Of a stretch of DNA of 64,000 nt, positions 1 to 64,000 are shown piece after piece; position 1 is the stretch's first letter; each line of letters starts with the position of its first letter. The stretch is from Acidobacteriota bacterium (lineage in GTDB: Bacteria > Acidobacteriota > Holophagae > Thermotomaculales > Thermotomaculaceae). Where the stretch lies: NCBI GenBank assembly GCA_013151025.1, contig JAADJC010000061.1, positions 25,419-89,418 of the forward strand, given 5' to 3'. Under the pieces are notes generated by a model. It searched no databases, was not told the origin of the DNA, and saw only the letters and a program-made list of their open reading frames with translations. Position numbers and translations under genes: made by a program.

Positions 1-827
1 TCAGCCCCTATGATGAACGGCTCCACCGGGCCAGAGGATTTTCAGGCTCTGTCCAAAGTGCCGCGAACATCCGGAAATGCGTGGCAGGCAGTGACCTGCT
101 CACCGGCAAATTGAAGGTAAAAGTACAGGACGCGTACTCCATGCGGTCCACTCCCCAGGTTATCGGTGCTGTCAGAGACGCACTGAACTACGCCCGATCC
201 CAGGTGGAAATTGAATTAAACGGTGTCGGGGACAATCCGGTTTTCTTCCCGGATGAGGGAATCCAGATATCCGGCGCTAATTTTCAGGGAACGCCTGTGG
301 CACTGCCGATGGAAATGGTCGGTATGGCCGTCACAATGGTCAGCATCATTTCCGAACGCCGCATGAACCGCTTGAACAACCCGGCATTGAGCGAGGGATT
401 GCCCCCCTTCCTGACCAAAGGCGCCGGCATGTTCTCGGGTCTCATGCTGAGTCAGTACACTGCGGACATGCAGATTGTGGAACAGAAAATTCTCTCCACA
501 CCGGCAGCCATTCAGTCCATTCCCGCAGCGGCAGACCAGGAAGATTTTGTCTCCATGGGCATGAACACAGCACAGAAAAACTTCCAGATTCTGGACAACG
601 CCTACGGTGTGCTGGGAATTGAATTCATGGCAGCGGCCCAGGCACTGGATTTCCGTGATTTCACCTTTGGTCGGGGTGTTCAAAACGCGAAGGACACAAT
701 CCGGAAACACGTGGAATTCCTTGACATTGACCGGCCCCTGTACAAAGACCACAACACCATGAAAAAACTTGTGGAAGAACTGCCTATCCTTCATGCAGTG
801 GAAGCAGTAACCGGAACGCTGAATTAG
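1..827 (+). CDS. hutH: Histidine ammonia-lyase, C-terminal part (5' end outside window)
   Basis: Frame 3 is open from the window edge. The translation (DERLHRARGF..., STPQVIGAVRDAL, GDNPVFFPDEG, GANFQGTPVALPMEM, SIPAAADQEDFVSMG) matches the conserved HAL/PAL family core and C-terminus. Confidence 0.9.
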   Translation, partial: SPYDERLHRARGFSGSVQSAANIRKCVAGSDLLTGKLKVKVQDAYSMRSTPQVIGAVRDALNYARSQVEIELNGVGDNPVFFPDEGIQISGANFQGTPVALPMEMVGMAVTMVSIISERRMNRLNNPALSEGLPPFLTKGAGMFSGLMLSQYTADMQIVEQKILSTPAAIQSIPAAADQEDFVSMGMNTAQKNFQILDNAYGVLGIEFMAAAQALDFRDFTFGRGVQNAKDTIRKHVEFLDIDRPLYKDHNTMKKLVEELPILHAVEAVTGTLN

Positions 828-847
828 GGAAAAATAGAAGGTCGCCT

Positions 848-1792
848 ATGAAGGTTTTTATCACAAAACGAATCCCGGACACAGGAATCCAATTCCTCCG
901 GAACAAGGGATATGAAGTGGTAATTCGGGACAGGGGTGGATTAATTTCTGCAGAAGAGATTGTCCACGGTATACGGGATTTCGACGGCATGATTTCCATG
1001 TTATCCGACCCCATCGGGGCCGACGTACTGGCAGAGGTCAAGAAATGCCGAATTATTGCCAACTACGCGGTGGGAACCAACAACATCGACATAAAAACGG
1101 CAAAAAAACTGGGCATCACCGTAACCAACACACCGGACGTGCTGACAGAAGCAACTGCGGAGCTGGCAATGACATTGCTGCTGACTGCCTCCCGCCGTGT
1201 CGTGGCGGGAGATCGGTTTGCAAGGGAAGGGAACTTTCAGGGCTGGGAGCCCCTCCTTTTCCTTGGAAAAGGACTGGACGGAAAAACCGTGGGGGTTGTC
1301 GGCATGGGCCGCATCGGGCGGGTTTTTGCCCGGATGGTGTCCGGCTTCAAAGCGCATGTGATATACCACTCCCGCACGAAACAGGACGTCTCCTACCCTC
1401 TTGTTGATTTTGACACCCTGCTGAAAGAATCCGACTTCATCTCATTGCATCTGCCATTAGCACTGGAATCCCGTCACATGTTCACTGAACATCAATTCAA
1501 CAAAATGAAAAATGGCGTCGTTTTTATCAACACGGCAAGGGGCCCCATTGTCCGGGAAAAAGACCTTGTGGCAGCACTGAACTCAGGAAAAATCTCCTTC
1601 GCCGGGCTGGATGTCTACGAATTTGAACCGGAAATCACCGAAGAACTGAAAAAAATGGACAACGTCGTACTCCTGCCACATATCGGTTCCGCCACCGAAA
1701 AAGCCCGAAACCACATGGCCATTCTCGCCGCCCGGAACATCGACGCGGTGCTGAAGGGGGAAGCACCGCTCACAGCGGTGCAGGTTGAGTAA
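848..1792 (+). CDS. D-isomer-specific 2-hydroxyacid dehydrogenase (glyoxylate/hydroxypyruvate reductase-like)
   Basis: NAD-binding GVVGMGRIGRVFA motif, NTPDVLTEATAEL, a catalytic PHIGSAT-type motif, and a typical 314-aa length. Confidence 0.85.
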   Translation: MKVFITKRIPDTGIQFLRNKGYEVVIRDRGGLISAEEIVHGIRDFDGMISMLSDPIGADVLAEVKKCRIIANYAVGTNNIDIKTAKKLGITVTNTPDVLTEATAELAMTLLLTASRRVVAGDRFAREGNFQGWEPLLFLGKGLDGKTVGVVGMGRIGRVFARMVSGFKAHVIYHSRTKQDVSYPLVDFDTLLKESDFISLHLPLALESRHMFTEHQFNKMKNGVVFINTARGPIVREKDLVAALNSGKISFAGLDVYEFEPEITEELKKMDNVVLLPHIGSATEKARNHMAILAARNIDAVLKGEAPLTAVQVE

Positions 1793-1952
1793 AGAGTGGG
1801 AATCTTCCAATGATTGCCCATGGCCAACTCCCTGATTTCATACCCTCTTCCCATCCCAGGGAGACACACCCCGAAGTACGTTGAATCTTTTCTTTCCAGA
1901 ATCATGGATTGTGCTAAAATCAGGGAAATTCTTCTGAAGAAAGGAGTGGATT

Positions 1953-2555
1953 ATGAAATCAAGATGGATTATCCCGGCAATTCTGGTTCTTTTCGCGGTA
2001 GTTCCGTCCATTAATGCAATGGATCTGGGTAAAGTTCCAAAAACAGTTCAGCTCTCCGATAAGAAGGGGGGCCGCGTAGACGGTACGCCTTGGTCATCTA
2101 CTGAAATCAAAGGGAAAGTTTATACGTTGATGTATGTGGACCCGGACGCGAAAAACATGAACATTCCCACCGAGAAGGCATTGAAAGCCCAGAATTTCCC
2201 GAAAGATTTGTACGGATCCATTGCCGTCATCAACATGGAGGCAACCTGGAAGCCCAATATCATCATCAACAAGATTCTCAAAGGGAAACAGAAAGACTAC
2301 CCGGACACCATCTATGTCCGTGACATGGATTACTACATTGCCAAGGCATGGGATCTGAAGAAAAACGGAAGCTATGCGATTCTCTGTTTTGACCCGGAAG
2401 GAAAACTGATTTTCCTGAAAGATGGGAAGCTTGCCCCCTCCGACACACAAAAATTGATCGGCATTATCAAAAAAGCACTGGAACCGAAACCTGAAGAAGC
2501 TGCTCCAGCTGAGGAGACAGATGCGGCGCCTATAGAAAAAGACGGAATAAACTGA
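1953..2555 (+). CDS. Secreted YtfJ-family (thioredoxin-fold) protein
   Basis: N-terminal signal peptide. Collinear similarity to E. coli YtfJ as I recall it (GKV..., AWDL, ILCFDPEGKL, KDGKLAPSDTQKL). Confidence 0.7.
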   Translation: MKSRWIIPAILVLFAVVPSINAMDLGKVPKTVQLSDKKGGRVDGTPWSSTEIKGKVYTLMYVDPDAKNMNIPTEKALKAQNFPKDLYGSIAVINMEATWKPNIIINKILKGKQKDYPDTIYVRDMDYYIAKAWDLKKNGSYAILCFDPEGKLIFLKDGKLAPSDTQKLIGIIKKALEPKPEEAAPAEETDAAPIEKDGIN

Positions 2556-2605
2556 GTCAGTAGTGTTGCCTGAGGCAATATTACCGTAAGTTTACCAAAA
2601 AGAGA

Positions 2606-3277
2606 ATGATGGGAGAATGCGTGCAACCTGACACTGTGGTTCTGATTCATGGCCTTGCCCGGACCCATCGTTCCATGTCAAAGATGGGCAAGGCACTCAG
2701 AGCCGAGGGATTTTCGACAGTTTTTCTCAGCCATCCATCCAGAAAACACAACCTGGATATATTGAGTCAACAGTACATTGTCCCTGAGCTTAAAGAAATA
2801 TTGTCCGCCGCCCATGAACCGGTGCATTTTGTAACCCATTCCATGGGCGGCATTCTTCTGCGGCTGGCTCTTCCCCACTTGGCTGTGGAAAATATCAGTA
2901 GAATTGTAATGCTTGCACCGCCGAATCATGGTTCTGAAATTGTGGAGAAAATGTGCAAATTCGCATGGTTTCGGTCATTCTTCGGGCCAGCTGCCCTGGA
3001 ATTGAACACAGCGAACCAGGATTTTCTCAAAAAACTGCCCCCTTTGCCCAATCACTGCGGGATTATTGCCGGTGACCGATCCGCTTTCCATCTCTTTGAC
3101 AAAGTTCTTCCCCGCCCCCACGATGGAACTGTGAGCGTGGCCAGCACGCGGGAAGCGGGGGCCAGTGCATATCTGATACTGCACTTCAGCCATCCTTTTA
3201 TCATGAGAGCAGACAGGGTTATCACAGAAACAATTCATTTCCTTCAGACCGGTAAATTTTCGAATTCTCCTGAATGA
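2606..3277 (+). CDS. Alpha/beta-fold hydrolase (esterase/lipase-like)
   Basis: VVLIHGL oxyanion region, nucleophile elbow HSMGG, and C-terminal D/H candidates. Confidence 0.75.
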   Translation: MMGECVQPDTVVLIHGLARTHRSMSKMGKALRAEGFSTVFLSHPSRKHNLDILSQQYIVPELKEILSAAHEPVHFVTHSMGGILLRLALPHLAVENISRIVMLAPPNHGSEIVEKMCKFAWFRSFFGPAALELNTANQDFLKKLPPLPNHCGIIAGDRSAFHLFDKVLPRPHDGTVSVASTREAGASAYLILHFSHPFIMRADRVITETIHFLQTGKFSNSPE

Positions 3278-3383
3278 AGACAAGTAAATAAACCTCACGG
3301 CAGAAGGAGAAGAGAGTAGAAAAGGTTGAGGAAAGACATAGAACCCGCCATTGGCCGTCCATCATTAACTCTTTCTTTGTTAC

Positions 3384-3427
3384 CTAACATCTAACATCTG
3401 ACATCTGACATCCGGCGCACTGCGCCG
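3384..3427 (-). repeat. Gene-end hairpin plus 4 tandem heptads
   Basis: CGGCGC-ACT-GCGCCG (3413-3427) lies 4 nt downstream of the pilT-like stop. In the transcription direction it is followed by GATGTCA GATGTCA GATGTTA GATGTTA (3384-3411). Confidence 0.8.
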
Positions 3428-3431
3428 CAAA

Positions 3432-4784
3432 CTATCCCAATCCTTTTGTTTTCAAGGTCTTTTTAAGATCATCGGGTTCCGTACTTCGGGCCAATGCATC
3501 CTGCGGGTTCACCAGTCCCTTTTCTATCAAAATCACAAGAGCGTCGTTCATCAATTGCATTCCCAGCACTTTCCCCGTCTGCATGAGAGAGGGTATCTGG
3601 AATGTTTTGCTCTCACGAATCAGATTGGCTACTGACGGCGTCACAATGAGAACTTCATAGGCTGCGATTCTGCCACCGCCTTTTTTCCTGCACAGAACTT
3701 GAGACACAACTCCCACCAATGAATCCGAAAGCATAACCCGAATCTGTGCCTGCTGATCCACCGGAAACTGATCCACAATCCGGTCCACTGTCCCCACAGC
3801 GGTAGCGGTGTGAAGGGTACCCAGAACCAGATGGCCGGTCACCGCCATTTCCACCGCAATAGCTATAGTCTCCAGATCCCGCATCTCACCCACAAGAATC
3901 ACATCCGGGTCCTCCCGGAGGGCTGAACGCAGTGATTTTTTGAAAGATTCGGTATGGGTATGGATCTCCCTCTGGTTCACATGGGATCTTTTATTTTCAT
4001 GGATAAATTCCAGCGGATCTTCAATGGTAATAATGTGTTTACTCTGGGTCTGGTTGATAAAATCCACTAAAGAAGCCAGTGTTGTTGATTTCCCACTGCC
4101 GGTGGGCCCGGTAACCAGAATCAACCCCTTGCTGAGGCTTGTCAATGCCACCACTTCTTTGGGCACACCCAGAGCCTCCAGAGAAAGTATTTCAGAAGGA
4201 ATGACACGAAAGACCACACATGCACCCCGGTGATCCCGGAATATGTTGGTCCGAAACCGCGCCAGCCCCGGCACTGAATAGGCAAGATCCACGTCATTTG
4301 TCTCCCTGAATTGCTCCAGAGCACTTTCCGGCACAATGGACTTCAATTGTTCAAGAAGTTCATTTTCAGTGACAGAACTGTATTCATTCAAAGTTTCAAT
4401 GTCTCCATCCAGACGGATAATCGGCCGACAACCGGAAGACAGGTGCAAATCAGATGCGCCTTTCTCCACAATTAATTTAAGGAGTTTCTTAATGTTGAAT
4501 TCTTTAATTTCCTGAGTAGATGGCTTTTCATATGTAAAAACAAGTTTTCCGCCTTGATTTGACATGCGAAAAACATCCGTGCCTATTTTTACAAAACCCC
4601 GGCCCTCTGAAATCGCCTGCCATTCGGAAAGAAGCATCCCGATTTCCTTTTCGCCAAGAGGTGCCCTGGTCAGGTTTCGAGTTCCCTCACGCACAATTGC
4701 AAACGGGATTTGACCTTTACTGACTTCCAGCCCTGTTCCTTTCAATTGCAGAACAGCTCCCAGCATTTTCTCAATATTTGTCAT
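3432..4784 (-). CDS. pilT: PilT-family type IV pilus retraction-type ATPase with a ~105-aa N-terminal extension
   Basis: ASDLHL, Walker A GPTGSGKST, Asp box, Walker B DVILVGEMRD, His box TGHLVLGTLHT. The start overlaps the upstream gene by 4 nt (ATGA). Confidence 0.85.
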   Translation of the reverse strand: MTNIEKMLGAVLQLKGTGLEVSKGQIPFAIVREGTRNLTRAPLGEKEIGMLLSEWQAISEGRGFVKIGTDVFRMSNQGGKLVFTYEKPSTQEIKEFNIKKLLKLIVEKGASDLHLSSGCRPIIRLDGDIETLNEYSSVTENELLEQLKSIVPESALEQFRETNDVDLAYSVPGLARFRTNIFRDHRGACVVFRVIPSEILSLEALGVPKEVVALTSLSKGLILVTGPTGSGKSTTLASLVDFINQTQSKHIITIEDPLEFIHENKRSHVNQREIHTHTESFKKSLRSALREDPDVILVGEMRDLETIAIAVEMAVTGHLVLGTLHTATAVGTVDRIVDQFPVDQQAQIRVMLSDSLVGVVSQVLCRKKGGGRIAAYEVLIVTPSVANLIRESKTFQIPSLMQTGKVLGMQLMNDALVILIEKGLVNPQDALARSTEPDDLKKTLKTKGLG

Positions 4785-5221
4785 TGATCCGTCGCCGTCG
4801 AAATCATCGTTTTGTTTACAAATAAACGTGCATTTTCAAAAATAAATTCAAGAAAGATGGTGTCAAGGTTGAGATAATCCTGAATTCGGCTGTGACTTTC
4901 CGGAAGCCTCTCTCCCATCTGACACGTAAAGACTTTTCCATCCTTTAACGCCAACACAATGTGCTTTCCCCTTCCGCCGATACTTTCCGAGTCATCCAGG
5001 AAGGCCATGATGCACCCGATGTTGATGATGTCAACTTTTCCATTCAGTTCGACCGGAACGAAATCTAAACCTGAATTGAGAAATTCCAAAACCGTTTCCG
5101 GTCCATGATCATAACGGGATGCGCTACTCAAAAAGAGACGGCAATCTTGAAAATCTGTGTGTCTCTCTCGCATAATTTGGAGTTTGATGGGAATTTTCGG
5201 AACCGTAAAATCCTTATTCAT
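4781..5221 (-). CDS. Hypothetical 146-aa protein, translationally coupled between the cNMP/FHA gene and the PilT-like gene
   Basis: The internal ATG at 5221 overlaps the upstream stop as ATGAATAA. The stop overlaps the pilT-like ATG. I recognised no domain. Confidence 0.6.
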   Translation of the reverse strand: MNKDFTVPKIPIKLQIMRERHTDFQDCRLFLSSASRYDHGPETVLEFLNSGLDFVPVELNGKVDIINIGCIMAFLDDSESIGGRGKHIVLALKDGKVFTCQMGERLPESHSRIQDYLNLDTIFLEFIFENARLFVNKTMISTATDQ

Positions 5222-5954
5222 CAATTCTCTCCGAGTATTCGCAGGCAACCAGGCCAAAATGAATTCTATCTCCATCTGTAACCGGATACCGCCGACCTGA
5301 TTCCAGCTTTTCTCCGTTGAGGTAGGTTCCATTAATCACGCCCATTTCCTCTTCCAGAAAACTTTCGCCATTCTCCCTCAGAACAACCGCATGTTTCCTG
5401 GAAACGGTTTTCTGCGGGTCAAACATACTGATATCAATGTCGGGACAGATACCGATTGTAGGGTCGTATCGGCCAATGAGATTTCGTTTCAGTGCCAGAG
5501 GAAACACCTGGTCGCTCCCCAATACCTTTAAGAGAGCGAACATATCAGATGATTTTCTAAAACCGGTTCGTTTAACCAGTTCATCAATCTTTTGTGTGGC
5601 ATCGCTGAGTCGCTCGGAGAATTTACGAATCATTTTGACCGCAATTTCAGGGTTTTTTCGTATCAGTGTCATGAACATTTCACGGTTAATCACTACGACT
5701 CTGGTATCTTCCATCGCCACCGCACTCTCATAGCGCTTTCCAGCTTTAATCACACCCAGCTCGCCGAAGATGTCCCCTTTCTGGTAGATACCGAGATCAA
5801 TCTGCTGGTCGGTAGAGTCTTTCTTAAAGAGTTTTACTGATCCGCTGGAAACGACGAACATAACAGATGCATTGTTTCCGTCGTTGTAAACCAGTTCCCC
5901 TTTTTTATATTCTACCTGTAAATTTTTGAAAGGATCTGCCAAAAAGTCCCCCAT
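5214..5954 (-). CDS. Cyclic-nucleotide-binding domain + FHA domain protein
   Basis: N-terminal CAP-family cNMP-binding fold (GDIFGELGV..., RYESAVA). C-terminal FHA signature (IGR...VSRKHAVV...NGTYLNGEKL...GDRIHFG). Confidence 0.85.
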   Translation of the reverse strand: MGDFLADPFKNLQVEYKKGELVYNDGNNASVMFVVSSGSVKLFKKDSTDQQIDLGIYQKGDIFGELGVIKAGKRYESAVAMEDTRVVVINREMFMTLIRKNPEIAVKMIRKFSERLSDATQKIDELVKRTGFRKSSDMFALLKVLGSDQVFPLALKRNLIGRYDPTIGICPDIDISMFDPQKTVSRKHAVVLRENGESFLEEEMGVINGTYLNGEKLESGRRYPVTDGDRIHFGLVACEYSERIDE

Positions 5955-6004
5955 ATAAAATAGAAGGGCCGGGAATAAAGCACCCCAGGCCCTGATTTAT
6001 ATCG

Positions 6005-8248
6005 CTACTGGGCTTCCACAACCGTCAATGCCGCCATGTTGAGAATTTCTTTCAATTCCGCATGCTTCTGCAGAATGTTCACCGGCTGCTTGAATCCAAC
6101 CAGCACCGGACCGACTACTGTGGCACCACCAAGGCGCTGTAACAGTTTGTATGAGATATTACCGGCATCCAGATCCGGAAAAATCAGGACATTTGCCCCA
6201 CCCTGCAAAGTGCTGAAGGGATAATGATCTTCCATAATTTCCGGAACTACCGCAGTATCTGCCTGCATCTCCCCGTCAATGAGAATATGCGGTGCTTTTT
6301 TCCGTACCAGTCTAACGGCTTCCCTCATTTTCCTCGCATACTGATGATCCGCACTTCCGAAGTTGGAAAAGGACAGCATCGCCACTTTGGGTTCCACGTT
6401 GAAATTACGCGCATAATCCGACACCTGGATCGCAATGTCGGCCAGCTCTTCCGCATTCGGCGTAATGTTCATGGTCGTATCGGCAAAAAACAGGAGTTTA
6501 CCTTTTACAATCACAATATACAAACCGGCAACCTTGCTTACCCCTTCCTTTCTCTCAATGAGCTCCAGACCTGGCCGCACGATTGTGGGATAATTATGGG
6601 TCAGACCGCCAAGAAGGCCATCTGCCCGGCCTTTCCGAACCATCATGGCCCCAAAGTAATGGGGATCCAGCATCCTTTTCTGCGCATCGGTCGGCGTAAC
6701 TCCTTTTCGTTTTCTGAGATTGTAATACTCGGAAACATAATCGGGATAATCATCATCATTCAGCGGGCAGACAATCTCCACATCCTTCTCAGAAATGCCG
6801 TGATGGTGAAGTATTGCTTTCACCTCTTCATCGTCAACGCTGATAAGAATCGGTTTCAGTACGCCATCCGTAATCAGTTCGCGGCAGGCAGACAGTATCT
6901 GTTCATTGTCACCTTCCGGAAAAGCAATCCGCTTCGGATTTGCCTTTGCCTTGTCAAAAATAACCTGCAGAAACTCCCGTGATTTGTCCAGAAGCATTTC
7001 AAGCCGGGCGCGATATTCATCAAAATCCTTAATCGGTTTCAGTGCGACGCCACTGTCCATGGCTGCTTTGGCAATTGCCGGTGCTTCCCAGTACAGAACA
7101 CGGGGGTCAAATGGCTTCGGGATGATATAATTACGGCCAAACTTGAATTTCTCGCCACCATAAGCGCGGGTCACGTAATCCGGTACCTCTTCTTTGGCAA
7201 GATCAGCCAGTGCATGGACTGCAGCCTTCATTTCTTCATTGATCTGGGTTGCCCGGACATCCAGTGCACCGCGAAAAATAAATGGAAAACCCAGCACATT
7301 ATTCACCTGGTTGGGGTAATCTGAACGCCCGGTGGCCATAATGGCATCATCCCTGATCTCCGCCACCTCTTCCGGAGTGATTTCCGGGTCCGGGTTTGCC
7401 ATTGCGAAGATAATCGGGTCTTTCTCCATTGTTTTGACCATTTCTTTCGTCAAAATTCCCTTGGCAGACACACCAATAAACACATCTGAGCCCTGCATTG
7501 CATCTCCCAGGGTACGAAGATCTGTGTCTCTGGCAAATTCTTCCTTATACGGATTCATCCCCTCCGTACGTCCCTTAAAAATTATACCCTTGCTGTCTGT
7601 CATAAACACATTGTCTTTTCTCACACCCAAATGTACAAACAACTTGGCACATGCAATCCCGGCAGATCCTGCACCGGCAAACACACATTTTACATCCTCA
7701 ATTTTTTTGTCGGTTATCTCCAGCGCGTTGAGAAATGCGGCTGCACAAATAATGGCAGTGCCGTGCTGGTCATCATGAAAAACAGGAATGTCGAGTTTTT
7801 TCTTCAACTCCTCTTCCACATAAAAGCATTCCGGCGCCTTGATATCTTCAAGGTTAATCCCGCCGAAAGTGGGAGCCAGAAGCTGCACTGCTTTAACAAT
7901 CTCATCCGGGTCTTCCGTGTCCAGGTTGATATCATAGACATCCACATCCGCAAAACGTTTGAACAGGACGCCCTTTCCTTCCATAACCGGCTTTCCGGCC
8001 AGAGCCCCTATATTCCCCAGTCCCAGAACTGCCGTTCCATTGGAAACCACACCCACCAGGTTTCCCTTGTTTGTGTATTCGTACGCAAGGCTTGGGTCTT
8101 TCTCAATTTCCAGGCAAGGAACAGCCACGCCCGGAGTATAAGCCAGAGCCAGATCCTTTGATGTTTCGCACGGTTTGCATGGGGTGACTTCCAGTTTGCC
8201 CTTTCGACCTTCCCCGTGGTACGCTAAAGCGTCTTCCCGTAAACCCAT
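6005..8248 (-). CDS. maeB: NADP-dependent malic enzyme with C-terminal phosphotransacetylase-like domain
   Basis: 747 aa. Malic enzyme N-terminal and NAD(P)-binding motifs ([15 protein letters not shown]) followed by a PTA-like domain. Confidence 0.92.
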
Positions 8249-8279
8249 AACATTTCTCCTCGAAAAAATTTACAGGTTC

Positions 8280-8307
8280 ATTGTAACGCATCAGAATTCC
8301 TTTGCAA
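8280..8307 (-). promoter_or_regulatory. Candidate sigma70-type promoter of maeB
   Basis: On the minus strand TTGCAA-N16-TACAAT, 31 nt upstream of the ATG, followed by a GAGGAG Shine-Dalgarno. Confidence 0.4.
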
Positions 8308-8318
8308 CGCTTTTCAAG

Positions 8319-8347
8319 TTGCAGCTATCCCTTTTGTCTTTTACAAT
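8319..8347 (+). promoter_or_regulatory. Candidate sigma70-type promoter of the transketolase-udk-ftsEX operon
   Basis: TTGCAG-N17-TACAAT, about 58 nt upstream of the first in-frame ATG. Confidence 0.4.
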
Positions 8348-8405
8348 GGGTGTACACAAGAAAGGGCGGTCCCGGCACACCGTATGCTTCCTGTTTGCCA
8401 TTTGT

Positions 8406-9266
8406 ATGGGAAAAAGCCTGTTAATTTTCGACGTGGAGGATAGCTTGAATCAAGATGAAGTGAAACGATTAAAAGCATTGGCCCGGAAGTTCAGAAGAGA
8501 AATCGTGGAAATGGTATACACCGCCCAGTCAGGCCACCCCGGCGGATCCCTGTCCATTATTGACATTTTAACCTACCTGTTTTTTCACGAAATGAAATAT
8601 CCGGTAAAAAACCGGGATGTTTTTTCGACAGACCGCCTCGTGATGAGCAAGGGACACGCGACCCCTGCCCTCTATTCCTGCCTCGCGGAAAAAGGGTTTT
8701 TCCCTGAAGCGGAATTGAAACGCTTTCGCCAGATTGATTCCATCCTTCAGGGGCACCCTGAAAATGAATTTGTCCCCGGCGTTGATGTAACCACCGGTTC
8801 CCTTGGGCAGGGATTCCCACAGGCGGTGGGAATGGCACTGGGTATGCGTCTGGCCGGATCCGACAAGCATGTATTTGCCATTATGGGAGACGGCGAATGC
8901 CAGGAAGGCATTATCTGGGAAGCCGCCATGTCCGCCGGCCATTACAAAACCGACAAGCTCACAGCGGTAGTAGATCTCAACGGGCTCCAGATTGACGGTA
9001 ACGTGAAAGATGTGATGAATGTCAACCCCGTTCCGGACAAGTTTGCCGCATCTCACTGGCATGTCCAGGAGATTGACGGCCACGATTTTAACGAAATTGA
9101 CAAAGCGGTCCGGACCGCCCATGCTGTAACAGATAAGCCATCCGTCATTATTGCCCACACCGTTAAAGGAAAAGGAGTTTCCTTTATGGAAAACAACTAT
9201 AAATTCCACGGTTCTCCCCCCAATGACGAACAATTCAAAATCGCCATGAAAGAGCTGGCCCCATGA
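8406..9266 (+). CDS. Transketolase, N-terminal (TPP-binding) subunit
   Basis: SGHPGGSLS, GDGECQEG and GLQIDG motifs. ATG 8406 is the first plausible start. TTG 8445 has a much better SD (GGAGGA, 5-nt spacing) and may be the true start. The ORF-track start at 8175 overlaps maeB. Confidence 0.85.
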   Translation: MGKSLLIFDVEDSLNQDEVKRLKALARKFRREIVEMVYTAQSGHPGGSLSIIDILTYLFFHEMKYPVKNRDVFSTDRLVMSKGHATPALYSCLAEKGFFPEAELKRFRQIDSILQGHPENEFVPGVDVTTGSLGQGFPQAVGMALGMRLAGSDKHVFAIMGDGECQEGIIWEAAMSAGHYKTDKLTAVVDLNGLQIDGNVKDVMNVNPVPDKFAASHWHVQEIDGHDFNEIDKAVRTAHAVTDKPSVIIAHTVKGKGVSFMENNYKFHGSPPNDEQFKIAMKELAP

Positions 9267-9883
9267 AAAACCTGCTTATCGGCATTGCGGGGGGTACCGG
9301 TTCCGGCAAAACCTCCTTCGCGAAAGAAATCATGCGCCGCTTTCCCGGAAACGAAATTGTATTGATGGATCAGGACTCCTACTACAAAGATCTGGGACAC
9401 CTCCCTCTCGAAGACCGGAGAAAAATCAACTTTGACCACCCCAACTCGGTGGATTTTGACATGCTGATTCACCACATGCGGGAACTGAAAAAGGGAAACC
9501 CGGTGGAAAAACCAGTGTACGACTACACCGCACACACCCGCAAGCCCGGCAACTTTCTAAAAATTGAACCCCGTAAAGTTATCATTCTTGAAGGTATCCT
9601 CATTTTCGTATTTCCGGAATTGAGAGAGCTCATTGACATCAAACTATACGTGGATACCGACGCGGATGTCCGGGTTCTCCGACGGATTCTCCGGGACATC
9701 CATGAGCGGGGCCGGGACCTGCAGAACGTAATTGATCAGTACCTGGGACAGGTCAAACTCATGCATGAAGAGTTTGTGGAACCCTCCAAGCGGTGGGCAG
9801 ACATTATCATCCCGGAAGGCGCCCATAACACCACCGCCCTTGATTTTGTTGAAAATCGAATAAAAACACTGTTGACGGAGTAG
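9263..9883 (+). CDS. udk: Uridine kinase
   Basis: P-loop GIAGGTGSGKTS, DSYYKD, NFDHPNSVDFD and ILEGIL motifs. ATGA overlap with the upstream stop. Confidence 0.9.
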   Translation: MKNLLIGIAGGTGSGKTSFAKEIMRRFPGNEIVLMDQDSYYKDLGHLPLEDRRKINFDHPNSVDFDMLIHHMRELKKGNPVEKPVYDYTAHTRKPGNFLKIEPRKVIILEGILIFVFPELRELIDIKLYVDTDADVRVLRRILRDIHERGRDLQNVIDQYLGQVKLMHEEFVEPSKRWADIIIPEGAHNTTALDFVENRIKTLLTE

Positions 9884-9887
9884 AAAA

Positions 9888-10820
9888 ATGGAAAAGAAAG
9901 CCCCCCGTGTCGCCTATGGTGAAACACTTCTGGAACTGGGAAAGGAAAATCCGGATATTGTCGTTCTGGATGCCGACCTCTCCGGTTCTACCAAAACCGC
10001 CTTATTCGCGAAAGAATTTCCGGATCGTTTTTTCAACATGGGAATCGCCGAACAAAACATGATTACCACCGCTGCCGGTCTGGCAACTGTGGGGAAAATT
10101 CCCTTTGCCAGTTCCTTTGCCATCTTCGCTACCGGCAGGGCATGGGAAATGGTCCGACAGGCCGTCTGCCTCGGCAACAAAAACGTTAAAATTGTAGCCA
10201 CCCATGCCGGCCTCACTGTGGGAGAAGACGGAGCTACCCACCAGGCACTGGAAGACATCGCCGTCACCCGGGTACTGCCCCATCTGACAGTCATTGTCCC
10301 CGCAGATTACTACGAAACCGGGAAAGCCATCCGCTTTGCCGCGTCATATAATGGCCCCGTTTACGTGCGGCTTCCCCGATCCGCCACACCGGTTATCTTT
10401 GACGAAACATATGAATTCATTCATGGCAAAGCACGAATTCTGCAAAAAGGAAGTGACGTGTCTATCTTTGCCTGTGGTGTCATGGTAGCAGAAGCCCTGG
10501 CAGCCACTGAATTTCTAAAAAAAGATGGAATTGAAGCCGAAGTAATCAATGTATCCACATTGAAACCGCTGGACACCGAGACCATTCTTAAATCGGTCGC
10601 AAAAACAGGTCATGCAGTCACAGTGGAAGAACACAACATCATCGGTGGTCTGGGTTCGGCTGTGGCGGAAACCCTCTGCGAAGGAGGCCCTGTCCCACTT
10701 CATCGAATCGGTGTAAAAGAAAAATTCGGTCGTTCTGGTAAAGCGGATGACCTGCTGAAAGCATACGGCCTGACGGCTGCAAATATAGCAAAGGAGACAG
10801 GTTCCTTTTTAAACTCATGA
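9888..10820 (+). CDS. Transketolase, C-terminal (pyrimidine-binding) subunit
   Basis: FNMGIAEQNM, THAGLTVGEDGATHQ and STLKPLD motifs. Confidence 0.9.
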   Translation: MEKKAPRVAYGETLLELGKENPDIVVLDADLSGSTKTALFAKEFPDRFFNMGIAEQNMITTAAGLATVGKIPFASSFAIFATGRAWEMVRQAVCLGNKNVKIVATHAGLTVGEDGATHQALEDIAVTRVLPHLTVIVPADYYETGKAIRFAASYNGPVYVRLPRSATPVIFDETYEFIHGKARILQKGSDVSIFACGVMVAEALAATEFLKKDGIEAEVINVSTLKPLDTETILKSVAKTGHAVTVEEHNIIGGLGSAVAETLCEGGPVPLHRIGVKEKFGRSGKADDLLKAYGLTAANIAKETGSFLNS

Positions 10821-11479
10821 TACATTTTTTTCATGTGAGCAAAGTTTACGAAAAGGGAAATCGAGCCCTCCATGAAGTCAATGTTTCCATTGGCAAGGGA
10901 GAGTTTGTCTTCCTGACCGGCCCCAGTGGCGCCGGCAAGACCACTTTTCTTAAACTCATTTTTCGGGAAGAACTCCCTTCCTATGGCCGGGTTGTGGCAA
11001 ATAACCAAAATACCATCGCACTGGGGAAACGCCGGATTCCCGATTTCAGAAAGAAAATCGGCGTCGTTTTCCAGGATTTCAAGCTCCTGGAAAACCGAAC
11101 CGTCTTTGAAAATATCGTTTTCATCTTGAATGTATTGGGGTATCCCGCATCTTTCCTACGGGACCGCGCCTTCTATGTCCTGAAACTTGTGGGCCTCCAA
11201 CACCGGTACGATGACTACCCCCGCCAGCTCTCCGGCGGAGAACAGCAACGAATTGCCATTGCCCGGGCCCTGGTCAATGAACCCCTCATTCTCCTGGCGG
11301 ATGAACCTACAGGAAATCTGGACCCCGATCTGTCCCTGGAAATTATGGCATTGTTTGAAAAAATCAACAGCCGGGGCACCACCGTTCTCATTGCCACCCA
11401 TGACCGGGAGATGATTAAACAGATGCGAAAACGAACCCTCTATCTGGATCATGGGCACCTTCAGGAGCACAGAAAATGA
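10817..11479 (+). CDS. ftsE: Cell division ABC ATPase FtsE
   Basis: Walker [10 protein letters not shown], signature LSGGEQQR, Walker [12 protein letters not shown]. 4-nt overlaps on both sides. Confidence 0.9.
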
Positions 11480-12363
11480 AACTATTTATTGATTTCGGAT
11501 TCTACATCCGGGAAGGCTGGGCCAACTTTACCCGTTCCAGAATGCTCAGTCTTTTTTCCATTCTCATCATCTCCATATCCATTGCAATCATCACATTGTT
11601 TTCCACAGTTTTTTTTAACGTGGATAACTACCTGAGAGAAATGGAAAACAACCCGGTGTATTCCATCTTTCTGACGCCGGACACCTCCGCCAAAGAAGGA
11701 AAAGACCTCGCCCTATACCTGGAAACATTGAAAGGCATATCTGATGTAAAACTGGTAATGCCTGACGAGAGCATGAAAAAACTTGCCCGCCGGTTCCCCC
11801 TTGCCGGAGAAATCCAGAAAACCTTAGAGGGAAATCCCCTCCCCATCAGCATCCGCCTTCGAATTGCCACACCCAGCGTTATCAAGGTGCGACAGGTGTT
11901 GAAACAATACAGTATCGTGGAAAGTATCTACTCCCCCCATTTCTTTCTCTCCCAGTTGAAATCATTATCTTCTGCCGTATCATTCTTCATTGCTCTCATC
12001 GCTGCCATACTGGTACTTGCCTCCGTTTTTACAATCTACAACGTAATTCGCATCACAATCCTCGCCCGTCAAAACGACATCGCAATCATGCAGCTTGTGG
12101 GTGCGGATATGAAATTCATCCGGGCACCATTCACTGTGGAAGGCACCCTCCAGGGCCTCTCCGGCGGCATACTCGGCGCCCTCTTCGGCAGCGGCCTCAT
12201 TTACATTATCAGGACCCACTATCTGGTCCATTTTCAGTATCTCCCTTTCCTGTCCCGTATCACCTCTCTGCCGCCCTCATACTTCGTCGGCATCATTCTC
12301 CTCTCCGTTGCCATGGGCATCTTCGGCAGTACTATGGCCGCCTCCCGCATCGACTACGTCTGA
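11476..12363 (+). CDS. ftsX: Cell division permease-like protein FtsX
   Basis: Follows ftsE. Four-TM FtsX topology with a periplasmic loop, and MQLVGA near TM2. Confidence 0.85.
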   Translation: MKLFIDFGFYIREGWANFTRSRMLSLFSILIISISIAIITLFSTVFFNVDNYLREMENNPVYSIFLTPDTSAKEGKDLALYLETLKGISDVKLVMPDESMKKLARRFPLAGEIQKTLEGNPLPISIRLRIATPSVIKVRQVLKQYSIVESIYSPHFFLSQLKSLSSAVSFFIALIAAILVLASVFTIYNVIRITILARQNDIAIMQLVGADMKFIRAPFTVEGTLQGLSGGILGALFGSGLIYIIRTHYLVHFQYLPFLSRITSLPPSYFVGIILLSVAMGIFGSTMAASRIDYV

Positions 12364-12410
12364 CGGCGCGTTGCGCCGAGTGTTGAATGTTAAATGTTAA
12401 ATGTTAAATG
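12364..12410 (+). repeat. Gene-end hairpin plus tandem heptads
   Basis: CGGCGC-GTT-GCGCCG starts on the nucleotide after the ftsX stop. It is followed by GTGTTGA then AATGTTA x3. Confidence 0.8.
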
Positions 12411-12543
12411 AAAGACAAATCAGAGACAGGGAACCAGAATTGAAGATTGCCGCTTTTCACTTTCCTTTTCCTTCTCCTCTCCCCCATTCATCACTTAACA
12501 CTCAAAATTTTACACTCGATGCTGCGCATTGTCCTGTCGTCCC

Positions 12544-12569
12544 TCAATTCGATTCGGAAATCGAATTGA
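12544..12569 (+). repeat. 11-bp perfect hairpin, copy 1 (TCAATTCGATT-CGGA-AATCGAATTGA)
   Basis: Paralogous to 34717-34742 with two compensatory base-pair changes. The CCC flank upstream and the A-run downstream are conserved. Confidence 0.8.
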
Positions 12570-12572
12570 AAA

Positions 12573-12598
12573 AATCAGGGACTTGGCCATTCCCCGCC
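12573..12598 (+). repeat. AATCAGGGA-loop-TCCCCGCC module
   Basis: AATCAGGGACTTGGCCATTCCCCGCC, near-identical to 53644-53667. Confidence 0.75.
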
Positions 12599-12605
12599 TT
12601 TTGAA

Positions 12606-12646
12606 CCATCCACCATTTACGATTCACTATCCACAAAGGCTATGCC
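12606..12646 (-). repeat. Heptad array (CCATCCA CCATTTA CGATTCA CTATCCA) plus weak GGC-TAT-GCC hairpin
   Basis: Paralogous to 53691-53726, which has 3 heptads. Inverted relative to the 12364-12410 unit. Confidence 0.6.
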
Positions 12647-12763
12647 ACCATCCCCATCACCCTTTCCAAGTCCAGGATTTTCCGTTACAATTGATTTATG
12701 AAATCATGCCAGCCAGCCGGAGACACGACATCATCGTGTTCAGCCCGGTAGTAGGAGGAATCA

Positions 12764-14761
12764 ATGAAGTGTCCGAGATGTCAGGGAACAATTACGGAAC
12801 GTTGTGGTCAGTGTCCCCATTGCGGTGCCGTATTCAGCAAGGAATCATCCGAGAGAATCTCACTCTATTTTGACGTAAAGGAACAGCTCACCTATCTGGA
12901 TACGCTGAAGTCCTATCTCGACACGTCGCTTACCACCCTCTCCGGGAGTCTCAGCCGGATTGAAGTGCTGGTAACAGATTCCATGAATGAAAAAGTCCCG
13001 GAAACCACAGGCAAGTCGGTGGCGGATACTCCGGAAACAAGCCCCGATTCAAACCTGGCAACTGAATTCGCGGACAAACTTCCCACAGAGTTTTATCCCC
13101 ACGAAACCAAAACCGATCAACCCGCCTCTGTAACAGCTCCCACTGAAACTGCCGGCATCGGGGAAGGTGAATTTCGTTTCGGTCAGAAATGGCTCCTCAT
13201 CATCGGCATCATTACCATGGTATTTGCCGTGGGGTATTTTCTGAAATATTCGTTCACAAAGGGATGGGTGGGTCCTGCAGGAAGAATCGGCCTCTCTTAC
13301 TTCTGGGGCATGGCTTTTCTTGGCCTCGGAGAATGGTTCCGCAAAAAGGAATTCCGCAGTTTCGGACTGTCCCTCGCTGGAGGCGGTATCGCGGTCCTCT
13401 ACTTTTCCACTTTTGCCGGTTTTCAACTCTATCACCTGATTCCCATGTGGCTCTCCTTTTCAATCATGATCCTTATCACGGTCTTTTCATGTGTGCTGGC
13501 AGTTGTGTATGATGCCAAATGGCTCGCCGCATTGGGTACACTGGGTGGATTTCTGACACCACTTTTCCTTTCCAACAACCAACCCAACCAGATTGCCCTT
13601 ATGAGTTACATGACCATTCTCAACCTGGGTATACTGGCACTGGCCACAAGAAAAAGCTGGCGTATACTGGAATCACTGGGATTCGTGTTTACATGGCTTC
13701 TGTACACATCGTGGTATGCCGTCTACTACAAAATGACTGTATTCTGGCCTTCTCTTATTTTCCTCATGGTCTTTTTTCTCATCTATGCCGTTCTCCCCGT
13801 TGCAGCAACCCTCTATCGGAAAGAAGCCCGGTCCCTTGGCGGAATGTGGTTTGCCGCTCCCAACGCCCTCATCGCCTTCGGTTTTGCGTTCGGCCTTGTG
13901 GCGGACCGGTACAGTACCCCCTACGTCGCCATTGTTACCCTGTTTATTGCCGTGGTATTCCTCACCCTTTCCAGCTGGCTTTCAGAACACGAATCCGTGG
14001 ATGGCCCTGCATTCTGGTACCTGATCGCCAACGCCGTATTTTTTCTGGTCCTCACGGTTCCCATCCTTTTCTCCTCAAACTGGATTACAATTTTCTGGGC
14101 ACTGGAAGCAGCTCTCCTCCTCTGGATGGGCCTGAAACTGGACAGAAAATGGATGGCAGTCACCGGCATTGTGCTGGCCATTCTTGTTACCGGCAAATTC
14201 TTTCTTTACGACTATCCCGTTGTCTTTCGGTTGGGCAGAAAGTGGTCCTATTTCAAGGTTCCGTACACCCGGGATATCCTTGAACGTTTACTGACCAGTG
14301 CCGCACTCCTTGGCTCGTTATACTGGGCGGGCCGAAAACTCCGCGCCACAGTCGGCGCCACATGGAACAGACTGGGCAGCCTGTTTACCGGCATCTTCGC
14401 CGCCTCTCTCTTTTTAATACTGACTATTGAAACTGCCGCATTTTTCTATCAGCATGCTTCCGTGGCCCGGTTCGCATCTATCTCCGTACTCTGGGCTGTT
14501 TTTGCTTCTATCCTCATGATACAGGGTTTCCGGCAGGAAAACAGCGCAATGCGCAAAACAGCCATCGGCATCTTTCTCGTCACCCTCTTCAAGGTGTTTT
14601 TCATGGACATCTCCCATTTCAGCACACCCTACCGTATTCTTTCCTTTATGGTTCTGGGCCTGCTCCTCATCGGTTCTTCCTGGCTCTACCATCGCTTCAA
14701 TGAAAAGTCGTCGCGGGAAAATCAAACCATGGGAAATGGAGACTCAGATGAACCGGCGTAG
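12764..14761 (+). CDS. DUF2339-like polytopic membrane protein with N-terminal zinc-ribbon
   Basis: CPRC...CPHC ribbon, a coiled/low-complexity linker, then more than 15 predicted TM helices. The family assignment is from memory of that architecture. Confidence 0.7.
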   Translation: MKCPRCQGTITERCGQCPHCGAVFSKESSERISLYFDVKEQLTYLDTLKSYLDTSLTTLSGSLSRIEVLVTDSMNEKVPETTGKSVADTPETSPDSNLATEFADKLPTEFYPHETKTDQPASVTAPTETAGIGEGEFRFGQKWLLIIGIITMVFAVGYFLKYSFTKGWVGPAGRIGLSYFWGMAFLGLGEWFRKKEFRSFGLSLAGGGIAVLYFSTFAGFQLYHLIPMWLSFSIMILITVFSCVLAVVYDAKWLAALGTLGGFLTPLFLSNNQPNQIALMSYMTILNLGILALATRKSWRILESLGFVFTWLLYTSWYAVYYKMTVFWPSLIFLMVFFLIYAVLPVAATLYRKEARSLGGMWFAAPNALIAFGFAFGLVADRYSTPYVAIVTLFIAVVFLTLSSWLSEHESVDGPAFWYLIANAVFFLVLTVPILFSSNWITIFWALEAALLLWMGLKLDRKWMAVTGIVLAILVTGKFFLYDYPVVFRLGRKWSYFKVPYTRDILERLLTSAALLGSLYWAGRKLRATVGATWNRLGSLFTGIFAASLFLILTIETAAFFYQHASVARFASISVLWAVFASILMIQGFRQENSAMRKTAIGIFLVTLFKVFFMDISHFSTPYRILSFMVLGLLLIGSSWLYHRFNEKSSRENQTMGNGDSDEPA

Positions 14762-16079
14762 CTTCATTGTTCCAATACTTCTGGTTCTCAGCTCCATGGC
14801 AATGAGCGCTGATCCATTGAAACCGGAGAATTTTCAGTACTCCAGAACACTTCAGGGGCCGCTAAAGCCCGGAAAGGTTTACAAAGTCGCACTCCCGGGA
14901 GAAGTGCTGGACCATACCGCCATTGACCAAAGGGATGTCCGTATCTTTTCCCCGAAAGATTCCCTGATCCCGTTCACAATTCTGAAAGAACACCGGCCTG
15001 CGATTCCCCGGACCCAGTACAAATTGAACATTCGTGACTTTTCCACGGCAAAAGGCAGCACCACCATGGTACTGGCGGTTCCTGAAGATGCCGAAGCGAT
15101 TCGCATGCTCTACTTTTCCACCCCCAACCGCAACTTCAAAAAATCAATTTCAATCAGCAGCAGCAACGACAAGAACACCTGGACTCCCCTTGTCAACGAG
15201 AGCCTGTTCGATTTCAGCCGGAATGTGGATCTCCGCAAGACATCCGTTTCCTTTGAACCGGTACAATGCCGATGGTTTAAAGTTGTGCTGAAAGACGTCG
15301 ACTTCCCCCCGGAAAACGAAGCTGTTCAACTGAAATACAAGGATCTGGAATTCTCCACCACCGGCAAATCAGCCGTCCCATTCAGAATCAATTCCGTCAC
15401 AGCTTCCACCAGGGCCAAAAACACAAAAACGAATACCACCGACACCATGGAATTGAAGAACTTCACCACCACGACTGATTCCAGGGACAACACCGTGATT
15501 TCATTTTCAACCGGAATTCCGATTTCCAGCATATCCATCGTGACAACCACCCCTGCTTTCTACCGGACTGTGTCATTGAAGGGAGAACAGGTTATACTGG
15601 ACCGCCACGACGTCTCACTGGCCAGTGGCACATTCTACAAATTTTCACTGGGCCCCCGAACCGAACAGCAGTTGAAACTCTCAGCTCGTCCCTCCGACAC
15701 CGGCAACTACAAACTGACCATCTTCAACGGCGACAACACACCGCTTACCATTACCGCACTCCAATTGAACTGGGTTCGAAGGAACCTCTTTCTCGTTCCG
15801 GAACTCGGAACCCTGCAAAGCGCCACCCTCTGCTACGGCAATCCCAAAGTGGCAAAACCTCATTTTGACGTGGCACGCTTTATCCGCCAGGACAACTGGG
15901 AACAGCACAACGCCACAACAATTGAACCGGAGTCATCGGTCAAGAACACTGCCTTCCAACAGGCAGAAAAACCCTGGACCCCGGAATTCTCCCGTATCGC
16001 GCTGCGCCTCCTCGTATTGATGATTGTCGCCGTGCTGGGCATCTGGCTCTACCGCCTGTTAAGTAGAAGACAAGGTTGA
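14748..16079 (+). CDS. DUF3999-like secreted protein with C-terminal membrane anchor
   Basis: Start chosen at ATG 14748 (GGAGA SD), giving a signal peptide MNRRSFIVPILLVLSSMAMSA. C-terminal TM IALRLLVLMIVAVLGIWLY. 14-nt overlap with the DUF2339-like gene. Confidence 0.55.
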   Translation: MNRRSFIVPILLVLSSMAMSADPLKPENFQYSRTLQGPLKPGKVYKVALPGEVLDHTAIDQRDVRIFSPKDSLIPFTILKEHRPAIPRTQYKLNIRDFSTAKGSTTMVLAVPEDAEAIRMLYFSTPNRNFKKSISISSSNDKNTWTPLVNESLFDFSRNVDLRKTSVSFEPVQCRWFKVVLKDVDFPPENEAVQLKYKDLEFSTTGKSAVPFRINSVTASTRAKNTKTNTTDTMELKNFTTTTDSRDNTVISFSTGIPISSISIVTTTPAFYRTVSLKGEQVILDRHDVSLASGTFYKFSLGPRTEQQLKLSARPSDTGNYKLTIFNGDNTPLTITALQLNWVRRNLFLVPELGTLQSATLCYGNPKVAKPHFDVARFIRQDNWEQHNATTIEPESSVKNTAFQQAEKPWTPEFSRIALRLLVLMIVAVLGIWLYRLLSRRQG

Positions 16080-16131
16080 GGTTGAGTGCCGGGAAAGATG
16101 TGAAAAAGCAGGGAACTTGTCATTCCCCACC
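16072..16131 (+). repeat. AAGGTTGAG(GTTGAG)T module fused to a GGGAA-CTTGTCA-TTCCC hairpin module
   Basis: Tandem GGTTGA x2 contains the TGA stop of the preceding gene. Homologous to 18823-18863 and to the reverse complement of 53581-53613. Confidence 0.7.
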
Positions 16132-16215
16132 TTTCGGAAAGCGGGATACAGGCACCTGGGAAGTTGCCAGTCCCCGCTTTCCGAGTTCCAAACTATCCAC
16201 GGCGCCTTTGCCGCC

Positions 16216-17529
16216 TTAGTAATTCCAGAGGAGAACACCGTAGTTGCCCACTGCGATCCACCGGGGGCCATAGATATCTGCTGCCACCGGATATCCCCTG
16301 TCCGCCACAGGGCCATCATCAATGAGATAACCTGTTGCGGCGTTGTAATGGTAGGTGGAGTAGCTGGTGCATACAATGAAGTTCCCTTCCTCAGACATTT
16401 TTGCTGTGAGAAAGTCCCCCAGCCCCATGCCGTCGTACTGAAAAATGTTGTTCAGAAAAATGCCGTCGGTACCCACCGCGATCCAGTCTCCGCTATCATT
16501 GATATCCACCACAACCATTTCCCCCGGTGCAGTGACAGGGTTGAAGCTCTGGTCATCGTTGTAGATGAGGTAATCATCCCCGGATGCCACATAGTCGGTG
16601 TAGTTGTTAATGGCGCAACTGTGATAGACAGCGGCGGCCTTGAGAACCTTTTTCCGTGTTTTGTGAGTCTGAAACCATGCCTTATACTGGCGATTTACAG
16701 TGTATTTCGCATTTTTCGGAGTTTGGGGAACCACAACCGGCACATCGCTTCCCGCAACGTTCACAGTCTTTGCACTTGCTTTTCTTGCCAACTTCGGGGT
16801 AATGTTCTTGGTCCCATTGGTCAGGCCGAGAAGGGTGTTGATTCCCCCGGTTGCGACAAAATCTCCATACCCGTTGATGTCGGTCCATACCGAATCGTTG
16901 GACACGGAAACCGGATCATAACTGGTCAACTGAACCACATTCTGGTCATCAATGTATCCGTAGAGAACCTGAAGGGAACCGGCCGCCACAAATTCATCAT
17001 ATTCGTTGAGGGAGCAGTGGGAAAATTCCCCGACATTATTTACATAGTCCAGAAAAAGCGGTTCAGTCGCCCCGGAACCGATATACACGCCGTCCTCGGA
17101 AGAAACCAGCCAGGTATCGTTGCTGTTGATTGCAACCGAGATGAATGTGCCATTCACATTGTCATAAACCTTTGTCAATGCCCCGCTGATGTCCCCGAAG
17201 TAGATTCCGTTTTCAAACGCCGCAATGAAATTGCCGTTGTCATTCAACGCGATTGCGCGGTCTGAATCCACAGAACCGGTGTTCATTGGGATTATGTTGA
17301 AATCCACCTGGTTTCCACTGCCAAAGGCAATGCCCTGGCTCCCCGTTGCTACCCATTCGCCATAACTGTCAATTGAAGCCCCGACATATGCCGAACCGTT
17401 CGACACGTCCCCGATCAAGTCATCATCTCCGATGTTGAGACCTACGTCCACGTAGCTGTTCGAAGAACAGGACAGTTGCAAGATTGTAAGAATCGCCGCA
17501 AACCCCATCAGAATGAATACTTTTTTCAT
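16216..17529 (-). CDS. Lipoprotein with ~9 degenerate beta-propeller-like repeats
   Basis: ATG 17529 has a GGGAGG SD. Lipobox LQLSC. Recurrent motif D/N-x-x-G-x-W/F-V/I-A-x-G-x-x-G-I (GEWVATGSQGIAFG, GDWIAVGTDGIFL, PRWIAVGNYGVLLW, etc.). Confidence 0.7.
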   Translation of the reverse strand: MKKVFILMGFAAILTILQLSCSSNSYVDVGLNIGDDDLIGDVSNGSAYVGASIDSYGEWVATGSQGIAFGSGNQVDFNIIPMNTGSVDSDRAIALNDNGNFIAAFENGIYFGDISGALTKVYDNVNGTFISVAINSNDTWLVSSEDGVYIGSGATEPLFLDYVNNVGEFSHCSLNEYDEFVAAGSLQVLYGYIDDQNVVQLTSYDPVSVSNDSVWTDINGYGDFVATGGINTLLGLTNGTKNITPKLARKASAKTVNVAGSDVPVVVPQTPKNAKYTVNRQYKAWFQTHKTRKKVLKAAAVYHSCAINNYTDYVASGDDYLIYNDDQSFNPVTAPGEMVVVDINDSGDWIAVGTDGIFLNNIFQYDGMGLGDFLTAKMSEEGNFIVCTSYSTYHYNAATGYLIDDGPVADRGYPVAADIYGPRWIAVGNYGVLLWNY

Positions 17530-17565
17530 GTTCCCTCCCTTAATCCTGTATTTCAATAAATTATT

Positions 17566-17594
17566 TTGCAATATCCGTTCCATGAAACTATACT
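17566..17594 (+). promoter_or_regulatory. Candidate sigma70-type promoter
   Basis: TTGCAA-N17-TATACT, 30 nt upstream of ATG 17624, with a GAGGTGAG SD in between. Confidence 0.45.
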
Positions 17595-17623
17595 ACATCA
17601 TGAAATCTGGTTTGAGGTGAGAT

Positions 17624-18790
17624 ATGTCACGATTCGGATTATTCGGGAAATTGGGTAAAAAAGACTGTAACAAATTGAAATTGAAGGGCGACAAGCAATT
17701 TTCAAAGGGAGAATTTTATCTCGCGCTGGTAGCCTACGAAGACGCTCTGGCTGTTTCCGACTGTCCTATGGAGGTTACAGTTCCGGTTCGGGAAAACATC
17801 CGAATTTGCAAAACAAAGCTCGCTTCCCACAATCTTAGTCTGGCACAGTCTCATTTTGACGCAAAAGATTTTGATACATCCGCAGATTTTGCCACCACCT
17901 GCCTGAATTACGCGGAAAACCCTGAGATTCGTGCTGCTGCGGAAGACATCCTCAACAAAATTGACGAGCATTATGACCAGTTCGAAGAAGTTTTCGGCCC
18001 GGATAAGGCGGAGCAGGAACTTCTCCCTGAGGACGACGATGCCTACGCCGAAATTCTCATTGAAAATTACCCACCCTTTATTCGGGAAGAGGTGGAAAAG
18101 AACAAAGCACTGAAACACGCCATGGCCGCGTTGAACCGACAGGATATGGAAGCGGGGAAAGCGATCCTGGAGATGGAAATTTCACCAGCCGCCCTCTACT
18201 TTCAGGCACTCTATCATTCCCTGAACAACGATGCCAAAACCGCCCTGGAAACCTTTCGCAGCCTTGCCGGAAAATACCCGGATTTACTGGACGATCAGCG
18301 CTGGGCAGAATTCGTCGAATTAATTGCCCGGGCCGAATCCGATGAGCCCATTGATGAAATTCTGGATGAACATCCTTCCCTGATTGTAATCCGTGCTGCC
18401 GCCACCCTCTACATGGCAAGAGGCGAAATGGACAAGGCGAAAGAGCTCCTCGAAGAAACAATGGAAGCCCTGCCCCCCCACCGTCCGGACCCGCAGATTA
18501 TTGCCCTCACCGGCATCTGGAATTTTCAAATGGAACACTTTGAAGATGCTGCGGAATATCTGACAAAATACAAAAACATAATGGCCATGCGCGGCCAATT
18601 CACATTGAGCCCGGAGTACGCTATTCCGCTGGCTGTCTCACTGGAAAAAACAGGGCAAAATGACGAGGCGCTGGAAATGGCACTCCATACCGCGAAAATC
18701 TACGGCATTCCCGAAGCTGTAGAACTGGCCCGCTCCCTTGCCGGCCGTTCCAGCCGGGAAGACCTGAAAAGACTTGCCGAAAAACTGTAG
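17624..18790 (+). CDS. TPR-repeat protein
   Basis: All-helical sequence with repeated TPR-like A/Y/L spacing. No signal peptide. Confidence 0.65.
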   Translation: MSRFGLFGKLGKKDCNKLKLKGDKQFSKGEFYLALVAYEDALAVSDCPMEVTVPVRENIRICKTKLASHNLSLAQSHFDAKDFDTSADFATTCLNYAENPEIRAAAEDILNKIDEHYDQFEEVFGPDKAEQELLPEDDDAYAEILIENYPPFIREEVEKNKALKHAMAALNRQDMEAGKAILEMEISPAALYFQALYHSLNNDAKTALETFRSLAGKYPDLLDDQRWAEFVELIARAESDEPIDEILDEHPSLIVIRAAATLYMARGEMDKAKELLEETMEALPPHRPDPQIIALTGIWNFQMEHFEDAAEYLTKYKNIMAMRGQFTLSPEYAIPLAVSLEKTGQNDEALEMALHTAKIYGIPEAVELARSLAGRSSREDLKRLAEKL

Positions 18791-18822
18791 AAAGAATGCA
18801 AGGTTAAGTAGAAGGCAAGATT

Positions 18823-18863
18823 AAGGTTGAGTCCGGATAAGATTCAGAAAAGGCGGGGAAAGA
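18823..18863 (+). repeat. AAGGTTGAGT module copy
   Basis: AAGGTTGAGTCCGGATAAGATTCAGAAAAGGCGGGGAA. By eye, roughly 80 percent identical to the reverse complement of 53581-53613. Confidence 0.7.
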
Positions 18864-18907
18864 CAGGACATCAGTTATTAGGCACCCATTGCTGACTCTT
18901 TGATTTT

Positions 18908-18951
18908 ACAAATCACAAGTCACTATTCACAAATCACTGCAGCGTTGCTGC
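18908..18951 (-). repeat. Gene-end hairpin plus 4 heptads
   Basis: GCAGC-GTT-GCTGC (18939-18951) encodes the last codons of the TPR gene. AGTGATT TGTGAAT AGTGACT TGTGATT follow, and the stop TGA is part of the first heptad. Confidence 0.75.
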
Positions 18952-20268
18952 CTCCGGCAGCAACGCGTTTAATTTCCTGCAAGCTTTTTCATCTTTGCAT
19001 TGTTCACACAGCATTTTAAGCGCGTCTTTCTGCAGCGGATCAAGATAAAGCACCTTCTGTAAAGCGTCAATGGCTTCTTTTTTTGAACCGGATTTGAGTG
19101 CCTGGACCGCCTTTGCCATGTACAATTCCTTGATTTCCTTCAGGTCCAACGCTGCGTTTGTTCCCTGCTCTCCATTGCTGAACTGATAAAAGGACACAAT
19201 ATCCGCTTTCTCCTGATTTTTCCTTTTTTCTTCCGTTTCATCAGTGCAAAGGGGATGGGTACAATTACATTTTTCGCAACAGAAACGGGCAAGCAGTTTC
19301 GCCTCGCCTGTGATACGGAAAGAGGATATGTAGCTGCTCAGCGTATTCAGCGCATCACCCCATTTTTTCTGCCCTGCATCAACTACCGCACGGTCAAATA
19401 TGACCACCGGCTCTGTTTTCCCACTATCACCTGGAAGTGAGTCCAGAAATGCCGCAGCTTCCACTGGATGTTGCAACGCAACGAGACATCCCGCCACATT
19501 TACTACCGATGCCGTGTTTCGCCTGAACTTCAAGGTCTGAAGAAAGAAGATGAGGCCATCCGCATAGTTCTCAAGCTGCACACAGCACATTCCTGAAAGA
19601 AAAAGCCCATGGGAATCCGTCTCAGGGAGTCGTTTCAGGTATACAAGCGCCATTTCAAAGTGGCCGGTATCAAAGAGCAGGTTCCCCAGATTGCGGTTCA
19701 ACGATTCGTTTTCGGTCACCTTCCCGGCCAACTCGGCAATTTCTTTAAAATCACTGTTTACAACGGCCCGAAGCATCCCTCTGACATAGGCCTCAAACCG
19801 ATGTCCGGTGAAAGTTTGGGGATAGGGATATTTCCCACCGATTTCCTCCCGGATGAAAGGTGCAAGGTTGGCCGGAAAACCAGCCATTTCAACTGTACAC
19901 TTCCCTGTCTTTTGAGTCAGTTTATCTATTTCATACCGGGTAAATTCAATTAAAATCTTGTTCTCAGAAACTTTAAAACTGCCGGTCAACAGATTGTCCG
20001 CCTTCAGCTTCTGCGCAATAATAATACGGGTTGCCAGCGTCAGATTGCCTGTGTCCGGCACATCCATGCTGTCAACAATGTCCAGACGTTCCGCCAGTGG
20101 AACGCCGTTCAAGCTGTCTTCAAACAATGCCTCCAGCCCATAGCCCAACCATTCAACGGTACTGTCGGCAGAACGATTTTCAAAGGGGAATACAACCGTT
20201 TTCCCCTGCGCCTGCAAAAGAGAAGCCGTGAAAAACAACAGAATCGCAAAACTACTCGCTTTCTTCAT
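18934..20268 (-). CDS. Secreted TPR-repeat protein
   Basis: ATG 20268 gives the signal peptide MKKASSFAILLFFTASLLQAQG. TPR-like helices. Cys-rich patch CCEKCNCTHPLC. Confidence 0.65.
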   Translation of the reverse strand: MKKASSFAILLFFTASLLQAQGKTVVFPFENRSADSTVEWLGYGLEALFEDSLNGVPLAERLDIVDSMDVPDTGNLTLATRIIIAQKLKADNLLTGSFKVSENKILIEFTRYEIDKLTQKTGKCTVEMAGFPANLAPFIREEIGGKYPYPQTFTGHRFEAYVRGMLRAVVNSDFKEIAELAGKVTENESLNRNLGNLLFDTGHFEMALVYLKRLPETDSHGLFLSGMCCVQLENYADGLIFFLQTLKFRRNTASVVNVAGCLVALQHPVEAAAFLDSLPGDSGKTEPVVIFDRAVVDAGQKKWGDALNTLSSYISSFRITGEAKLLARFCCEKCNCTHPLCTDETEEKRKNQEKADIVSFYQFSNGEQGTNAALDLKEIKELYMAKAVQALKSGSKKEAIDALQKVLYLDPLQKDALKMLCEQCKDEKACRKLNALLPEAATLQ

Positions 20269-21193
20269 CCGTTGCGACCGTTCCAAAAATCATTTTCCCT
20301 GCCGGATTCTGCAATATACTGGTAATTTTTGTTTGAACTCGATCCCCGATATATTGTTCACCGCCGTCTATTACCACCATTGTGCCATCATCAAGATACC
20401 CAATGCCCTGATCGTCTTCCTTACCCTTTTTGATAATATGAATAGACATGGTTTCACCCGGCAAGGCAACCGGTTTCAGAGCATTGGCCAGTTCATTGAT
20501 ATTCAGAACCTCAATTTCCTCCAGTGAGGCTACCCGGTTCAACGTATAATCGTTGGTTACAATCTTCGCGTTCAGCTTCTTTGCCAGGGAGATGATTCGC
20601 TGATCCACGTCCATTTCCTGGGGAAAATCAATTTCACAGACCTTGAACAGGACGCTTTTCATATTCTGCAATTTTCGGATAAGTTCCAATGCGTGTGCAG
20701 CCCGTTGTTGTTTCAGTTCTTTTCCCGTTTCATAAATTCTTTGAATCTGTTTCAGTACAAAACGCGGTACGAGAATAGTTCCGTCCAGAAAACCGGTTTC
20801 CACAAGATCCAGAATCCGGCCATCCATTAAAATTGAAGCATCCAGAATTTTTTTACATTTTATATTATCAGGAGAATTCAGCAATCCGGGAAAAGCCTCT
20901 CTCGGCCCCGACGGCATCAACATGGCAGAAACAACCGCAAGATAACCCGCGCCAATCAGAATGAAATAACGATTCACCCCTGCAACACCTGACACGAGAA
21001 TCACTACCCAGGCCACAACGGCGAATACCAGCAGTGACATAAGAAATCCATTGATATTCTCCCTCATAAACCGTGAAAACAAGCAGTCTGATATTGCCAG
21101 CACTGCAATAAGGGTTACGGCAAAAACAAAATTTTTCGAAAATACCGAAAAAACCAACACACAAAGATAAAAAAATAACTTTAAATAAACCAT
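20252..21193 (-). CDS. Membrane-anchored PIN + TRAM domain protein (YacL-like)
   Basis: ATG 21193 has a GGAGG SD. Four N-terminal TM helices, a PIN-like core (ILDASILMDGRI...VPRFVL) and a C-terminal TRAM-like beta domain. Confidence 0.75.
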   Translation of the reverse strand: MVYLKLFFYLCVLVFSVFSKNFVFAVTLIAVLAISDCLFSRFMRENINGFLMSLLVFAVVAWVVILVSGVAGVNRYFILIGAGYLAVVSAMLMPSGPREAFPGLLNSPDNIKCKKILDASILMDGRILDLVETGFLDGTILVPRFVLKQIQRIYETGKELKQQRAAHALELIRKLQNMKSVLFKVCEIDFPQEMDVDQRIISLAKKLNAKIVTNDYTLNRVASLEEIEVLNINELANALKPVALPGETMSIHIIKKGKEDDQGIGYLDDGTMVVIDGGEQYIGDRVQTKITSILQNPAGKMIFGTVATDEESE

Positions 21194-21301
21194 TTCGTGA
21201 CCTCCGGTCTCACTTTGGTTTACTATAACGGATAAAGGCATGGAATTGCAACCTATCTTGTGATAGAATGTATTGGTTACTTTTTTGTAAAGGAGCAGCA
21301 G

Positions 21302-22345
21302 ATGAGCAAAATTTCAAGGATTCAAATCTACGATAAACTGGATACCATTCAAATTCCCGGAACCGACATCAGCCCGATTAAATTCAAGGGCGTCAAGGGC
21401 CTGGACATTGGCGAAGACGGCAATGTGGAAGTACGGATTGAACTCCCGTCTCAGGCAAAGGGCCACGAGGAGGGCTTTGAGAAAGCGGTAAAAGACGTGC
21501 TGATGACAGTGGAAGGGGTTCAAACCGTGGCAGTCACCCTGAAGGTACAAGACAAGGCCTACGGACAGGTGGAACAGCAGAACCTCCTGCCCAATGTAAC
21601 GCACCCGATTCTGGTTGGAAGCGGTAAGGGCGGTGTCGGGAAATCAACCGTCACGGTAAACCTTGCCGTTGCACTGGCAAAAGCGGGATATCGTGTCGGC
21701 CTGATGGATGCCGACCTCTACGGCCCGTCCATACCCACAATGTTTGCCATTCATGAACAGCCGTTGAGCAACGAAAAGGGCCAGATTATTCCATTTGAAA
21801 AACAGGGCGTAAAACTAATTTCCATCGGATTCCTGCTGGAAGATGACTCGCCGGTTCTATGGCGGGGTCCCCTGCTCCATAAAGCCATTCAGCAGTTCAT
21901 GAAAGACGTGGATTGGGGTGAGCTGGACTTCCTCCTCATTGACCTTCCCCCCGGAACCGGTGACGTTCAGCTTTCCGTAGCCCAGAGCACCAGGGTGTCT
22001 GGCGCAATTGCCGTAAGTACACCCCAGGATGTCGCATTAATTGACGTGAAAAAAGCCATCACAATGTTCCGAAAACTCCAAATACCGCTTCTCGGTGTTG
22101 TGGAAAATATGAGCTATTTCAGATGCACGGATTGCGGCCATATCCACCACATCTTCGGCGGCAACACCACGATGGATACCGGGGACAAACTGGCAGCAGA
22201 AGTGCTGGGGAAAATTCCCATCACGGTTGCAATCCGGGAAGGCGGAGACGACGGTGTACCCGTTATGATATTGTCACCGGAATCAGAAGCCGCAACAGTT
22301 TTTAATTCCATTGCCAAAAAGATTGCCGAACGGCTCCAGTCATAA
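21302..22345 (+). CDS. apbC: Fe-S cluster carrier ATPase Mrp/ApbC/NBP35 family
   Basis: AAGGAG SD. N-terminal DUF59-like domain, deviant Walker A GSGKGGVGKST, and a CxxC (CTDCGH) cluster-binding motif. Confidence 0.9.
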   Translation: MSKISRIQIYDKLDTIQIPGTDISPIKFKGVKGLDIGEDGNVEVRIELPSQAKGHEEGFEKAVKDVLMTVEGVQTVAVTLKVQDKAYGQVEQQNLLPNVTHPILVGSGKGGVGKSTVTVNLAVALAKAGYRVGLMDADLYGPSIPTMFAIHEQPLSNEKGQIIPFEKQGVKLISIGFLLEDDSPVLWRGPLLHKAIQQFMKDVDWGELDFLLIDLPPGTGDVQLSVAQSTRVSGAIAVSTPQDVALIDVKKAITMFRKLQIPLLGVVENMSYFRCTDCGHIHHIFGGNTTMDTGDKLAAEVLGKIPITVAIREGGDDGVPVMILSPESEAATVFNSIAKKIAERLQS

Positions 22346-22389
22346 TATAATGGCAATTCACCATCATTGTCATTGAAATGATGGCAAAT

Positions 22390-22487
22390 GGAAGCGAATG
22401 GGGGCTGGTGTCTCCCCCGGTCTTCAAAACCGGTGGGCCTTTGCGGAAGTAAAGGTCGGTGGGTTCGATTCCCACACGCTTCCGCCA
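22390..22487 (+). tRNA. selC: tRNA-Sec (anticodon TCA), CCA encoded
   Basis: GGAAGCG.../...CGCTTCC-G-CCA acceptor. 6-bp D stem with a 4-nt TGGT loop. Anticodon loop CTTCAAA. Long variable arm (GGCCTTT...AAAGGTC). T arm GTGGG-TTCGATT-CCCAC. 98 nt. Confidence 0.85.
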
Positions 22488-22514
22488 TTCCCGACCGCAG
22501 GGGCCGGAGAGAGC

Positions 22515-22531
22515 GCAAGTGCGAGTGCGAG
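22515..22531 (+). repeat. GCAAGTGCGAGTGCGAG 17-mer
   Basis: Identical 17-mer at 63854-63870. Confidence 0.7.
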
Positions 22532-22657
22532 AAGGGAAAAAAGAGAAAGAACAGTAAATTCCCTCTCATGCATTCACACGTACTGCTCTGCATACAAAAA
22601 CAACAATAAATAAAAGAAGAACGGCCAATTTGTTACTGAATAGGATAGAAGAAAAAA

Positions 22658-22734
22658 TGGGGTGGGCGAGGAGGCTTGAACTCCCGACCACTGGAGCCAC
22701 AATCCAGTGCTCTACCAACTGAGCTACGCCCACC
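22658..22734 (-). tRNA. tRNA-His (GTG) with G-1
   Basis: The reverse complement is GGTGGGCGTAGCTCAGTTGGTAGAGC...CTGGATTGTGGCTCCAG...CGCCCACCCCA. Confidence 0.95.
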
Positions 22735-22752
22735 ACATGAGATGTCAAAGAA

Positions 22753-22829
<77 letters not shown>

Positions 22830-22847
22830 TCATGTCTTCGGGTCGAA

Positions 22848-22924
<77 letters not shown>

Positions 22925-22936
22925 AAGTCGGAGGGT

Positions 22937-22966
22937 ATAATACCACAGCGGAACTTTTCAAGTCAA
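22937..22966 (-). promoter_or_regulatory. Candidate promoter of the Pro-Arg-His tRNA cluster
   Basis: On the minus strand TTGACT-N18-TATTAT, ending 12 nt before the tRNA-Pro 5' end. Confidence 0.5.
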
Positions 22967-23005
22967 CCGATTTTATTCTGAACTTTCCTCTTAATTGTCT
23001 GGTAA

Positions 23006-24967
23006 TTAACCAATTCCAATCAAGCGCCCCACCTGGAAAATAAGAACGGCAAGCAGATACCCCAGCGTAACGCTGATTCCCACCGAAAGGGCGGCCCATT
23101 TTGTGCCAATTTCACGCCGGATAACAGCAATTGTTGCCACACATGGGATATAGACGAGGGTCATTACCATAAAGCTCATGGCAGACAGGGCGGAAAACTG
23201 GCTTCCGATGGCGGATGTCAGGGCGGTCTGGCCCCCGTACAGAACCCCGAAGGTGCCTACCACCACTTCTTTCGCCAGAAAACCGAAGATCAGGGCCACT
23301 GCCGCCTGCCAGGAGTCAAATCCCGCCGGATGGAAAATCGGGGCGACTGCGGAACCGATTCGGCCGATAACGCTCCCTGCAGAAGCATATTGAACACCCA
23401 CCGGAAGGCTGGCCAGTATCCAGATAACCAGCACGGTACCAAAGATAAATGTACCGGCCTTTTTGATGAAGAATGTCGTTCGAATTCCAGCGGAACGAGC
23501 TGCCGTTTTTAAAGAAGGGACATGATACGCAGGCAATTCCATCACCAATGGGGATACAGCTTTTGTAAAGAAAACCTTGCGCAGCACCCGGGCCACAAGA
23601 ATGGCAATGATAATACCCAGGAGATAGAGGCTGAACACCACAGTGGACTGGTAGCGGGTGAAGAAGATGCCGACGAAGAGCAGGTATACCGGCAGTCGCG
23701 CCGAACAGGACATGTAGGGAATTGCCAGGGCTGTCAGTACCCGGTCTTTTTCATTTTCCAGTGTCCGTACCGCCATCACCGCTGGAATATTACAGCCAAA
23801 TCCAAGGAGCATCGGGATAAAAGACTTACCATGAAGCCCCAGGGCGTGCATGAACCGGTCTGCCACAAAGGCTGCCCGGGAAAGATACCCGGAATCCTCC
23901 ATGATGGCAATCAGGAAAAATAGAATGAAAATGTTGGGAACAAATACCAGCACTGCCCCTACCCCGGAAATCAATCCTTCCCGGACAAAAGAGGTGAATA
24001 AGCCGGTACCCGGAATCAAAAAAGACAGGGCTTCAAATCCGGCATTGATCCAAGCCACAAAGGGATTCCCCACAGTAAAAACCAGGAAAAACAGCAGCCA
24101 CATGGCAAAGAGAAAGAGAGGCCCACCAAGGTATCGATTTGTGACGAATCGGTCAATTCTGTCAGTCAGCGCGACCTTCTGTTCAGTACTCATTCGCCGT
24201 TCCACGCACTCTTTGGCGATGGAGTATACAAATTCATAGCGCTTTTCCGCAATGAGTTCGTCCAGTTCCCCCGCCAGTTCCTCTTCAATTTTTCCCTGCA
24301 GCCCGGCCACGACTTGTCGGAGCTCGTCGTTATCCGGAATCACAATGCCGCTGTCCAGAATCCCCAGCGCCTGGAAGCGGGAAGCAGCCTCTTTCGGAAA
24401 CCGGTTCATCAGGGTTTCAACGGCGGTTTCCACCGGCTTTGGATAGGCCGGAAGGTGAACCGGTTTTTCCAGTTCGCCAACACCCTCCAGCACCTTCCAC
24501 AAATCGGAAACGCCCTTTCCTCTGGACGCAATGGTCTTCACAAAGGGAATGCCGAAAACAGCGGAAAGCCGGTCCGTGTGGAGCGTAATCCCCCGTTTTT
24601 CAGCCATATCTGTCATGTTCAACACCGGAATGACTTTCAGGCCCATTTCCATGACCAGCGTAAAGAGATAGAAATTCCGGTTGAAATTGGCTGAGTCCAG
24701 CACCACAATTACAGCATCGGGACGATCCTTCGTCAAAAAATCCATGGCAATCCGCTCGTCCTCGGACCGGGCGGAAATACCATAGGTTCCCGGAATATCA
24801 ACAAAAGTAAACGTGATATCACCACGAACAACCTTCCCTTCCTTTTTCTCCACTGTCACACCGGGCCAGTTCCCGACTTTCAAGTTTGAACCGGTCAACC
24901 GGTTAAACAGCGAAGTTTTGCCGCTGTTGGGATTCCCCGCCACCGCGACTACATAATTCCTGCCCAT
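23006..24967 (-). CDS. feoB: Ferrous iron transporter FeoB
   Basis: N-terminal G domain (GNPNSGKTSLFN, DIPG), then a polytopic permease with the typical FeoB gate motifs. Confidence 0.95.
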   Translation of the reverse strand: MGRNYVVAVAGNPNSGKTSLFNRLTGSNLKVGNWPGVTVEKKEGKVVRGDITFTFVDIPGTYGISARSEDERIAMDFLTKDRPDAVIVVLDSANFNRNFYLFTLVMEMGLKVIPVLNMTDMAEKRGITLHTDRLSAVFGIPFVKTIASRGKGVSDLWKVLEGVGELEKPVHLPAYPKPVETAVETLMNRFPKEAASRFQALGILDSGIVIPDNDELRQVVAGLQGKIEEELAGELDELIAEKRYEFVYSIAKECVERRMSTEQKVALTDRIDRFVTNRYLGGPLFLFAMWLLFFLVFTVGNPFVAWINAGFEALSFLIPGTGLFTSFVREGLISGVGAVLVFVPNIFILFFLIAIMEDSGYLSRAAFVADRFMHALGLHGKSFIPMLLGFGCNIPAVMAVRTLENEKDRVLTALAIPYMSCSARLPVYLLFVGIFFTRYQSTVVFSLYLLGIIIAILVARVLRKVFFTKAVSPLVMELPAYHVPSLKTAARSAGIRTTFFIKKAGTFIFGTVLVIWILASLPVGVQYASAGSVIGRIGSAVAPIFHPAGFDSWQAAVALIFGFLAKEVVVGTFGVLYGGQTALTSAIGSQFSALSAMSFMVMTLVYIPCVATIAVIRREIGTKWAALSVGISVTLGYLLAVLIFQVGRLIGIG

Positions 24968-24968
24968 G

Positions 24969-25193
24969 TCAAACTTCCCGAACCATGATTTTTATCGCCA
25001 TCCCGGTACCCAGCCCGATACGGCTTTCACCGTTACTCAGTATGAAAGGACTGCCTTTCGCCCCAGAACTGACCCGGTACCGGCACCCTTTCATTATGCC
25101 CAGTTCCCGAAGACGGTAACTGCAATTTCCACCACATCTGAAATCCAGCACTTCCACAAGACTGCCCGGTTCCACAAATGCCAACGGTACCAT
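24969..25193 (-). CDS. feoA: FeoA
   Basis: 74-aa SH3-like FeoA (LRELGIMKG...) immediately upstream of feoB. Confidence 0.85.
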   Translation of the reverse strand: MVPLAFVEPGSLVEVLDFRCGGNCSYRLRELGIMKGCRYRVSSGAKGSPFILSNGESRIGLGTGMAIKIMVREV

Positions 25194-25892
25194 TTAGTTC
25201 CCCCTCACAATCACAGTTTCCGCTTCGTCCTTTCTCAGCGTCAGCACGTACCCCTGGATTAGAATCTCAATGGGAAATCCCAAAGGGCCACGATTTCGTA
25301 TTTCCACCGACTCTCCGGGGATTACCCCCATATCCAACAACCGGCGCTTCACTTCCCGTGATCCATCCAGTTTTAGAATTGTGCAAATGATTCCATCTTT
25401 TACCGCACTGAGGGATTGCGTTTCGCTTTTTTCATCCAGCTTGTCCTTGTCCTTCCCAAGAATTGGCTTCTCCTTCCGAAATTTCCGAAACTCATCCTGA
25501 ATATCAACTCCCTTATCCTTTTTTGCAGTAAGAAAACTGAAAAAATCTTTCATAGCCGCCACTGTCTCAGATGAAATCGAGTGCTCCATTCCACATGCAT
25601 CCGATGAAGCGATATCATCCGGCACGCCGAGAACGAACCGAAGAAAACGATAGCCGGTCTTGTGACGGTCATACACGTCCAGAGCCCGTTCCATTCCCTT
25701 TTCCGAGAGGGTTACGGCGCCGTGCTTCTGATAATGGACAAACCCCTTCTCTTTCAACAGTTTCAATGCTGAAATCACTGAAGGGGTGCGAATGCCGAAT
25801 TCCTTCGCAATATCAGAGCTCTTTATCCGCTCCAGTTTCAGAGAAAGCATGTAAATTCTCTCCAGATAGTCTTCCGCAGTATGGGTCAGCAT
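25194..25892 (-). CDS. DtxR/MntR-family metal-dependent repressor with C-terminal FeoA-like domain
   Basis: EDYLERIY, wHTH, a metal-site region (DACGMEHSIS) and a C-terminal FeoA/SH3-like domain (RRLLDMGVIPG). Confidence 0.85.
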   Translation of the reverse strand: MLTHTAEDYLERIYMLSLKLERIKSSDIAKEFGIRTPSVISALKLLKEKGFVHYQKHGAVTLSEKGMERALDVYDRHKTGYRFLRFVLGVPDDIASSDACGMEHSISSETVAAMKDFFSFLTAKKDKGVDIQDEFRKFRKEKPILGKDKDKLDEKSETQSLSAVKDGIICTILKLDGSREVKRRLLDMGVIPGESVEIRNRGPLGFPIEILIQGYVLTLRKDEAETVIVRGN

Positions 25893-25917
25893 TTCGCCAC
25901 CTCCTTGTCCGCCTCAC

Positions 25918-25946
25918 ATATTATAGGTCTCCCTATTTTTTGTCAA
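25918..25946 (-). promoter_or_regulatory. Promoter of dtxR-feoAB with a palindromic operator in the spacer
   Basis: On the minus strand TTGACA-N17-TAATAT. The spacer contains the inverted repeat ATAGG-N4-CCTAT (25923-25936). Confidence 0.55.
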
Positions 25947-26051
25947 GGGAAACTTATAAAAAAATCCTTTTTCAGGGGAGTGAGTGTTTCTACCAGAAGG
26001 TGCAACCTTATAAATTGTTTGCAAGTTAATAAACATTTCTGGATTTTTACG

Positions 26052-26091
26052 TTGACAAGCCGTGGGGAAGTCGTTATTTTAGGTCTGCCTA
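26052..26091 (+). promoter_or_regulatory. Promoter of the porin-like gene with a DtxR-box-like operator over -10/+1
   Basis: TTGACA-N17-TATTTT followed by TAGGTCTGCCTA (26080-26091). TTAGGTCTGCCTAC matches 11 of 14 positions of the left part of the recalled DtxR/IdeR consensus TTAGGTTAGCCTAA. Confidence 0.5.
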
Positions 26092-26124
26092 CTTTTATAG
26101 GAAAAGGCATTTTTAGGAGGCTAT

Positions 26125-27255
26125 ATGAATTGGAAAAACATCCCGTACCGAGTTATCTCTTTTCTTTCCCTGCTGTCAATGGGGCTATTCCCCGCACTTT
26201 CCCAAGCACAATTTATCTTTTCCTTAAAAGGGATTGCCATACATGGGGCCATCATTACGGATTTTCTGCAAAATCATAACACCGACGATAACTTCGGCCA
26301 CTACGCCACCGATAGCGGCAGCAATTTCGCATCCACCGTAAATGAAAGCTGGTTCAGTGTTTCCGGAGGGCTTGGGGAAATCAACGGCATTGACACAAGT
26401 TTTGAAGCCTCCTTCGACTTCATGGGGGACAATGACTTTGAAATTGTTTCCGCGTGGATTCGCCTCGAAAAGGGGGAATGGTATTTCCTCGCCGGGAAAG
26501 CCGAAAACCTTGTGGCGACCGGGGAAACAACCCTGAACTACGACGGGTTCTACTCGGCAGGGGGGATTCAGACCGGGGCCCACGCAAACCAGAACCAACT
26601 CCAGCTTGGCATCCGGCTGACAGAACATGTCACGCTGGCGGCTTCCCTCACGGACGAGCCGGCACAGAACGGAAGCCTGGACGACCAGACGTTTTCATCC
26701 ACTGATCCCGCAATGGAAGGCGCCCTGTTCTTTGAATTTCCCGGGGGAAGCGGGAAAATCGCCGGACACCGCGGTTTTATGCGGCTTTCTTCCGGTGAAG
26801 CGTTTCATCCCTCCGTGATCATGGCAGAAGTGACCCTTCCCGTCACCGAGTCCCTTTCACTGGTCACCTCCGCTTTCCGTTCAACAGCCGGTTCCCAGTT
26901 TTTCACCACGGACATTCTCTTTGACTGTGCACCGCTCCCTACGGGGCACGTGGGTGAATTTTCCGCAGTCGGGGGATTTGTCGAGATGTTGTTTAAGGCT
27001 GGAAATTTCGAATCATGGGCGGGGATCGGCACTTTCTCCCTGACGAAGCATTCCAAAACACACCTGCTGAACCACCAGCCGGAAGATGCCCTCACTGATA
27101 ATCACCGCTTTTCCGCAGGTACGCGGTACAGCTTCTCGTCTCATCTTAATGGAGGCGTTGAATTCACCCACTACCGGACAACCCACCTCCGGGGCACAGA
27201 AACCCGGGCGTTCACCGCGACCTCCGTTCAACTCCAGTTATCCCTTACCTTTTGA
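26125..27255 (+). CDS. Outer-membrane beta-barrel (porin-like) protein
   Basis: Signal peptide ...ALSQA/Q, alternating beta-strand pattern, and a C-terminal LQLSLTF with terminal Phe. Confidence 0.6.
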   Translation: MNWKNIPYRVISFLSLLSMGLFPALSQAQFIFSLKGIAIHGAIITDFLQNHNTDDNFGHYATDSGSNFASTVNESWFSVSGGLGEINGIDTSFEASFDFMGDNDFEIVSAWIRLEKGEWYFLAGKAENLVATGETTLNYDGFYSAGGIQTGAHANQNQLQLGIRLTEHVTLAASLTDEPAQNGSLDDQTFSSTDPAMEGALFFEFPGGSGKIAGHRGFMRLSSGEAFHPSVIMAEVTLPVTESLSLVTSAFRSTAGSQFFTTDILFDCAPLPTGHVGEFSAVGGFVEMLFKAGNFESWAGIGTFSLTKHSKTHLLNHQPEDALTDNHRFSAGTRYSFSSHLNGGVEFTHYRTTHLRGTETRAFTATSVQLQLSLTF

Positions 27256-27345
27256 CTGAAACGCCGCCTGCACGGATTTCCGGCAGGTGGCAGTGGCCGC
27301 CAATCTGTGGTATTCTTTTTTAAAGCAGACAAGACAGGAGGCGGC

Positions 27346-27789
27346 ATGAATATAAAGGGCTACGAAAAGGGACTGGGCTTACTGGGAAAAGAAAACTTCA
27401 AAGAAGCAAAGAGCGCGTTCGAAAAACTAGCTGAGAAAGCGGCTGACGCCCAATTCCGGGAAAAGTGCAATTCCCATGTTCGTTACTGTAACCGGAAACT
27501 GAATGAACCTGAAGCCCAAATGGCGTTTGATCCATTTGCCAGAGCCGTTTTTCTCATCAATAAGCACCAGTTTGAAGAGCCCCTCGCCCTCCTTCAGCCT
27601 CTTTTGGAAAAAGACCCGAAAAATGACGTAATTCTCTACACAATGGCTGCCGCCTATTCGGTAAAGGGAGAAGAACAGAAGGCAATGGAATTACTGAACA
27701 AAGCTATTTCACTGAATCCGGACAATAAATTCCACGCGCAAAGAGATGAACTTTTAAATCAATTAGAAGAAAACCTGAAAACACTGTAG
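27346..27789 (+). CDS. Small TPR-repeat protein
   Basis: ATG 27346 has an AGGAGG SD. TPR-like helices (AAAYSVKGEEQKAMELLNKAISLNPDN). Confidence 0.65.
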   Translation: MNIKGYEKGLGLLGKENFKEAKSAFEKLAEKAADAQFREKCNSHVRYCNRKLNEPEAQMAFDPFARAVFLINKHQFEEPLALLQPLLEKDPKNDVILYTMAAAYSVKGEEQKAMELLNKAISLNPDNKFHAQRDELLNQLEENLKTL

Positions 27790-27798
27790 AGGTCTTTC

Positions 27799-29187
27799 AT
27801 GAAAACCAGAGCATTGATTCTTGCCGCCGGTGAAGGAACCCGGATGCGATCTCAGCTTCCGAAGGTTTTCCACAAGGTGGCCGGCATCCCGATTCTTTTT
27901 CGTGTTTTGCAAACACTTGCCCCCCTTTCACAGCAGATCGCCGTTGTATTGGGGAGGGATTTTGAACAATCTGCGACAATGCTTCGTTCTGCCTACCCTG
28001 AGACCTCTGTTTTTCACCAGAATAAGCGCATGGGAACCGGCCACGCGGTAAGTTGTGCTCTTTCTTTTTACAAGGATTTTGATGGTTACGTTCTGGTTCT
28101 TCCGGGAGACTTGCCCCTTCTTTGTGCCGAATCTCTCACCTCGTTCCTGAATTTGAGCAAGACTGAAAATGTGGACTGTGCCATTCTGGGCTTTGAACCG
28201 GAAAACCCTTTCGGCTATGGGCGAATTGTCGCAGACAATGACGCGTTTTCTGCAATTGTGGAAGAAAAGGATGCGTCAGAAGAGGAACGGAATATTCGCC
28301 TTGTAAATGGAGGCGTCTATATTTTCAGAGCAAGGCACCTTGTGGAATTCCTCCCTGCAATCGAAAATAACAATGCGCAAAAGGAATATTACCTGACCGA
28401 CCTCCCTGCTATTCTGATGAAAAAGGGATTTGATGTTCGGGTTATCACCGCCAACGACCCCGATGACTTTCTCGGTGTAAACAACCGGGAACAGTTGGCC
28501 TTTGCTGACACAACCGCTTTGAACCGGCAAAAGCGAAACCTGATGCTGTCCGGCGTCACCATCCTGAACCCGGAAAGTGTTCGAATTGAAGATACGGTTG
28601 AGATTGAACCTGACACGACTGTTTATGGACCCGCTCATATTTTCGGCAAAACAACTATTCAAACCGGTTGCGTCCTTCAGCCCGGAGCCGTAATCAGGAA
28701 TGCAATCATCGGAAAAAATTGCGAAGTAAAACCCTATTCTATCATCACGGAATCTACAATCGGCAGCGGTTGCACTATCGGTCCTATGGCTCACCTTAGA
28801 CCCGGAACTGTGTTGAATGCCGGAGTCAAGGTCGGAAATTTCGTGGAGACTAAAAAAGCAATCCTCCATCCAGGTGTCAAAGCTTCCCATTTGAGCTACC
28901 TCGGTGATACCGAAATCGGAGAGGAAACCAATATCGGAGCCGGAACGATTACCTGCAACTATGACGGGGAAAAGAAACATCGGACAGAAATCGGAAAACG
29001 CGTGTTTATCGGCTCCGACAGCCAGCTGGTCGCACCCCTTTCCATCGGGGATGATGCTTATGTCGGCGCAGGTTCCACCATTACCAAGGACGTGCCGCCC
29101 TGCTCTCTTGCCATCTCCCGTGCCAGGCAGACCACTATCCCGGATTGGGCAAAGAAAAAGAAGGGGAAAAAATGCAATCAGAGCTGA
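27799..29187 (+). CDS. glmU: Bifunctional GlcNAc-1-P uridyltransferase / GlcN-1-P acetyltransferase
   Basis: LAAGEGTRMRS nucleotidyltransferase motif and C-terminal left-handed beta-helix hexapeptide repeats. Confidence 0.93.
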   Translation: MKTRALILAAGEGTRMRSQLPKVFHKVAGIPILFRVLQTLAPLSQQIAVVLGRDFEQSATMLRSAYPETSVFHQNKRMGTGHAVSCALSFYKDFDGYVLVLPGDLPLLCAESLTSFLNLSKTENVDCAILGFEPENPFGYGRIVADNDAFSAIVEEKDASEEERNIRLVNGGVYIFRARHLVEFLPAIENNNAQKEYYLTDLPAILMKKGFDVRVITANDPDDFLGVNNREQLAFADTTALNRQKRNLMLSGVTILNPESVRIEDTVEIEPDTTVYGPAHIFGKTTIQTGCVLQPGAVIRNAIIGKNCEVKPYSIITESTIGSGCTIGPMAHLRPGTVLNAGVKVGNFVETKKAILHPGVKASHLSYLGDTEIGEETNIGAGTITCNYDGEKKHRTEIGKRVFIGSDSQLVAPLSIGDDAYVGAGSTITKDVPPCSLAISRARQTTIPDWAKKKKGKKCNQS

Positions 29188-30266
29188 AAGGCACAATCAA
29201 CCTGATGGCCATAGCCGATGTATTGCAGTGGATTCACCATGGCCATAAGACAGGAGCCCTCCATCTGGCTGGAGATCGTTTCAAAAAACAAATTTTCTTC
29301 AAGGACGGGCAAATCGTTGCCACATCCTCCACCAATCCCCGGGAATACCTTGGACAGTTTCTGATCAGCTATGGGAAAATCACCGAAGAAGGGTTGAAAG
29401 AATTGCTGGAAACCCAGGAAAAAAACGAATTGATGCTGGGAAAGCTTCTGGTAGATGAAGGCATTCTTACACTTTCCGAAATCCGGATGTTTCTTGAAAT
29501 CAAGGCACAGGAATCTCTGTTTGATATTTTTCTCTGGGAGTCCGGTGAATTTGAGTTCATGGACGGAGAAAGTCTTGGTAAAGAATTCATTGATATTAAT
29601 CTTGATGTCACTACGATTATTCTGGAAGGGGTCCGCCGGGTAGACGAGTGGGCACGGATACGGAAAATCATCCCAAACGGAGAATATACTCCGATTACAG
29701 ACGCCATCCGGGTCATCAATGCACTCCCTCTTTCATCCAATCTCACAAAGTTGCTCCGCGCTGTGGATGGGAAAAGAAATATTGATGACATCGCAATGGA
29801 GTTCCGATCTTCACGGTTCATTGTTTTCAAGAACCTGTTTGAGTGCCATGAAAATGGCCTTGTTCGAATGAAAAAACCAAAGCAGGCGTTGCAGAATGAA
29901 CTTGCGGAAGAAGTGGCTCCTAAGGTCAAAGCACTGGCGGAATCCGGGTTCATTGAGCCTTATCTCATGGCAGAATCTTTCCTCGTAAAATATCCAGGCT
30001 CCAAACCAATTCAGAAACAACTGAATGTACTGATCCAGAAAGCAGAAAAGGTAATTCGACAAGGTATCGCAGTCCCTCACCTTGCATGTTCCCTGAACGA
30101 TCTTGCAACCCAGAGCCTCTCCCCGGAAGAAGGCTTTCTGGTATCCAGAATCAATGGGAAATGGGATATCAACTCCATTATCAAGATTTCCCCCATTCCG
30201 GAAGAACGCGCAAAAATGATTTTTGCAGAATTGGTAAGCAAGAGTATAATTAAATTCGATGAATGA
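29172..30266 (+). CDS. DUF4388 (PATAN-like) domain protein
   Basis: ATG 29172 overlaps the glmU end. N-terminal GTINLMAIADVLQWI...KTGALHL...IFFKDGQIV is the DUF4388 signature. Confidence 0.75.
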   Translation: MQSELKGTINLMAIADVLQWIHHGHKTGALHLAGDRFKKQIFFKDGQIVATSSTNPREYLGQFLISYGKITEEGLKELLETQEKNELMLGKLLVDEGILTLSEIRMFLEIKAQESLFDIFLWESGEFEFMDGESLGKEFIDINLDVTTIILEGVRRVDEWARIRKIIPNGEYTPITDAIRVINALPLSSNLTKLLRAVDGKRNIDDIAMEFRSSRFIVFKNLFECHENGLVRMKKPKQALQNELAEEVAPKVKALAESGFIEPYLMAESFLVKYPGSKPIQKQLNVLIQKAEKVIRQGIAVPHLACSLNDLATQSLSPEEGFLVSRINGKWDINSIIKISPIPEERAKMIFAELVSKSIIKFDE

Positions 30267-31323
30267 AAAACATACACCACTGGAAGAATTTGAATTCAGG
30301 CAGGCAGCAAAGATACGGACCCCGGAAGAAAAGCGGGAAAGGCCCACACCTCAGAAAAGGTCTGTTCTTTTAACAGTCCTGTTGCTGATTATGCTGGCAG
30401 GAGCGCTTTCAGCCGGTGGTTTTTTATATCACCTGCTACAACTGCAACAGAAGAAAACGGCACAACTGGCGAAGGATCTTGCATCAAGCCGTAAAGAAAA
30501 AACTGAGACAGCGGCCAGGCTGGAGGAAATTCAGCAGAAATTAAAAAAGATGACTCGCCGGATCTCCACCTCCAGCAAAGGGAAAGGTGAGCTTCTGTCT
30601 TCTATTGACCAATTGAAACAGAATATTGACAAGCGGGATCAGGAGATTCGCTCCCAGAAACAGAAAATTCGCAAAAAGGAAACCGCAATAAAACAATCAG
30701 AGAAAGCACGGAAAGCCACCGAAGCAAAATTGGCCAGGGAAAAGACAACCAGTCAGAAACTGAAAACTCAACTCGATGCCGCCAAAATCACCACACGGGG
30801 ATTTCAAGACGAAGTAGAGAAATTGCATAGAACCATTCAGACTCTTCAAAGCAACATGAATCAGGAAGGGAATGCTTCAAGAAAACTCGTTTCCGATATG
30901 CTTAATGCACAAAATGAAGCCGCAACACTGAGAAAAGAGAAAAATACCCTGGAGAACAGCCTGAATTCACTGAAAAATGAAATTAAATTACTGAAGCAGG
31001 TGGCTCCCGGTAAACTGGTGCCATTTTCCGACCTTGTTACACCTGCAAAGCCGATTGTTCACCCCACGGCAACAATAGATAAGAAAAGGTCTTCTGGAAA
31101 AGTGAGGGGCTTCATTCTTGTTAATGCCTACATTGATGAAACCGGTTTCGTGCAAAACGCATTTTATCTTGAAAGTCACCTCCAAAAGGGTGAAAAGAAC
31201 GGTGCTATCATCAGCGAGGCATTGAAAACTGTTCTGAAATGGAGATTCTCTCCAGCCATGTACAATGAAACCATTCCGGTCAAAATATGGCAACCGGTTG
31301 TTATTCCGATAAACAACAAATGA
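30259..31323 (+). CDS. TonB_C-domain protein with N-terminal TM anchor and ~200-aa coiled coil
   Basis: TM VLLTVLLLIMLAGALSAGGFLY, a K/E/Q-rich heptad-like region, and a C-terminus GFILVNAYIDETGFV...LKWRFSPAMYNETIPVK typical of TonB_C. 8-nt overlap with the upstream gene. Confidence 0.7.
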   Translation: MNEKHTPLEEFEFRQAAKIRTPEEKRERPTPQKRSVLLTVLLLIMLAGALSAGGFLYHLLQLQQKKTAQLAKDLASSRKEKTETAARLEEIQQKLKKMTRRISTSSKGKGELLSSIDQLKQNIDKRDQEIRSQKQKIRKKETAIKQSEKARKATEAKLAREKTTSQKLKTQLDAAKITTRGFQDEVEKLHRTIQTLQSNMNQEGNASRKLVSDMLNAQNEAATLRKEKNTLENSLNSLKNEIKLLKQVAPGKLVPFSDLVTPAKPIVHPTATIDKKRSSGKVRGFILVNAYIDETGFVQNAFYLESHLQKGEKNGAIISEALKTVLKWRFSPAMYNETIPVKIWQPVVIPINNK

Positions 31324-31416
31324 CCGATCGAAATCCGACGCAGTCATTTTGTACCGTGAAACATTCCTTTCAATCGGATATAATCACAATTGACTTCAGA
31401 TTCACCCGGAGGCTCC

Positions 31417-31593
31417 ATGGATACTGGATTTTTAATCAATAGCCATATCAAAGACTTTATCGCTCTTTTTATTGATACGGGCGTACTGGGAGATGCCACC
31501 GGGCTCATTTCATTAAACCGGGAACTTCGCAGAAAACACTCACTTACAGTACCGGCTATCCGCTTTATACGAACTGAAATCATACATGAATAA
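31417..31593 (+). CDS. Possible 58-aa ORF (single CBS-like motif) in the permease leader
   Basis: GGAGG SD 4 nt upstream of the ATG. The stop lies 18 nt before the permease GTG. The sequence FIDTGVLGDATGLISLNRELRR resembles one CBS motif. Could be non-coding. Confidence 0.3.
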   Translation: MDTGFLINSHIKDFIALFIDTGVLGDATGLISLNRELRRKHSLTVPAIRFIRTEIIHE

Positions 31594-31611
31594 ATGACCA
31601 AGGAGGGGCAC

Positions 31612-33126
31612 GTGAAACGCCTGATCAGCAAGGGAGACATCAACGCTTTTTTCGGATTGATGCTGGATAACGTGACCAATCTTGTGGTCCTGACAGGCAT
31701 CCTGTATGGAGCTTTTGCCTTCCCCATGGATGTGATCCTGAAAAAAATGATCCCGGGCACTGCCCTGGGGGTTATGTTCGGGGACATTGTATACACCATC
31801 ATGGCATACAGGCTCTCCCGGAAAACCGGAAGCAATACGGTCACTGCCATGCCCCTGGGACTGGATACACCCAGTACGGTGGGAATCGCCCTGACAGTCC
31901 TCGGGCCGGTTTACCTCCAGACCCACGACGCCAACCTTACCCTTTATGTGGGAATGGCAGTGATGGTACTGATGGGCCTGATGAAAGTGGTCTTCTCGTT
32001 TTTTGGAAAGTGGATTCAGGAGAAAATGCCCCGTGCAGGGTTACTGGGCTCCATCGGCGGTATCGGTATCGCCCTTCTGGGACTCTTTCCCATGCTGGAA
32101 GTATTCAAACTGCCGGTGGTCGGGATCACCTCCCTCGGCATCATTATTTATGCGTTTTTCGCAAAGGGGCGGCTCCCTTTCCGGGTTCCCCCTGTGCTGG
32201 CGGCTGTAGCGGTCGGCACCTTACTTTTTTACCTGATTCCCCATACCCATGGATCCATCGCAAGCGGAACGGCACTGGGTATCTATATCCCATATCCATC
32301 ACTTGGTTTCCTGAAGGGAATGAAGCTGGCTCTCAATTACATTCCAATCGCCCTTCCATTCGGTCTTCTGACCATTATCGGTGGGATAAACGTAACGGAA
32401 AGCGCCCGGGTAGCCGGTGACGATTTCAACACCACTCAGATCCTGTTCACAGAAGCCATTGCCACTATCCTTGCCGGGCTCTGCGGCGGTGTAGCACAGA
32501 GCACTCCTTACATCGGCCATCCCGCGTACAAGGATATGGGCGCAAAAGCCGGCTACACCCTCGCCACCGGGCTTTTCATCGGAATAGGCGGTATGCTGGG
32601 AATTATCAGCGGTATAGTCCAGATAATTCCACCTGCTGCGGTTGCTCCGATTCTCATCTTCGTGGGGTTTGAAATTGCCGCCCAATCCATTGAAACGGCG
32701 GAAGGAGATTTATCCGCAGTTCTTCTGGCATTCATTCCATCTATTGCCGATCTGGTATTGATCCAGATGAACTCCCTGCTCGGTTCGCTGGGGAAAGGGA
32801 TTGCTGATTTAAGTATGGACATGGCCAGCACCCTGAAAGCCGTTACAGTCCTTGGAAACGGCTTCATCCTCACCGCAATGCTCTGGGGCAGTGCCGTTTC
32901 CTTCCTGATCCAAAGGAAAATGAAGGGCTTTGCGCTGACAATGGCCGCCACCGTCATCCTGACACTGTTTGGAATTATTCATTCCGTCCGTCCCGATGGC
33001 GGCATTTACCTGCCCGATTTCACACACTACGGATATTCAGACAAAATCGCTCTGGGATACCTTATTTTCGCGGCAATCAGCATGTTGTCATACTGGTGGG
33101 TAAAACGGGAAGAGTTGAATGCCTGA
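31612..33126 (+). CDS. NCS2/AzgA-like nucleobase (xanthine/uracil family) permease
   Basis: Polytopic, with family-like segments (GDINAFFGLMLDNVTN, AMPLGLDTPS, PYIGHPAYKDMGA). GTG 31612 has an AGGAGG SD. ATG 31594 is the alternative start. Confidence 0.7.
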   Translation: MKRLISKGDINAFFGLMLDNVTNLVVLTGILYGAFAFPMDVILKKMIPGTALGVMFGDIVYTIMAYRLSRKTGSNTVTAMPLGLDTPSTVGIALTVLGPVYLQTHDANLTLYVGMAVMVLMGLMKVVFSFFGKWIQEKMPRAGLLGSIGGIGIALLGLFPMLEVFKLPVVGITSLGIIIYAFFAKGRLPFRVPPVLAAVAVGTLLFYLIPHTHGSIASGTALGIYIPYPSLGFLKGMKLALNYIPIALPFGLLTIIGGINVTESARVAGDDFNTTQILFTEAIATILAGLCGGVAQSTPYIGHPAYKDMGAKAGYTLATGLFIGIGGMLGIISGIVQIIPPAAVAPILIFVGFEIAAQSIETAEGDLSAVLLAFIPSIADLVLIQMNSLLGSLGKGIADLSMDMASTLKAVTVLGNGFILTAMLWGSAVSFLIQRKMKGFALTMAATVILTLFGIIHSVRPDGGIYLPDFTHYGYSDKIALGYLIFAAISMLSYWWVKREELNA

Positions 33127-34255
33127 CCGCCGTCAAAGCCCGATGGTCCTGTTTGCGGGGCTTTTTCTGACTTCCATGTTTCTGAACACCATGCCGCCCC
33201 TGATGGTGGAATTCCAGCGGGTGTTCGCTATTTCCATGGGTCATTCCAGTGTCATTCCCTTTGCTCACTCCATGGGTACCATTCTGGCGAACGTGGCGGC
33301 AGCATTAGTATTGTCAAAAATCGGGACCCGAAAGAGTACGGCAATTGCCGTACTTGCCGGAGCTGTGGGGCTCACCTTTGCCGCCACAAGCCACTCCCTC
33401 GTGGGCTTAACAACCGGAATTTTCTTCATCGCGGTGGCATTTGCCATCACCATTACCACTTTTTCCGTTATTTATGCTCATTTCCCTGTCAGCAGACAGA
33501 ATTTTTCCATGTTTCATTCCTTTTTCGGCATGGGCGGGTTAGTCGCACCGGTTTTTGTAAAGTTCTTTCTCAGCCGAAATTTTTCTTATCGCTACGTGTA
33601 CATTACTTACCTTGTCTTGTTAATTCTATTCGGCCTATATATTGCCTTTCGCCCCGTATCGGATTATCGGTCGGACGACTCCCCTTTCCAGGGTGTAAAA
33701 AAAATAATGCACAGTCGCTATCTCATTGTCATCATCCTTCTTGCACTCTACTCCGTATCTGAGATGGCCGTTGTAGTATGGGCAGGAAACTTCTTCAAGT
33801 CCTCCTTCAGTTTTACGGTTGAAACCTCCGCCATGATGCTGTCTGTGTTCTGGATCCTATTCACCCTTGGCCGTTTCTTCGGCGACAGACAGATTCGCAA
33901 ACTCACACCACAGGTGAACTCACGGGCCATGAGCCTGGCATGCCTGGCCCTTTTCTCCGTCTTTATTTTCAGCCCGATGAGATGGTCTGTCAGCGCCTTC
34001 TTCCTGGGGGCGCTTTTTATGGCTACCATTTTCCCATCCATTCATTTTTTCCTGAACAAGATTGCTCCGGACGATGTCCGCGCCCCATTGAATGCCATAC
34101 TCTTCCTCACAGTAAGCACTTTCGGCATGATTGGCGTCCCTGTGATCGGAATTGTCGGTGGAATTAACATCCGCCTGGGTATGTCGCTGATGCTGGTGCC
34201 GTTCTTCCTGATGGCGACCATCCTTCCCTTCCTGTGGAAGGCGGAGAAAGTCTGA
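33119..34255 (+). CDS. MFS transporter
   Basis: 12-TM pattern. The start overlaps the permease stop by 8 nt. Confidence 0.75.
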   Translation: MPDRRQSPMVLFAGLFLTSMFLNTMPPLMVEFQRVFAISMGHSSVIPFAHSMGTILANVAAALVLSKIGTRKSTAIAVLAGAVGLTFAATSHSLVGLTTGIFFIAVAFAITITTFSVIYAHFPVSRQNFSMFHSFFGMGGLVAPVFVKFFLSRNFSYRYVYITYLVLLILFGLYIAFRPVSDYRSDDSPFQGVKKIMHSRYLIVIILLALYSVSEMAVVVWAGNFFKSSFSFTVETSAMMLSVFWILFTLGRFFGDRQIRKLTPQVNSRAMSLACLALFSVFIFSPMRWSVSAFFLGALFMATIFPSIHFFLNKIAPDDVRAPLNAILFLTVSTFGMIGVPVIGIVGGINIRLGMSLMLVPFFLMATILPFLWKAEKV

Positions 34256-34279
34256 GAAACTAAGCTACTGGAGGCCCCA

Positions 34280-34537
34280 ATGAACAAAGAAAAAACAAAC
34301 CTCGAAGAATTTGAAAAATTGAAAGAACAACCGGTCATCTTATTTCACGGCTTCTCCGGTGAACAACTCAACGCCCTGATTGACACACTGAAGCACTCCC
34401 CTGCGTTCGCCGGCAATATCATCATGGCCACTACAACCCCGACATCTGTCCAATGGCGCATAAAAGATCTTCTCCTTGAACTTTCAGAAGAACGTGCCGC
34501 TCTGAAAAAACTGAACCAAACGCGCGAAGACCAGTAG
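34280..34537 (+). CDS. Small DUF3783-like protein
   Basis: ILFHGFSGEQLNALIDTL...TTPTSVQWRIKDLLLELSEERAAL resembles the DUF3783 C-terminal pattern (recalled, not searched). Confidence 0.5.
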   Translation: MNKEKTNLEEFEKLKEQPVILFHGFSGEQLNALIDTLKHSPAFAGNIIMATTTPTSVQWRIKDLLLELSEERAALKKLNQTREDQ

Positions 34538-34560
34538 GGGCCGGCAGACTCGGATTCCCA

Positions 34561-34603
34561 CGGCGTATTGCGCCGGATGATAGATGTTGAGTGTAAGGTG
34601 GAA
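34561..34603 (+). repeat. Gene-end hairpin plus heptads
   Basis: CGGCGT-ATT-GCGCCG lies 23 nt after the stop, then GATGATA GATGTTG AGTGTAA GGTGGAA. Confidence 0.75.
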
Positions 34604-34656
34604 GAAAAATCGGAAAAATAAGAAAAGGATGTATCTTTTACATCTCTGGCATTTCT

Positions 34657-34701
34657 CATCTAACATCTTCCATCTACAATCTAACACCCCACCTTTGGTG
34701 G
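34657..34701 (-). repeat. Inverted partner: heptads plus CCACC-TTT-GGTGG hairpin
   Basis: CATCTAA CATCTTC CATCTAC AATCTAA then the hairpin at 34689-34701. Together with 34561-34603 it brackets a central GATGTA-TCTTT-TACATC hairpin (34628-34644). Confidence 0.7.
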
Positions 34702-34716
34702 CATGTCCGCCATCCC

Positions 34717-34742
34717 TCAATTCCGTTCAGAAACGGAATTGA
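34717..34742 (+). repeat. 11-bp perfect hairpin, copy 2 (TCAATTCCGTT-CAGA-AACGGAATTGA)
   Basis: See 12544-12569. Stem positions 8-9 are swapped together with their pairing partners. Confidence 0.8.
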
Positions 34743-34766
34743 AAAAACACCGGAAAGAAAAAGGAA

Positions 34767-34805
34767 AAATCAGAGGATGGCCCATTAACAGGTCATTTCC
34801 CCACC
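34767..34805 (+). repeat. Diverged AAATCAG...TTTCCCCACC module
   Basis: The termini of the module are conserved. The internal stem is replaced by ATGGCC/GGTCAT. Confidence 0.5.
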
Positions 34806-34921
34806 AAGTACCCGATTTCGAAGCTGTCCATCCCGGTTATTTTTCCTGCCAGTCTTTACTTTTTCAGGCCCGCTTTTTCCTTTCCTGCTTTTCTTCTCCA
34901 CTCTTTTTCTGTCCTTTGTAT

Positions 34922-34977
34922 CTTTTCTGACCTTTGTGGCCTTGTGACTTTGTGTTAAGTTCTGCTCTGCTTCTCTG
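34922..34977 (+). repeat. CTTTGTG-type octamer word array
   Basis: TTTTCTGACCTTTGTGG...CTTTGTGTTAA recurs as the reverse complement of 57901-57965 (identical blocks of 17 and 11 nt). Confidence 0.75.
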
Positions 34978-35134
34978 ATTCTCTCCCTCTGTGCCCTCTG
35001 TGTACTCTGCGGTGAAAATTCCTATCTTTTTTCCTCTTTCCCGACATCGCTGACTTTGTCTTATTGACTGGTGGAAACTATTCAACCACTTGCCCGTATA
35101 ATTTAATCGGATTTGAAAATTCCGGAGGGAGCCA

Positions 35135-36181
35135 TTGAAAAAAACTGTTGTTCTATTACTTATCGCAATTACAGCCCTATCAATTTCCTGTTCAATTAAT
35201 TTTAAGAGCGGAGACAAAGACAAGAAAAAAGACAAGAAAGAAATCATTGTCCCTGTCCGGGTGGAAACTCTTAAGAAAGGCCCGATTTCATCCTTTATTC
35301 TGTCATCCGGTACAGTTGAAGCGGAAATGAGCGTGGATATTGTGGCTGAAACTGCCGGAGTGGTGGAAAAACTCAACGTAGAAGAAGGGGACAAAGTCAA
35401 AAAGGCACAAGTACTTGCTGTGGTTAACTTTGAAGAGCTGAATCTCAGCAAAGATAAAGCGGAAGTCGCTCTGAAAGAGGCGGAGAATACATTCAAACGT
35501 ACGAAAAACATGTTTGACCGCCAATTGGTCAGCCAGGAAGACTATGACAACGCCCGATTCAACTATAACCAGAAAAAACTCGACTTTGATAATGCCAGGG
35601 TAAAATTCAACAAGAGTATGATCAAAGCACCTTTTCCCGGTATCGTTACCGAACGCTTTATAACAGCGGGGCAATTTCTTACCATAAACCAGAAAGCATT
35701 CTCGCTTGTAAACAGAGATGTACTGAAGGTTAACGTGTTTATTCCGGAAGAACGGGTCAGAGAGTTGAAGACAGGAATGTCGGCAAACCTTATCAGCGAA
35801 GCGGCAAAACAAACCTTCAAAGGTAACGTAAAGCGAATTTCCCACGTGGTAGACCCTTCCACCGGTACTGTAAAAGTCACCGTCTATATCAAACATGATT
35901 CGAACATCCGACCCGGAATGTTCGTAAAAGTGAGACTTTTAACCGACACCATTCAGGATGCCCTGCTGGTTCCAAAAAAAGCAGTGGTTTACCAGAATGA
36001 CCGGCAATTCATCTTTATATACGATGCACTTACCCACAAAGCAAAGAAAGTGGAACTGAAAACAGGGTATCAGGATGAAGCATTGTTCCAATCCCTGAAT
36101 AAGGATCTGAAACCGGGAGACCGGGTTATTGTAGCCGGCCAGAACGGACTGAAGGATGGCGCAAAGGTCAGGTTGGGCTGA
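35135..36181 (+). CDS. RND efflux periplasmic adaptor (HlyD/MFP family), lipoprotein
   Basis: TTG start with a GGAGGGAG SD. Lipobox LSISC. Barrel-sandwich/hairpin pattern, and PFPGIVTER. Confidence 0.85.
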   Translation: MKKTVVLLLIAITALSISCSINFKSGDKDKKKDKKEIIVPVRVETLKKGPISSFILSSGTVEAEMSVDIVAETAGVVEKLNVEEGDKVKKAQVLAVVNFEELNLSKDKAEVALKEAENTFKRTKNMFDRQLVSQEDYDNARFNYNQKKLDFDNARVKFNKSMIKAPFPGIVTERFITAGQFLTINQKAFSLVNRDVLKVNVFIPEERVRELKTGMSANLISEAAKQTFKGNVKRISHVVDPSTGTVKVTVYIKHDSNIRPGMFVKVRLLTDTIQDALLVPKKAVVYQNDRQFIFIYDALTHKAKKVELKTGYQDEALFQSLNKDLKPGDRVIVAGQNGLKDGAKVRLG

Positions 36182-36182
36182 C

Positions 36183-39100
36183 ATGACAGAGCATTCCGTG
36201 TTTGGTATTACTGTCCGGCGGCCCGTGGCAATTTTCATGATTGTCATTGCCATTGTGGTTTTCGGCTATGTCTCCTACAAGAGATTGGCACTGAACCTTA
36301 TGCCGGATATCAGTTATCCCACAATCACTGTGCGGACCGAATTTGAAGGGGCAGCTCCGGAAGAAGTTGAGAACAATGTTTCCCGGCGGGTGGAACAAGC
36401 CCTGGCGGTTGTAAACAACCTGGCCACCATCAGTTCCATCTCCAGAGCCGGCATATCTGATGTCATCCTTGAGTTTCGTTGGGGAACCGATATCAACACC
36501 GCCATCCAGGACATACGGGAAAAGCTGGATCAGGTTTTTCTACCAAAAGACGCTGGAAAACCTGTCATCCTGCGTTATGATCCGACATTGGACCCCATCC
36601 TCACCTTCGGCCTCACTTCAAAAAAAGAAAGTTTGATGTACCTGCGAAATTTTTCTGAAGATAATATCAAAATCCGTCTGGATAAAATTCAAGGGGTCGC
36701 GGCGGTTAAAATTCGGGGCGGCCTGGAAGAAGAATTCCATGTGGACATCAACCCGTCCAAATTAACCAGCCTGAACATGGATATCGCTACGGTGAACAGT
36801 CGTCTGGCCAGCGAAAACATAAACCTGGCCGGTGGAACATTGAAAGAAGGCGCAACTGAATATATTGTTCGAACTGTCAACCAATTCCAGAATCTGCAGC
36901 AAATCAGCAACCTCATTGTGGGAACTACCAATGGAGTTGATATTCGGATAAAGGATATCGGCCAGGTTACGCGATCGTTTAAGGACCGGGAAGTTATTAC
37001 CCGTATCAATGGCAGGGAATGTGTCATTCTTGAAATCTACAAAGAAGCAGATGCAAACATTGTGGATGTGGCCAAACGGGTAAAGTTTCAACTCCTCACC
37101 ACAAAGGGGAAAACCATCCGGACATCTCTCCCGGAACATATGAAAGTAAATTTACTTTCCGATCAATCCGTCTTTATTGAAAATGCCCTGAATGAAGTTA
37201 AAAACAACGCTCTGGAGGGTGCAATACTGGCAATTCTCGTCCTTTTTCTCTTCCTGAAAAATATCAAATCAACGCTCATTGTCTCCGTTACCATCCCGTT
37301 GTCCATTGTCACCACATTCGCATTCATGAAATTCTTCGACGTATCATTAAACATTATGTCCCTGGGTGGTATCGCATTGGGGGTCGGTATGCTTGTGGAC
37401 AATGCCATTGTGGTTCTGGAAAGTATCTTCCGATGTCAGGAAGAAGGGGATAAAATCGTAGATGCTGCGGTCCGTGGCACTTCTGAAGTGGGTACGGCCG
37501 TTATTGCCTCCACATTGACCACAATTGCCGTATTCTTCCCCATCGTCTTCGTGGAGGGTATAGCAGGACAAATTTTCAGGGACATGGCCCTCTCCGTCGT
37601 GTTTGCCCTGATTGCATCCCTGATGTTCGCGCTGTTTTTCATCCCCATGCTGGCATCCAGAAAATTCGCCACAGGTAAAACTGCGGATTTCAAGCTTAAG
37701 GCTTCATTGATCCATTTCCAGTCCTTTGCCGGATTTACCGATCCCCTCCCACAAAACTTACTGATGAAAGTGTTCTCAATTCTGTTTCGAGTGATCAGAC
37801 TCTTGTTCTATTTTCCCATGGAGATAATTGGGAAAATATTCGTGCTGATTTATCTGCTCCTTCTTGCAATCGTATGGGTCAGCCGCATTATCTGGAATTC
37901 ACTGGACCAATACTTTCTAAATATGATACTCACTACTTTTAACAACGGGTTCAATTGGGTGCAGTGTGAATGGTACCCGAAAGCCCTGAAGGCCGTAATG
38001 AGTAAGAAACTACTTTCCGTTATCTTGATTCTGGCCGCATTTGCAATTACATTTTTCTCATTTCGAGGACTGGACGCCGAGTTGATTCCCGTCATGCACC
38101 AGGGCCAATTCACCGTAATTGTGAATTTTCCGGTTGGCACACCCATTGAAAAAACAGACTCCCTTCTCAAACCCTATGAATCAAGGTTGTCTGAGATTAA
38201 GGAAATCCGCACCTACTTCACCCGCATCGGAGTGGAAAAGAATTCCTACGCAAAGGCGGATGAAGGAGAATTTTCCGCAAGAATCGGAGTGATTTTGAAA
38301 CCCACTGACAACCTTCTCAAAAGTGAACAGGACACGATTGCCCAAATCCGGAAAATCTTCAGCGGTATCCCAGACGCTGAAATGCGGGTGGAATATCCCA
38401 CCCTGTTCACCTTCAAGGCCCCGGTTGAAGTGGAAGTGCATGGATACAATCTTCAGAAACTGAAAAAATACTCCATGCTCGCATTGGAGAAAATGAAAGA
38501 AATTCCCGACCTGAAAGATATAGAATTAAACATCCGCACCGGGAACCCGGAAACCCAGATTATCTTTGACCGGGACAAACTGGCCAGGCTGAATCTGAAC
38601 ATCGTCAAAGTGGCAGACTTAGTCAGAAACCAGCTTTTAGGCTATGTTCCCACGCGGTTCATCCGGGGTGATAAACGCATCGACATTCGGGTTAAACTGA
38701 AGAACAACACAAATAAGACACTGGAAGACCTGAAAAACATCGTGATCAATCCGGGTCAGAAACCCGCAGTTCCACTCTCCGCAGTGGCGGCATTCAACGT
38801 TGTGGAAGGACCCAGTGAAATTCGCCGGGTGGACCAGCAACGGGTGGGTCTTATCTCCGCCAACGTAACTGGTCTTGGCCTAAAAGCTCTCTCAAAAGAA
38901 ATTCGGGTAAAGCTATCTGCCATTCCTCATCCATCAGACATTGAATTCTTAATCTCCGGCCAGAATCAGGAAATGGAAAAATCCTCCAACTCTCTTCTCT
39001 ACGCTTTGCTGCTTTCCATCTTCCTGGTGTACATTGTTATGGCATCACAGTTTGAATCACTTCTCCATCCCTTTGTCATCATGTTTTCAATTCCCCTGGC

Positions 39101-39509
39101 ATTGTTTGGAGTGGGAATCACTCTCTACATCCTCCATATCCCCATGTCGGTCATTGTTTTCATCGGCCTGATGATGCTTGCCGGTATTGTAGTCAATAAC
39201 GCCATTGTGCTCATTGACTACATCAACCTTTTGAGAAAACGGGGAATGGAGCTGAGAAAAGCAATTCTTCTTGCGGGACAGGTCCGGCTTCGTCCCATTA
39301 TCATGACCACTTTAACTACAGTTCTGGGACTGCTTCCCCTTGCCATGGGACTTGGAGAAGGCGCGGAAATCCGCCAACCCATGGCAATTACCGTAATTGC
39401 CGGATTGATCTTTTCTACCGTTCTTACCCTTATCGTCATCCCCACTCTCTATGAACTGGTAGAGGAGACAAAAGCAAAACTATCCGGCACCCCGCACATG
39501 GAGAAATAG
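36183..39509 (+). CDS. RND efflux inner-membrane transporter (AcrB/HAE family)
   Basis: ~1100 aa, 12 TM, two large periplasmic loops. GGIALGVGMLVDNAIVVLE and MLAGIVVNNAIVLID motifs. Confidence 0.92.
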   Translation: MTEHSVFGITVRRPVAIFMIVIAIVVFGYVSYKRLALNLMPDISYPTITVRTEFEGAAPEEVENNVSRRVEQALAVVNNLATISSISRAGISDVILEFRWGTDINTAIQDIREKLDQVFLPKDAGKPVILRYDPTLDPILTFGLTSKKESLMYLRNFSEDNIKIRLDKIQGVAAVKIRGGLEEEFHVDINPSKLTSLNMDIATVNSRLASENINLAGGTLKEGATEYIVRTVNQFQNLQQISNLIVGTTNGVDIRIKDIGQVTRSFKDREVITRINGRECVILEIYKEADANIVDVAKRVKFQLLTTKGKTIRTSLPEHMKVNLLSDQSVFIENALNEVKNNALEGAILAILVLFLFLKNIKSTLIVSVTIPLSIVTTFAFMKFFDVSLNIMSLGGIALGVGMLVDNAIVVLESIFRCQEEGDKIVDAAVRGTSEVGTAVIASTLTTIAVFFPIVFVEGIAGQIFRDMALSVVFALIASLMFALFFIPMLASRKFATGKTADFKLKASLIHFQSFAGFTDPLPQNLLMKVFSILFRVIRLLFYFPMEIIGKIFVLIYLLLLAIVWVSRIIWNSLDQYFLNMILTTFNNGFNWVQCEWYPKALKAVMSKKLLSVILILAAFAITFFSFRGLDAELIPVMHQGQFTVIVNFPVGTPIEKTDSLLKPYESRLSEIKEIRTYFTRIGVEKNSYAKADEGEFSARIGVILKPTDNLLKSEQDTIAQIRKIFSGIPDAEMRVEYPTLFTFKAPVEVEVHGYNLQKLKKYSMLALEKMKEIPDLKDIELNIRTGNPETQIIFDRDKLARLNLNIVKVADLVRNQLLGYVPTRFIRGDKRIDIRVKLKNNTNKTLEDLKNIVINPGQKPAVPLSAVAAFNVVEGPSEIRRVDQQRVGLISANVTGLGLKALSKEIRVKLSAIPHPSDIEFLISGQNQEMEKSSNSLLYALLLSIFLVYIVMASQFESLLHPFVIMFSIPLALFGVGITLYILHIPMSVIVFIGLMMLAGIVVNNAIVLIDYINLLRKRGMELRKAILLAGQVRLRPIIMTTLTTVLGLLPLAMGLGEGAEIRQPMAITVIAGLIFSTVLTLIVIPTLYELVEETKAKLSGTPHMEK

Positions 39510-39582
39510 GGGTTGGAAGCAGAAAAATCAGGGATTTAGTTAGGCCTGCTCTGGTTTTATATGAACATACACCTTCCTCAAA

Positions 39583-39606
39583 GCGGGGACAGATATCTTC
39601 TGTCCC
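39583..39606 (-). repeat. GGGACAGA-loop-TCTGTCCCCGC hairpin module (inverted copy)
   Basis: 8-bp stem at 39586-39606. The reverse complement ends in ...TCCCCGC like the other copies. Confidence 0.6.
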
Positions 39607-39719
39607 ATCTCTTTCCCCACCAATTACACACGATGCCTTCATTGCAGACACAAATCACGGCGGCGGCTGCGCTGCAGCCACTGCTTGCCAATTACCGCAA
39701 TTCATTCTATGATAGACAT

Positions 39720-40916
39720 ATGAACGGATTTAATCTGAAAGTCATGGCGGCATGGATTTTCTTTTCCGCTTTTGTCATCATATCGGTCTATATCATTGTA
39801 ATCAAGAAACTAAAGCGGGTGGTACGTAGAGAAGGGGAACGGGAAGCACCGGATTTTGTCCTTGAAAATATCCGCCACACTCTGGATCAGCGGAAAGCAC
39901 TCTTCCATGAGCTGGAAGTCCGGGAAAAACTAAATGAAATTGTTCTGAACAACCTCGCAATCGGTGTGGCTGTTTTCGACAAATTCAAACTTCTTAAATC
40001 TGCTAATCCCATGTTCCGAAAATTGTTCCACTTGTCAGAGCAGAACATGAATCAATCCATTGTTCAGTTCCAGAAGCCAAGCCCTGAGCTTTTCCAGTTT
40101 GTTCGGGAGTTAAAGAACACCGGAAGCGGGAAAGATCAGATTGACCAGACTTCAGTACGAGGGAAAATCATAAAATTGCACGCTACACCGGTCAGAGAAC
40201 TTCTCGGCGGGAAAGGCGGATACCTTGTACTTGCTGAAGATATTACAAATATCGAAGCGGCAAAAAGTCAACTGGAATTGAAGAAACGACTGGAAATCAT
40301 CGGAGAAATGTCTGCCGGGCTGGCCCATGAGTTTCGAAACGCCTTATCCACACTGAAAGGATACGCCCAGATGATAGAAAATGAGTCCCCTCCGTCACCT
40401 GTCGCGGAACATAATGCTCAAATTCTCTCTGAAGTGGAGGATATTAACAGCGTGGTGAATCAATTTTTACTCTATGCCAAACCGCTTCAGCCGAACCTGC
40501 AGATCATTTCAGGTACATCCCTCCTGGATGATATTTTAGATTCTTTCCCGGACATTCATAATGTTCTTGAGGTCCGGGTAATTCCTGAGGATTTATCTTT
40601 TAAGACTGATCGGACTCTGCTGAAGCAATGTCTGACAAATTTGATTCGAAACAGTCGGGAGCATCTCTCCCCAGATGGTATGATACATGTTCACCTGGAA
40701 AAACCGGGAAAGAATATCCGAATTACGGTACAGGACAATGGGTCGGGAATGGATACGACAACCCTGGAACATTCCCTGGTTCCATTTTATACTACGAGAA
40801 AAGACGGCACGGGGCTTGGCCTCTCCCTTTGTGAAAAGATTGTGTCCCGCCTGGGTGGAAGCATAAATATTGAGTCCGAACCCGGTGTGGGGACAACTGT
40901 GGTACTTACGTTATGA
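39720..40916 (+). CDS. Sensor histidine kinase (NtrB/AtoS-like)
   Basis: TM, PAS-like region, H box EMSAGLAHEFRNAL, N box, G boxes DNGSGM and GTGLGLS. The start is uncertain (ATG 39720 chosen because 39561-39719 carries repeat modules). Confidence 0.8.
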   Translation: MNGFNLKVMAAWIFFSAFVIISVYIIVIKKLKRVVRREGEREAPDFVLENIRHTLDQRKALFHELEVREKLNEIVLNNLAIGVAVFDKFKLLKSANPMFRKLFHLSEQNMNQSIVQFQKPSPELFQFVRELKNTGSGKDQIDQTSVRGKIIKLHATPVRELLGGKGGYLVLAEDITNIEAAKSQLELKKRLEIIGEMSAGLAHEFRNALSTLKGYAQMIENESPPSPVAEHNAQILSEVEDINSVVNQFLLYAKPLQPNLQIISGTSLLDDILDSFPDIHNVLEVRVIPEDLSFKTDRTLLKQCLTNLIRNSREHLSPDGMIHVHLEKPGKNIRITVQDNGSGMDTTTLEHSLVPFYTTRKDGTGLGLSLCEKIVSRLGGSINIESEPGVGTTVVLTL

Positions 40917-42223
40917 GTCGGATATTAATAATAGAGGATCGGGATTCCCTTCGCGAAATGCTGATAAAATTTCTCTCCGCTCACGAGGTACTCAGTGCCC
41001 CTTCTGCCGAGGAAGCCGAACCACTCCTTGTACACTATCCTGAAATTATACTCTGCGATTTGAAACTACCTGGTATTTCAGGTATTGATTTCATCCGGAA
41101 AACGGCAGGTGATTTCCCGGATACTCTCTTCATCATGATGACCGCCTTCGGGGACATCCCCACTGCTGTGGAGGCCATGAAGGCAGGTGCATACGAGTTC
41201 TTGCCAAAGCCGCTGGATCTGAATCACCTGTCCATTGTTCTGAAACGGGCAAAAGAGATACTGAGACTTCGCCGCATTGCCGCATCTGAATGCGACACTG
41301 TTATCGTAGGGGAAAGCCCCGCCATGATGGAAACACTGAAATTAGCCGCCAAAGTAGCCCCTTTAAATTGCTCCGTACTTTTAAGCGGAGAAAGCGGAAC
41401 CGGAAAAGAAGTTCTGTCCCGATGGATTCACAGCCACTCTCGAATGCGAAACAACACCTTCTGGGCATTGAACTGCGCAGCGATCCCGGAATCCCTCCTT
41501 GAATCAGAACTTTTCGGCCATGAACCCGGCGCGTTCACAGATGCAACACGACTGAAAAAAGGCTACTTTGAACTGGCGGAAGAATCCACTCTGTTTCTTG
41601 ATGAAATTGATAAAACAAGCCCGGCTTTTCAGGCAAAAATTCTGAGAACTGTGGATACAGGCGAATTTTACCGCCTGGGCTCCAACAAGGCATTGAAAAG
41701 CAATGCAAGGTTGATATTTGCTACCAACCGAAATCTGGAAGAACTGGCGTCTGCTGAAAATTTCAGGACAGATCTGTTTCATCGTATCAGTGCCTACACA
41801 ATAAGCATTCCACCCCTTAGAATGCGGCGTAAGGACATCCGGCTTTTAGCCGATCATTTTGCGGACAAGTTGGGACGGCAGATTACCGGGTCGTCCCTCG
41901 CACTCCCGAAATCTTCTGTTCAACTTCTGGAAAATTACCAATGGCCGGGAAACGTCCGTGAGCTTCGAAACACCATTGAGCGATGGGTCATACTGGGCAT
42001 TGACGGTACTTTCGGACCGGGCCGGACTACGAGCCAGGAATCCGGAACCTATATTGACTTTGAAGAGAAAAGCCATGGCGAGGTTCTTGGAGAACTGGAA
42101 GAAAAGCTGTTTCGTTATCAGCTTAAAAAACACAAGGGAAACAAGTTGGCTGCGAGCCAGGAACTTGCAATGAATTATAAAACCCTCCTTTCCAGACTGA
42201 AGAAACTGGGGATTCAAAAATGA
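40913..42223 (+). CDS. Sigma54-dependent response regulator (NtrC family)
   Basis: REC (CDLKLPG), AAA+ Walker A GESGTGKE, ESELFGHEPGAFTDA (variant of GAFTGA), and a C-terminal Fis-type HTH. Confidence 0.9.
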   Translation: MSRILIIEDRDSLREMLIKFLSAHEVLSAPSAEEAEPLLVHYPEIILCDLKLPGISGIDFIRKTAGDFPDTLFIMMTAFGDIPTAVEAMKAGAYEFLPKPLDLNHLSIVLKRAKEILRLRRIAASECDTVIVGESPAMMETLKLAAKVAPLNCSVLLSGESGTGKEVLSRWIHSHSRMRNNTFWALNCAAIPESLLESELFGHEPGAFTDATRLKKGYFELAEESTLFLDEIDKTSPAFQAKILRTVDTGEFYRLGSNKALKSNARLIFATNRNLEELASAENFRTDLFHRISAYTISIPPLRMRRKDIRLLADHFADKLGRQITGSSLALPKSSVQLLENYQWPGNVRELRNTIERWVILGIDGTFGPGRTTSQESGTYIDFEEKSHGEVLGELEEKLFRYQLKKHKGNKLAASQELAMNYKTLLSRLKKLGIQK

Positions 42224-43932
42224 CCGGATTACTTATGCTTCTTATGTTAAGCTATTGGCCCCTTCCCGCCGACTACGGCATCACAGGCACATTTATGGAA
42301 TACAGGAACCAGCACCTTCATGCCGGCTTTGACCTGTCCACCGACGGGGAAGTGGGTTTACCAGTGCGTTGTTTTGACAACGGCAAGATTGTGTTAATCA
42401 AGGTGCAAAAGCGTGGATATGGCAGAGTACTGTATATCCGTCACCCGAAACAGAAATTGGTATCTGTTTACGGACACCTCGATCGGTTCACGCCTCGTTT
42501 GGAAAGACTTGTTTCCCGATACAGCAAACTCCGCCATACCCGCTATCCCGGAACCATTGTCCCCAGTCATCCGATTTCCGTTCAAAAGGGCCAGATCATC
42601 GCTTACTCCGGTGAAAGTGGCGTCGGCTGGCCTCATCTGCATTTTGAATTGAGAAACCTGAACAATGAACCAGTAAATCCGACTGAATTCGGCCTATCCG
42701 TAACCGGGGATATCTCTGCACCTGAATTTCAATTTCTCAACATCTACCCCGAAACACCGTCAAGTACTATCAACGGTAATTGCGCACCGGCACGATTCCC
42801 CATTATACGCACAAAGAAAGGTGTTTTTACAACCCGGCCCTTCTCAATTACCGGACCCGTACTCATGTCGGTAACCATTCGGGATACAGACGGAAGAAAA
42901 GGACCACTGTCCGTTCATGACATCAACGCAACACTGAACCGGCGCCCTTTTTACCACTATCATGCCGATTTTTTTTCTTATGATCGGTTTAAGCGTTCCT
43001 CCGCTGTGTATGATCTTGGCAGAACACGCATCACCCCATCCACCTACAGCTTTAACCTCTTTCGCATACCCGGCTCCAACCTTCGCAGCCAGGAAGAGTT
43101 TCCGGCCACTTTTCAGAAAGGCCCGAACCAGATGCACATTTCCACAATTGATTTCAACCGACATAAAGCCGAATTTGAGTTCACCTTCAACTGGCAGAAA
43201 ATCTCCGGGAAACTCATTCGCCCCACAACATTCACGTCCTCTGCTTTGCTTCTGGGTAAACAGATTGTTCCCGCCGGAACAATTCAGTACCCAGTTTTTG
43301 TCCGAATCTCAGACAATACATGGACCGCAGCGCCCTATAACACCGTGCCGGCCGTCATATCACTTGGCGATATTTCCCTCAAAGCTACTGGCTATAACAC
43401 ATCGCCCAGATTGATTTATACACGTCAACTAACTTCCCTGCACCATGAAACAGGTTTGAAGGCAATACCAGACGCCGGTATAGAGATTCAACCAGGCCTT
43501 GTTTTTTTCTCACAGCTCGATCTTGCATTCCACTGGAAGAAAAGCGATCCCCGGATCGGCTGGTTCCGGTATGACACCGTAAAAAAGAAATGGAAATACA
43601 GAAAAACTGAATTGAATAATGCCAAAAACCGTGCAACTGCAAAAGACTTCAGAAGCGGTCGGTATGCTGTTTTTCTTGATACTGCCGCTCCGGTAATTCA
43701 CAAAAATCCCTACTTCTTTAGAAAGCGGGTTGCCTGGCATATCACGGATATCGGAAAAGGCGTTGATGACTCATCCATATTGATTTCAAGGGGAAAACAG
43801 AGCTGGAAGATGGAATATGATCCTGACCGGAAAATTGCCTGGACTGACCAAACCCTGAAAAAAGGGCGCTACAAGATTTGTGTTACAGATCTTGCCGGAA
43901 ATCGTTCGAGTTCTGTTGGCAGACTTCAGTGA
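42220..43932 (+). CDS. M23 (LytM-type) metallopeptidase domain protein with a ~400-aa C-terminal extension
   Basis: HLHAGFD and GESGVGWPHLHFELR motifs. 4-nt overlap with the response regulator gene. Confidence 0.8.
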   Translation: MTGLLMLLMLSYWPLPADYGITGTFMEYRNQHLHAGFDLSTDGEVGLPVRCFDNGKIVLIKVQKRGYGRVLYIRHPKQKLVSVYGHLDRFTPRLERLVSRYSKLRHTRYPGTIVPSHPISVQKGQIIAYSGESGVGWPHLHFELRNLNNEPVNPTEFGLSVTGDISAPEFQFLNIYPETPSSTINGNCAPARFPIIRTKKGVFTTRPFSITGPVLMSVTIRDTDGRKGPLSVHDINATLNRRPFYHYHADFFSYDRFKRSSAVYDLGRTRITPSTYSFNLFRIPGSNLRSQEEFPATFQKGPNQMHISTIDFNRHKAEFEFTFNWQKISGKLIRPTTFTSSALLLGKQIVPAGTIQYPVFVRISDNTWTAAPYNTVPAVISLGDISLKATGYNTSPRLIYTRQLTSLHHETGLKAIPDAGIEIQPGLVFFSQLDLAFHWKKSDPRIGWFRYDTVKKKWKYRKTELNNAKNRATAKDFRSGRYAVFLDTAAPVIHKNPYFFRKRVAWHITDIGKGVDDSSILISRGKQSWKMEYDPDRKIAWTDQTLKKGRYKICVTDLAGNRSSSVGRLQ

Positions 43933-43973
43933 CAGCTGTTTTCAGTTCAAGAAAAAAAACTAATCTGTTTTGT

Positions 43974-44438
43974 TCACGGCTTCAGCCTTACAACCCATGC
44001 CCCACTACCCCCAAACTTTTTAGGCGCCTCAGCGAACCACAGCAACCATTGGCGCCCTTCACCCCTCAACCATTTCCTCACATAATCCCGTAGCACACCC
44101 TTCTTCTCAGAATGGTGACCCTTCCCTGTAATCACAAGAACTGTTCGGTCTCCAGCACTTGCTGTTTGTTGAAAGAAACTACGAAGTTCCATGATTGACT
44201 CATCTTTTGTTTTCGTATGAAGGTCTAAGGTGGCATCAATTTCTGGAGAAACGGACTTAGGGAAGCTCCGCTGTAAATTTATAGATTTAGCGATTGCATG
44301 CGGCACCGGTTCTTTTATGGCAGATTTCCCCACACCATTCGCCAAAGCCTGCTCAAAAAGTTCTCGGTCTTCACGTTCTTTTTGTTTCTTATCAGCGAGA
44401 AAAATCTCTTCCCATTCGTCATCTGAAATCTGCCTCAT
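43974..44438 (-). CDS. Smr-domain protein
   Basis: LDLH...VLVITGKGHHS...LRDYVRKWL is the Smr/MutS2 C-terminal nuclease fold signature. Confidence 0.8.
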   Translation of the reverse strand: MRQISDDEWEEIFLADKKQKEREDRELFEQALANGVGKSAIKEPVPHAIAKSINLQRSFPKSVSPEIDATLDLHTKTKDESIMELRSFFQQTASAGDRTVLVITGKGHHSEKKGVLRDYVRKWLRGEGRQWLLWFAEAPKKFGGSGAWVVRLKP

Positions 44439-45214
44439 TTCCGCCTCAGAACCAGCACCATCCTCCAGGAATCTCGACTGTTATCCAACGGGTTATCCAG
44501 CTTAAACGAACCTCTGGAATCCACCAGCTCAAACCGTCCGTTGCATTGTATTAACAATCGCATTTCCTGATACAGGTAAATTCGGTATTTGTCGCACATA
44601 TCAATGGAAAGGATTTTCTCTCCATCTTTCACCACAATGTGCGGCGATGATTCTACCTGCTGTGTCAATACGTCCACATCCGTCCGTTCCCGGTCCCAGT
44701 CCACTTCTATCTCAATCTGTCCCCGGGATTCAATCCAGACATTTGTCGTGGATGGCCGATTGGTAATAAAATCCCTGGGATGATTCAGCTCTAAAATATA
44801 AATGCCCCCACTCTCCAGCACGTCTGCAACGTGATCCAGATGAGCGAGGGCATCCTCATTTCGCAACAGATAATTGAAACCTGTTAACAGGTTAATTGCC
44901 GCACCGTACTTTCGGTTGCATGCAAAAGCTACCATGTTATCTATCCAGATGTGTGAATTCAGTTTCTGTGCGTCAACCTTTTCCTTTGCGAACTCAACCA
45001 TTTTCGGGGAAATATCAAAACCATCTACTTCGTACCCGCGAAGCCCAAGCTGCTCCAGATGTGCACCTGTACCGCATGCAATATCCAGCATTGCACTATT
45101 CTCACACAGGCAAAAGAGACTGACCTTCTTTTCTATATAGTCGCATTCAAGATCCACGTCACGATAATTGAACGCAACGTCATAATACTCCGGATAGTCG
45201 TACAGGCTCATCAA
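44435..45214 (-). CDS. Class I SAM-dependent methyltransferase
   Basis: Motif I MLDIACGTG, motif post-I DGFDIS. Confidence 0.8.
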   Translation of the reverse strand: MMSLYDYPEYYDVAFNYRDVDLECDYIEKKVSLFCLCENSAMLDIACGTGAHLEQLGLRGYEVDGFDISPKMVEFAKEKVDAQKLNSHIWIDNMVAFACNRKYGAAINLLTGFNYLLRNEDALAHLDHVADVLESGGIYILELNHPRDFITNRPSTTNVWIESRGQIEIEVDWDRERTDVDVLTQQVESSPHIVVKDGEKILSIDMCDKYRIYLYQEMRLLIQCNGRFELVDSRGSFKLDNPLDNSRDSWRMVLVLRRK

Positions 45215-45243
45215 GTGTTAATTAAAGCGAGAAAGGATGACTT

Positions 45244-45483
45244 CTATTCTTCAATGTCTTCCGATTCTTCTTCCCCTGCCAGATCATTGTCCACATTGAG
45301 ACGATCACATGCGCCGGCATACATTTGCAGTGCAGCTTTTTTGGCCTTTTGCAGGTCTGCAAGTTTTTCTTTTACACGAGCCAATTCTTCTTCCACCTGA
45401 TTCTCGATATCGGCAATTTCATTCCGCAGGTGCTTCCGTGTCTCTTCGTAAAACTTTTTCTGATCATCACTGAGAAATGCCAT
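45244..45483 (-). CDS. Small acidic coiled-coil protein
   Basis: 79 aa, heptad-like E/K pattern, acidic tail EEESEDIEE. Lies 20 nt downstream of the kinase fusion gene. Confidence 0.5.
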   Translation of the reverse strand: MAFLSDDQKKFYEETRKHLRNEIADIENQVEEELARVKEKLADLQKAKKAALQMYAGACDRLNVDNDLAGEEESEDIEE

Positions 45484-45502
45484 AGGTTACCCCCTTAAAT
45501 AA

Positions 45503-48436
45503 TTAAAACACAAACGTATGTGTAAAATAGACTTTAACCCGCACGCCATCTTTCATAGCCGGCGTGAATTTCCATTTACTGAATGCCCGAATCGCTGCCT
45601 TCCCAAAATTGTTGCGTACTTTGACAGAATTCTGAAGTACCCGAACTTCACCGGCAACGACATTACCATTTTCATCAATCAAGCCCTGCACAAGCACTTC
45701 CCCGTGCAGATTCCGCCGCCGATCAATCACAGACGATCTTGCCCTGACTGTTTTTACTGGCGTGGGGAATACGACCTCGCCTTCAATGAGCGCCACCAGG
45801 TCCCCTTCTTTTGTTTTGGGAATAATGGGTTGGGGTATTGGTTTTATTTCTACAGGTTTCTTTACGACCGGTTCAAGGACAGGTTTTTCAACCACCGATT
45901 CTGGCTCCACTGTGGCCGGTTCATTCGTCGTTATACCTGTTGTTTCCTTTGCGGCAGTCTCATTTCCGGATGCCGGCTTCTTTGTAGTTGTTTTACCGGT
46001 ATCAGCTACTTTCGATTCCACTGCTTTAACTTCCGGCTTGGCCGCTTCGACTGCCGCTGGTGTTGTCGAAACAGTCTTTTTCTCTGCAACAACCGTCTTC
46101 TTGACCGGTTTTGGAGTCGATTTTTTCATTTTTTTCTGCTTCTTCAATTTCGCTTCCTCTTCCGCCAACTTCTTCTCCAACAGCTGTTGCACCAACTTTT
46201 CCCTGTCGATGCCCAGCACCGCTGAAGATGTAGTAGAAGCATTCGTCTGTGAGCCTGCAACCCCCTCTCCCTCAGCTTCCTGCCCGGCAGTCGGTGTTGC
46301 TGTCTCACCCTGAACCACAGTCGATGTCGGGGACTCAGGCTCTGTGGCTGTCTGGGTCTGAGGTTTCCGGGTTACCTGCCGGGCCGGAGCCGGTTTACGC
46401 ATCATGGCAAAATAACCGATTACACCAAGTATAATAACCACAACCACAATAGCTACGATTAATCCCGTCTTGTTGCCACCGCTACCACCGCCGAACTGCT
46501 CAATCAATTCGTCCTCATGTTTCTCCACATCTTCCAGATCAGGCATTATCATCGTACCGCTATCCATCTTGACTGTCGCGTTTACGTCCACGTCTTCATT
46601 CAGGTCGTCCAGGGTAAGTGCAGCGGCCGCTTCCTGCTCTGATTTGGGAGTCGGCACTTCAACTTCCTCAGGCTCGACCTCTTCATTCACGGTATACCGT
46701 CGGGAGATCTCTTCAATTGTGTTCATATCCCCCTGGTAGAGCGCATTGACAAACTGAGCAAGTATTCTCTCGTTTACTGCAAAGGGCAAAGATTCCATCA
46801 AGCCGTGAAGTTCTGATTCCATCTCCTTCGCACTCTGGAAACGATTCTCAATTTTTTTGGAAAATGCCTGGCGAATCAGTCGTTCAGTACCCTTGGACAC
46901 ATCCTCGTTCACTTCCTGAATCGGCGTATACTGAACCTTTCTCACTTTTTCCAGGATACTGATTTCACTGTCTGCGAGGAAACATTTTTTCCCGGTGATG
47001 GATTCGTATATCACGGATGCCAGCGAGAAAAGGTCGGAACGGTTGTCAATTGGTTTGCCATAGGCCTGTTCCGGAGACATATAGAGCAACTTGCCTTTCA
47101 GAGCTCCGGCCTGAGTATGGCTGGCTTTTGTGGCTGCCTTCGCAATACCGAAATCTACCAGCTTCACGTCCCCACCCTTTGAAATCAGAATATTCTGTGG
47201 GCTGATATCCCGATGGACAATCTTCAGGTCCTTCATGTCCAGACCTTTTTTCCGGTGCGCGTAATCCAGTGCGCTGAGCATTTTGCTCGCAATAAACAAA
47301 ACAAGCGGCTCTGGAATGCGTATTTTCTTCTTCTTACATTCCTTCAGAACATTACGAAGATCATAGCCTTCTACATATTCCATTGCTATATAGAACGAGT
47401 TTTCAATCTTTCCAAGGTCGTAGATCTGCGCAATATTGGGGTGGTTCAATTGAGCTGCAAGTTTGGCCTCATCAATAAACATCGTTACAAATTCTTCATT
47501 ATCAACAAGATGCGACAAAATTCGCTTAATTGCTACAATTTTTTGAAATCCCTGTACACCCCTTCGTTTCGCCTTGAACAGCTCCGCCATTCCACCTGTA
47601 GCCACTTTTTCCAGAAGCACGTAACTTCCATATTCAATTCCTTCGTTCTTCCCTTTCTTTTTCGATTTGTCTTCTGCTTCTGCTTTTGTTCTTCTTGGCT
47701 CGGGTGTTTCCGACTTTACTTCAACTTCCCGTTTCTTAACTTCAGGCCCCTGATCCAATTCAGGTTTTGGCTTCGGCTCTTCCATGGGCTTCGGAGAAAC
47801 TTCTACAACCGGTTCCTCCTTATGAGTCTCTTTTGCTTCCTTTGCCTTTTCCAGTTCCGCTATTGCCCCTAAATCTCCAGGCGCCTCTTCCACGTCTTTA
47901 ATCACATCACTGAAGATGTCGGATGAAGTAAGTACCGGTTCTTCTGAAGTTTTTTTCTTGTGCGAAATTGATTTCCCACCGGGCATTTTGCCGGACATGG
48001 TTTCTTCAAGGATTTCTTCCAGGCGTCTCCGGGCAGATGCCTTCTTCTTCGGCTTTGCAGGGGGTTCAGACAATTCCATGTACTTCTTAACCAGTGTCTG
48101 GAGTGTTTCATCTTCAAATGGCTCTTCCAGGTATTCCTTTACACCGTACTTGCTTATGGCCTCTGTCCGATAGCGGTTGCCCTTGTACACTGAAGTGACC
48201 ATAATAATGGGCAGGCCGGGATGTTCTGATGTTAATTTCTGAGCCACCTCAAAACCGGACAATTTTGGGAGCATGGGGTCAATAATGGCGAGATCAGGTA
48301 CAAACTCTTCCACAATATCCAATGCTTCAATACCGTTTTTGGCTGTCATAGACTCGTACCCGAGGTCTACGATTAGTTCATTCAGCCTGGAGAGTCGCTT
48401 TGGTTCGTAATTGACAATCAAAACTTTTTTTACCAT
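45503..48436 (-). CDS. REC receiver + Ser/Thr protein kinase + TM + low-complexity spacer + TonB_C domain fusion
   Basis: REC (AIIDPMLP). Hanks kinase motifs (GGMAELFKA, AIKR, HRDISPQNIL, DFGIAKA, SPEQ). TM GLIVAIVVVVIILGVIGYFAMM. P/T/K/E-rich spacer. C-terminus GEVLVQGLIDENGNVV...SKWKFTPAMKDGVRVKV. Confidence 0.85.
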   Translation of the reverse strand: MVKKVLIVNYEPKRLSRLNELIVDLGYESMTAKNGIEALDIVEEFVPDLAIIDPMLPKLSGFEVAQKLTSEHPGLPIIMVTSVYKGNRYRTEAISKYGVKEYLEEPFEDETLQTLVKKYMELSEPPAKPKKKASARRRLEEILEETMSGKMPGGKSISHKKKTSEEPVLTSSDIFSDVIKDVEEAPGDLGAIAELEKAKEAKETHKEEPVVEVSPKPMEEPKPKPELDQGPEVKKREVEVKSETPEPRRTKAEAEDKSKKKGKNEGIEYGSYVLLEKVATGGMAELFKAKRRGVQGFQKIVAIKRILSHLVDNEEFVTMFIDEAKLAAQLNHPNIAQIYDLGKIENSFYIAMEYVEGYDLRNVLKECKKKKIRIPEPLVLFIASKMLSALDYAHRKKGLDMKDLKIVHRDISPQNILISKGGDVKLVDFGIAKAATKASHTQAGALKGKLLYMSPEQAYGKPIDNRSDLFSLASVIYESITGKKCFLADSEISILEKVRKVQYTPIQEVNEDVSKGTERLIRQAFSKKIENRFQSAKEMESELHGLMESLPFAVNERILAQFVNALYQGDMNTIEEISRRYTVNEEVEPEEVEVPTPKSEQEAAAALTLDDLNEDVDVNATVKMDSGTMIMPDLEDVEKHEDELIEQFGGGSGGNKTGLIVAIVVVVIILGVIGYFAMMRKPAPARQVTRKPQTQTATEPESPTSTVVQGETATPTAGQEAEGEGVAGSQTNASTTSSAVLGIDREKLVQQLLEKKLAEEEAKLKKQKKMKKSTPKPVKKTVVAEKKTVSTTPAAVEAAKPEVKAVESKVADTGKTTTKKPASGNETAAKETTGITTNEPATVEPESVVEKPVLEPVVKKPVEIKPIPQPIIPKTKEGDLVALIEGEVVFPTPVKTVRARSSVIDRRRNLHGEVLVQGLIDENGNVVAGEVRVLQNSVKVRNNFGKAAIRAFSKWKFTPAMKDGVRVKVYFTHTFVF

Positions 48437-48610
48437 TTATTACCCCGCCCCAATAAATTGTTTTATTAAATATATCACAGCCCTTCCAAAAATGAAATAA
48501 AAAAAACACACTCACAAGAAAAGGTATCTTTATCCAACTTTTACATTACACAACTAATTGCCTCATCTACTATGGAGTTAATTCTCCGAAGTTTCTGAAC
48601 GCTCTTACTT

Positions 48611-49129
48611 TTACTCTTCCTGCCCACTGGCATACTGAAACAGGCCTCCCGCAGCAACAATATCTGCCTGAACCTTTGAAAAAGAACGCCCATAAAACCG
48701 AGCCCCCTTTTCACCTCTTATCTCTCCTGATTCACTATCCACTTTTACATTGTCCCCGGTTTGGAATCCAGCAACAGATATTCCCGGCGCTTCGAGAATC
48801 GGAAAGGCTGAATTGATCGCATTCCGCTTGTAAATAGCCCCGAATGATTCGGCAATAAGCAAGGCAACCCCCAGTGACTTGAAACAATCCACCGCCTGCT
48901 GACGAGATGACCCCGCACCGAAATTCCGACCTGCAATCACAATGTCCCCGGATCGTGCTTTTTCTGCAAAATCTTTCCACCCGGCCAGGTTGTCCAGCGC
49001 ATATTGCCCCATTTTTGCAATGTCCGTCTCCGCAAGGTAGCGGTTATGGAAAATCATATCTGTATCAATATCATCAATCAATCTGCCATCCTTGTCTGTC
49101 AACACCCAGATTCTTCCCGTAAAGTTCAT
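48611..49129 (-). CDS. Aconitase-family dehydratase small subunit (LeuD/HacB-like)
   Basis: ~170 aa with GRNFGAGSSRQQA (expected GCGSSRE-type), following the large subunit with a 4-nt overlap. Confidence 0.85.
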   Translation of the reverse strand: MNFTGRIWVLTDKDGRLIDDIDTDMIFHNRYLAETDIAKMGQYALDNLAGWKDFAEKARSGDIVIAGRNFGAGSSRQQAVDCFKSLGVALLIAESFGAIYKRNAINSAFPILEAPGISVAGFQTGDNVKVDSESGEIRGEKGARFYGRSFSKVQADIVAAGGLFQYASGQEE

Positions 49130-50403
49130 AAGACCCCCTCCTCGGCCAGAAAATCTACCGGGTCAGTAATCTTTCCCGTTACTGAGCTAACTGCGGCAAC
49201 GACCGGGCTTGCAAGATATGTATCCCCATCTCCCTGCTTACCGCGAAAATTACGGTTTGAGGTGGAAATCTGAACTTCCCCCTTCCCCGTCATCCCAATC
49301 TGCCCCGAGGCACAACCGCCACAGCCGGGGTTGGAGATAATCACTCCCGCATTGTAGAGTGTCGAAATAGTCCCATCCGCGAGAAGCTGCCCGAAGACAC
49401 CTTTTGTTGCCGGTACTGCTTTTACCATAACTCCCTCATGGACTGGAAACCGGGAAAATATTTTTGCTGCTGCGTGAAAATCCTCTACCCTGCCGTTTGT
49501 GCAGGAACCGATAAAAACAGCATCTACCGGCCTTCCTTCAACCTCTTTCACGTTCTTCACATTGTCAGGTTTCGGCGGACAGGCAATCTGAGGCATCAAA
49601 CCGGAAATATCAATTTCCTCCACACGGCTGTACACAGCGTCATTATCCGGGAATGGCATAGAGACATTGTCCTTACCGGTTACCTTTCGAAAATGAGCCA
49701 GAATCTCCTCATTGGGATAAATAAAGCCAATGATACCCCCCATCTCTGTCACCATGCTGGAAAGCGTAATCCTTTCGTGCATCGTCAGGCTTTCAATCAC
49801 ATCCCCGGTAAACTCAACCGCAGACCCCAGCGCCCCACGGGAACCCATGTGGCGCAAAGTCCACAAAGTCAAATCCTTTGCCGTAACCGGGAATTTATAC
49901 GGCTCACCCTTGAACACGACCTTGATCGTTTCCGGCACTTCAAACCAGGTGCGGCCCGTTTTGAACGCAAAGGCAATATCCGCATCACCCATTCCCTGCC
50001 CGAACGAGCCCACTGCACCCAGGATATTCAAATGGCTGTCGGTACCCACATAGATTGAGCCGGGCCAGCACAACCCCTGCTCAATCGCCACATGGGAACC
50101 GATTCCGGAATCCACGTCAAACACCTTCATCCCTTTCTTTCGGCCAAACACCCGGCAAAGTTGTTGATTGTTCGCGTAAGGGATATTGTTTGCGGGAACC
50201 ACACAATCAAAGGTGAAATAGGTCTTTGAAGGATCAGCCAACTGAACATCCTCTCCGTAAATCGACTCCAGTCTTTTCACCACATTGGGGCCACCGAAAT
50301 CGCGAGCTGTTCGGGTATCAATATCCAGCCATATCACATTCCCCGGCTTCACTTCGTCTGATGAATGATTCATGAAAATCTTTTCAATCACCGTATTTCC
50401 CAT
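49126..50403 (-). CDS. Aconitase-family dehydratase large subunit (LeuC/HacA-like, short archaeal-type)
   Basis: ATG 50403 has a GAGGAG SD. Cluster-ligand motifs GSCTNGR and CGGCASG, and GTDSH. Confidence 0.88.
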   Translation of the reverse strand: MGNTVIEKIFMNHSSDEVKPGNVIWLDIDTRTARDFGGPNVVKRLESIYGEDVQLADPSKTYFTFDCVVPANNIPYANNQQLCRVFGRKKGMKVFDVDSGIGSHVAIEQGLCWPGSIYVGTDSHLNILGAVGSFGQGMGDADIAFAFKTGRTWFEVPETIKVVFKGEPYKFPVTAKDLTLWTLRHMGSRGALGSAVEFTGDVIESLTMHERITLSSMVTEMGGIIGFIYPNEEILAHFRKVTGKDNVSMPFPDNDAVYSRVEEIDISGLMPQIACPPKPDNVKNVKEVEGRPVDAVFIGSCTNGRVEDFHAAAKIFSRFPVHEGVMVKAVPATKGVFGQLLADGTISTLYNAGVIISNPGCGGCASGQIGMTGKGEVQISTSNRNFRGKQGDGDTYLASPVVAAVSSVTGKITDPVDFLAEEGVL

Positions 50404-50512
50404 TTTTTCTCCTCTTGTCAGCTTCCAAACTTCAAAATTCACCCACATTCTACAGGAGAAAAAGGTCAAAGGGAAGAAAGTGGGTATTATACGTGGGCAT
50501 CAGCTTGGAAAA

Positions 50513-50538
50513 GACGGGAAAATGACACATTCCCCGCC
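50513..50538 (+). repeat. GGGAA-AATGACACA-TTCCCCGCC hairpin module
   Basis: Same stem and 3' tail as the 12573, 16105 and 53644 copies. Confidence 0.7.
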
Positions 50539-50615
50539 TTTTTTCTTTGCAAGTTCGGAATTAAAAGTTGCATTGGTGTAATGTAGGGGACCGCACACAA
50601 ACTGGCCGGCTCTAT

Positions 50616-52070
50616 TCAACGCTTCCAGAAAACCGGGGTGAACAACACCATGACGGTATAGATTTCAAGACGTCCTATCATCATGGCGAAACTGAGTACC
50701 CACTTGATCCAGTCCGGATAAAACCCGTAATTTTCCGCCGGACCGACCAGACCCAGACCCGGACCGATATTTCCGACCGTTGCCAGCGCCGTTGTCAGTG
50801 AGGTCAGAATGTCGTGTTCAGCTGATGCGACAAGAAGGGTTACGATCAAAACCAGAAAAACGTACAGGAAAAAGAATCCCGAAATGGCAAAGACGATGCT
50901 GTTTTTAACCGATCGGCCACTGAGTTTCAGCGTGAGGACGGCCCGTGGATGTACAAGTTGTTTCATTTCCTTAAAGCCCTGCTTGAAAAGGGTAACGATG
51001 CGGATAACCTTGATGCCGCCGCCTGTAGACCCGGAACAGCCCCCGATAAACATGAGAAAGACGAGAACGGTCTGGGACAGGAATGGCCATTTTTCGAAAT
51101 CGGTGGTGGAGTAGCCTGTAGTGGTCAGAATAGACGCAGACTGGAAGGCGGCATGGCTTACCGTTTCGGACAAAGTCTGAAACAATCCGCCCTTGAATAA
51201 ATCCAGGGTAATAATGATTGTAGCCACAAAGAAAATAAGAAGATACGCCTTCAGTTCACTATCCCTGAAAACAGATTTCCGAGGCCCTGTCAACAACTTG
51301 AAATGAAGAGCGAAGTTCATACCGGCGATGAGCATGAACACGGTGATGACTCCGTTGATATACAGTGAATGGTAGTAACCGATGCTGGTATTTTTCGGGG
51401 AAAAACCCCCCGTAGCAAGAGTACCGAAGGTGTGGGTGGTGGCGTCAAACAGGTTCATGCCGCCAAACAACAGGAGAACGATTTCCAGCAGGGTGAAGGC
51501 CATATACAGATACCAGAGAATCTTGGCGGTTTCCGTGATCCGTGGCGTCAGCCGATCCACCGATGGCCCCGGCGCCTCGGCCCGGATAAGCTGAAGACCG
51601 CCGATTCCCAGCAGTGGCAGTACCGCAACGGTGAGTACCACAATGCCCATGCCCCCCAGCCAATGGGTGAGAGACCGCCAGAACAGCAATGATTTCGGCA
51701 GCAATTCAATCCGGGTGAGGATTGAGGCGCCGGTGGTGGTAAAACCGGACATGGTTTCAAAGAAAGCGTCGGTGTACGTTGACATGCTTCCCGACAAGTA
51801 AAATGGCAGGGCGCCGAACGCGGCGGCAGCAAGCCAGCTCACGCTTACCAGCAAGTAGCCGTCCCTGGGAGTCAATTCCCGTACTTTCAGGTTCCGGGTT
51901 CCAACCAGCACCAAAATTGCCGACGCAGCCATGAAGGCAACCGGTGCAAGAAAGGCAATTATTGTCCGTGAGTTTTCCCCCGCCAATGCCATCATGGCGG
52001 GAATCAGCATGAACGCTGCAATAATGAGCACCAGCGCGGCGGTAATCCTGGCAACCAGCCGTAAATTCAT
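50616..52070 (-). CDS. trkH: Potassium uptake protein TrkH
   Basis: Polytopic, with repeated selectivity-filter-like TTTG/TGG segments. 4-nt overlap with trkA. Confidence 0.9.
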   Translation of the reverse strand: MNLRLVARITAALVLIIAAFMLIPAMMALAGENSRTIIAFLAPVAFMAASAILVLVGTRNLKVRELTPRDGYLLVSVSWLAAAAFGALPFYLSGSMSTYTDAFFETMSGFTTTGASILTRIELLPKSLLFWRSLTHWLGGMGIVVLTVAVLPLLGIGGLQLIRAEAPGPSVDRLTPRITETAKILWYLYMAFTLLEIVLLLFGGMNLFDATTHTFGTLATGGFSPKNTSIGYYHSLYINGVITVFMLIAGMNFALHFKLLTGPRKSVFRDSELKAYLLIFFVATIIITLDLFKGGLFQTLSETVSHAAFQSASILTTTGYSTTDFEKWPFLSQTVLVFLMFIGGCSGSTGGGIKVIRIVTLFKQGFKEMKQLVHPRAVLTLKLSGRSVKNSIVFAISGFFFLYVFLVLIVTLLVASAEHDILTSLTTALATVGNIGPGLGLVGPAENYGFYPDWIKWVLSFAMMIGRLEIYTVMVLFTPVFWKR

Positions 52071-53419
52071 GCTTTTTCTTCCGCAAACAGCCGTTCCAGC
52101 TTTTCAATGGCATTTTTCTTGACGAAGACCATGACCAGATCGTCGGCCTTAAGGACGGTTTGACCGTCCGGGATGAGATCAGAACCATCTCTGCGAATGG
52201 CCAGTACCAGCGCATTTTTCGGTATCCTTAAATCCTTCAGAGCGGTTTCCACAAGTGGATTATTTTCAGACAAGGTAAATTCAATAACCTCGGAACGCCC
52301 GTCAAAGAGTGTGTGAACGCTGCGGATATTCCCCCTGCGAAGGTACTGAACGATGGCGTTAACCGAGCTTAGTTTCGGACTGACTGTGGTATCAATTCCC
52401 AAATTGGCGGCCAGGTTGAGATAGTTGGGCCTGCTGACCAGTGCCAGGGCCCGCCCAGCCCCTTTGCTCTTGGCATAAACACCCGCAAGGATGTTCAGCT
52501 CCTCATTTTCGGTGGCGGTAATAATCAAGTCTGTTTCAGCCAGGCGTTCATCCTGAAAGATAGACTCATTAGAAATGTCGCCGTTCAACACCAGCACATC
52601 AGGCAGGGACTCCGCCAATTCCCGACATTTATCCTCATCCCGATCTACCAGCCGGACGGCATACCGGTTTCCAGCCAGATAACCTGCCACATAGCGCCCA
52701 ATCATACTGCCGCCGACCACGACTACATGATGCAGCCGGGACTTGATCTTACCCGCCTTTTCCAGTACCTGGTTCATTGTGGACTCCTCTGCTACCAGAT
52801 AGATATGATCCTTTTCTTCAATCCGTGTACTGCCTGTGGGCACAATGATGTCGCCATCTCTGATAATTCCGGCAATGAGGAAACTCTCCTGGATATCCCC
52901 CTTGATCCGCTTCAGTGTCTTATCCCTGAAGGACGAATCGGCGTCAATGAACAGCTTGCGCAGTTCGATCCGGGTATTTTCAAATACCGTCACGTCGGTA
53001 ATAGCACCGTGCCGGACAGTGTCCAGTATGGCCTTCGCCGCCTCAGTTTCCTGATTCACTACAAAGTCAATGCCCAGATGAGGGCTGGCGAACAGCGTAG
53101 TTTTCAGATAATAGAGGTTCCTGACTCGGGCGATTTTTTTGATTTTTGGAAATTCGGCACCAACCAGAAAACAAGCAATGATATTGACTTCATCACTGTC
53201 GGTCGCCGCTACAAAATACTGGGTATCGTCCAAATTGGCGGCCCGGATTTCTTCCAGATTGTTACCGTCGGCATGGAGTACGAGGCAATCCAGATGGGAA
53301 GCTGCATATTCAGCTCGGGAAGCATCCTTCTCAATCAGCGCCACGTCCCGTTTTTCCAGAATCAACTGTTCAGCAAGATTGTATCCAACTTGTCCGGCCC
53401 CGACAATAACTGTTTTCAT
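52067..53419 (-). CDS. trkA: Potassium uptake NAD-binding protein TrkA
   Basis: Two RCK_N Rossmann motifs (IVGAGQVG, VVGGSMIG) plus RCK_C domains. Confidence 0.9.
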   Translation of the reverse strand: MKTVIVGAGQVGYNLAEQLILEKRDVALIEKDASRAEYAASHLDCLVLHADGNNLEEIRAANLDDTQYFVAATDSDEVNIIACFLVGAEFPKIKKIARVRNLYYLKTTLFASPHLGIDFVVNQETEAAKAILDTVRHGAITDVTVFENTRIELRKLFIDADSSFRDKTLKRIKGDIQESFLIAGIIRDGDIIVPTGSTRIEEKDHIYLVAEESTMNQVLEKAGKIKSRLHHVVVVGGSMIGRYVAGYLAGNRYAVRLVDRDEDKCRELAESLPDVLVLNGDISNESIFQDERLAETDLIITATENEELNILAGVYAKSKGAGRALALVSRPNYLNLAANLGIDTTVSPKLSSVNAIVQYLRRGNIRSVHTLFDGRSEVIEFTLSENNPLVETALKDLRIPKNALVLAIRRDGSDLIPDGQTVLKADDLVMVFVKKNAIEKLERLFAEEKA

Positions 53420-53591
53420 GGCACCAGTAAACCATGAAACGCCATTTTACTCAAGTTCCAATCAAGGAAAAAAAGTGGGCGTTATGCATTGCGTGGACGG
53501 CAGAGCGGCCCACAAGGCCGCGTGGATGGCGAATGGTGGCTGGTTCACAGAGGGACAAGAAAGGGAATCGCTCAATTCTCTGCCATTTCCC

Positions 53592-53613
53592 AATCTTATC
53601 AGGACTCAACCTT
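53592..53613 (-). repeat. AAGGTTGAGT module copy (inverted)
   Basis: AATCTTATCAGGACTCAACCTT differs at 1 of 22 nt from the reverse complement of the 18823-18844 copy. Confidence 0.75.
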
Positions 53614-53643
53614 TTCCCTTCAGGCTGGAGTAGAAGTAAGACA

Positions 53644-53667
53644 AATCAGGGAATTGGCCATTCCCCG
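53644..53667 (+). repeat. AATCAGGGAAT-TGGCC-ATTCCCCG hairpin module
   Basis: 6-bp stem GGGAAT/ATTCCC. It is preceded by AAGACAAATCAGGG, which also occurs (13 of 14 nt) at 12412-12425. Confidence 0.75.
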
Positions 53668-53690
53668 TATTTTCACCCCTCTTTTTCCAA

Positions 53691-53726
53691 CCATCCACTA
53701 TTCACTATCCACTGCGGCAAAGCCGC
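53691..53726 (-). repeat. Gene-end hairpin plus 3 heptads
   Basis: GCGGC-AAA-GCCGC starts 1 nt after the DciA-like stop. It is followed in the transcription direction by AGTGGAT AGTGAAT AGTGGAT. Confidence 0.8.
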
Positions 53727-53727
53727 A

Positions 53728-54015
53728 TCACGCATCGCGTCGAAGTCGGACTTGAAGGCGGGATAATCGAAGGGGATAACGATTCAAGGCCCGAACAATG
53801 GTATCTGCTTCCGCACGAAACGCAGCAAAGTATTCTCTTGCCTCAATTTCCACTGTCAATGTACCCCCCACCAGACTGACCGGCTTTCCCCAACTGCATA
53901 CCGGCTCCGGTATTACACGGTTCCACATCATCTTGATGAATTCCAGGGGTGGACACCCCCATTTCAGAAGCAGTTCGGGAGAAATGGTCTTGAAGTATTT
54001 ATCCGTCACGCTCAA
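53728..54015 (-). CDS. DUF721 (DciA-like) protein
   Basis: W..V.....S....L..GTLTVEIE....F..F......I...LN pattern typical of DUF721 (recalled). 17-nt overlap with the upstream gene. Confidence 0.5.
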   Translation of the reverse strand: MSVTDKYFKTISPELLLKWGCPPLEFIKMMWNRVIPEPVCSWGKPVSLVGGTLTVEIEAREYFAAFRAEADTIVRALNRYPLRLSRLQVRLRRDA

Positions 54016-54922
54016 AACCGACCACCTTGTTTTTCCCCTCTTGTTTCGCTCTGTACATCATGGAATCAACAGCAACCAACATTTCCTGGGCGGAATTGAA
54101 ATTTTCGTTTTCCAGAGTCACAACCCCGAAACTGGCCGATATGGACAAGGAAATAGCTCCGTATTCAAATTTATGACTTGAAAGTGCATCCCGAAGTATT
54201 TCAGTTTTCTGCATCGCTGCCGGATACTGGGTATTTTTCATTACAATGACCATCTCTTCCCCGCCATACCTGGAAAAAAAGTCAATTTCACGGATTTTCG
54301 TCTTCACCACGTATACCACATCTTTCAACACCATATCTCCACATGTATGTCCGTACTTGTCATTTACCTGTTTAAAGTCATCCAGATCAAAGAACACCAG
54401 ACTTAATGGAAGAGCTGTTCGGTGATGAAAAAGAAATTCCTTTCGAAAATTCTCCTGGAAATACGTACGGTTATAGATCCCGGTCAGAGGATCCCGAGTG
54501 GCCTTGTTAAACAACATCCGGTTGATATCCAGATCAATCTGGTCGGTATAAGCAAATTTGAACGCGCAGATATCTCCGAGAAACACCCGGTCTCCATTCT
54601 TCAGCGCCCGAACCTGCACCTGTTCACCGTTCACAAAAGTCCCGTTGGTGCTGTTCAGATCCCTGACAAACACATTTTTTCCCTGGCGAAACACTGCGCA
54701 ATGCTTTCGGGAAAGCGCAGTAATATCAAGGCAAATATCGCATTCAGGGCTTCGCCCAATTGTCAGTTCCATGGCCACATTTACAGTAACTGTCTTTCCC
54801 AGCATTTCGTTTACCAGCAGCGTAATTGTCGGTGTAATACTGGGTTTCATCAATGCCTGTTTCTTTAACGCTTCAACATTTATAATGTCGGTGGTGTCAA
54901 ACCGCTTTCTCATGTCTGCCAT
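53999..54922 (-). CDS. FHA domain + GGDEF diguanylate cyclase
   Basis: FHA (IGRSPECDICL...LSRKHCAVF...STNGTFVNGE). GGDEF domain with active-site RYGGEEM and the upstream DPLTGIYNR. Confidence 0.85.
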   Translation of the reverse strand: MADMRKRFDTTDIINVEALKKQALMKPSITPTITLLVNEMLGKTVTVNVAMELTIGRSPECDICLDITALSRKHCAVFRQGKNVFVRDLNSTNGTFVNGEQVQVRALKNGDRVFLGDICAFKFAYTDQIDLDINRMLFNKATRDPLTGIYNRTYFQENFRKEFLFHHRTALPLSLVFFDLDDFKQVNDKYGHTCGDMVLKDVVYVVKTKIREIDFFSRYGGEEMVIVMKNTQYPAAMQKTEILRDALSSHKFEYGAISLSISASFGVVTLENENFNSAQEMLVAVDSMMYRAKQEGKNKVVGFERDG

Positions 54923-54955
54923 TTTACCAGAAACCTCAGAAAACTGGAAAATTCT

Positions 54956-55897
54956 TCAAAAATGACACCGGTAAAAGCCTGATTCGGATTCTTTTTCCGG
55001 TGGCACTTCTTTTCTGCAGCACTCCGCGACCTGGGAACAACGGGACCAATATCGGCACATATTCCCTTCTGAAACTTCACCGTTGTCTCGCCCTTTCCTC
55101 ACATTTTTCATCAGATCATCCATGCAATAAGGTGGAACCGCCTGTAAAAGTTCTCGTGTATAGGGATGCCGGGGCCTGGAAAGTACCTCTTCCGTTTTCC
55201 CAATTTCTACAATTTCTCCCTCATACATAATGGCCACACGATCCGCAATTCCTTTGAACAGGAGCAGATCATGGGCAATCAACAGGACGGAAATACCGGA
55301 CTTATTACGAAATTCTCTAAGCAGCGCCAGAATTCCCGCTCTGAGTTCCGCGTCCAGCGCACTTACGGGTTCATCGGCAATCAGAAGTCCGGGGCGAAGG
55401 GCCAGTGCTCTGGCAATACACACTCGTTGCTGTTCACCACCGGATAATTGATCCGGCCGTTTCGCCATACATGAAACAGGCAATCCTACGGTCTCAAGCA
55501 ACTTCTTCACTACACTGCTGTTTCCCTCAGAATCCTTTATCCCTTGAATTTTTAACGGCTCCTCTATAATCTTTCCCACTCGCATAATCGGATTTAAAGA
55601 TGCAAAGGGATCCTGGAAAATCGCCTGAATTTCTCTTCTGATACCCTGCCGTCCTACCCGATCAAGGGATGAAAATTCCATCCCCTCATATCTAACCTCT
55701 CCCTCATCCGGTTGTTCAAGCCCAAGTAAGAGACGTGAAACTGTTGTTTTTCCGGAACCGGACTCTCCCGCAAGCCCCAGAATTTCACCGTGGAAAATCT
55801 TAAAAGAAACATTCCGAACCGCTGTCAGCTCAGACCTTATTCCACCGGAAATATGAAATCGTTTTGTCAAATGGGAAACCGTCAATAACGATGACAT
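54956..55897 (-). CDS. Oligopeptide/dipeptide-type ABC ATPase (OppF/DppF-like)
   Basis: ATG 55897 has a GGAAGGTGAG SD. Walker [18 protein letters not shown], Walker B LLIADEPVSALD, Cys-rich tail. Confidence 0.85.
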   Translation of the reverse strand: MSSLLTVSHLTKRFHISGGIRSELTAVRNVSFKIFHGEILGLAGESGSGKTTVSRLLLGLEQPDEGEVRYEGMEFSSLDRVGRQGIRREIQAIFQDPFASLNPIMRVGKIIEEPLKIQGIKDSEGNSSVVKKLLETVGLPVSCMAKRPDQLSGGEQQRVCIARALALRPGLLIADEPVSALDAELRAGILALLREFRNKSGISVLLIAHDLLLFKGIADRVAIMYEGEIVEIGKTEEVLSRPRHPYTRELLQAVPPYCMDDLMKNVRKGRDNGEVSEGNMCRYWSRCSQVAECCRKEVPPEKESESGFYRCHF

Positions 55898-56802
55898 CTC
55901 ACCTTCCTGCCTTCCACTTCGCGTACATGCGGCAACTGAGCTGCGCATTCTTCCCACGGACTGTCGCATCGGCTGAAAAAAGGACAGCCGCAGGACACAA
56001 CAGATACTCCGAATTCCTGGACTGCAATGGGATCCATATTATCACCGGCACCGAGAAGCGCCTGAGAATAGGCGTGAAGCGGTTTTTTTAATATCAATTC
56101 CGTTGGGCCCGATTCCACAATCACACCGCCATTCATCACCGCCATCTTATCTGTAAGTCCGCCAAGGAGAAGAATATTGTGTGTAATCATCAACAGACTG
56201 GACTTTTCCGCCACCTGAAACAGCAGCCCCAGCATCTCCTTTTCCGTTGTCGAATCCAGCCCGGTGGAAAATTCATCCGCAATCACCAGCTCGGGGTTCA
56301 GCATGAAAACCATAGCGAGATAAACCCGCTGCACCATCCCCCCGCTCAGAGAATGTGGATAGGAAGACAAGATTCGCCGAACTTCAATGAACCCGACCTT
56401 GCCCAGCCAATCGGCTGAGACCTCTATCGCTTCTTCCTGTGAATCTGCGCAATCATTTGCAAGCAGGGTCTCTACCATCTGTTGCTGCACTGTATAAACA
56501 GGATCCAATCCGGAAGCCGTATTCTGAACCAGATAGCCGATTCCATTGCCCCGAATCCTTCGTCTAACCAACTCCTTTGTTTTCAGCCAGTCCAGCCCAT
56601 TATACAAAATCTGTCCACCAGTCACGCTGATTCCACGTGGCAAAAGGCCTGTAATCGAGCGTGCCAGCATGCTTTTCCCCGCTCCGGATGCGCCAACCAA
56701 CCCCCAAGTCTCCCCTTTTTCCATTTCCAGTGATACATCGTATAAAATAGGTCTATTTTGAACGGTCACAGATAGATTTTCCACCTTCAGCAGGGCTGAC
56801 AT
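55882..56802 (-). CDS. Oligopeptide/dipeptide-type ABC ATPase (OppD/DppD-like)
   Basis: Walker A GASGAGKS, LSGGMVQR, Walker B variant VIADEFSTGLD, Cys-rich tail CGCPFFSRC...C...C. Confidence 0.85.
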   Translation of the reverse strand: MSALLKVENLSVTVQNRPILYDVSLEMEKGETWGLVGASGAGKSMLARSITGLLPRGISVTGGQILYNGLDWLKTKELVRRRIRGNGIGYLVQNTASGLDPVYTVQQQMVETLLANDCADSQEEAIEVSADWLGKVGFIEVRRILSSYPHSLSGGMVQRVYLAMVFMLNPELVIADEFSTGLDSTTEKEMLGLLFQVAEKSSLLMITHNILLLGGLTDKMAVMNGGVIVESGPTELILKKPLHAYSQALLGAGDNMDPIAVQEFGVSVVSCGCPFFSRCDSPWEECAAQLPHVREVEGRKVRCHRY

Positions 56803-57812
56803 CAGAAAAGTTTCCTGTCCGGGACGGAAAACCCGAACAGCGTATACGCCTTTCCGGTTACACAGCGCCCCCTTGGTGTACGTTCCAGAAATCCCATTTG
56901 CAGAAGATATGGTTCAACCACATCTTCAATCGTATCTCTATCCTCTGAAATCGCTGCTGACAGCGTTCCCAGTCCCACCGGGCCGCCCCCGTAATTTTCG
57001 ATAATTGTTCTAAGAATTCGACGATCCACTTCATCAAAGCCGTGTTCATCCACCTCCAACTGGCCCAAGCCCATACTGGCTATCTCCCTGTCAACCACAC
57101 CATTGCCCTTCACATCGGCAAAATCACGAAGACGACGTAAAAGCCGGTTGGCAATCCGGGGTGTACCCCGTGAACGCCGGGCAATTTCAAACGCACCCGC
57201 CTCGTCAATGGAAACGTTAAGTATTCCTGCCGAGCGCTTCACAATAATAGACAGCTCTTCAACCGTATAAAAATTCAGTCGGTGCACAACCCCGAAACGA
57301 TCCCTGAGGGGCGCTGTCAGCATACCTGCTCTGGTGGTGGCTCCCACAAGCGTAAAGGGGTTCAACTTAAAGCGAAATGACCGGGCGCCCGGTCCGGTTC
57401 CCGTTATCAGATCCAGTTGAAAATCCTCCATAGCCGGATAGAGGATTTCCTCCACTGAAGCCGGCAACCGATGAATCTCATCAACAAACAATACATCCCC
57501 GGGCGCCAACTTTGTCAGAATCGCCGCAAGATCACCGGCCTTCTCAATGACAGGACCCGATGTAGTTTTAATGTGAACACCCAACTCATTGGCAATAATC
57601 ATACCCAAAGTCGTCTTTCCCAGCCCCGGAGGTCCATAGAACAGACAATGATCCAGAGCTTCACCTCGCCGCTTTGCCGCCTCAATATAGATCGAGAGGT
57701 TTTCCTTTATCCGCTCCTGCCCTACATAATCCGCGAGAATTGCAGGGCGCAACGCCTGTTCAAAACTGGATTCATCATTTAACTGTTCCGAATCGTGCAT
57801 CATATCTTCCAT
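56802..57812 (-). CDS. ruvB: Holliday junction branch-migration helicase RuvB
   Basis: LRP..L.DYVGQ, Walker [10 protein letters not shown], Walker [11 protein letters not shown], sensor motifs. Confidence 0.95.
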
Positions 57813-57900
57813 ACAATCAGTTTACAGCAAAAGACCCCGAGCTTCAATTGGAGAAATGCCGGGAACCAGACCCACCGCTGAGTACGCCGAGGCCGCTGAG

Positions 57901-57965
57901 GAAGAAGAGAAGATCATTTAACACAAAGGCACGGAACCACAAAGGTCAGAAAAATAGGGGAAGAG
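57901..57965 (-). repeat. CTTTGTG-type word array (inverted copy of 34922-34977)
   Basis: The reverse complement reads TTTTCTGACCTTTGTGGTTCCGTGCCTTTGTGTTAA. Confidence 0.75.
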
Positions 57966-57984
57966 AAGTGATGAGTTCAAAAAA

Positions 57985-58006
57985 CACGGTAATGGCAAAC
58001 TCCGTG
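57985..58006 (-). repeat. Hairpin module copy with a covarying stem (CACGG-TAATGGCAAACT-CCGTG)
   Basis: Aligns to the reverse complement of the GGGAA...TTCCC module (AATGGCCAA loop and a ...GTGATT tail), but both stem arms are changed and still pair. Confidence 0.55.
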
Positions 58007-58157
58007 ATTCTTCTGCCGCCCACATTCACTCCCAACGCCCACTCTGCCAATTAAGTCTAAGTTTAAGTAAAGAACAATAGTTGACAGCTTACTCTCTTTC
58101 CGTGCTCAAACTTAAACTCAAACTCAACCTTGACTCCACTTGCATTCAAATTTTCCC

Positions 58158-58186
58158 TTGATTCAATGGATTGAGATGGATATAAT
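58158..58186 (+). promoter_or_regulatory. Promoter of tRNA-Met
   Basis: TTGATT-N17-TATAAT, ending 11 nt before the mature tRNA 5' end. Confidence 0.6.
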
Positions 58187-58197
58187 GGTCGGGCCTT

Positions 58198-58274
58198 GGC
58201 GGTGTAGCTCAGGTGGTTAGAGCATGTGGCTCATATCCGCAGTGTCCGGGGTTCGAGTCCCTGCACCGCCACCA
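58198..58274 (+). tRNA. tRNA with CAT anticodon (elongator Met, or Ile2 if lysidine-modified)
   Basis: GGCGGTGTAGCTCAGGTGGTTAGAGC...anticodon loop CTCATAT...GGTTCGAGTCC...CACCGCCACCA. It lacks the initiator features (C1:A72, GGG/CCC anticodon stem). Confidence 0.9.
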
Positions 58275-58306
58275 TTTCTTACTTTTTGAATTAATACGCA
58301 ATCAAA

Positions 58307-58337
58307 CAAAAAAAAACCCGCCGTACGGCGGGTTTTT
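58307..58337. terminator. Bidirectional intrinsic terminator
   Basis: A-run, CCCGCC-GTAC-GGCGGG, T-run. It can serve tRNA-Met (+) and the Spy-like gene (-). Confidence 0.75.
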
Positions 58338-58358
58338 CTCATTCTATTACAGTTCAGT

Positions 58359-58889
58359 TTACCAGTTGTTTTGCATTCCCTGACGACCGCCTCTTTTCAT
58401 TCCGCGGTCCATTCTACTGCCATGATGATCCTTCATGTTCATGAACTGCTGGCGTTTGTCCTTTGCGATGTCCAGCAGTTTCTGGCGCTGGTCTTTTGTC
58501 AGCAGGTCGTGGAGTGCCTGAATTTTCTGAGTCATGAACTTCTCCACTTCCACCCGTTTCTGATCCCGCATTTTCTCCCTTTCAACCCGAATGGCTTCCG
58601 CATTGAAGGAATCAGAAACAAATTCATCCATACCTTGGTCCTGCCGGCCTTTCATGGCTTTCACCTGACTTTGCCAGTAGCTTTTAACCTCGGTTAGAAG
58701 TGCGTCCAATTTCTGGTTCTGGGTTTCGTTCAATCCCAGTTCCGGTCGAGCAGCTGCTACCAACCGAAAAAGCATTCCAGTTCGATTCTGCCGAATATTC
58801 GGCCGGTTCTGCCGGACACGTCCCTGGGCTGCCATCAGTGTCCCTGCCACCATTACGATTCCCAATACTGCAATAACTGTTCTTTTCAT
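58359..58889 (-). CDS. Periplasmic Spy/CpxP-family (LTxxQ) protein
   Basis: ATG 58889 has a GGGAGGAAAG SD. Signal peptide. Two LTxxQ-type motifs (LNETQNQKL, LTKDQRQKL). Basic/His-rich tail. Confidence 0.75.
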   Translation of the reverse strand: MKRTVIAVLGIVMVAGTLMAAQGRVRQNRPNIRQNRTGMLFRLVAAARPELGLNETQNQKLDALLTEVKSYWQSQVKAMKGRQDQGMDEFVSDSFNAEAIRVEREKMRDQKRVEVEKFMTQKIQALHDLLTKDQRQKLLDIAKDKRQQFMNMKDHHGSRMDRGMKRGGRQGMQNNW

Positions 58890-58970
58890 TCTTTCCTCCC
58901 TGTTGGCCACGGGGCCTTTTGTTTACATATATAAAATACGGGGAGAGTATGTCGCCACGGTTTCCGCCTT

Positions 58971-58990
58971 GTAACAATTTGTAACAATTT
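58971..58990. promoter_or_regulatory. Perfect tandem direct repeat GTAACAATTT x2 (GTAAC-N5-GTAAC)
   Basis: 82-101 nt upstream of the Spy/CpxP-like start. Resembles an OmpR-family (CpxR GTAAA-N5-GTAAA) site. Confidence 0.4.
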
Positions 58991-59009
58991 CACGCCTGAG
59001 AAGAAATAA

Positions 59010-59057
59010 TGGGTGATGGGTGATTTTTCTATCATTTAACATCCAGCGCAAAGCGCC
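59010..59057 (-). repeat. Gene-end hairpin plus heptad words
   Basis: GGCGC-TTT-GCGCT (minus strand, 59045-59057) lies 18 nt after the ftsZ stop. It is followed by GATGTTA AATGATA ... and TCACCCA x2. Confidence 0.65.
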
Positions 59058-59075
59058 GTCCAAGGGCACTTCCCC

Positions 59076-60395
59076 TCAATTCTTTTTGTCCAGATGACCC
59101 GTTTGAACGGCTTTTCTGAGAAACGCCGGGATTTTTCTCACCCTGTCAAGGTCGTCCGAGTTTACCGCCGCCGCAGATGGGGAATGTACGATTTCTTTGT
59201 ATTCATCCGTCTGGAGAAGACGGCTGACGATCCCGGAACAGGGATGTTCTTTGTCCACGCCCTCTGATGGCTCACTTTCCACCTTTATCGTAGGCTCCAG
59301 ATCATCAGATGTAATTTCGGGAACGCCACCTGAAATAGTCCCTTTTGAGAGGTATGTGTCCCGCATTGTACTCGCTCGTTTCATGTCCCGGGGCCCCTGG
59401 CCTTCAATCTTTCCGTAATCAAAACCGGTGGCAATGAGGGTCACACGTAATTTGTCACCGATGCTTTCATCTTCCACAGTACCTTTTATTATATGCACAT
59501 GCTCACCCAGCTCGTTGTTCAGGGTTTGAAGCAGCAAGCGGTTTTCGCCCACAGTCAACTGATGATCTCCGGTTCCTGCCGTTACGTTGACAATAACGCC
59601 CCTGGATTCCATCAGGGAGAAGTTGTCCAGCAGGGGGGATTGCAGGGCCGCTGTCAGCGCTTCCCGTGCCCTGTCCACACCGAAGGCCTCTCCCAATCCC
59701 ATCAGGGCAAAGCCCTTGAAACCGAAGATTGTGCGCATGTCGGCAAAGTCCACATTTTCCGTTCCGGGCACGAACACGATATCAACAATGCCTCTCAGCG
59801 CATTCTTCAATATGGTGTCGATTTCTTCATACGCCATTTTCCAGGGCGTATCATCGGGTAAAATGTCAAAGATTTTGTCGTTCTTAATGGTAATCATGGA
59901 ATCCACATGGTCAATTAACTGACTGTATCCTTCCACAAAATTTCTGAATCGGACATTTTTCTCAAATTCAAAAGGCTGGGTAACAATAGCGACAGTCAGT
60001 ATCCCCAGTTCACTTGCCAATCGTGCAATCACAGGAGCCGCGCCAGTTCCTGTTCCGCCACCGAGGCCTGCAGTGATGAATACCATATGTGCCCCTTCAA
60101 TTGCAGATCTGAGCTTGTCCATGTCTTCGATGGCAGATCGTTCCCCCATTTTGGGGTCCGAACCGGCACCGAGGCCCTCGGTCAGTCTCTCCCCAATCTG
60201 AATCTTAATCGGGGCATGGGAACTGATAAGGGACTGCAAATCGGTATTCACCGCAATGAATTCCACATGTTTCAAGTTGGATTCAATCATACGGTTCACG
60301 GCATTGCACCCGGCACCGCCCACACCAAATACCTTGATAATGGGCCGTGCCATCCTGTTTTCTTCAATCAGAATGGCGCTGTCTCTAATTGGCAT
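59076..60395 (-). CDS. ftsZ: Cell division GTPase FtsZ
   Basis: IKVFGVGGAGCNAV, the GGGTGTGAAPV tubulin signature, a long linker and a conserved C-terminal peptide (IPAFLRK). ATG 60353 is an alternative start. Confidence 0.95.
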   Translation of the reverse strand: MPIRDSAILIEENRMARPIIKVFGVGGAGCNAVNRMIESNLKHVEFIAVNTDLQSLISSHAPIKIQIGERLTEGLGAGSDPKMGERSAIEDMDKLRSAIEGAHMVFITAGLGGGTGTGAAPVIARLASELGILTVAIVTQPFEFEKNVRFRNFVEGYSQLIDHVDSMITIKNDKIFDILPDDTPWKMAYEEIDTILKNALRGIVDIVFVPGTENVDFADMRTIFGFKGFALMGLGEAFGVDRAREALTAALQSPLLDNFSLMESRGVIVNVTAGTGDHQLTVGENRLLLQTLNNELGEHVHIIKGTVEDESIGDKLRVTLIATGFDYGKIEGQGPRDMKRASTMRDTYLSKGTISGGVPEITSDDLEPTIKVESEPSEGVDKEHPCSGIVSRLLQTDEYKEIVHSPSAAAVNSDDLDRVRKIPAFLRKAVQTGHLDKKN

Positions 60396-60397
60396 TC

Positions 60398-61660
60398 TTA
60401 ACCCCTTTTAAATTTTCCGAAAATTTCCCGGATCATGCCCCGGATCCTTCCGCCCCCATTCTCATAGGAACGAAAAACCTTGGACCGTTCATCTCCCAGA
60501 TAATAATAATTGGCCAGCCCATAGGCTGTCACAAATTCCGGTACGTTTATTTCCGCCATCATGTCGTCCCCTGAAATCCAGGGAGTCGCGACGCTGACGG
60601 GCTTTCCGAAACGCCTGCGGCAAAGCTCTGTGATTCCCGCAAATCTTGCGGTTCCACCGGATAAAACCACTTCATCCACTTCGTCGAGAAGCGAGTTCTT
60701 TTCAATGTCACAGGCAACTTCGTCGAAGATTTCATAAAGTCGGTCAACCATTACGGTAACAAACTGTTCCCGGGTCAATGCGGCTTCAGCCCGGCCGGAT
60801 GCGCCCTGCAGTACGATCTCTTCGTCGGCTCTGTCAATTTTCAATTTGTTATAACGCTTTTTCAGCATATCCACCGCATTTAATGTGTTGTAGCTGCTTG
60901 GAACCATGTAGGCCACCAGCAGATCCGATGTCACAAACTTGCCACCGGCGGGGATACTGCCCATATATATGACAGAACCATTCTGGTAAACAGAAAATGT
61001 GGTCAGGGAAGCGCCCATGTCAATATGGACACAACCCTTTTCCCTGGCATATCTGGATACGGCCACTGTCCCGGCTGCAATGGGATTGAGGAAAATGTCT
61101 TCACAGAAGAAACCGGCTTTCTCAATACATTTCCGTGTCACCATAACGGATGAGGACGGTGCCGAACAGATGAGCAGGTTCACGTCCAGACGATTGGCCG
61201 GCATGTCCAATGGGTTCTGCACTCGTTTCGCGTTGTCTATGATGTAATCTTCAACGAGAATGTCGATAATTTCATGGTCACCGGGATAACGGATGTTCTG
61301 GGCGGTTTCAATTGCCTGATGAATATGTTCCCGGGTCACCTGTCCAGGGGCACCTCTCTCATGGGGAATGGAAATAGGACCGGTGGAGTGGTACTGATTG
61401 ATGTCCGTTACCGGCAACCCACATACTACGCAGGAACTGGAAACACCGGCGATATTGCAGGCCTCCTGGATTACGGTAGTAAGGCTCAAGGCAAGGGAAT
61501 TAACGTCGGTAATACGGCCATTTTTGTCTATGTAAAGTGACTCTCCCTTGTGATAGCCCCGGACAGTGGGCTTCCCTGTATCATCGTCAAATCCGCATAC
61601 CAATGCTTTGATTTCACTGGAACCCAAATCCACTGCCACAATGGTGTTACGGTCTGCCAT
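60398..61660 (-). CDS. ftsA: Cell division protein FtsA
   Basis: Actin-fold motifs (VAVDLGSSEIK, HIDMGASLT, VLSGGTARF). dcw cluster context. Confidence 0.92.
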   Translation of the reverse strand: MADRNTIVAVDLGSSEIKALVCGFDDDTGKPTVRGYHKGESLYIDKNGRITDVNSLALSLTTVIQEACNIAGVSSSCVVCGLPVTDINQYHSTGPISIPHERGAPGQVTREHIHQAIETAQNIRYPGDHEIIDILVEDYIIDNAKRVQNPLDMPANRLDVNLLICSAPSSSVMVTRKCIEKAGFFCEDIFLNPIAAGTVAVSRYAREKGCVHIDMGASLTTFSVYQNGSVIYMGSIPAGGKFVTSDLLVAYMVPSSYNTLNAVDMLKKRYNKLKIDRADEEIVLQGASGRAEAALTREQFVTVMVDRLYEIFDEVACDIEKNSLLDEVDEVVLSGGTARFAGITELCRRRFGKPVSVATPWISGDDMMAEINVPEFVTAYGLANYYYLGDERSKVFRSYENGGGRIRGMIREIFGKFKRG

Positions 61661-61670
61661 TCACCACTCC

Positions 61671-62444
61671 TTACTTTGGTTTTACCACAATTTCCCGACG
61701 AAATGATAAATCAATATAATCTACATTATCATACCGTGATTTAATAAAATTCTCTACCCTTAAAAATTGTCTCACATTTTTAAACGAACCGAATGGGTCC
61801 ACATAGATTTTCCACGGAGTATCCCGAAGGTAACAAACCCACTTCTCGTTGCCCTTATGAACCACAAGTTCAGACAATCGGGTATAAAATGTTCCGTTAT
61901 CAAGCGTGCGGATTTTTTCAAGTTTATGCACAATAAATGGCAATTCTTTTTCATCACAGTCTATGATGGGGAAATTTCTATACGAAAAATCCGGGGTAAA
62001 GGGAGCAATGCGACTGCCTGTCCCGTCCACAATCCAGACATCTCCCTTTTGAGTACGATATAGTGCAACAGGCTGCTTCTCCCGTACCACAATGGTTACC
62101 CGGCTCCCGGGCAGAGCCTGAACGGTAACACTGTCTATCCAGGGGATGGCCTCGGCAGTTCTTTTAATTGTTTTTCTGTCCATATCCCAGTATGACTTGC
62201 CCAGATAAGGTGCCAGTGCCTGCTGCAATTCTGCAGAGTTATTGTAGTACACGTTCCGAATCTGAAATTCACGCACCCGGAAAATATCGGTAAAGTAGTA
62301 TTTCAAAGGCGGGAAAATCCACGCTGCAAGTATACCCAGCACAACCACACCCACAAGATACAGGGTGATACGGCCACCGTATTTCTTCAACATACGATGA
62401 GACCGCATTTTGAACCGGACAGTGGCGGGGCTCTTCCTTGTCAT
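61671..62444 (-). CDS. ftsQ: Cell division protein FtsQ (POTRA domain)
   Basis: Single N-terminal TM followed by a POTRA-like domain. Lies between murC and ftsA. Confidence 0.8.
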   Translation of the reverse strand: MTRKSPATVRFKMRSHRMLKKYGGRITLYLVGVVVLGILAAWIFPPLKYYFTDIFRVREFQIRNVYYNNSAELQQALAPYLGKSYWDMDRKTIKRTAEAIPWIDSVTVQALPGSRVTIVVREKQPVALYRTQKGDVWIVDGTGSRIAPFTPDFSYRNFPIIDCDEKELPFIVHKLEKIRTLDNGTFYTRLSELVVHKGNEKWVCYLRDTPWKIYVDPFGSFKNVRQFLRVENFIKSRYDNVDYIDLSFRREIVVKPK

Positions 62445-63817
62445 TTTGTTCCTGCCTCTCTTCCAAATTCCCTCGCGATGGCATCAATTGTACCGGCACC
62501 GAGAAAGACCATCAGGTCTCCTTCCCTTACATTGGCTTTCAGAGACTTAACAAGTGCTTCAGCACTTTCAGCAAGGGTAACGTCACGGTGACCGGATTTG
62601 CGAATCCCCTCCACCAGAGCATCACTGGAAATGCCGTCAATGGGTTCTTCTCCTGCGGAATAAATCGGCAACAACCGGAGAATATCCGACTGATGAAAGG
62701 AAAAACGAAAATTCTCAAACTGGTTCCGGGTTCTTGTGTAGCGATGGGGCTGAAAAGCACATACTATCCGTTTCGGCCGATAATATTCACGCAAAGCACC
62801 AAGGGTTTTTTCAATCTCCACCGGGTGGTGTGCATAGTCTGAAATCACCCGGCATCCCCTGTACTCTCCAACTGTTTCCGAGCGGCGTCTGGTACCGGAG
62901 TAAGCCGCAAGTCCCTCTTGTATTGTATCTGCATTCAGTTCCATTTCCCGTGCCAGCGCAATGACGGAAAGGGCATTGAGAATATTGTGCCGTCCCGGCG
63001 CCCTCAGGACAAAACGACCCAGAAATTGACCATTCTCCCGCACAATAAATCCGTACCCATTATCGCTTATCTGGATATTTTCGGCCTGGTAATCACAATG
63101 GGCTGAAAGACCGTAGGTGATTACCCGGCGGCGAATGTCAGGAATAATGGATTTGATTCTGCTATCTTCGAGGCAGACAATAGCGGCACCGAAAAAAGGT
63201 ACTTTATTGGCAAACTCAGTAAAACTCCGCTTCAGGTTATCCATAGTCCCATAATAGTTCATGTGGTCTTCGTCAATATTGGTAATGACGGCATAGATCG
63301 GACTCAGTCTCAGGAAAGAACCATCGGATTCATCCGCTTCAGCTACAAGATATTTGGAACTTCCCAGCCGTGCGTTGGAACCGTACGCAGAAAAAATGCC
63401 CCCGATAATGACAGTGGGATCCAGACCTCCCCGTGACAACACAGAAGCTGCAATGGAAGTCGTAGTCGTTTTTCCATGTGTACCGGAAATGGCGATTCCC
63501 GCCTTCATGCGCATCAGCTCCGCCAGCATTTCCCCTCTGGGTATCACGGGGATATTCCGATTCTCCGCTTCCTGCCATTCCGGATTCTCTTTATGAATAG
63601 CTGTGGACACCACCACGGCATCTGCGTCCGCCACATTGGCAGCATCATGACCGTAGGCCACAGATATTCCGAGAGATTCCAGCCGTTTCGTATAATCACT
63701 GTGGGCCAGGTCGGATCCGGTCACGTGAAAACCAAGGTTGTGCAACACTTCGGCAATTCCACTCATTCCCGTACCGCCAATGCCGACAAAATGAATTGTC
63801 TTAAACCGTCCGAACAT
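62441..63817 (-). CDS. murC: UDP-N-acetylmuramate--L-alanine ligase
   Basis: HFVGIGGTGMSG and GTHGKTTTT P-loop, Mur ligase middle and C-terminal domains. Confidence 0.95.
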   Translation of the reverse strand: MFGRFKTIHFVGIGGTGMSGIAEVLHNLGFHVTGSDLAHSDYTKRLESLGISVAYGHDAANVADADAVVVSTAIHKENPEWQEAENRNIPVIPRGEMLAELMRMKAGIAISGTHGKTTTTSIAASVLSRGGLDPTVIIGGIFSAYGSNARLGSSKYLVAEADESDGSFLRLSPIYAVITNIDEDHMNYYGTMDNLKRSFTEFANKVPFFGAAIVCLEDSRIKSIIPDIRRRVITYGLSAHCDYQAENIQISDNGYGFIVRENGQFLGRFVLRAPGRHNILNALSVIALAREMELNADTIQEGLAAYSGTRRRSETVGEYRGCRVISDYAHHPVEIEKTLGALREYYRPKRIVCAFQPHRYTRTRNQFENFRFSFHQSDILRLLPIYSAGEEPIDGISSDALVEGIRKSGHRDVTLAESAEALVKSLKANVREGDLMVFLGAGTIDAIAREFGREAGTK

Positions 63818-63830
63818 TTTCTTCTCCTGG

Positions 63831-63849
63831 CTCTGCCCGGCGGGCAGAG
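63831..63849 (-). other. 8-bp hairpin CTCTGCCC-GGC-GGGCAGAG abutting the murC Shine-Dalgarno
   Basis: Perfect stem with a 3-nt loop. On the minus strand it is immediately followed by CCAGGAGAAGAAAATG. Confidence 0.6.
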
Positions 63850-63853
63850 TTGT

Positions 63854-63870
63854 GCAAGTGCGAGTGCGAG
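63854..63870 (+). repeat. GCAAGTGCGAGTGCGAG 17-mer
   Basis: Identical to 22515-22531. Confidence 0.7.
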
Positions 63871-63930
63871 TCAGAAAAAAACCGGACTGCCTGCTCTCTC
63901 TCTTTACTTAAACTCAAACGCGCCTCCTCT

Positions 63931-63970
63931 TCACTCATCACTCATCACCCATCACGCGGCCTCAGGCCGC
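63931..63970 (-). repeat. Hairpin plus heptads (TCACTCA TCACTCA TCACCCA)
   Basis: GCGGCC-TCA-GGCCGC (63956-63970). On the minus strand it is followed by GTGATGG GTGATGA GTGATGA. Presumably the 3' end of the out-of-window gene upstream of murC. Confidence 0.75.
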
Positions 63971-64000
63971 TTCATTCTTCTCCCTTCAGCTTCACAGTCA

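Follow-up and report, generated by a model that had tools for sequence, protein, structure and literature searches.

A Dispersed Intergenic Hairpin Repeat with the Shape of an Intrinsic Terminator in a Narrow Clade of Uncultured Acidobacteria-Labelled Sediment Bacteria

Introduction

Bidirectional intrinsic (Rho-independent) terminators combine an A-run, a GC-containing stem (5–14 pairs), a short loop (3–8 nt), and a U-run, and ordinary terminators are not homologous to one another. In Neisseria, DNA-uptake-sequence pairs and Correia elements are conserved inverted repeats that also serve as terminators past the ends of genes, the uptake sequences occurring about once per kb and also inside genes. 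The BIMEs of Escherichia coli include IHF-binding forms, the IHF consensus being WATCAR-N4-TTR. REP, BIME, and REPIN elements with their RAYT have been described from enterobacteria, Pseudomonas, and Stenotrophomonas (PMC3733652, PMC2817692), and a REP is defined by a GTAG/CGTC tetranucleotide tag at its stem (PMC3733652). Arrays of short intergenic motifs are also on record: the G-rich heptamers GGGNATC of Xanthomonas and Nostoc follow stop codons on the sense strand and precede the next ORF on the antisense strand (PMC4692102), and there are the TAACTGA repeats of Beggiatoaceae (PMC4679880) and the heptanucleotide multicopy elements of Geobacter metallireducens (PMC2700814).

A preliminary description of 64,000 nucleotides of DNA from an Acidobacteriota bacterium (the whole stretch is called the window here and is numbered from its first letter) reported a hairpin module in most long intergenic regions and likened it to a modular REP/BIME-like system. 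As far as lifestyle goes, the likeness is borne out. Like REP and BIME elements, the unit is a short imperfect palindrome that is strictly extragenic, multicopy, variable between relatives, and set in mosaic clusters with other motifs; it is modular, shared within a clade, and recombines with other short modules, and REPs have been credited with termination and mRNA stabilization. Membership in the REP/BIME family itself does not follow. Unlike in REPs, the flanks of the unit are TAAGAAAAAT and TCTTTTG, no GTAG/CGTC adjoins the stem, and GTAG occurs only inside upstream hexamer arrays at least 10 nt away. Clusters of the unit run head-to-tail, not as the inverted or alternating pairs of REPINs and BIMEs, polar arrays of 6–7 nt flank it, and an A-run and a U-run give it a textbook terminator shape. 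Neither a RAYT (Y1 transposase, PF01797) nor any other transposase gene was found within the 64-kb window or among 10 tested neighbors of copies in relatives, the neighbors being housekeeping genes.

In keeping with intrinsic terminators, the unit lies past stop codons and in convergent gaps, and its sense strand folds better in three of four clear window copies. Unlike ordinary terminators, it has a loop and flanks that are near-invariant across loci and genomes, and it occurs in tandem sets and in some divergent gaps. The arrays found here (GTAGGG, GGGTGAT, GTGGATA, GTTAAAT, and GATGTCA) are intergenic with the same strand placement as the Xanthomonas and Nostoc heptamers; those arrays and the ones of Beggiatoaceae and Geobacter, however, consist of a single motif without a conserved central hairpin, whereas here a hairpin is central. 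Compared with the Neisseria uptake sequences, the unit is far rarer and never inside genes. A CRISPR array was considered and rejected, as the spacing is irregular (66–178 nt) and the intervening DNA itself consists of repeat modules.

Results

Genomic Setting

The window is a piece of ordinary bacterial chromosome (48.4% GC), and about 9% of it is intergenic. It carries ftsEX, an AcrB/HlyD efflux pair, trkAH, leuCD-like genes, ruvB, and a sigma-54 activator gene, together with five tRNA genes (one of them tRNA-Sec) and the murC-ftsQAZ end of the division cluster. GC skew across positions 1–64000 is negative throughout (−0.04 to −0.15) despite several switches of gene direction, which places the window within one replichore, with a C-rich plus strand. 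The tRNA-Sec gene adjoins a His/Arg/Pro tRNA cluster on the opposite strand (22390–22487, 22658–22924), and its presence implies that the organism uses selenocysteine.

Anatomy of the Unit

The module first noted is the center of a conserved unit of ~40 nt, TAAGAAAAAT-CAGGGAGU-UGGCC-AUUCCCUG-UCUUUUG. As DNA, the consensus of the aligned units is TAAGAAAAAT-CAGGGAGT-TGGCC-ATTCCCTG-TCTTTTG, and an alignment of 22 units gives TAAGAAAAATCAGGGAGTTGGCCATTCCCTGTCTTTTG. The unit has an 8-pair stem, a 5-nt loop, an A-run on one side, and a T-run on the other; in the window the 3' arm reads TTCCCCG. Because the unit is almost a palindrome, the plus and inverted labels previously given to copies are partly arbitrary, and at 50513–50538 the alignment is about equally good in both orientations. 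Whether copies are compared inside one genome or across genomes, loop and flanks hardly vary, and conservation of the loop and of the unpaired 5' flank equals that of the stem; the conservation of the left half is partly an artifact, since both the search pattern and the covariance model derive from it. A subfamily retrieved through the right half reads GCGAAAGAAGGGAGTTGGCC and is without the ATCA element. It had been claimed that the stem arms of two copies were replaced and still pair. This can be said of one good diverged copy (57972–58016, minus strand), where one stem pair is altered on both sides to give a compensatory CACGG/CCGUG stem; covariation is lacking in the canonical family, where 92.4% of cells are paired versus 92.1% in shuffles.

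The reported site is a canonical unit on the minus strand at 53637–53680 (covariance model 59 bits, E = 5.6e-9; local-alignment span 53638–53673, score 57, shuffle maximum 28), and it is terminator-like on that strand. Its plus-strand reading is TAAGACAAAT-CAGGGAAU-UGGCC-AUUCCCCG-UAUUUUCACC, and in the gene sense (minus) it reads ACGGGGAAUGGCCAAUUCCCUG and then AUUUGUCUUA. The stem-loop proper (53647–53667, minus) has eight pairs, with one G-U on the minus strand, and a 5-nt loop, GGCCA/UGGCC. Following the minus strand, the stop codon (53728–53730) of a 95-aa ORF is succeeded directly by a small GC hairpin, TGCGGC-UUU-GCCGCA (53713–53727), and then, between this stop-proximal hairpin and the unit, by a heptad array (53687–53712; gene-sense GTGGATA GTGAATA GTGGATG GTTGG), a tandem repeat finder reporting period 7 at 53693–53713. 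Past the unit there is a second diverged copy in tandem (53563–53613, minus; score 24, borderline), made up of a leader AAGGTTGAGTCCTGATAAGATT, GGGAA-17 nt-UUCCC, and UUUCUUGUCCC, after which come a conserved hairpin with a promoter-like region and then trkA. The 95-aa ORF (53728–54015, minus) overlaps the end of an FHA-GGDEF gene and has no Pfam match; it is called and conserved in the related loci L077, L079, and L080.

Copies in the Window and Chance Expectation

The exact 10-mer AAATCAGGGA occurs five times in the window, always in intergenic DNA, where 0.32 would be expected and none of 100 shuffles yields as many. There are nine occurrences of TTCCCCRCC against 2.0 expected, six of them intergenic, and six of GGGAA-N3–12-TTCCCC against 1.2. 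A 37-nt window consensus was aligned locally to 3.8 kb of intergenic DNA, with 300 dinucleotide shuffles as a control (95th percentile of scores 24, maximum 28), and the dispersed intergenic hairpin module proves to be real: seven window copies, all intergenic, score above all 300 shuffles. The preliminary description had named two outcomes that would tell against it, namely similarity no better than that of shuffled intergenic sequence and copies unique to the window. The seven copies do better than shuffled sequence, and numerous nearly identical units occur in related genomes.

Window copies were also scored with a covariance model built from units in relatives. The highest alignment score in the window (63, span 12570–12603) belongs to a canonical unit at 12566–12609 (plus; 50.8 bits) between ftsX and a DUF2339 gene, both on the plus strand, with the 11-bp hairpin (12543–12574) before it and a C/A-rich heptad array (12604–12634) after it. 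The copy GAAAAAGCAGGGAACTTGTCATTCCCCACCTTT at 16102–16134 (minus; score 41) sits in a convergent gap and is terminator-like on the minus strand, and the one at 50508–50542 (minus; score 33) lies downstream of trkH (minus) and upstream of a leuC-like gene. More diverged are GCAGAAGAAUCACGGAGUUUGCCAUUaCCGUGUUUUUUG at 57972–58016 (minus; 22.2 bits, E = 0.045; aligned part 57988–58014, minus, score 29; fold −9.8 kcal/mol) in the divergent ruvB/tRNA-Met gap, and a copy at 39519–39566 (plus; 18.4 bits; aligned part 39521–39537, score 29) after an AcrB-family gene, in which the left flank GCAGAAAAATCAGGG is kept, the interior is longer, and the tail ends in CUCUGGUUUU. Directly after the stop of the gene at 848–1792 (plus) is the copy AAATCAGGGAGTTGGCCAT at 1783–1838 (minus; 13.5 bits; aligned part 1820–1838, minus, score 33), with a 19-nt insertion ahead of AUUCCCAC. 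A terminator-like relative at 5955–5998 (minus), AAATCAGGGCC-17 nt-GGCCCU-UCUAUUUUAU, was picked up as a one-mismatch match to the motif and by the terminator scan; it lies 10 nt past the stop of a malic enzyme/PTA gene. Many operon ends of the window have a copy or a remnant (1792, 6005, 12363, 16079/16216, 18790/18934, 39509, 50616, 53728, and 59076).

The list of copies given previously is amended. The clear copies at 12573, 16105, 50513, 53644, and 57985 all rank above the shuffles; 39583–39606 (GGGACAGA/TCTGTCCC), also listed as clear, is not supported as a member by its score, the copy in that gap being 39519–39566. Three sites are borderline at score 26: 16158–16180 and two that had been listed as diverged copies. 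One of these (18851–18863) is a half-site only, TTCCCCGCCTTTT after a AAGGTTGAGTCCGGATAAGATT leader at 18848–18860 (minus), and the other (34767–34805) belongs to GAAAAATCAGAGGATGGCCCATT...TTTCCCCACC at 34761–34805 (plus; 11.7 bits; aligned at 34764–34786), preceded by the 11-bp hairpin at 34716. The remaining diverged copy, 12412–12436, is weak (14.3 bits, E = 1.4) and likewise unsupported as a member. The fixed orders in which the module was said to recombine with others are present, that is, 11-bp hairpin then module, AAGGTTGAGT then module, and hairpin module followed by heptad array and small hairpin; a third instance of AAGGTTGAGT plus hairpin is the tandem copy at 53563–53613 (minus).

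A hairpin with loop TTGGCCA at 58898–58914 was rejected as a family member, as it is the conserved 5' UTR/ribosome-binding region of an LTXXQ gene. Just 5' of the probable ATG of this gene (58887, minus), the sequence GGCCCCGUGGCCAACAGGGAGGA (58887–58914), which is kept in L080, might form pairs that span the ribosome-binding site; the GTG listed as the start (58910) probably lies too far 5'. Upstream of the same LTXXQ (CpxP/Spy-family) gene, at 58969–58990, a direct repeat TTGTAACAA-T-TTGTAACAA (GTAAC-N5-GTAAC), likewise kept in L080, resembles a CpxR-type response-regulator box.

Distribution in Related Genomes

An exact-pattern scan with the left half, covering one genome per species, gave ~24 matches in three related assemblies; beyond these, there were isolated single matches in genomes that are unrelated. 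"Acidobacteria bacterium B50_G9" (Guaymas Basin) accounts for most of the ~24, with three in CBEUWV01 and one in a Holophagae-labelled assembly. The B50_G9 assembly has 20 exact matches and about two to three times as many covariance-model hits. Nearly identical units are found in related "Acidobacteria bacterium" assemblies (B50_G9 and three others) and in a few sediment metagenomes, and identical 38-nt units recur in separate assemblies. A metagenome scan returned 24 stretches, which come from few samples and for the most part from the one that yielded B50_G9, and a scan of viral contigs returned no match to the unit. Positions 43974–50615 of the window are syntenic with a B50_G9 contig at 60–89% protein identity, and the RuvB of the window has "Acidobacteria bacterium" relatives at 89–93% identity.

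With the covariance model, 34 copies were found at E < 1e-3 in 143 kb of related loci, most of which had been selected for carrying the motif, and many of these copies lie outside the search-pattern selection. One 14.5-kb contig carries eight copies in four clusters. The clusters on L052/L069, L044, L041, L001, L008, L042, and L006 have their copies on the same strand, head-to-tail, and 66–178 nt apart. No copies were found in 21 kb of L077, a more distant relative (RuvB 89% identical). From incomplete genomes, copy number appears to be in the tens per genome, not in the hundreds. The unit family is restricted to one narrow clade of uncultured sediment bacteria that carry the Acidobacteria label. 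Its sequence content was described as unfamiliar at the outset, and so it has proved: Rfam returned only tRNAs at the gathering threshold and noise alone at a permissive threshold, and nothing was found in the searchable literature for four versions of the core sequence.

Orientation and Folding

All 42 hits that were checked fall outside credible genes. By gap type, copies occur in 14 of 46 co-directional, 3 of 19 convergent, and 2 of 17 divergent gaps, one of the divergent cases being the window copy in the ruvB/tRNA-Met gap. Read in the mRNA sense, the long U-run follows the hairpin in 12 of the 14 co-directional gaps and does not in the other two (two-sided binomial ~0.013), a test for which genes were crudely called as longest ORFs and ORFs overlapping repeats were ignored; within the window, orientation relative to genes is mixed. 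With AUUUUUCUUA following its stem and loop in one direction and UCUUUUG in the other, the unit has the shape of an intrinsic terminator, and a simple consensus terminator scan picks up unit sites, with folds of −12 to −17 kcal/mol. Neither this A-run/hairpin/U-run anatomy nor the orientation bias had been recognized in the preliminary description.

With C in place of U in the 3' arm UUCCCCG, one strand has an A-C mismatch where the other has a G-U pair. The fold is −13.1 kcal/mol on the minus strand versus −7.4 on the plus strand at 53637, −16.7 (z −3.2, 0 of 200 shuffles as good) versus −6.9 at 16102, and −17.5 (z −2.7) versus −12.9 at 50508. These are three of the four clear copies of the window, and each folds better on the strand that is sense for the gene ending immediately upstream, which is consistent with selection at the RNA level; since the strand asymmetry depends on G-U pairing, action in RNA can be argued. 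The canonical copy at 12566 is in the minority orientation and folds weakly on both strands (−5.6 and −9.0 kcal/mol). Gaps with two to four tandem copies occur, which is beyond what termination needs. Terminators need no fixed sequence, and the near-invariance of loop and flanks together with the lack of stem covariation therefore suggests that something else constrains or homogenizes the sequence.

Other readings of the unit were tried and rejected. A replication-strand effect is unlikely because unit orientation does not track GC skew. As candidates for a sigma-54 promoter (GG-N10-GC; TGGCAC-N5-TTGC), TGGCCAACTCCCTGA and TTGGCCATTCCCTGT are without a −12 GC at the right spacing, and the spacing, read from the sequence, does not fit a sigma-70 promoter at TTGGCCA.

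Flanking Arrays and Other Modules

On whichever strand it is read, the unit usually has G/T-rich arrays of 6–7 nt on its 5' side (GTAGGG, GTGCGA, GTTAAAT, and GATGTTA) and C/A-rich arrays on its 3' side (TCACCCA, CAGAACA, and AATCACA). Upstream flanks are 42% G and 13% C, and downstream flanks are 33% C and 14% G. Loci differ in the sequence of the array unit and agree only in its strand polarity about the hairpin. Small GC hairpins stand where C/A arrays switch to G/T arrays or directly past a stop codon. The other modules with which the unit is combined are thus hexamer and heptamer arrays, small GC hairpins, the 11-bp hairpin, and a TACAGGCACC...GTTGCCAGTCCC hairpin. The window arrays are mostly not G-quadruplex-capable. 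Individual folds of the array arms into long hairpins look good, and a long cognate hairpin from the G/T-rich and C/A-rich arms was considered and rejected: cognate arms fold at −21.9 kcal/mol versus −21.0 for swapped and −21.3 for shuffled arms. As swapped arms pair as well as cognate ones, the pairing is compositional, with exceptions at L001 (1579 and 5566), L028, and L008.

Several further modules were observed. A second hairpin family (window 16135–16190, L008, L051, and L064) has a conserved interior TACAGGCACC-N5–8-GTTGCCAGTCCC and an A-run/U-run outer stem that changes on both sides between genomes (GGAAAGCGGG/CCCCGCTTTCC, GCAGAAAGCAGG/CCCTGTTTTCTGC, and GTCAAAGCGGG/CCCCGTTTTTGAC); this may be a further module of terminator-like or structured-RNA type. 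The 11-bp hairpin at 12543–12574 and 34716–34748 reads CTCAATTCGATT-CGGA-AATCGAATTGAAAAAA and CTCAATTCCGTT-CAGA-AACGGAATTGAAAAAA, respectively, two pairs having changed on both sides, and a search of related loci found it in the window only. A dispersed module of ~100 nt, CCTTTGTGxCCTTGTGxCTTTGTGTTAAAT...CTCxGCGGxxxCxGCGGTGA, occurs at 34921–35034 (plus), at about 57870–57960 (minus), and in many related loci; it is common to the clade and lies upstream of genes in either orientation. Hairpins of the GGCGC-loop-GCGCC type are found right past stop codons at 3384–3431, 12364–12410, 34563–34600, 59009–59060, and 63927–63955, followed by heptad arrays (GATGTCA, GTTAAAT, GGGTGAT, and CTCATCA), and this pattern recurs at many gene ends.

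Rearrangement at Orthologous Sites

In the gap between the 95-aa ORF and trkA, the cassette of L080 (RuvB 92% identical) aligns with that of the window only when inverted, scoring 53 versus 22 in direct orientation (shuffle maximum 27). Ahead of the LTXXQ gene, a full unit in L080 corresponds to the left flank alone in the window, where it is joined directly to a C/A array. In B50_G9 (L042) and in L080, the gap orthologous to that at window 50508–50542 also bears a core. L080 shows a collapsed palindrome, AAATCGGGAATTCCCTGATTT, downstream of trkH; its positions 8694–8729, orthologous to window 50508–50542, form a perfect palindrome, AAATCGGGAATTCCCTGATTTTT, which amounts to two left halves with the loop lost. 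Copy number also differs, B50_G9 having two units at an orthologous gap versus one in the window, and two assemblies at 79% coding identity share only the first array past the stop codon. Such inversion, deletion, collapse, and change of copy number at orthologous sites is the behavior of a dispersed palindromic repeat.

Discussion

Taking the evidence together, we lean toward the hypothesis that the unit is a clade-specific dispersed repeat with a REP/BIME-like lifestyle whose core is a largely bidirectional intrinsic terminator, and we hold this to be somewhat more probable than its negation. Termination is proposed as the likely activity on the basis of the A-run/hairpin/U-run anatomy and the orientation bias. 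Weighing against it are the near-invariant loop and flanks, the copies in divergent promoter gaps and in tandem sets, the weak fold and minority orientation of the copy at 12566, the inverted cassette of L080 at the trkA site, and the mixed orientation within the window. Once transcribed, the hairpin and its U-run would act as an intrinsic (Rho-independent) terminator, and the hairpin may also block 3' exonucleases. With an A-run and a U-run on opposite sides, the unit would work in either direction, and better with AUUUUUCUUA downstream. The flanking arrays and small GC hairpins would form a variable mosaic around it, and copies may spread and stay alike through duplication, recombination, inversion, or gene conversion, or through some mobilizing enzyme.

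That the copies are simply unrelated terminators, or A/T-flanked GC hairpins that resemble one another by chance, is already refuted for the core set by the seven window copies that exceed all 300 shuffles and by identical 38-nt units in separate assemblies; we give this reading next to no credence, and the weakest of the listed copies (39583–39606, 12412–12436, and 18851–18863), which are no better than shuffles, are what it could account for. The U-tailed hairpin, with its sequence conservation ahead of the stem, could also be the terminator of a trans-acting RNA, the copies being small RNA genes or 3' UTR-derived sRNAs. This seems very improbable to us, for there is no conserved promoter upstream, no Rfam match, the upstream arrays differ wholly between copies, and tandem copies stand 66–178 nt apart with the gaps filled by repeats. 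A binding site for a host protein, either on DNA (of IHF/HU type) or on RNA (a hairpin-loop binder or an RNase processing site), would explain the invariant UGGCC loop and the invariant left flank; the loop and the unpaired 5' flank match the stem in conservation, and AAATCAGGGAGTTG, in a match noticed post hoc, fits the IHF consensus WATCAR-N4-TTR beside an A-run. We nevertheless consider it unlikely: the A-run abuts the motif and is not about one helical turn away, the conservation of the left half comes partly from the design of search pattern and model, and no candidate protein was found. Because the subfamily GCGAAAGAAGGGAGTTGGCC is without the ATCA element, the IHF site is kept as a lead only.

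A selfish, non-autonomous element of REP/REPIN or MITE type, its hairpin being the structure recognized by a RAYT/IS200-like or other transposase encoded once elsewhere in the genome, with termination incidental or tolerated, is a reading we take seriously and still judge to be on the doubtful side. Copies are near-identical without covariation, and even close relatives differ in whether they have them, 21 kb of L077 being without any. At 79% coding identity, orthologous sites still have different modules, copies are present in divergent gaps and inverted or deleted at orthologous positions, and RAYTs are known in Acidobacteria (PMC3733652). Set against this are a stem without an adjoining GTAG/CGTC tag, clusters that are head-to-tail with no inverted pairs, the absence of a transposase from the 64-kb window and the tested neighbors, and flanks in which reading by eye revealed no obvious terminal inverted repeats or target-site duplications. 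The flanking arrays, moreover, differ from copy to copy, which is unexpected under simple copy-and-paste, and the gene-relative orientation bias points to selection on function. More speculatively, the unit could be the recognition hairpin of an undescribed dedicated system of the clade, in which invertible array-hairpin-array cassettes at operon boundaries would be maintained by a new hairpin-specific mobilizing enzyme or by a factor for sequence-specific termination or insulation. Its G-rich arrays, located 5' of the hairpin on the non-template strand and 3' of it on the template strand, would then serve as pause or roadblock elements; we regard so elaborate an arrangement as improbable.

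If the unit is indeed a clade-specific repeat with a terminator core, a clade of uncultured hydrothermal-sediment bacteria would mark many of its operon boundaries with one conserved terminator hairpin, embedded in repeat mosaics that rearrange quickly. REP/BIME-like biology would be extended to a lineage and an architecture, with polar heptad arrays and head-to-tail clusters, for which we found no prior description. The unit would be a sequence marker for transcript ends and for the binning and typing of genomes, and its inversions, deletions, and duplications would form a natural set for the study of how palindromic repeats evolve. It would also provide a test case for dispersed repeats kept as useful terminators versus those kept as mobile elements.
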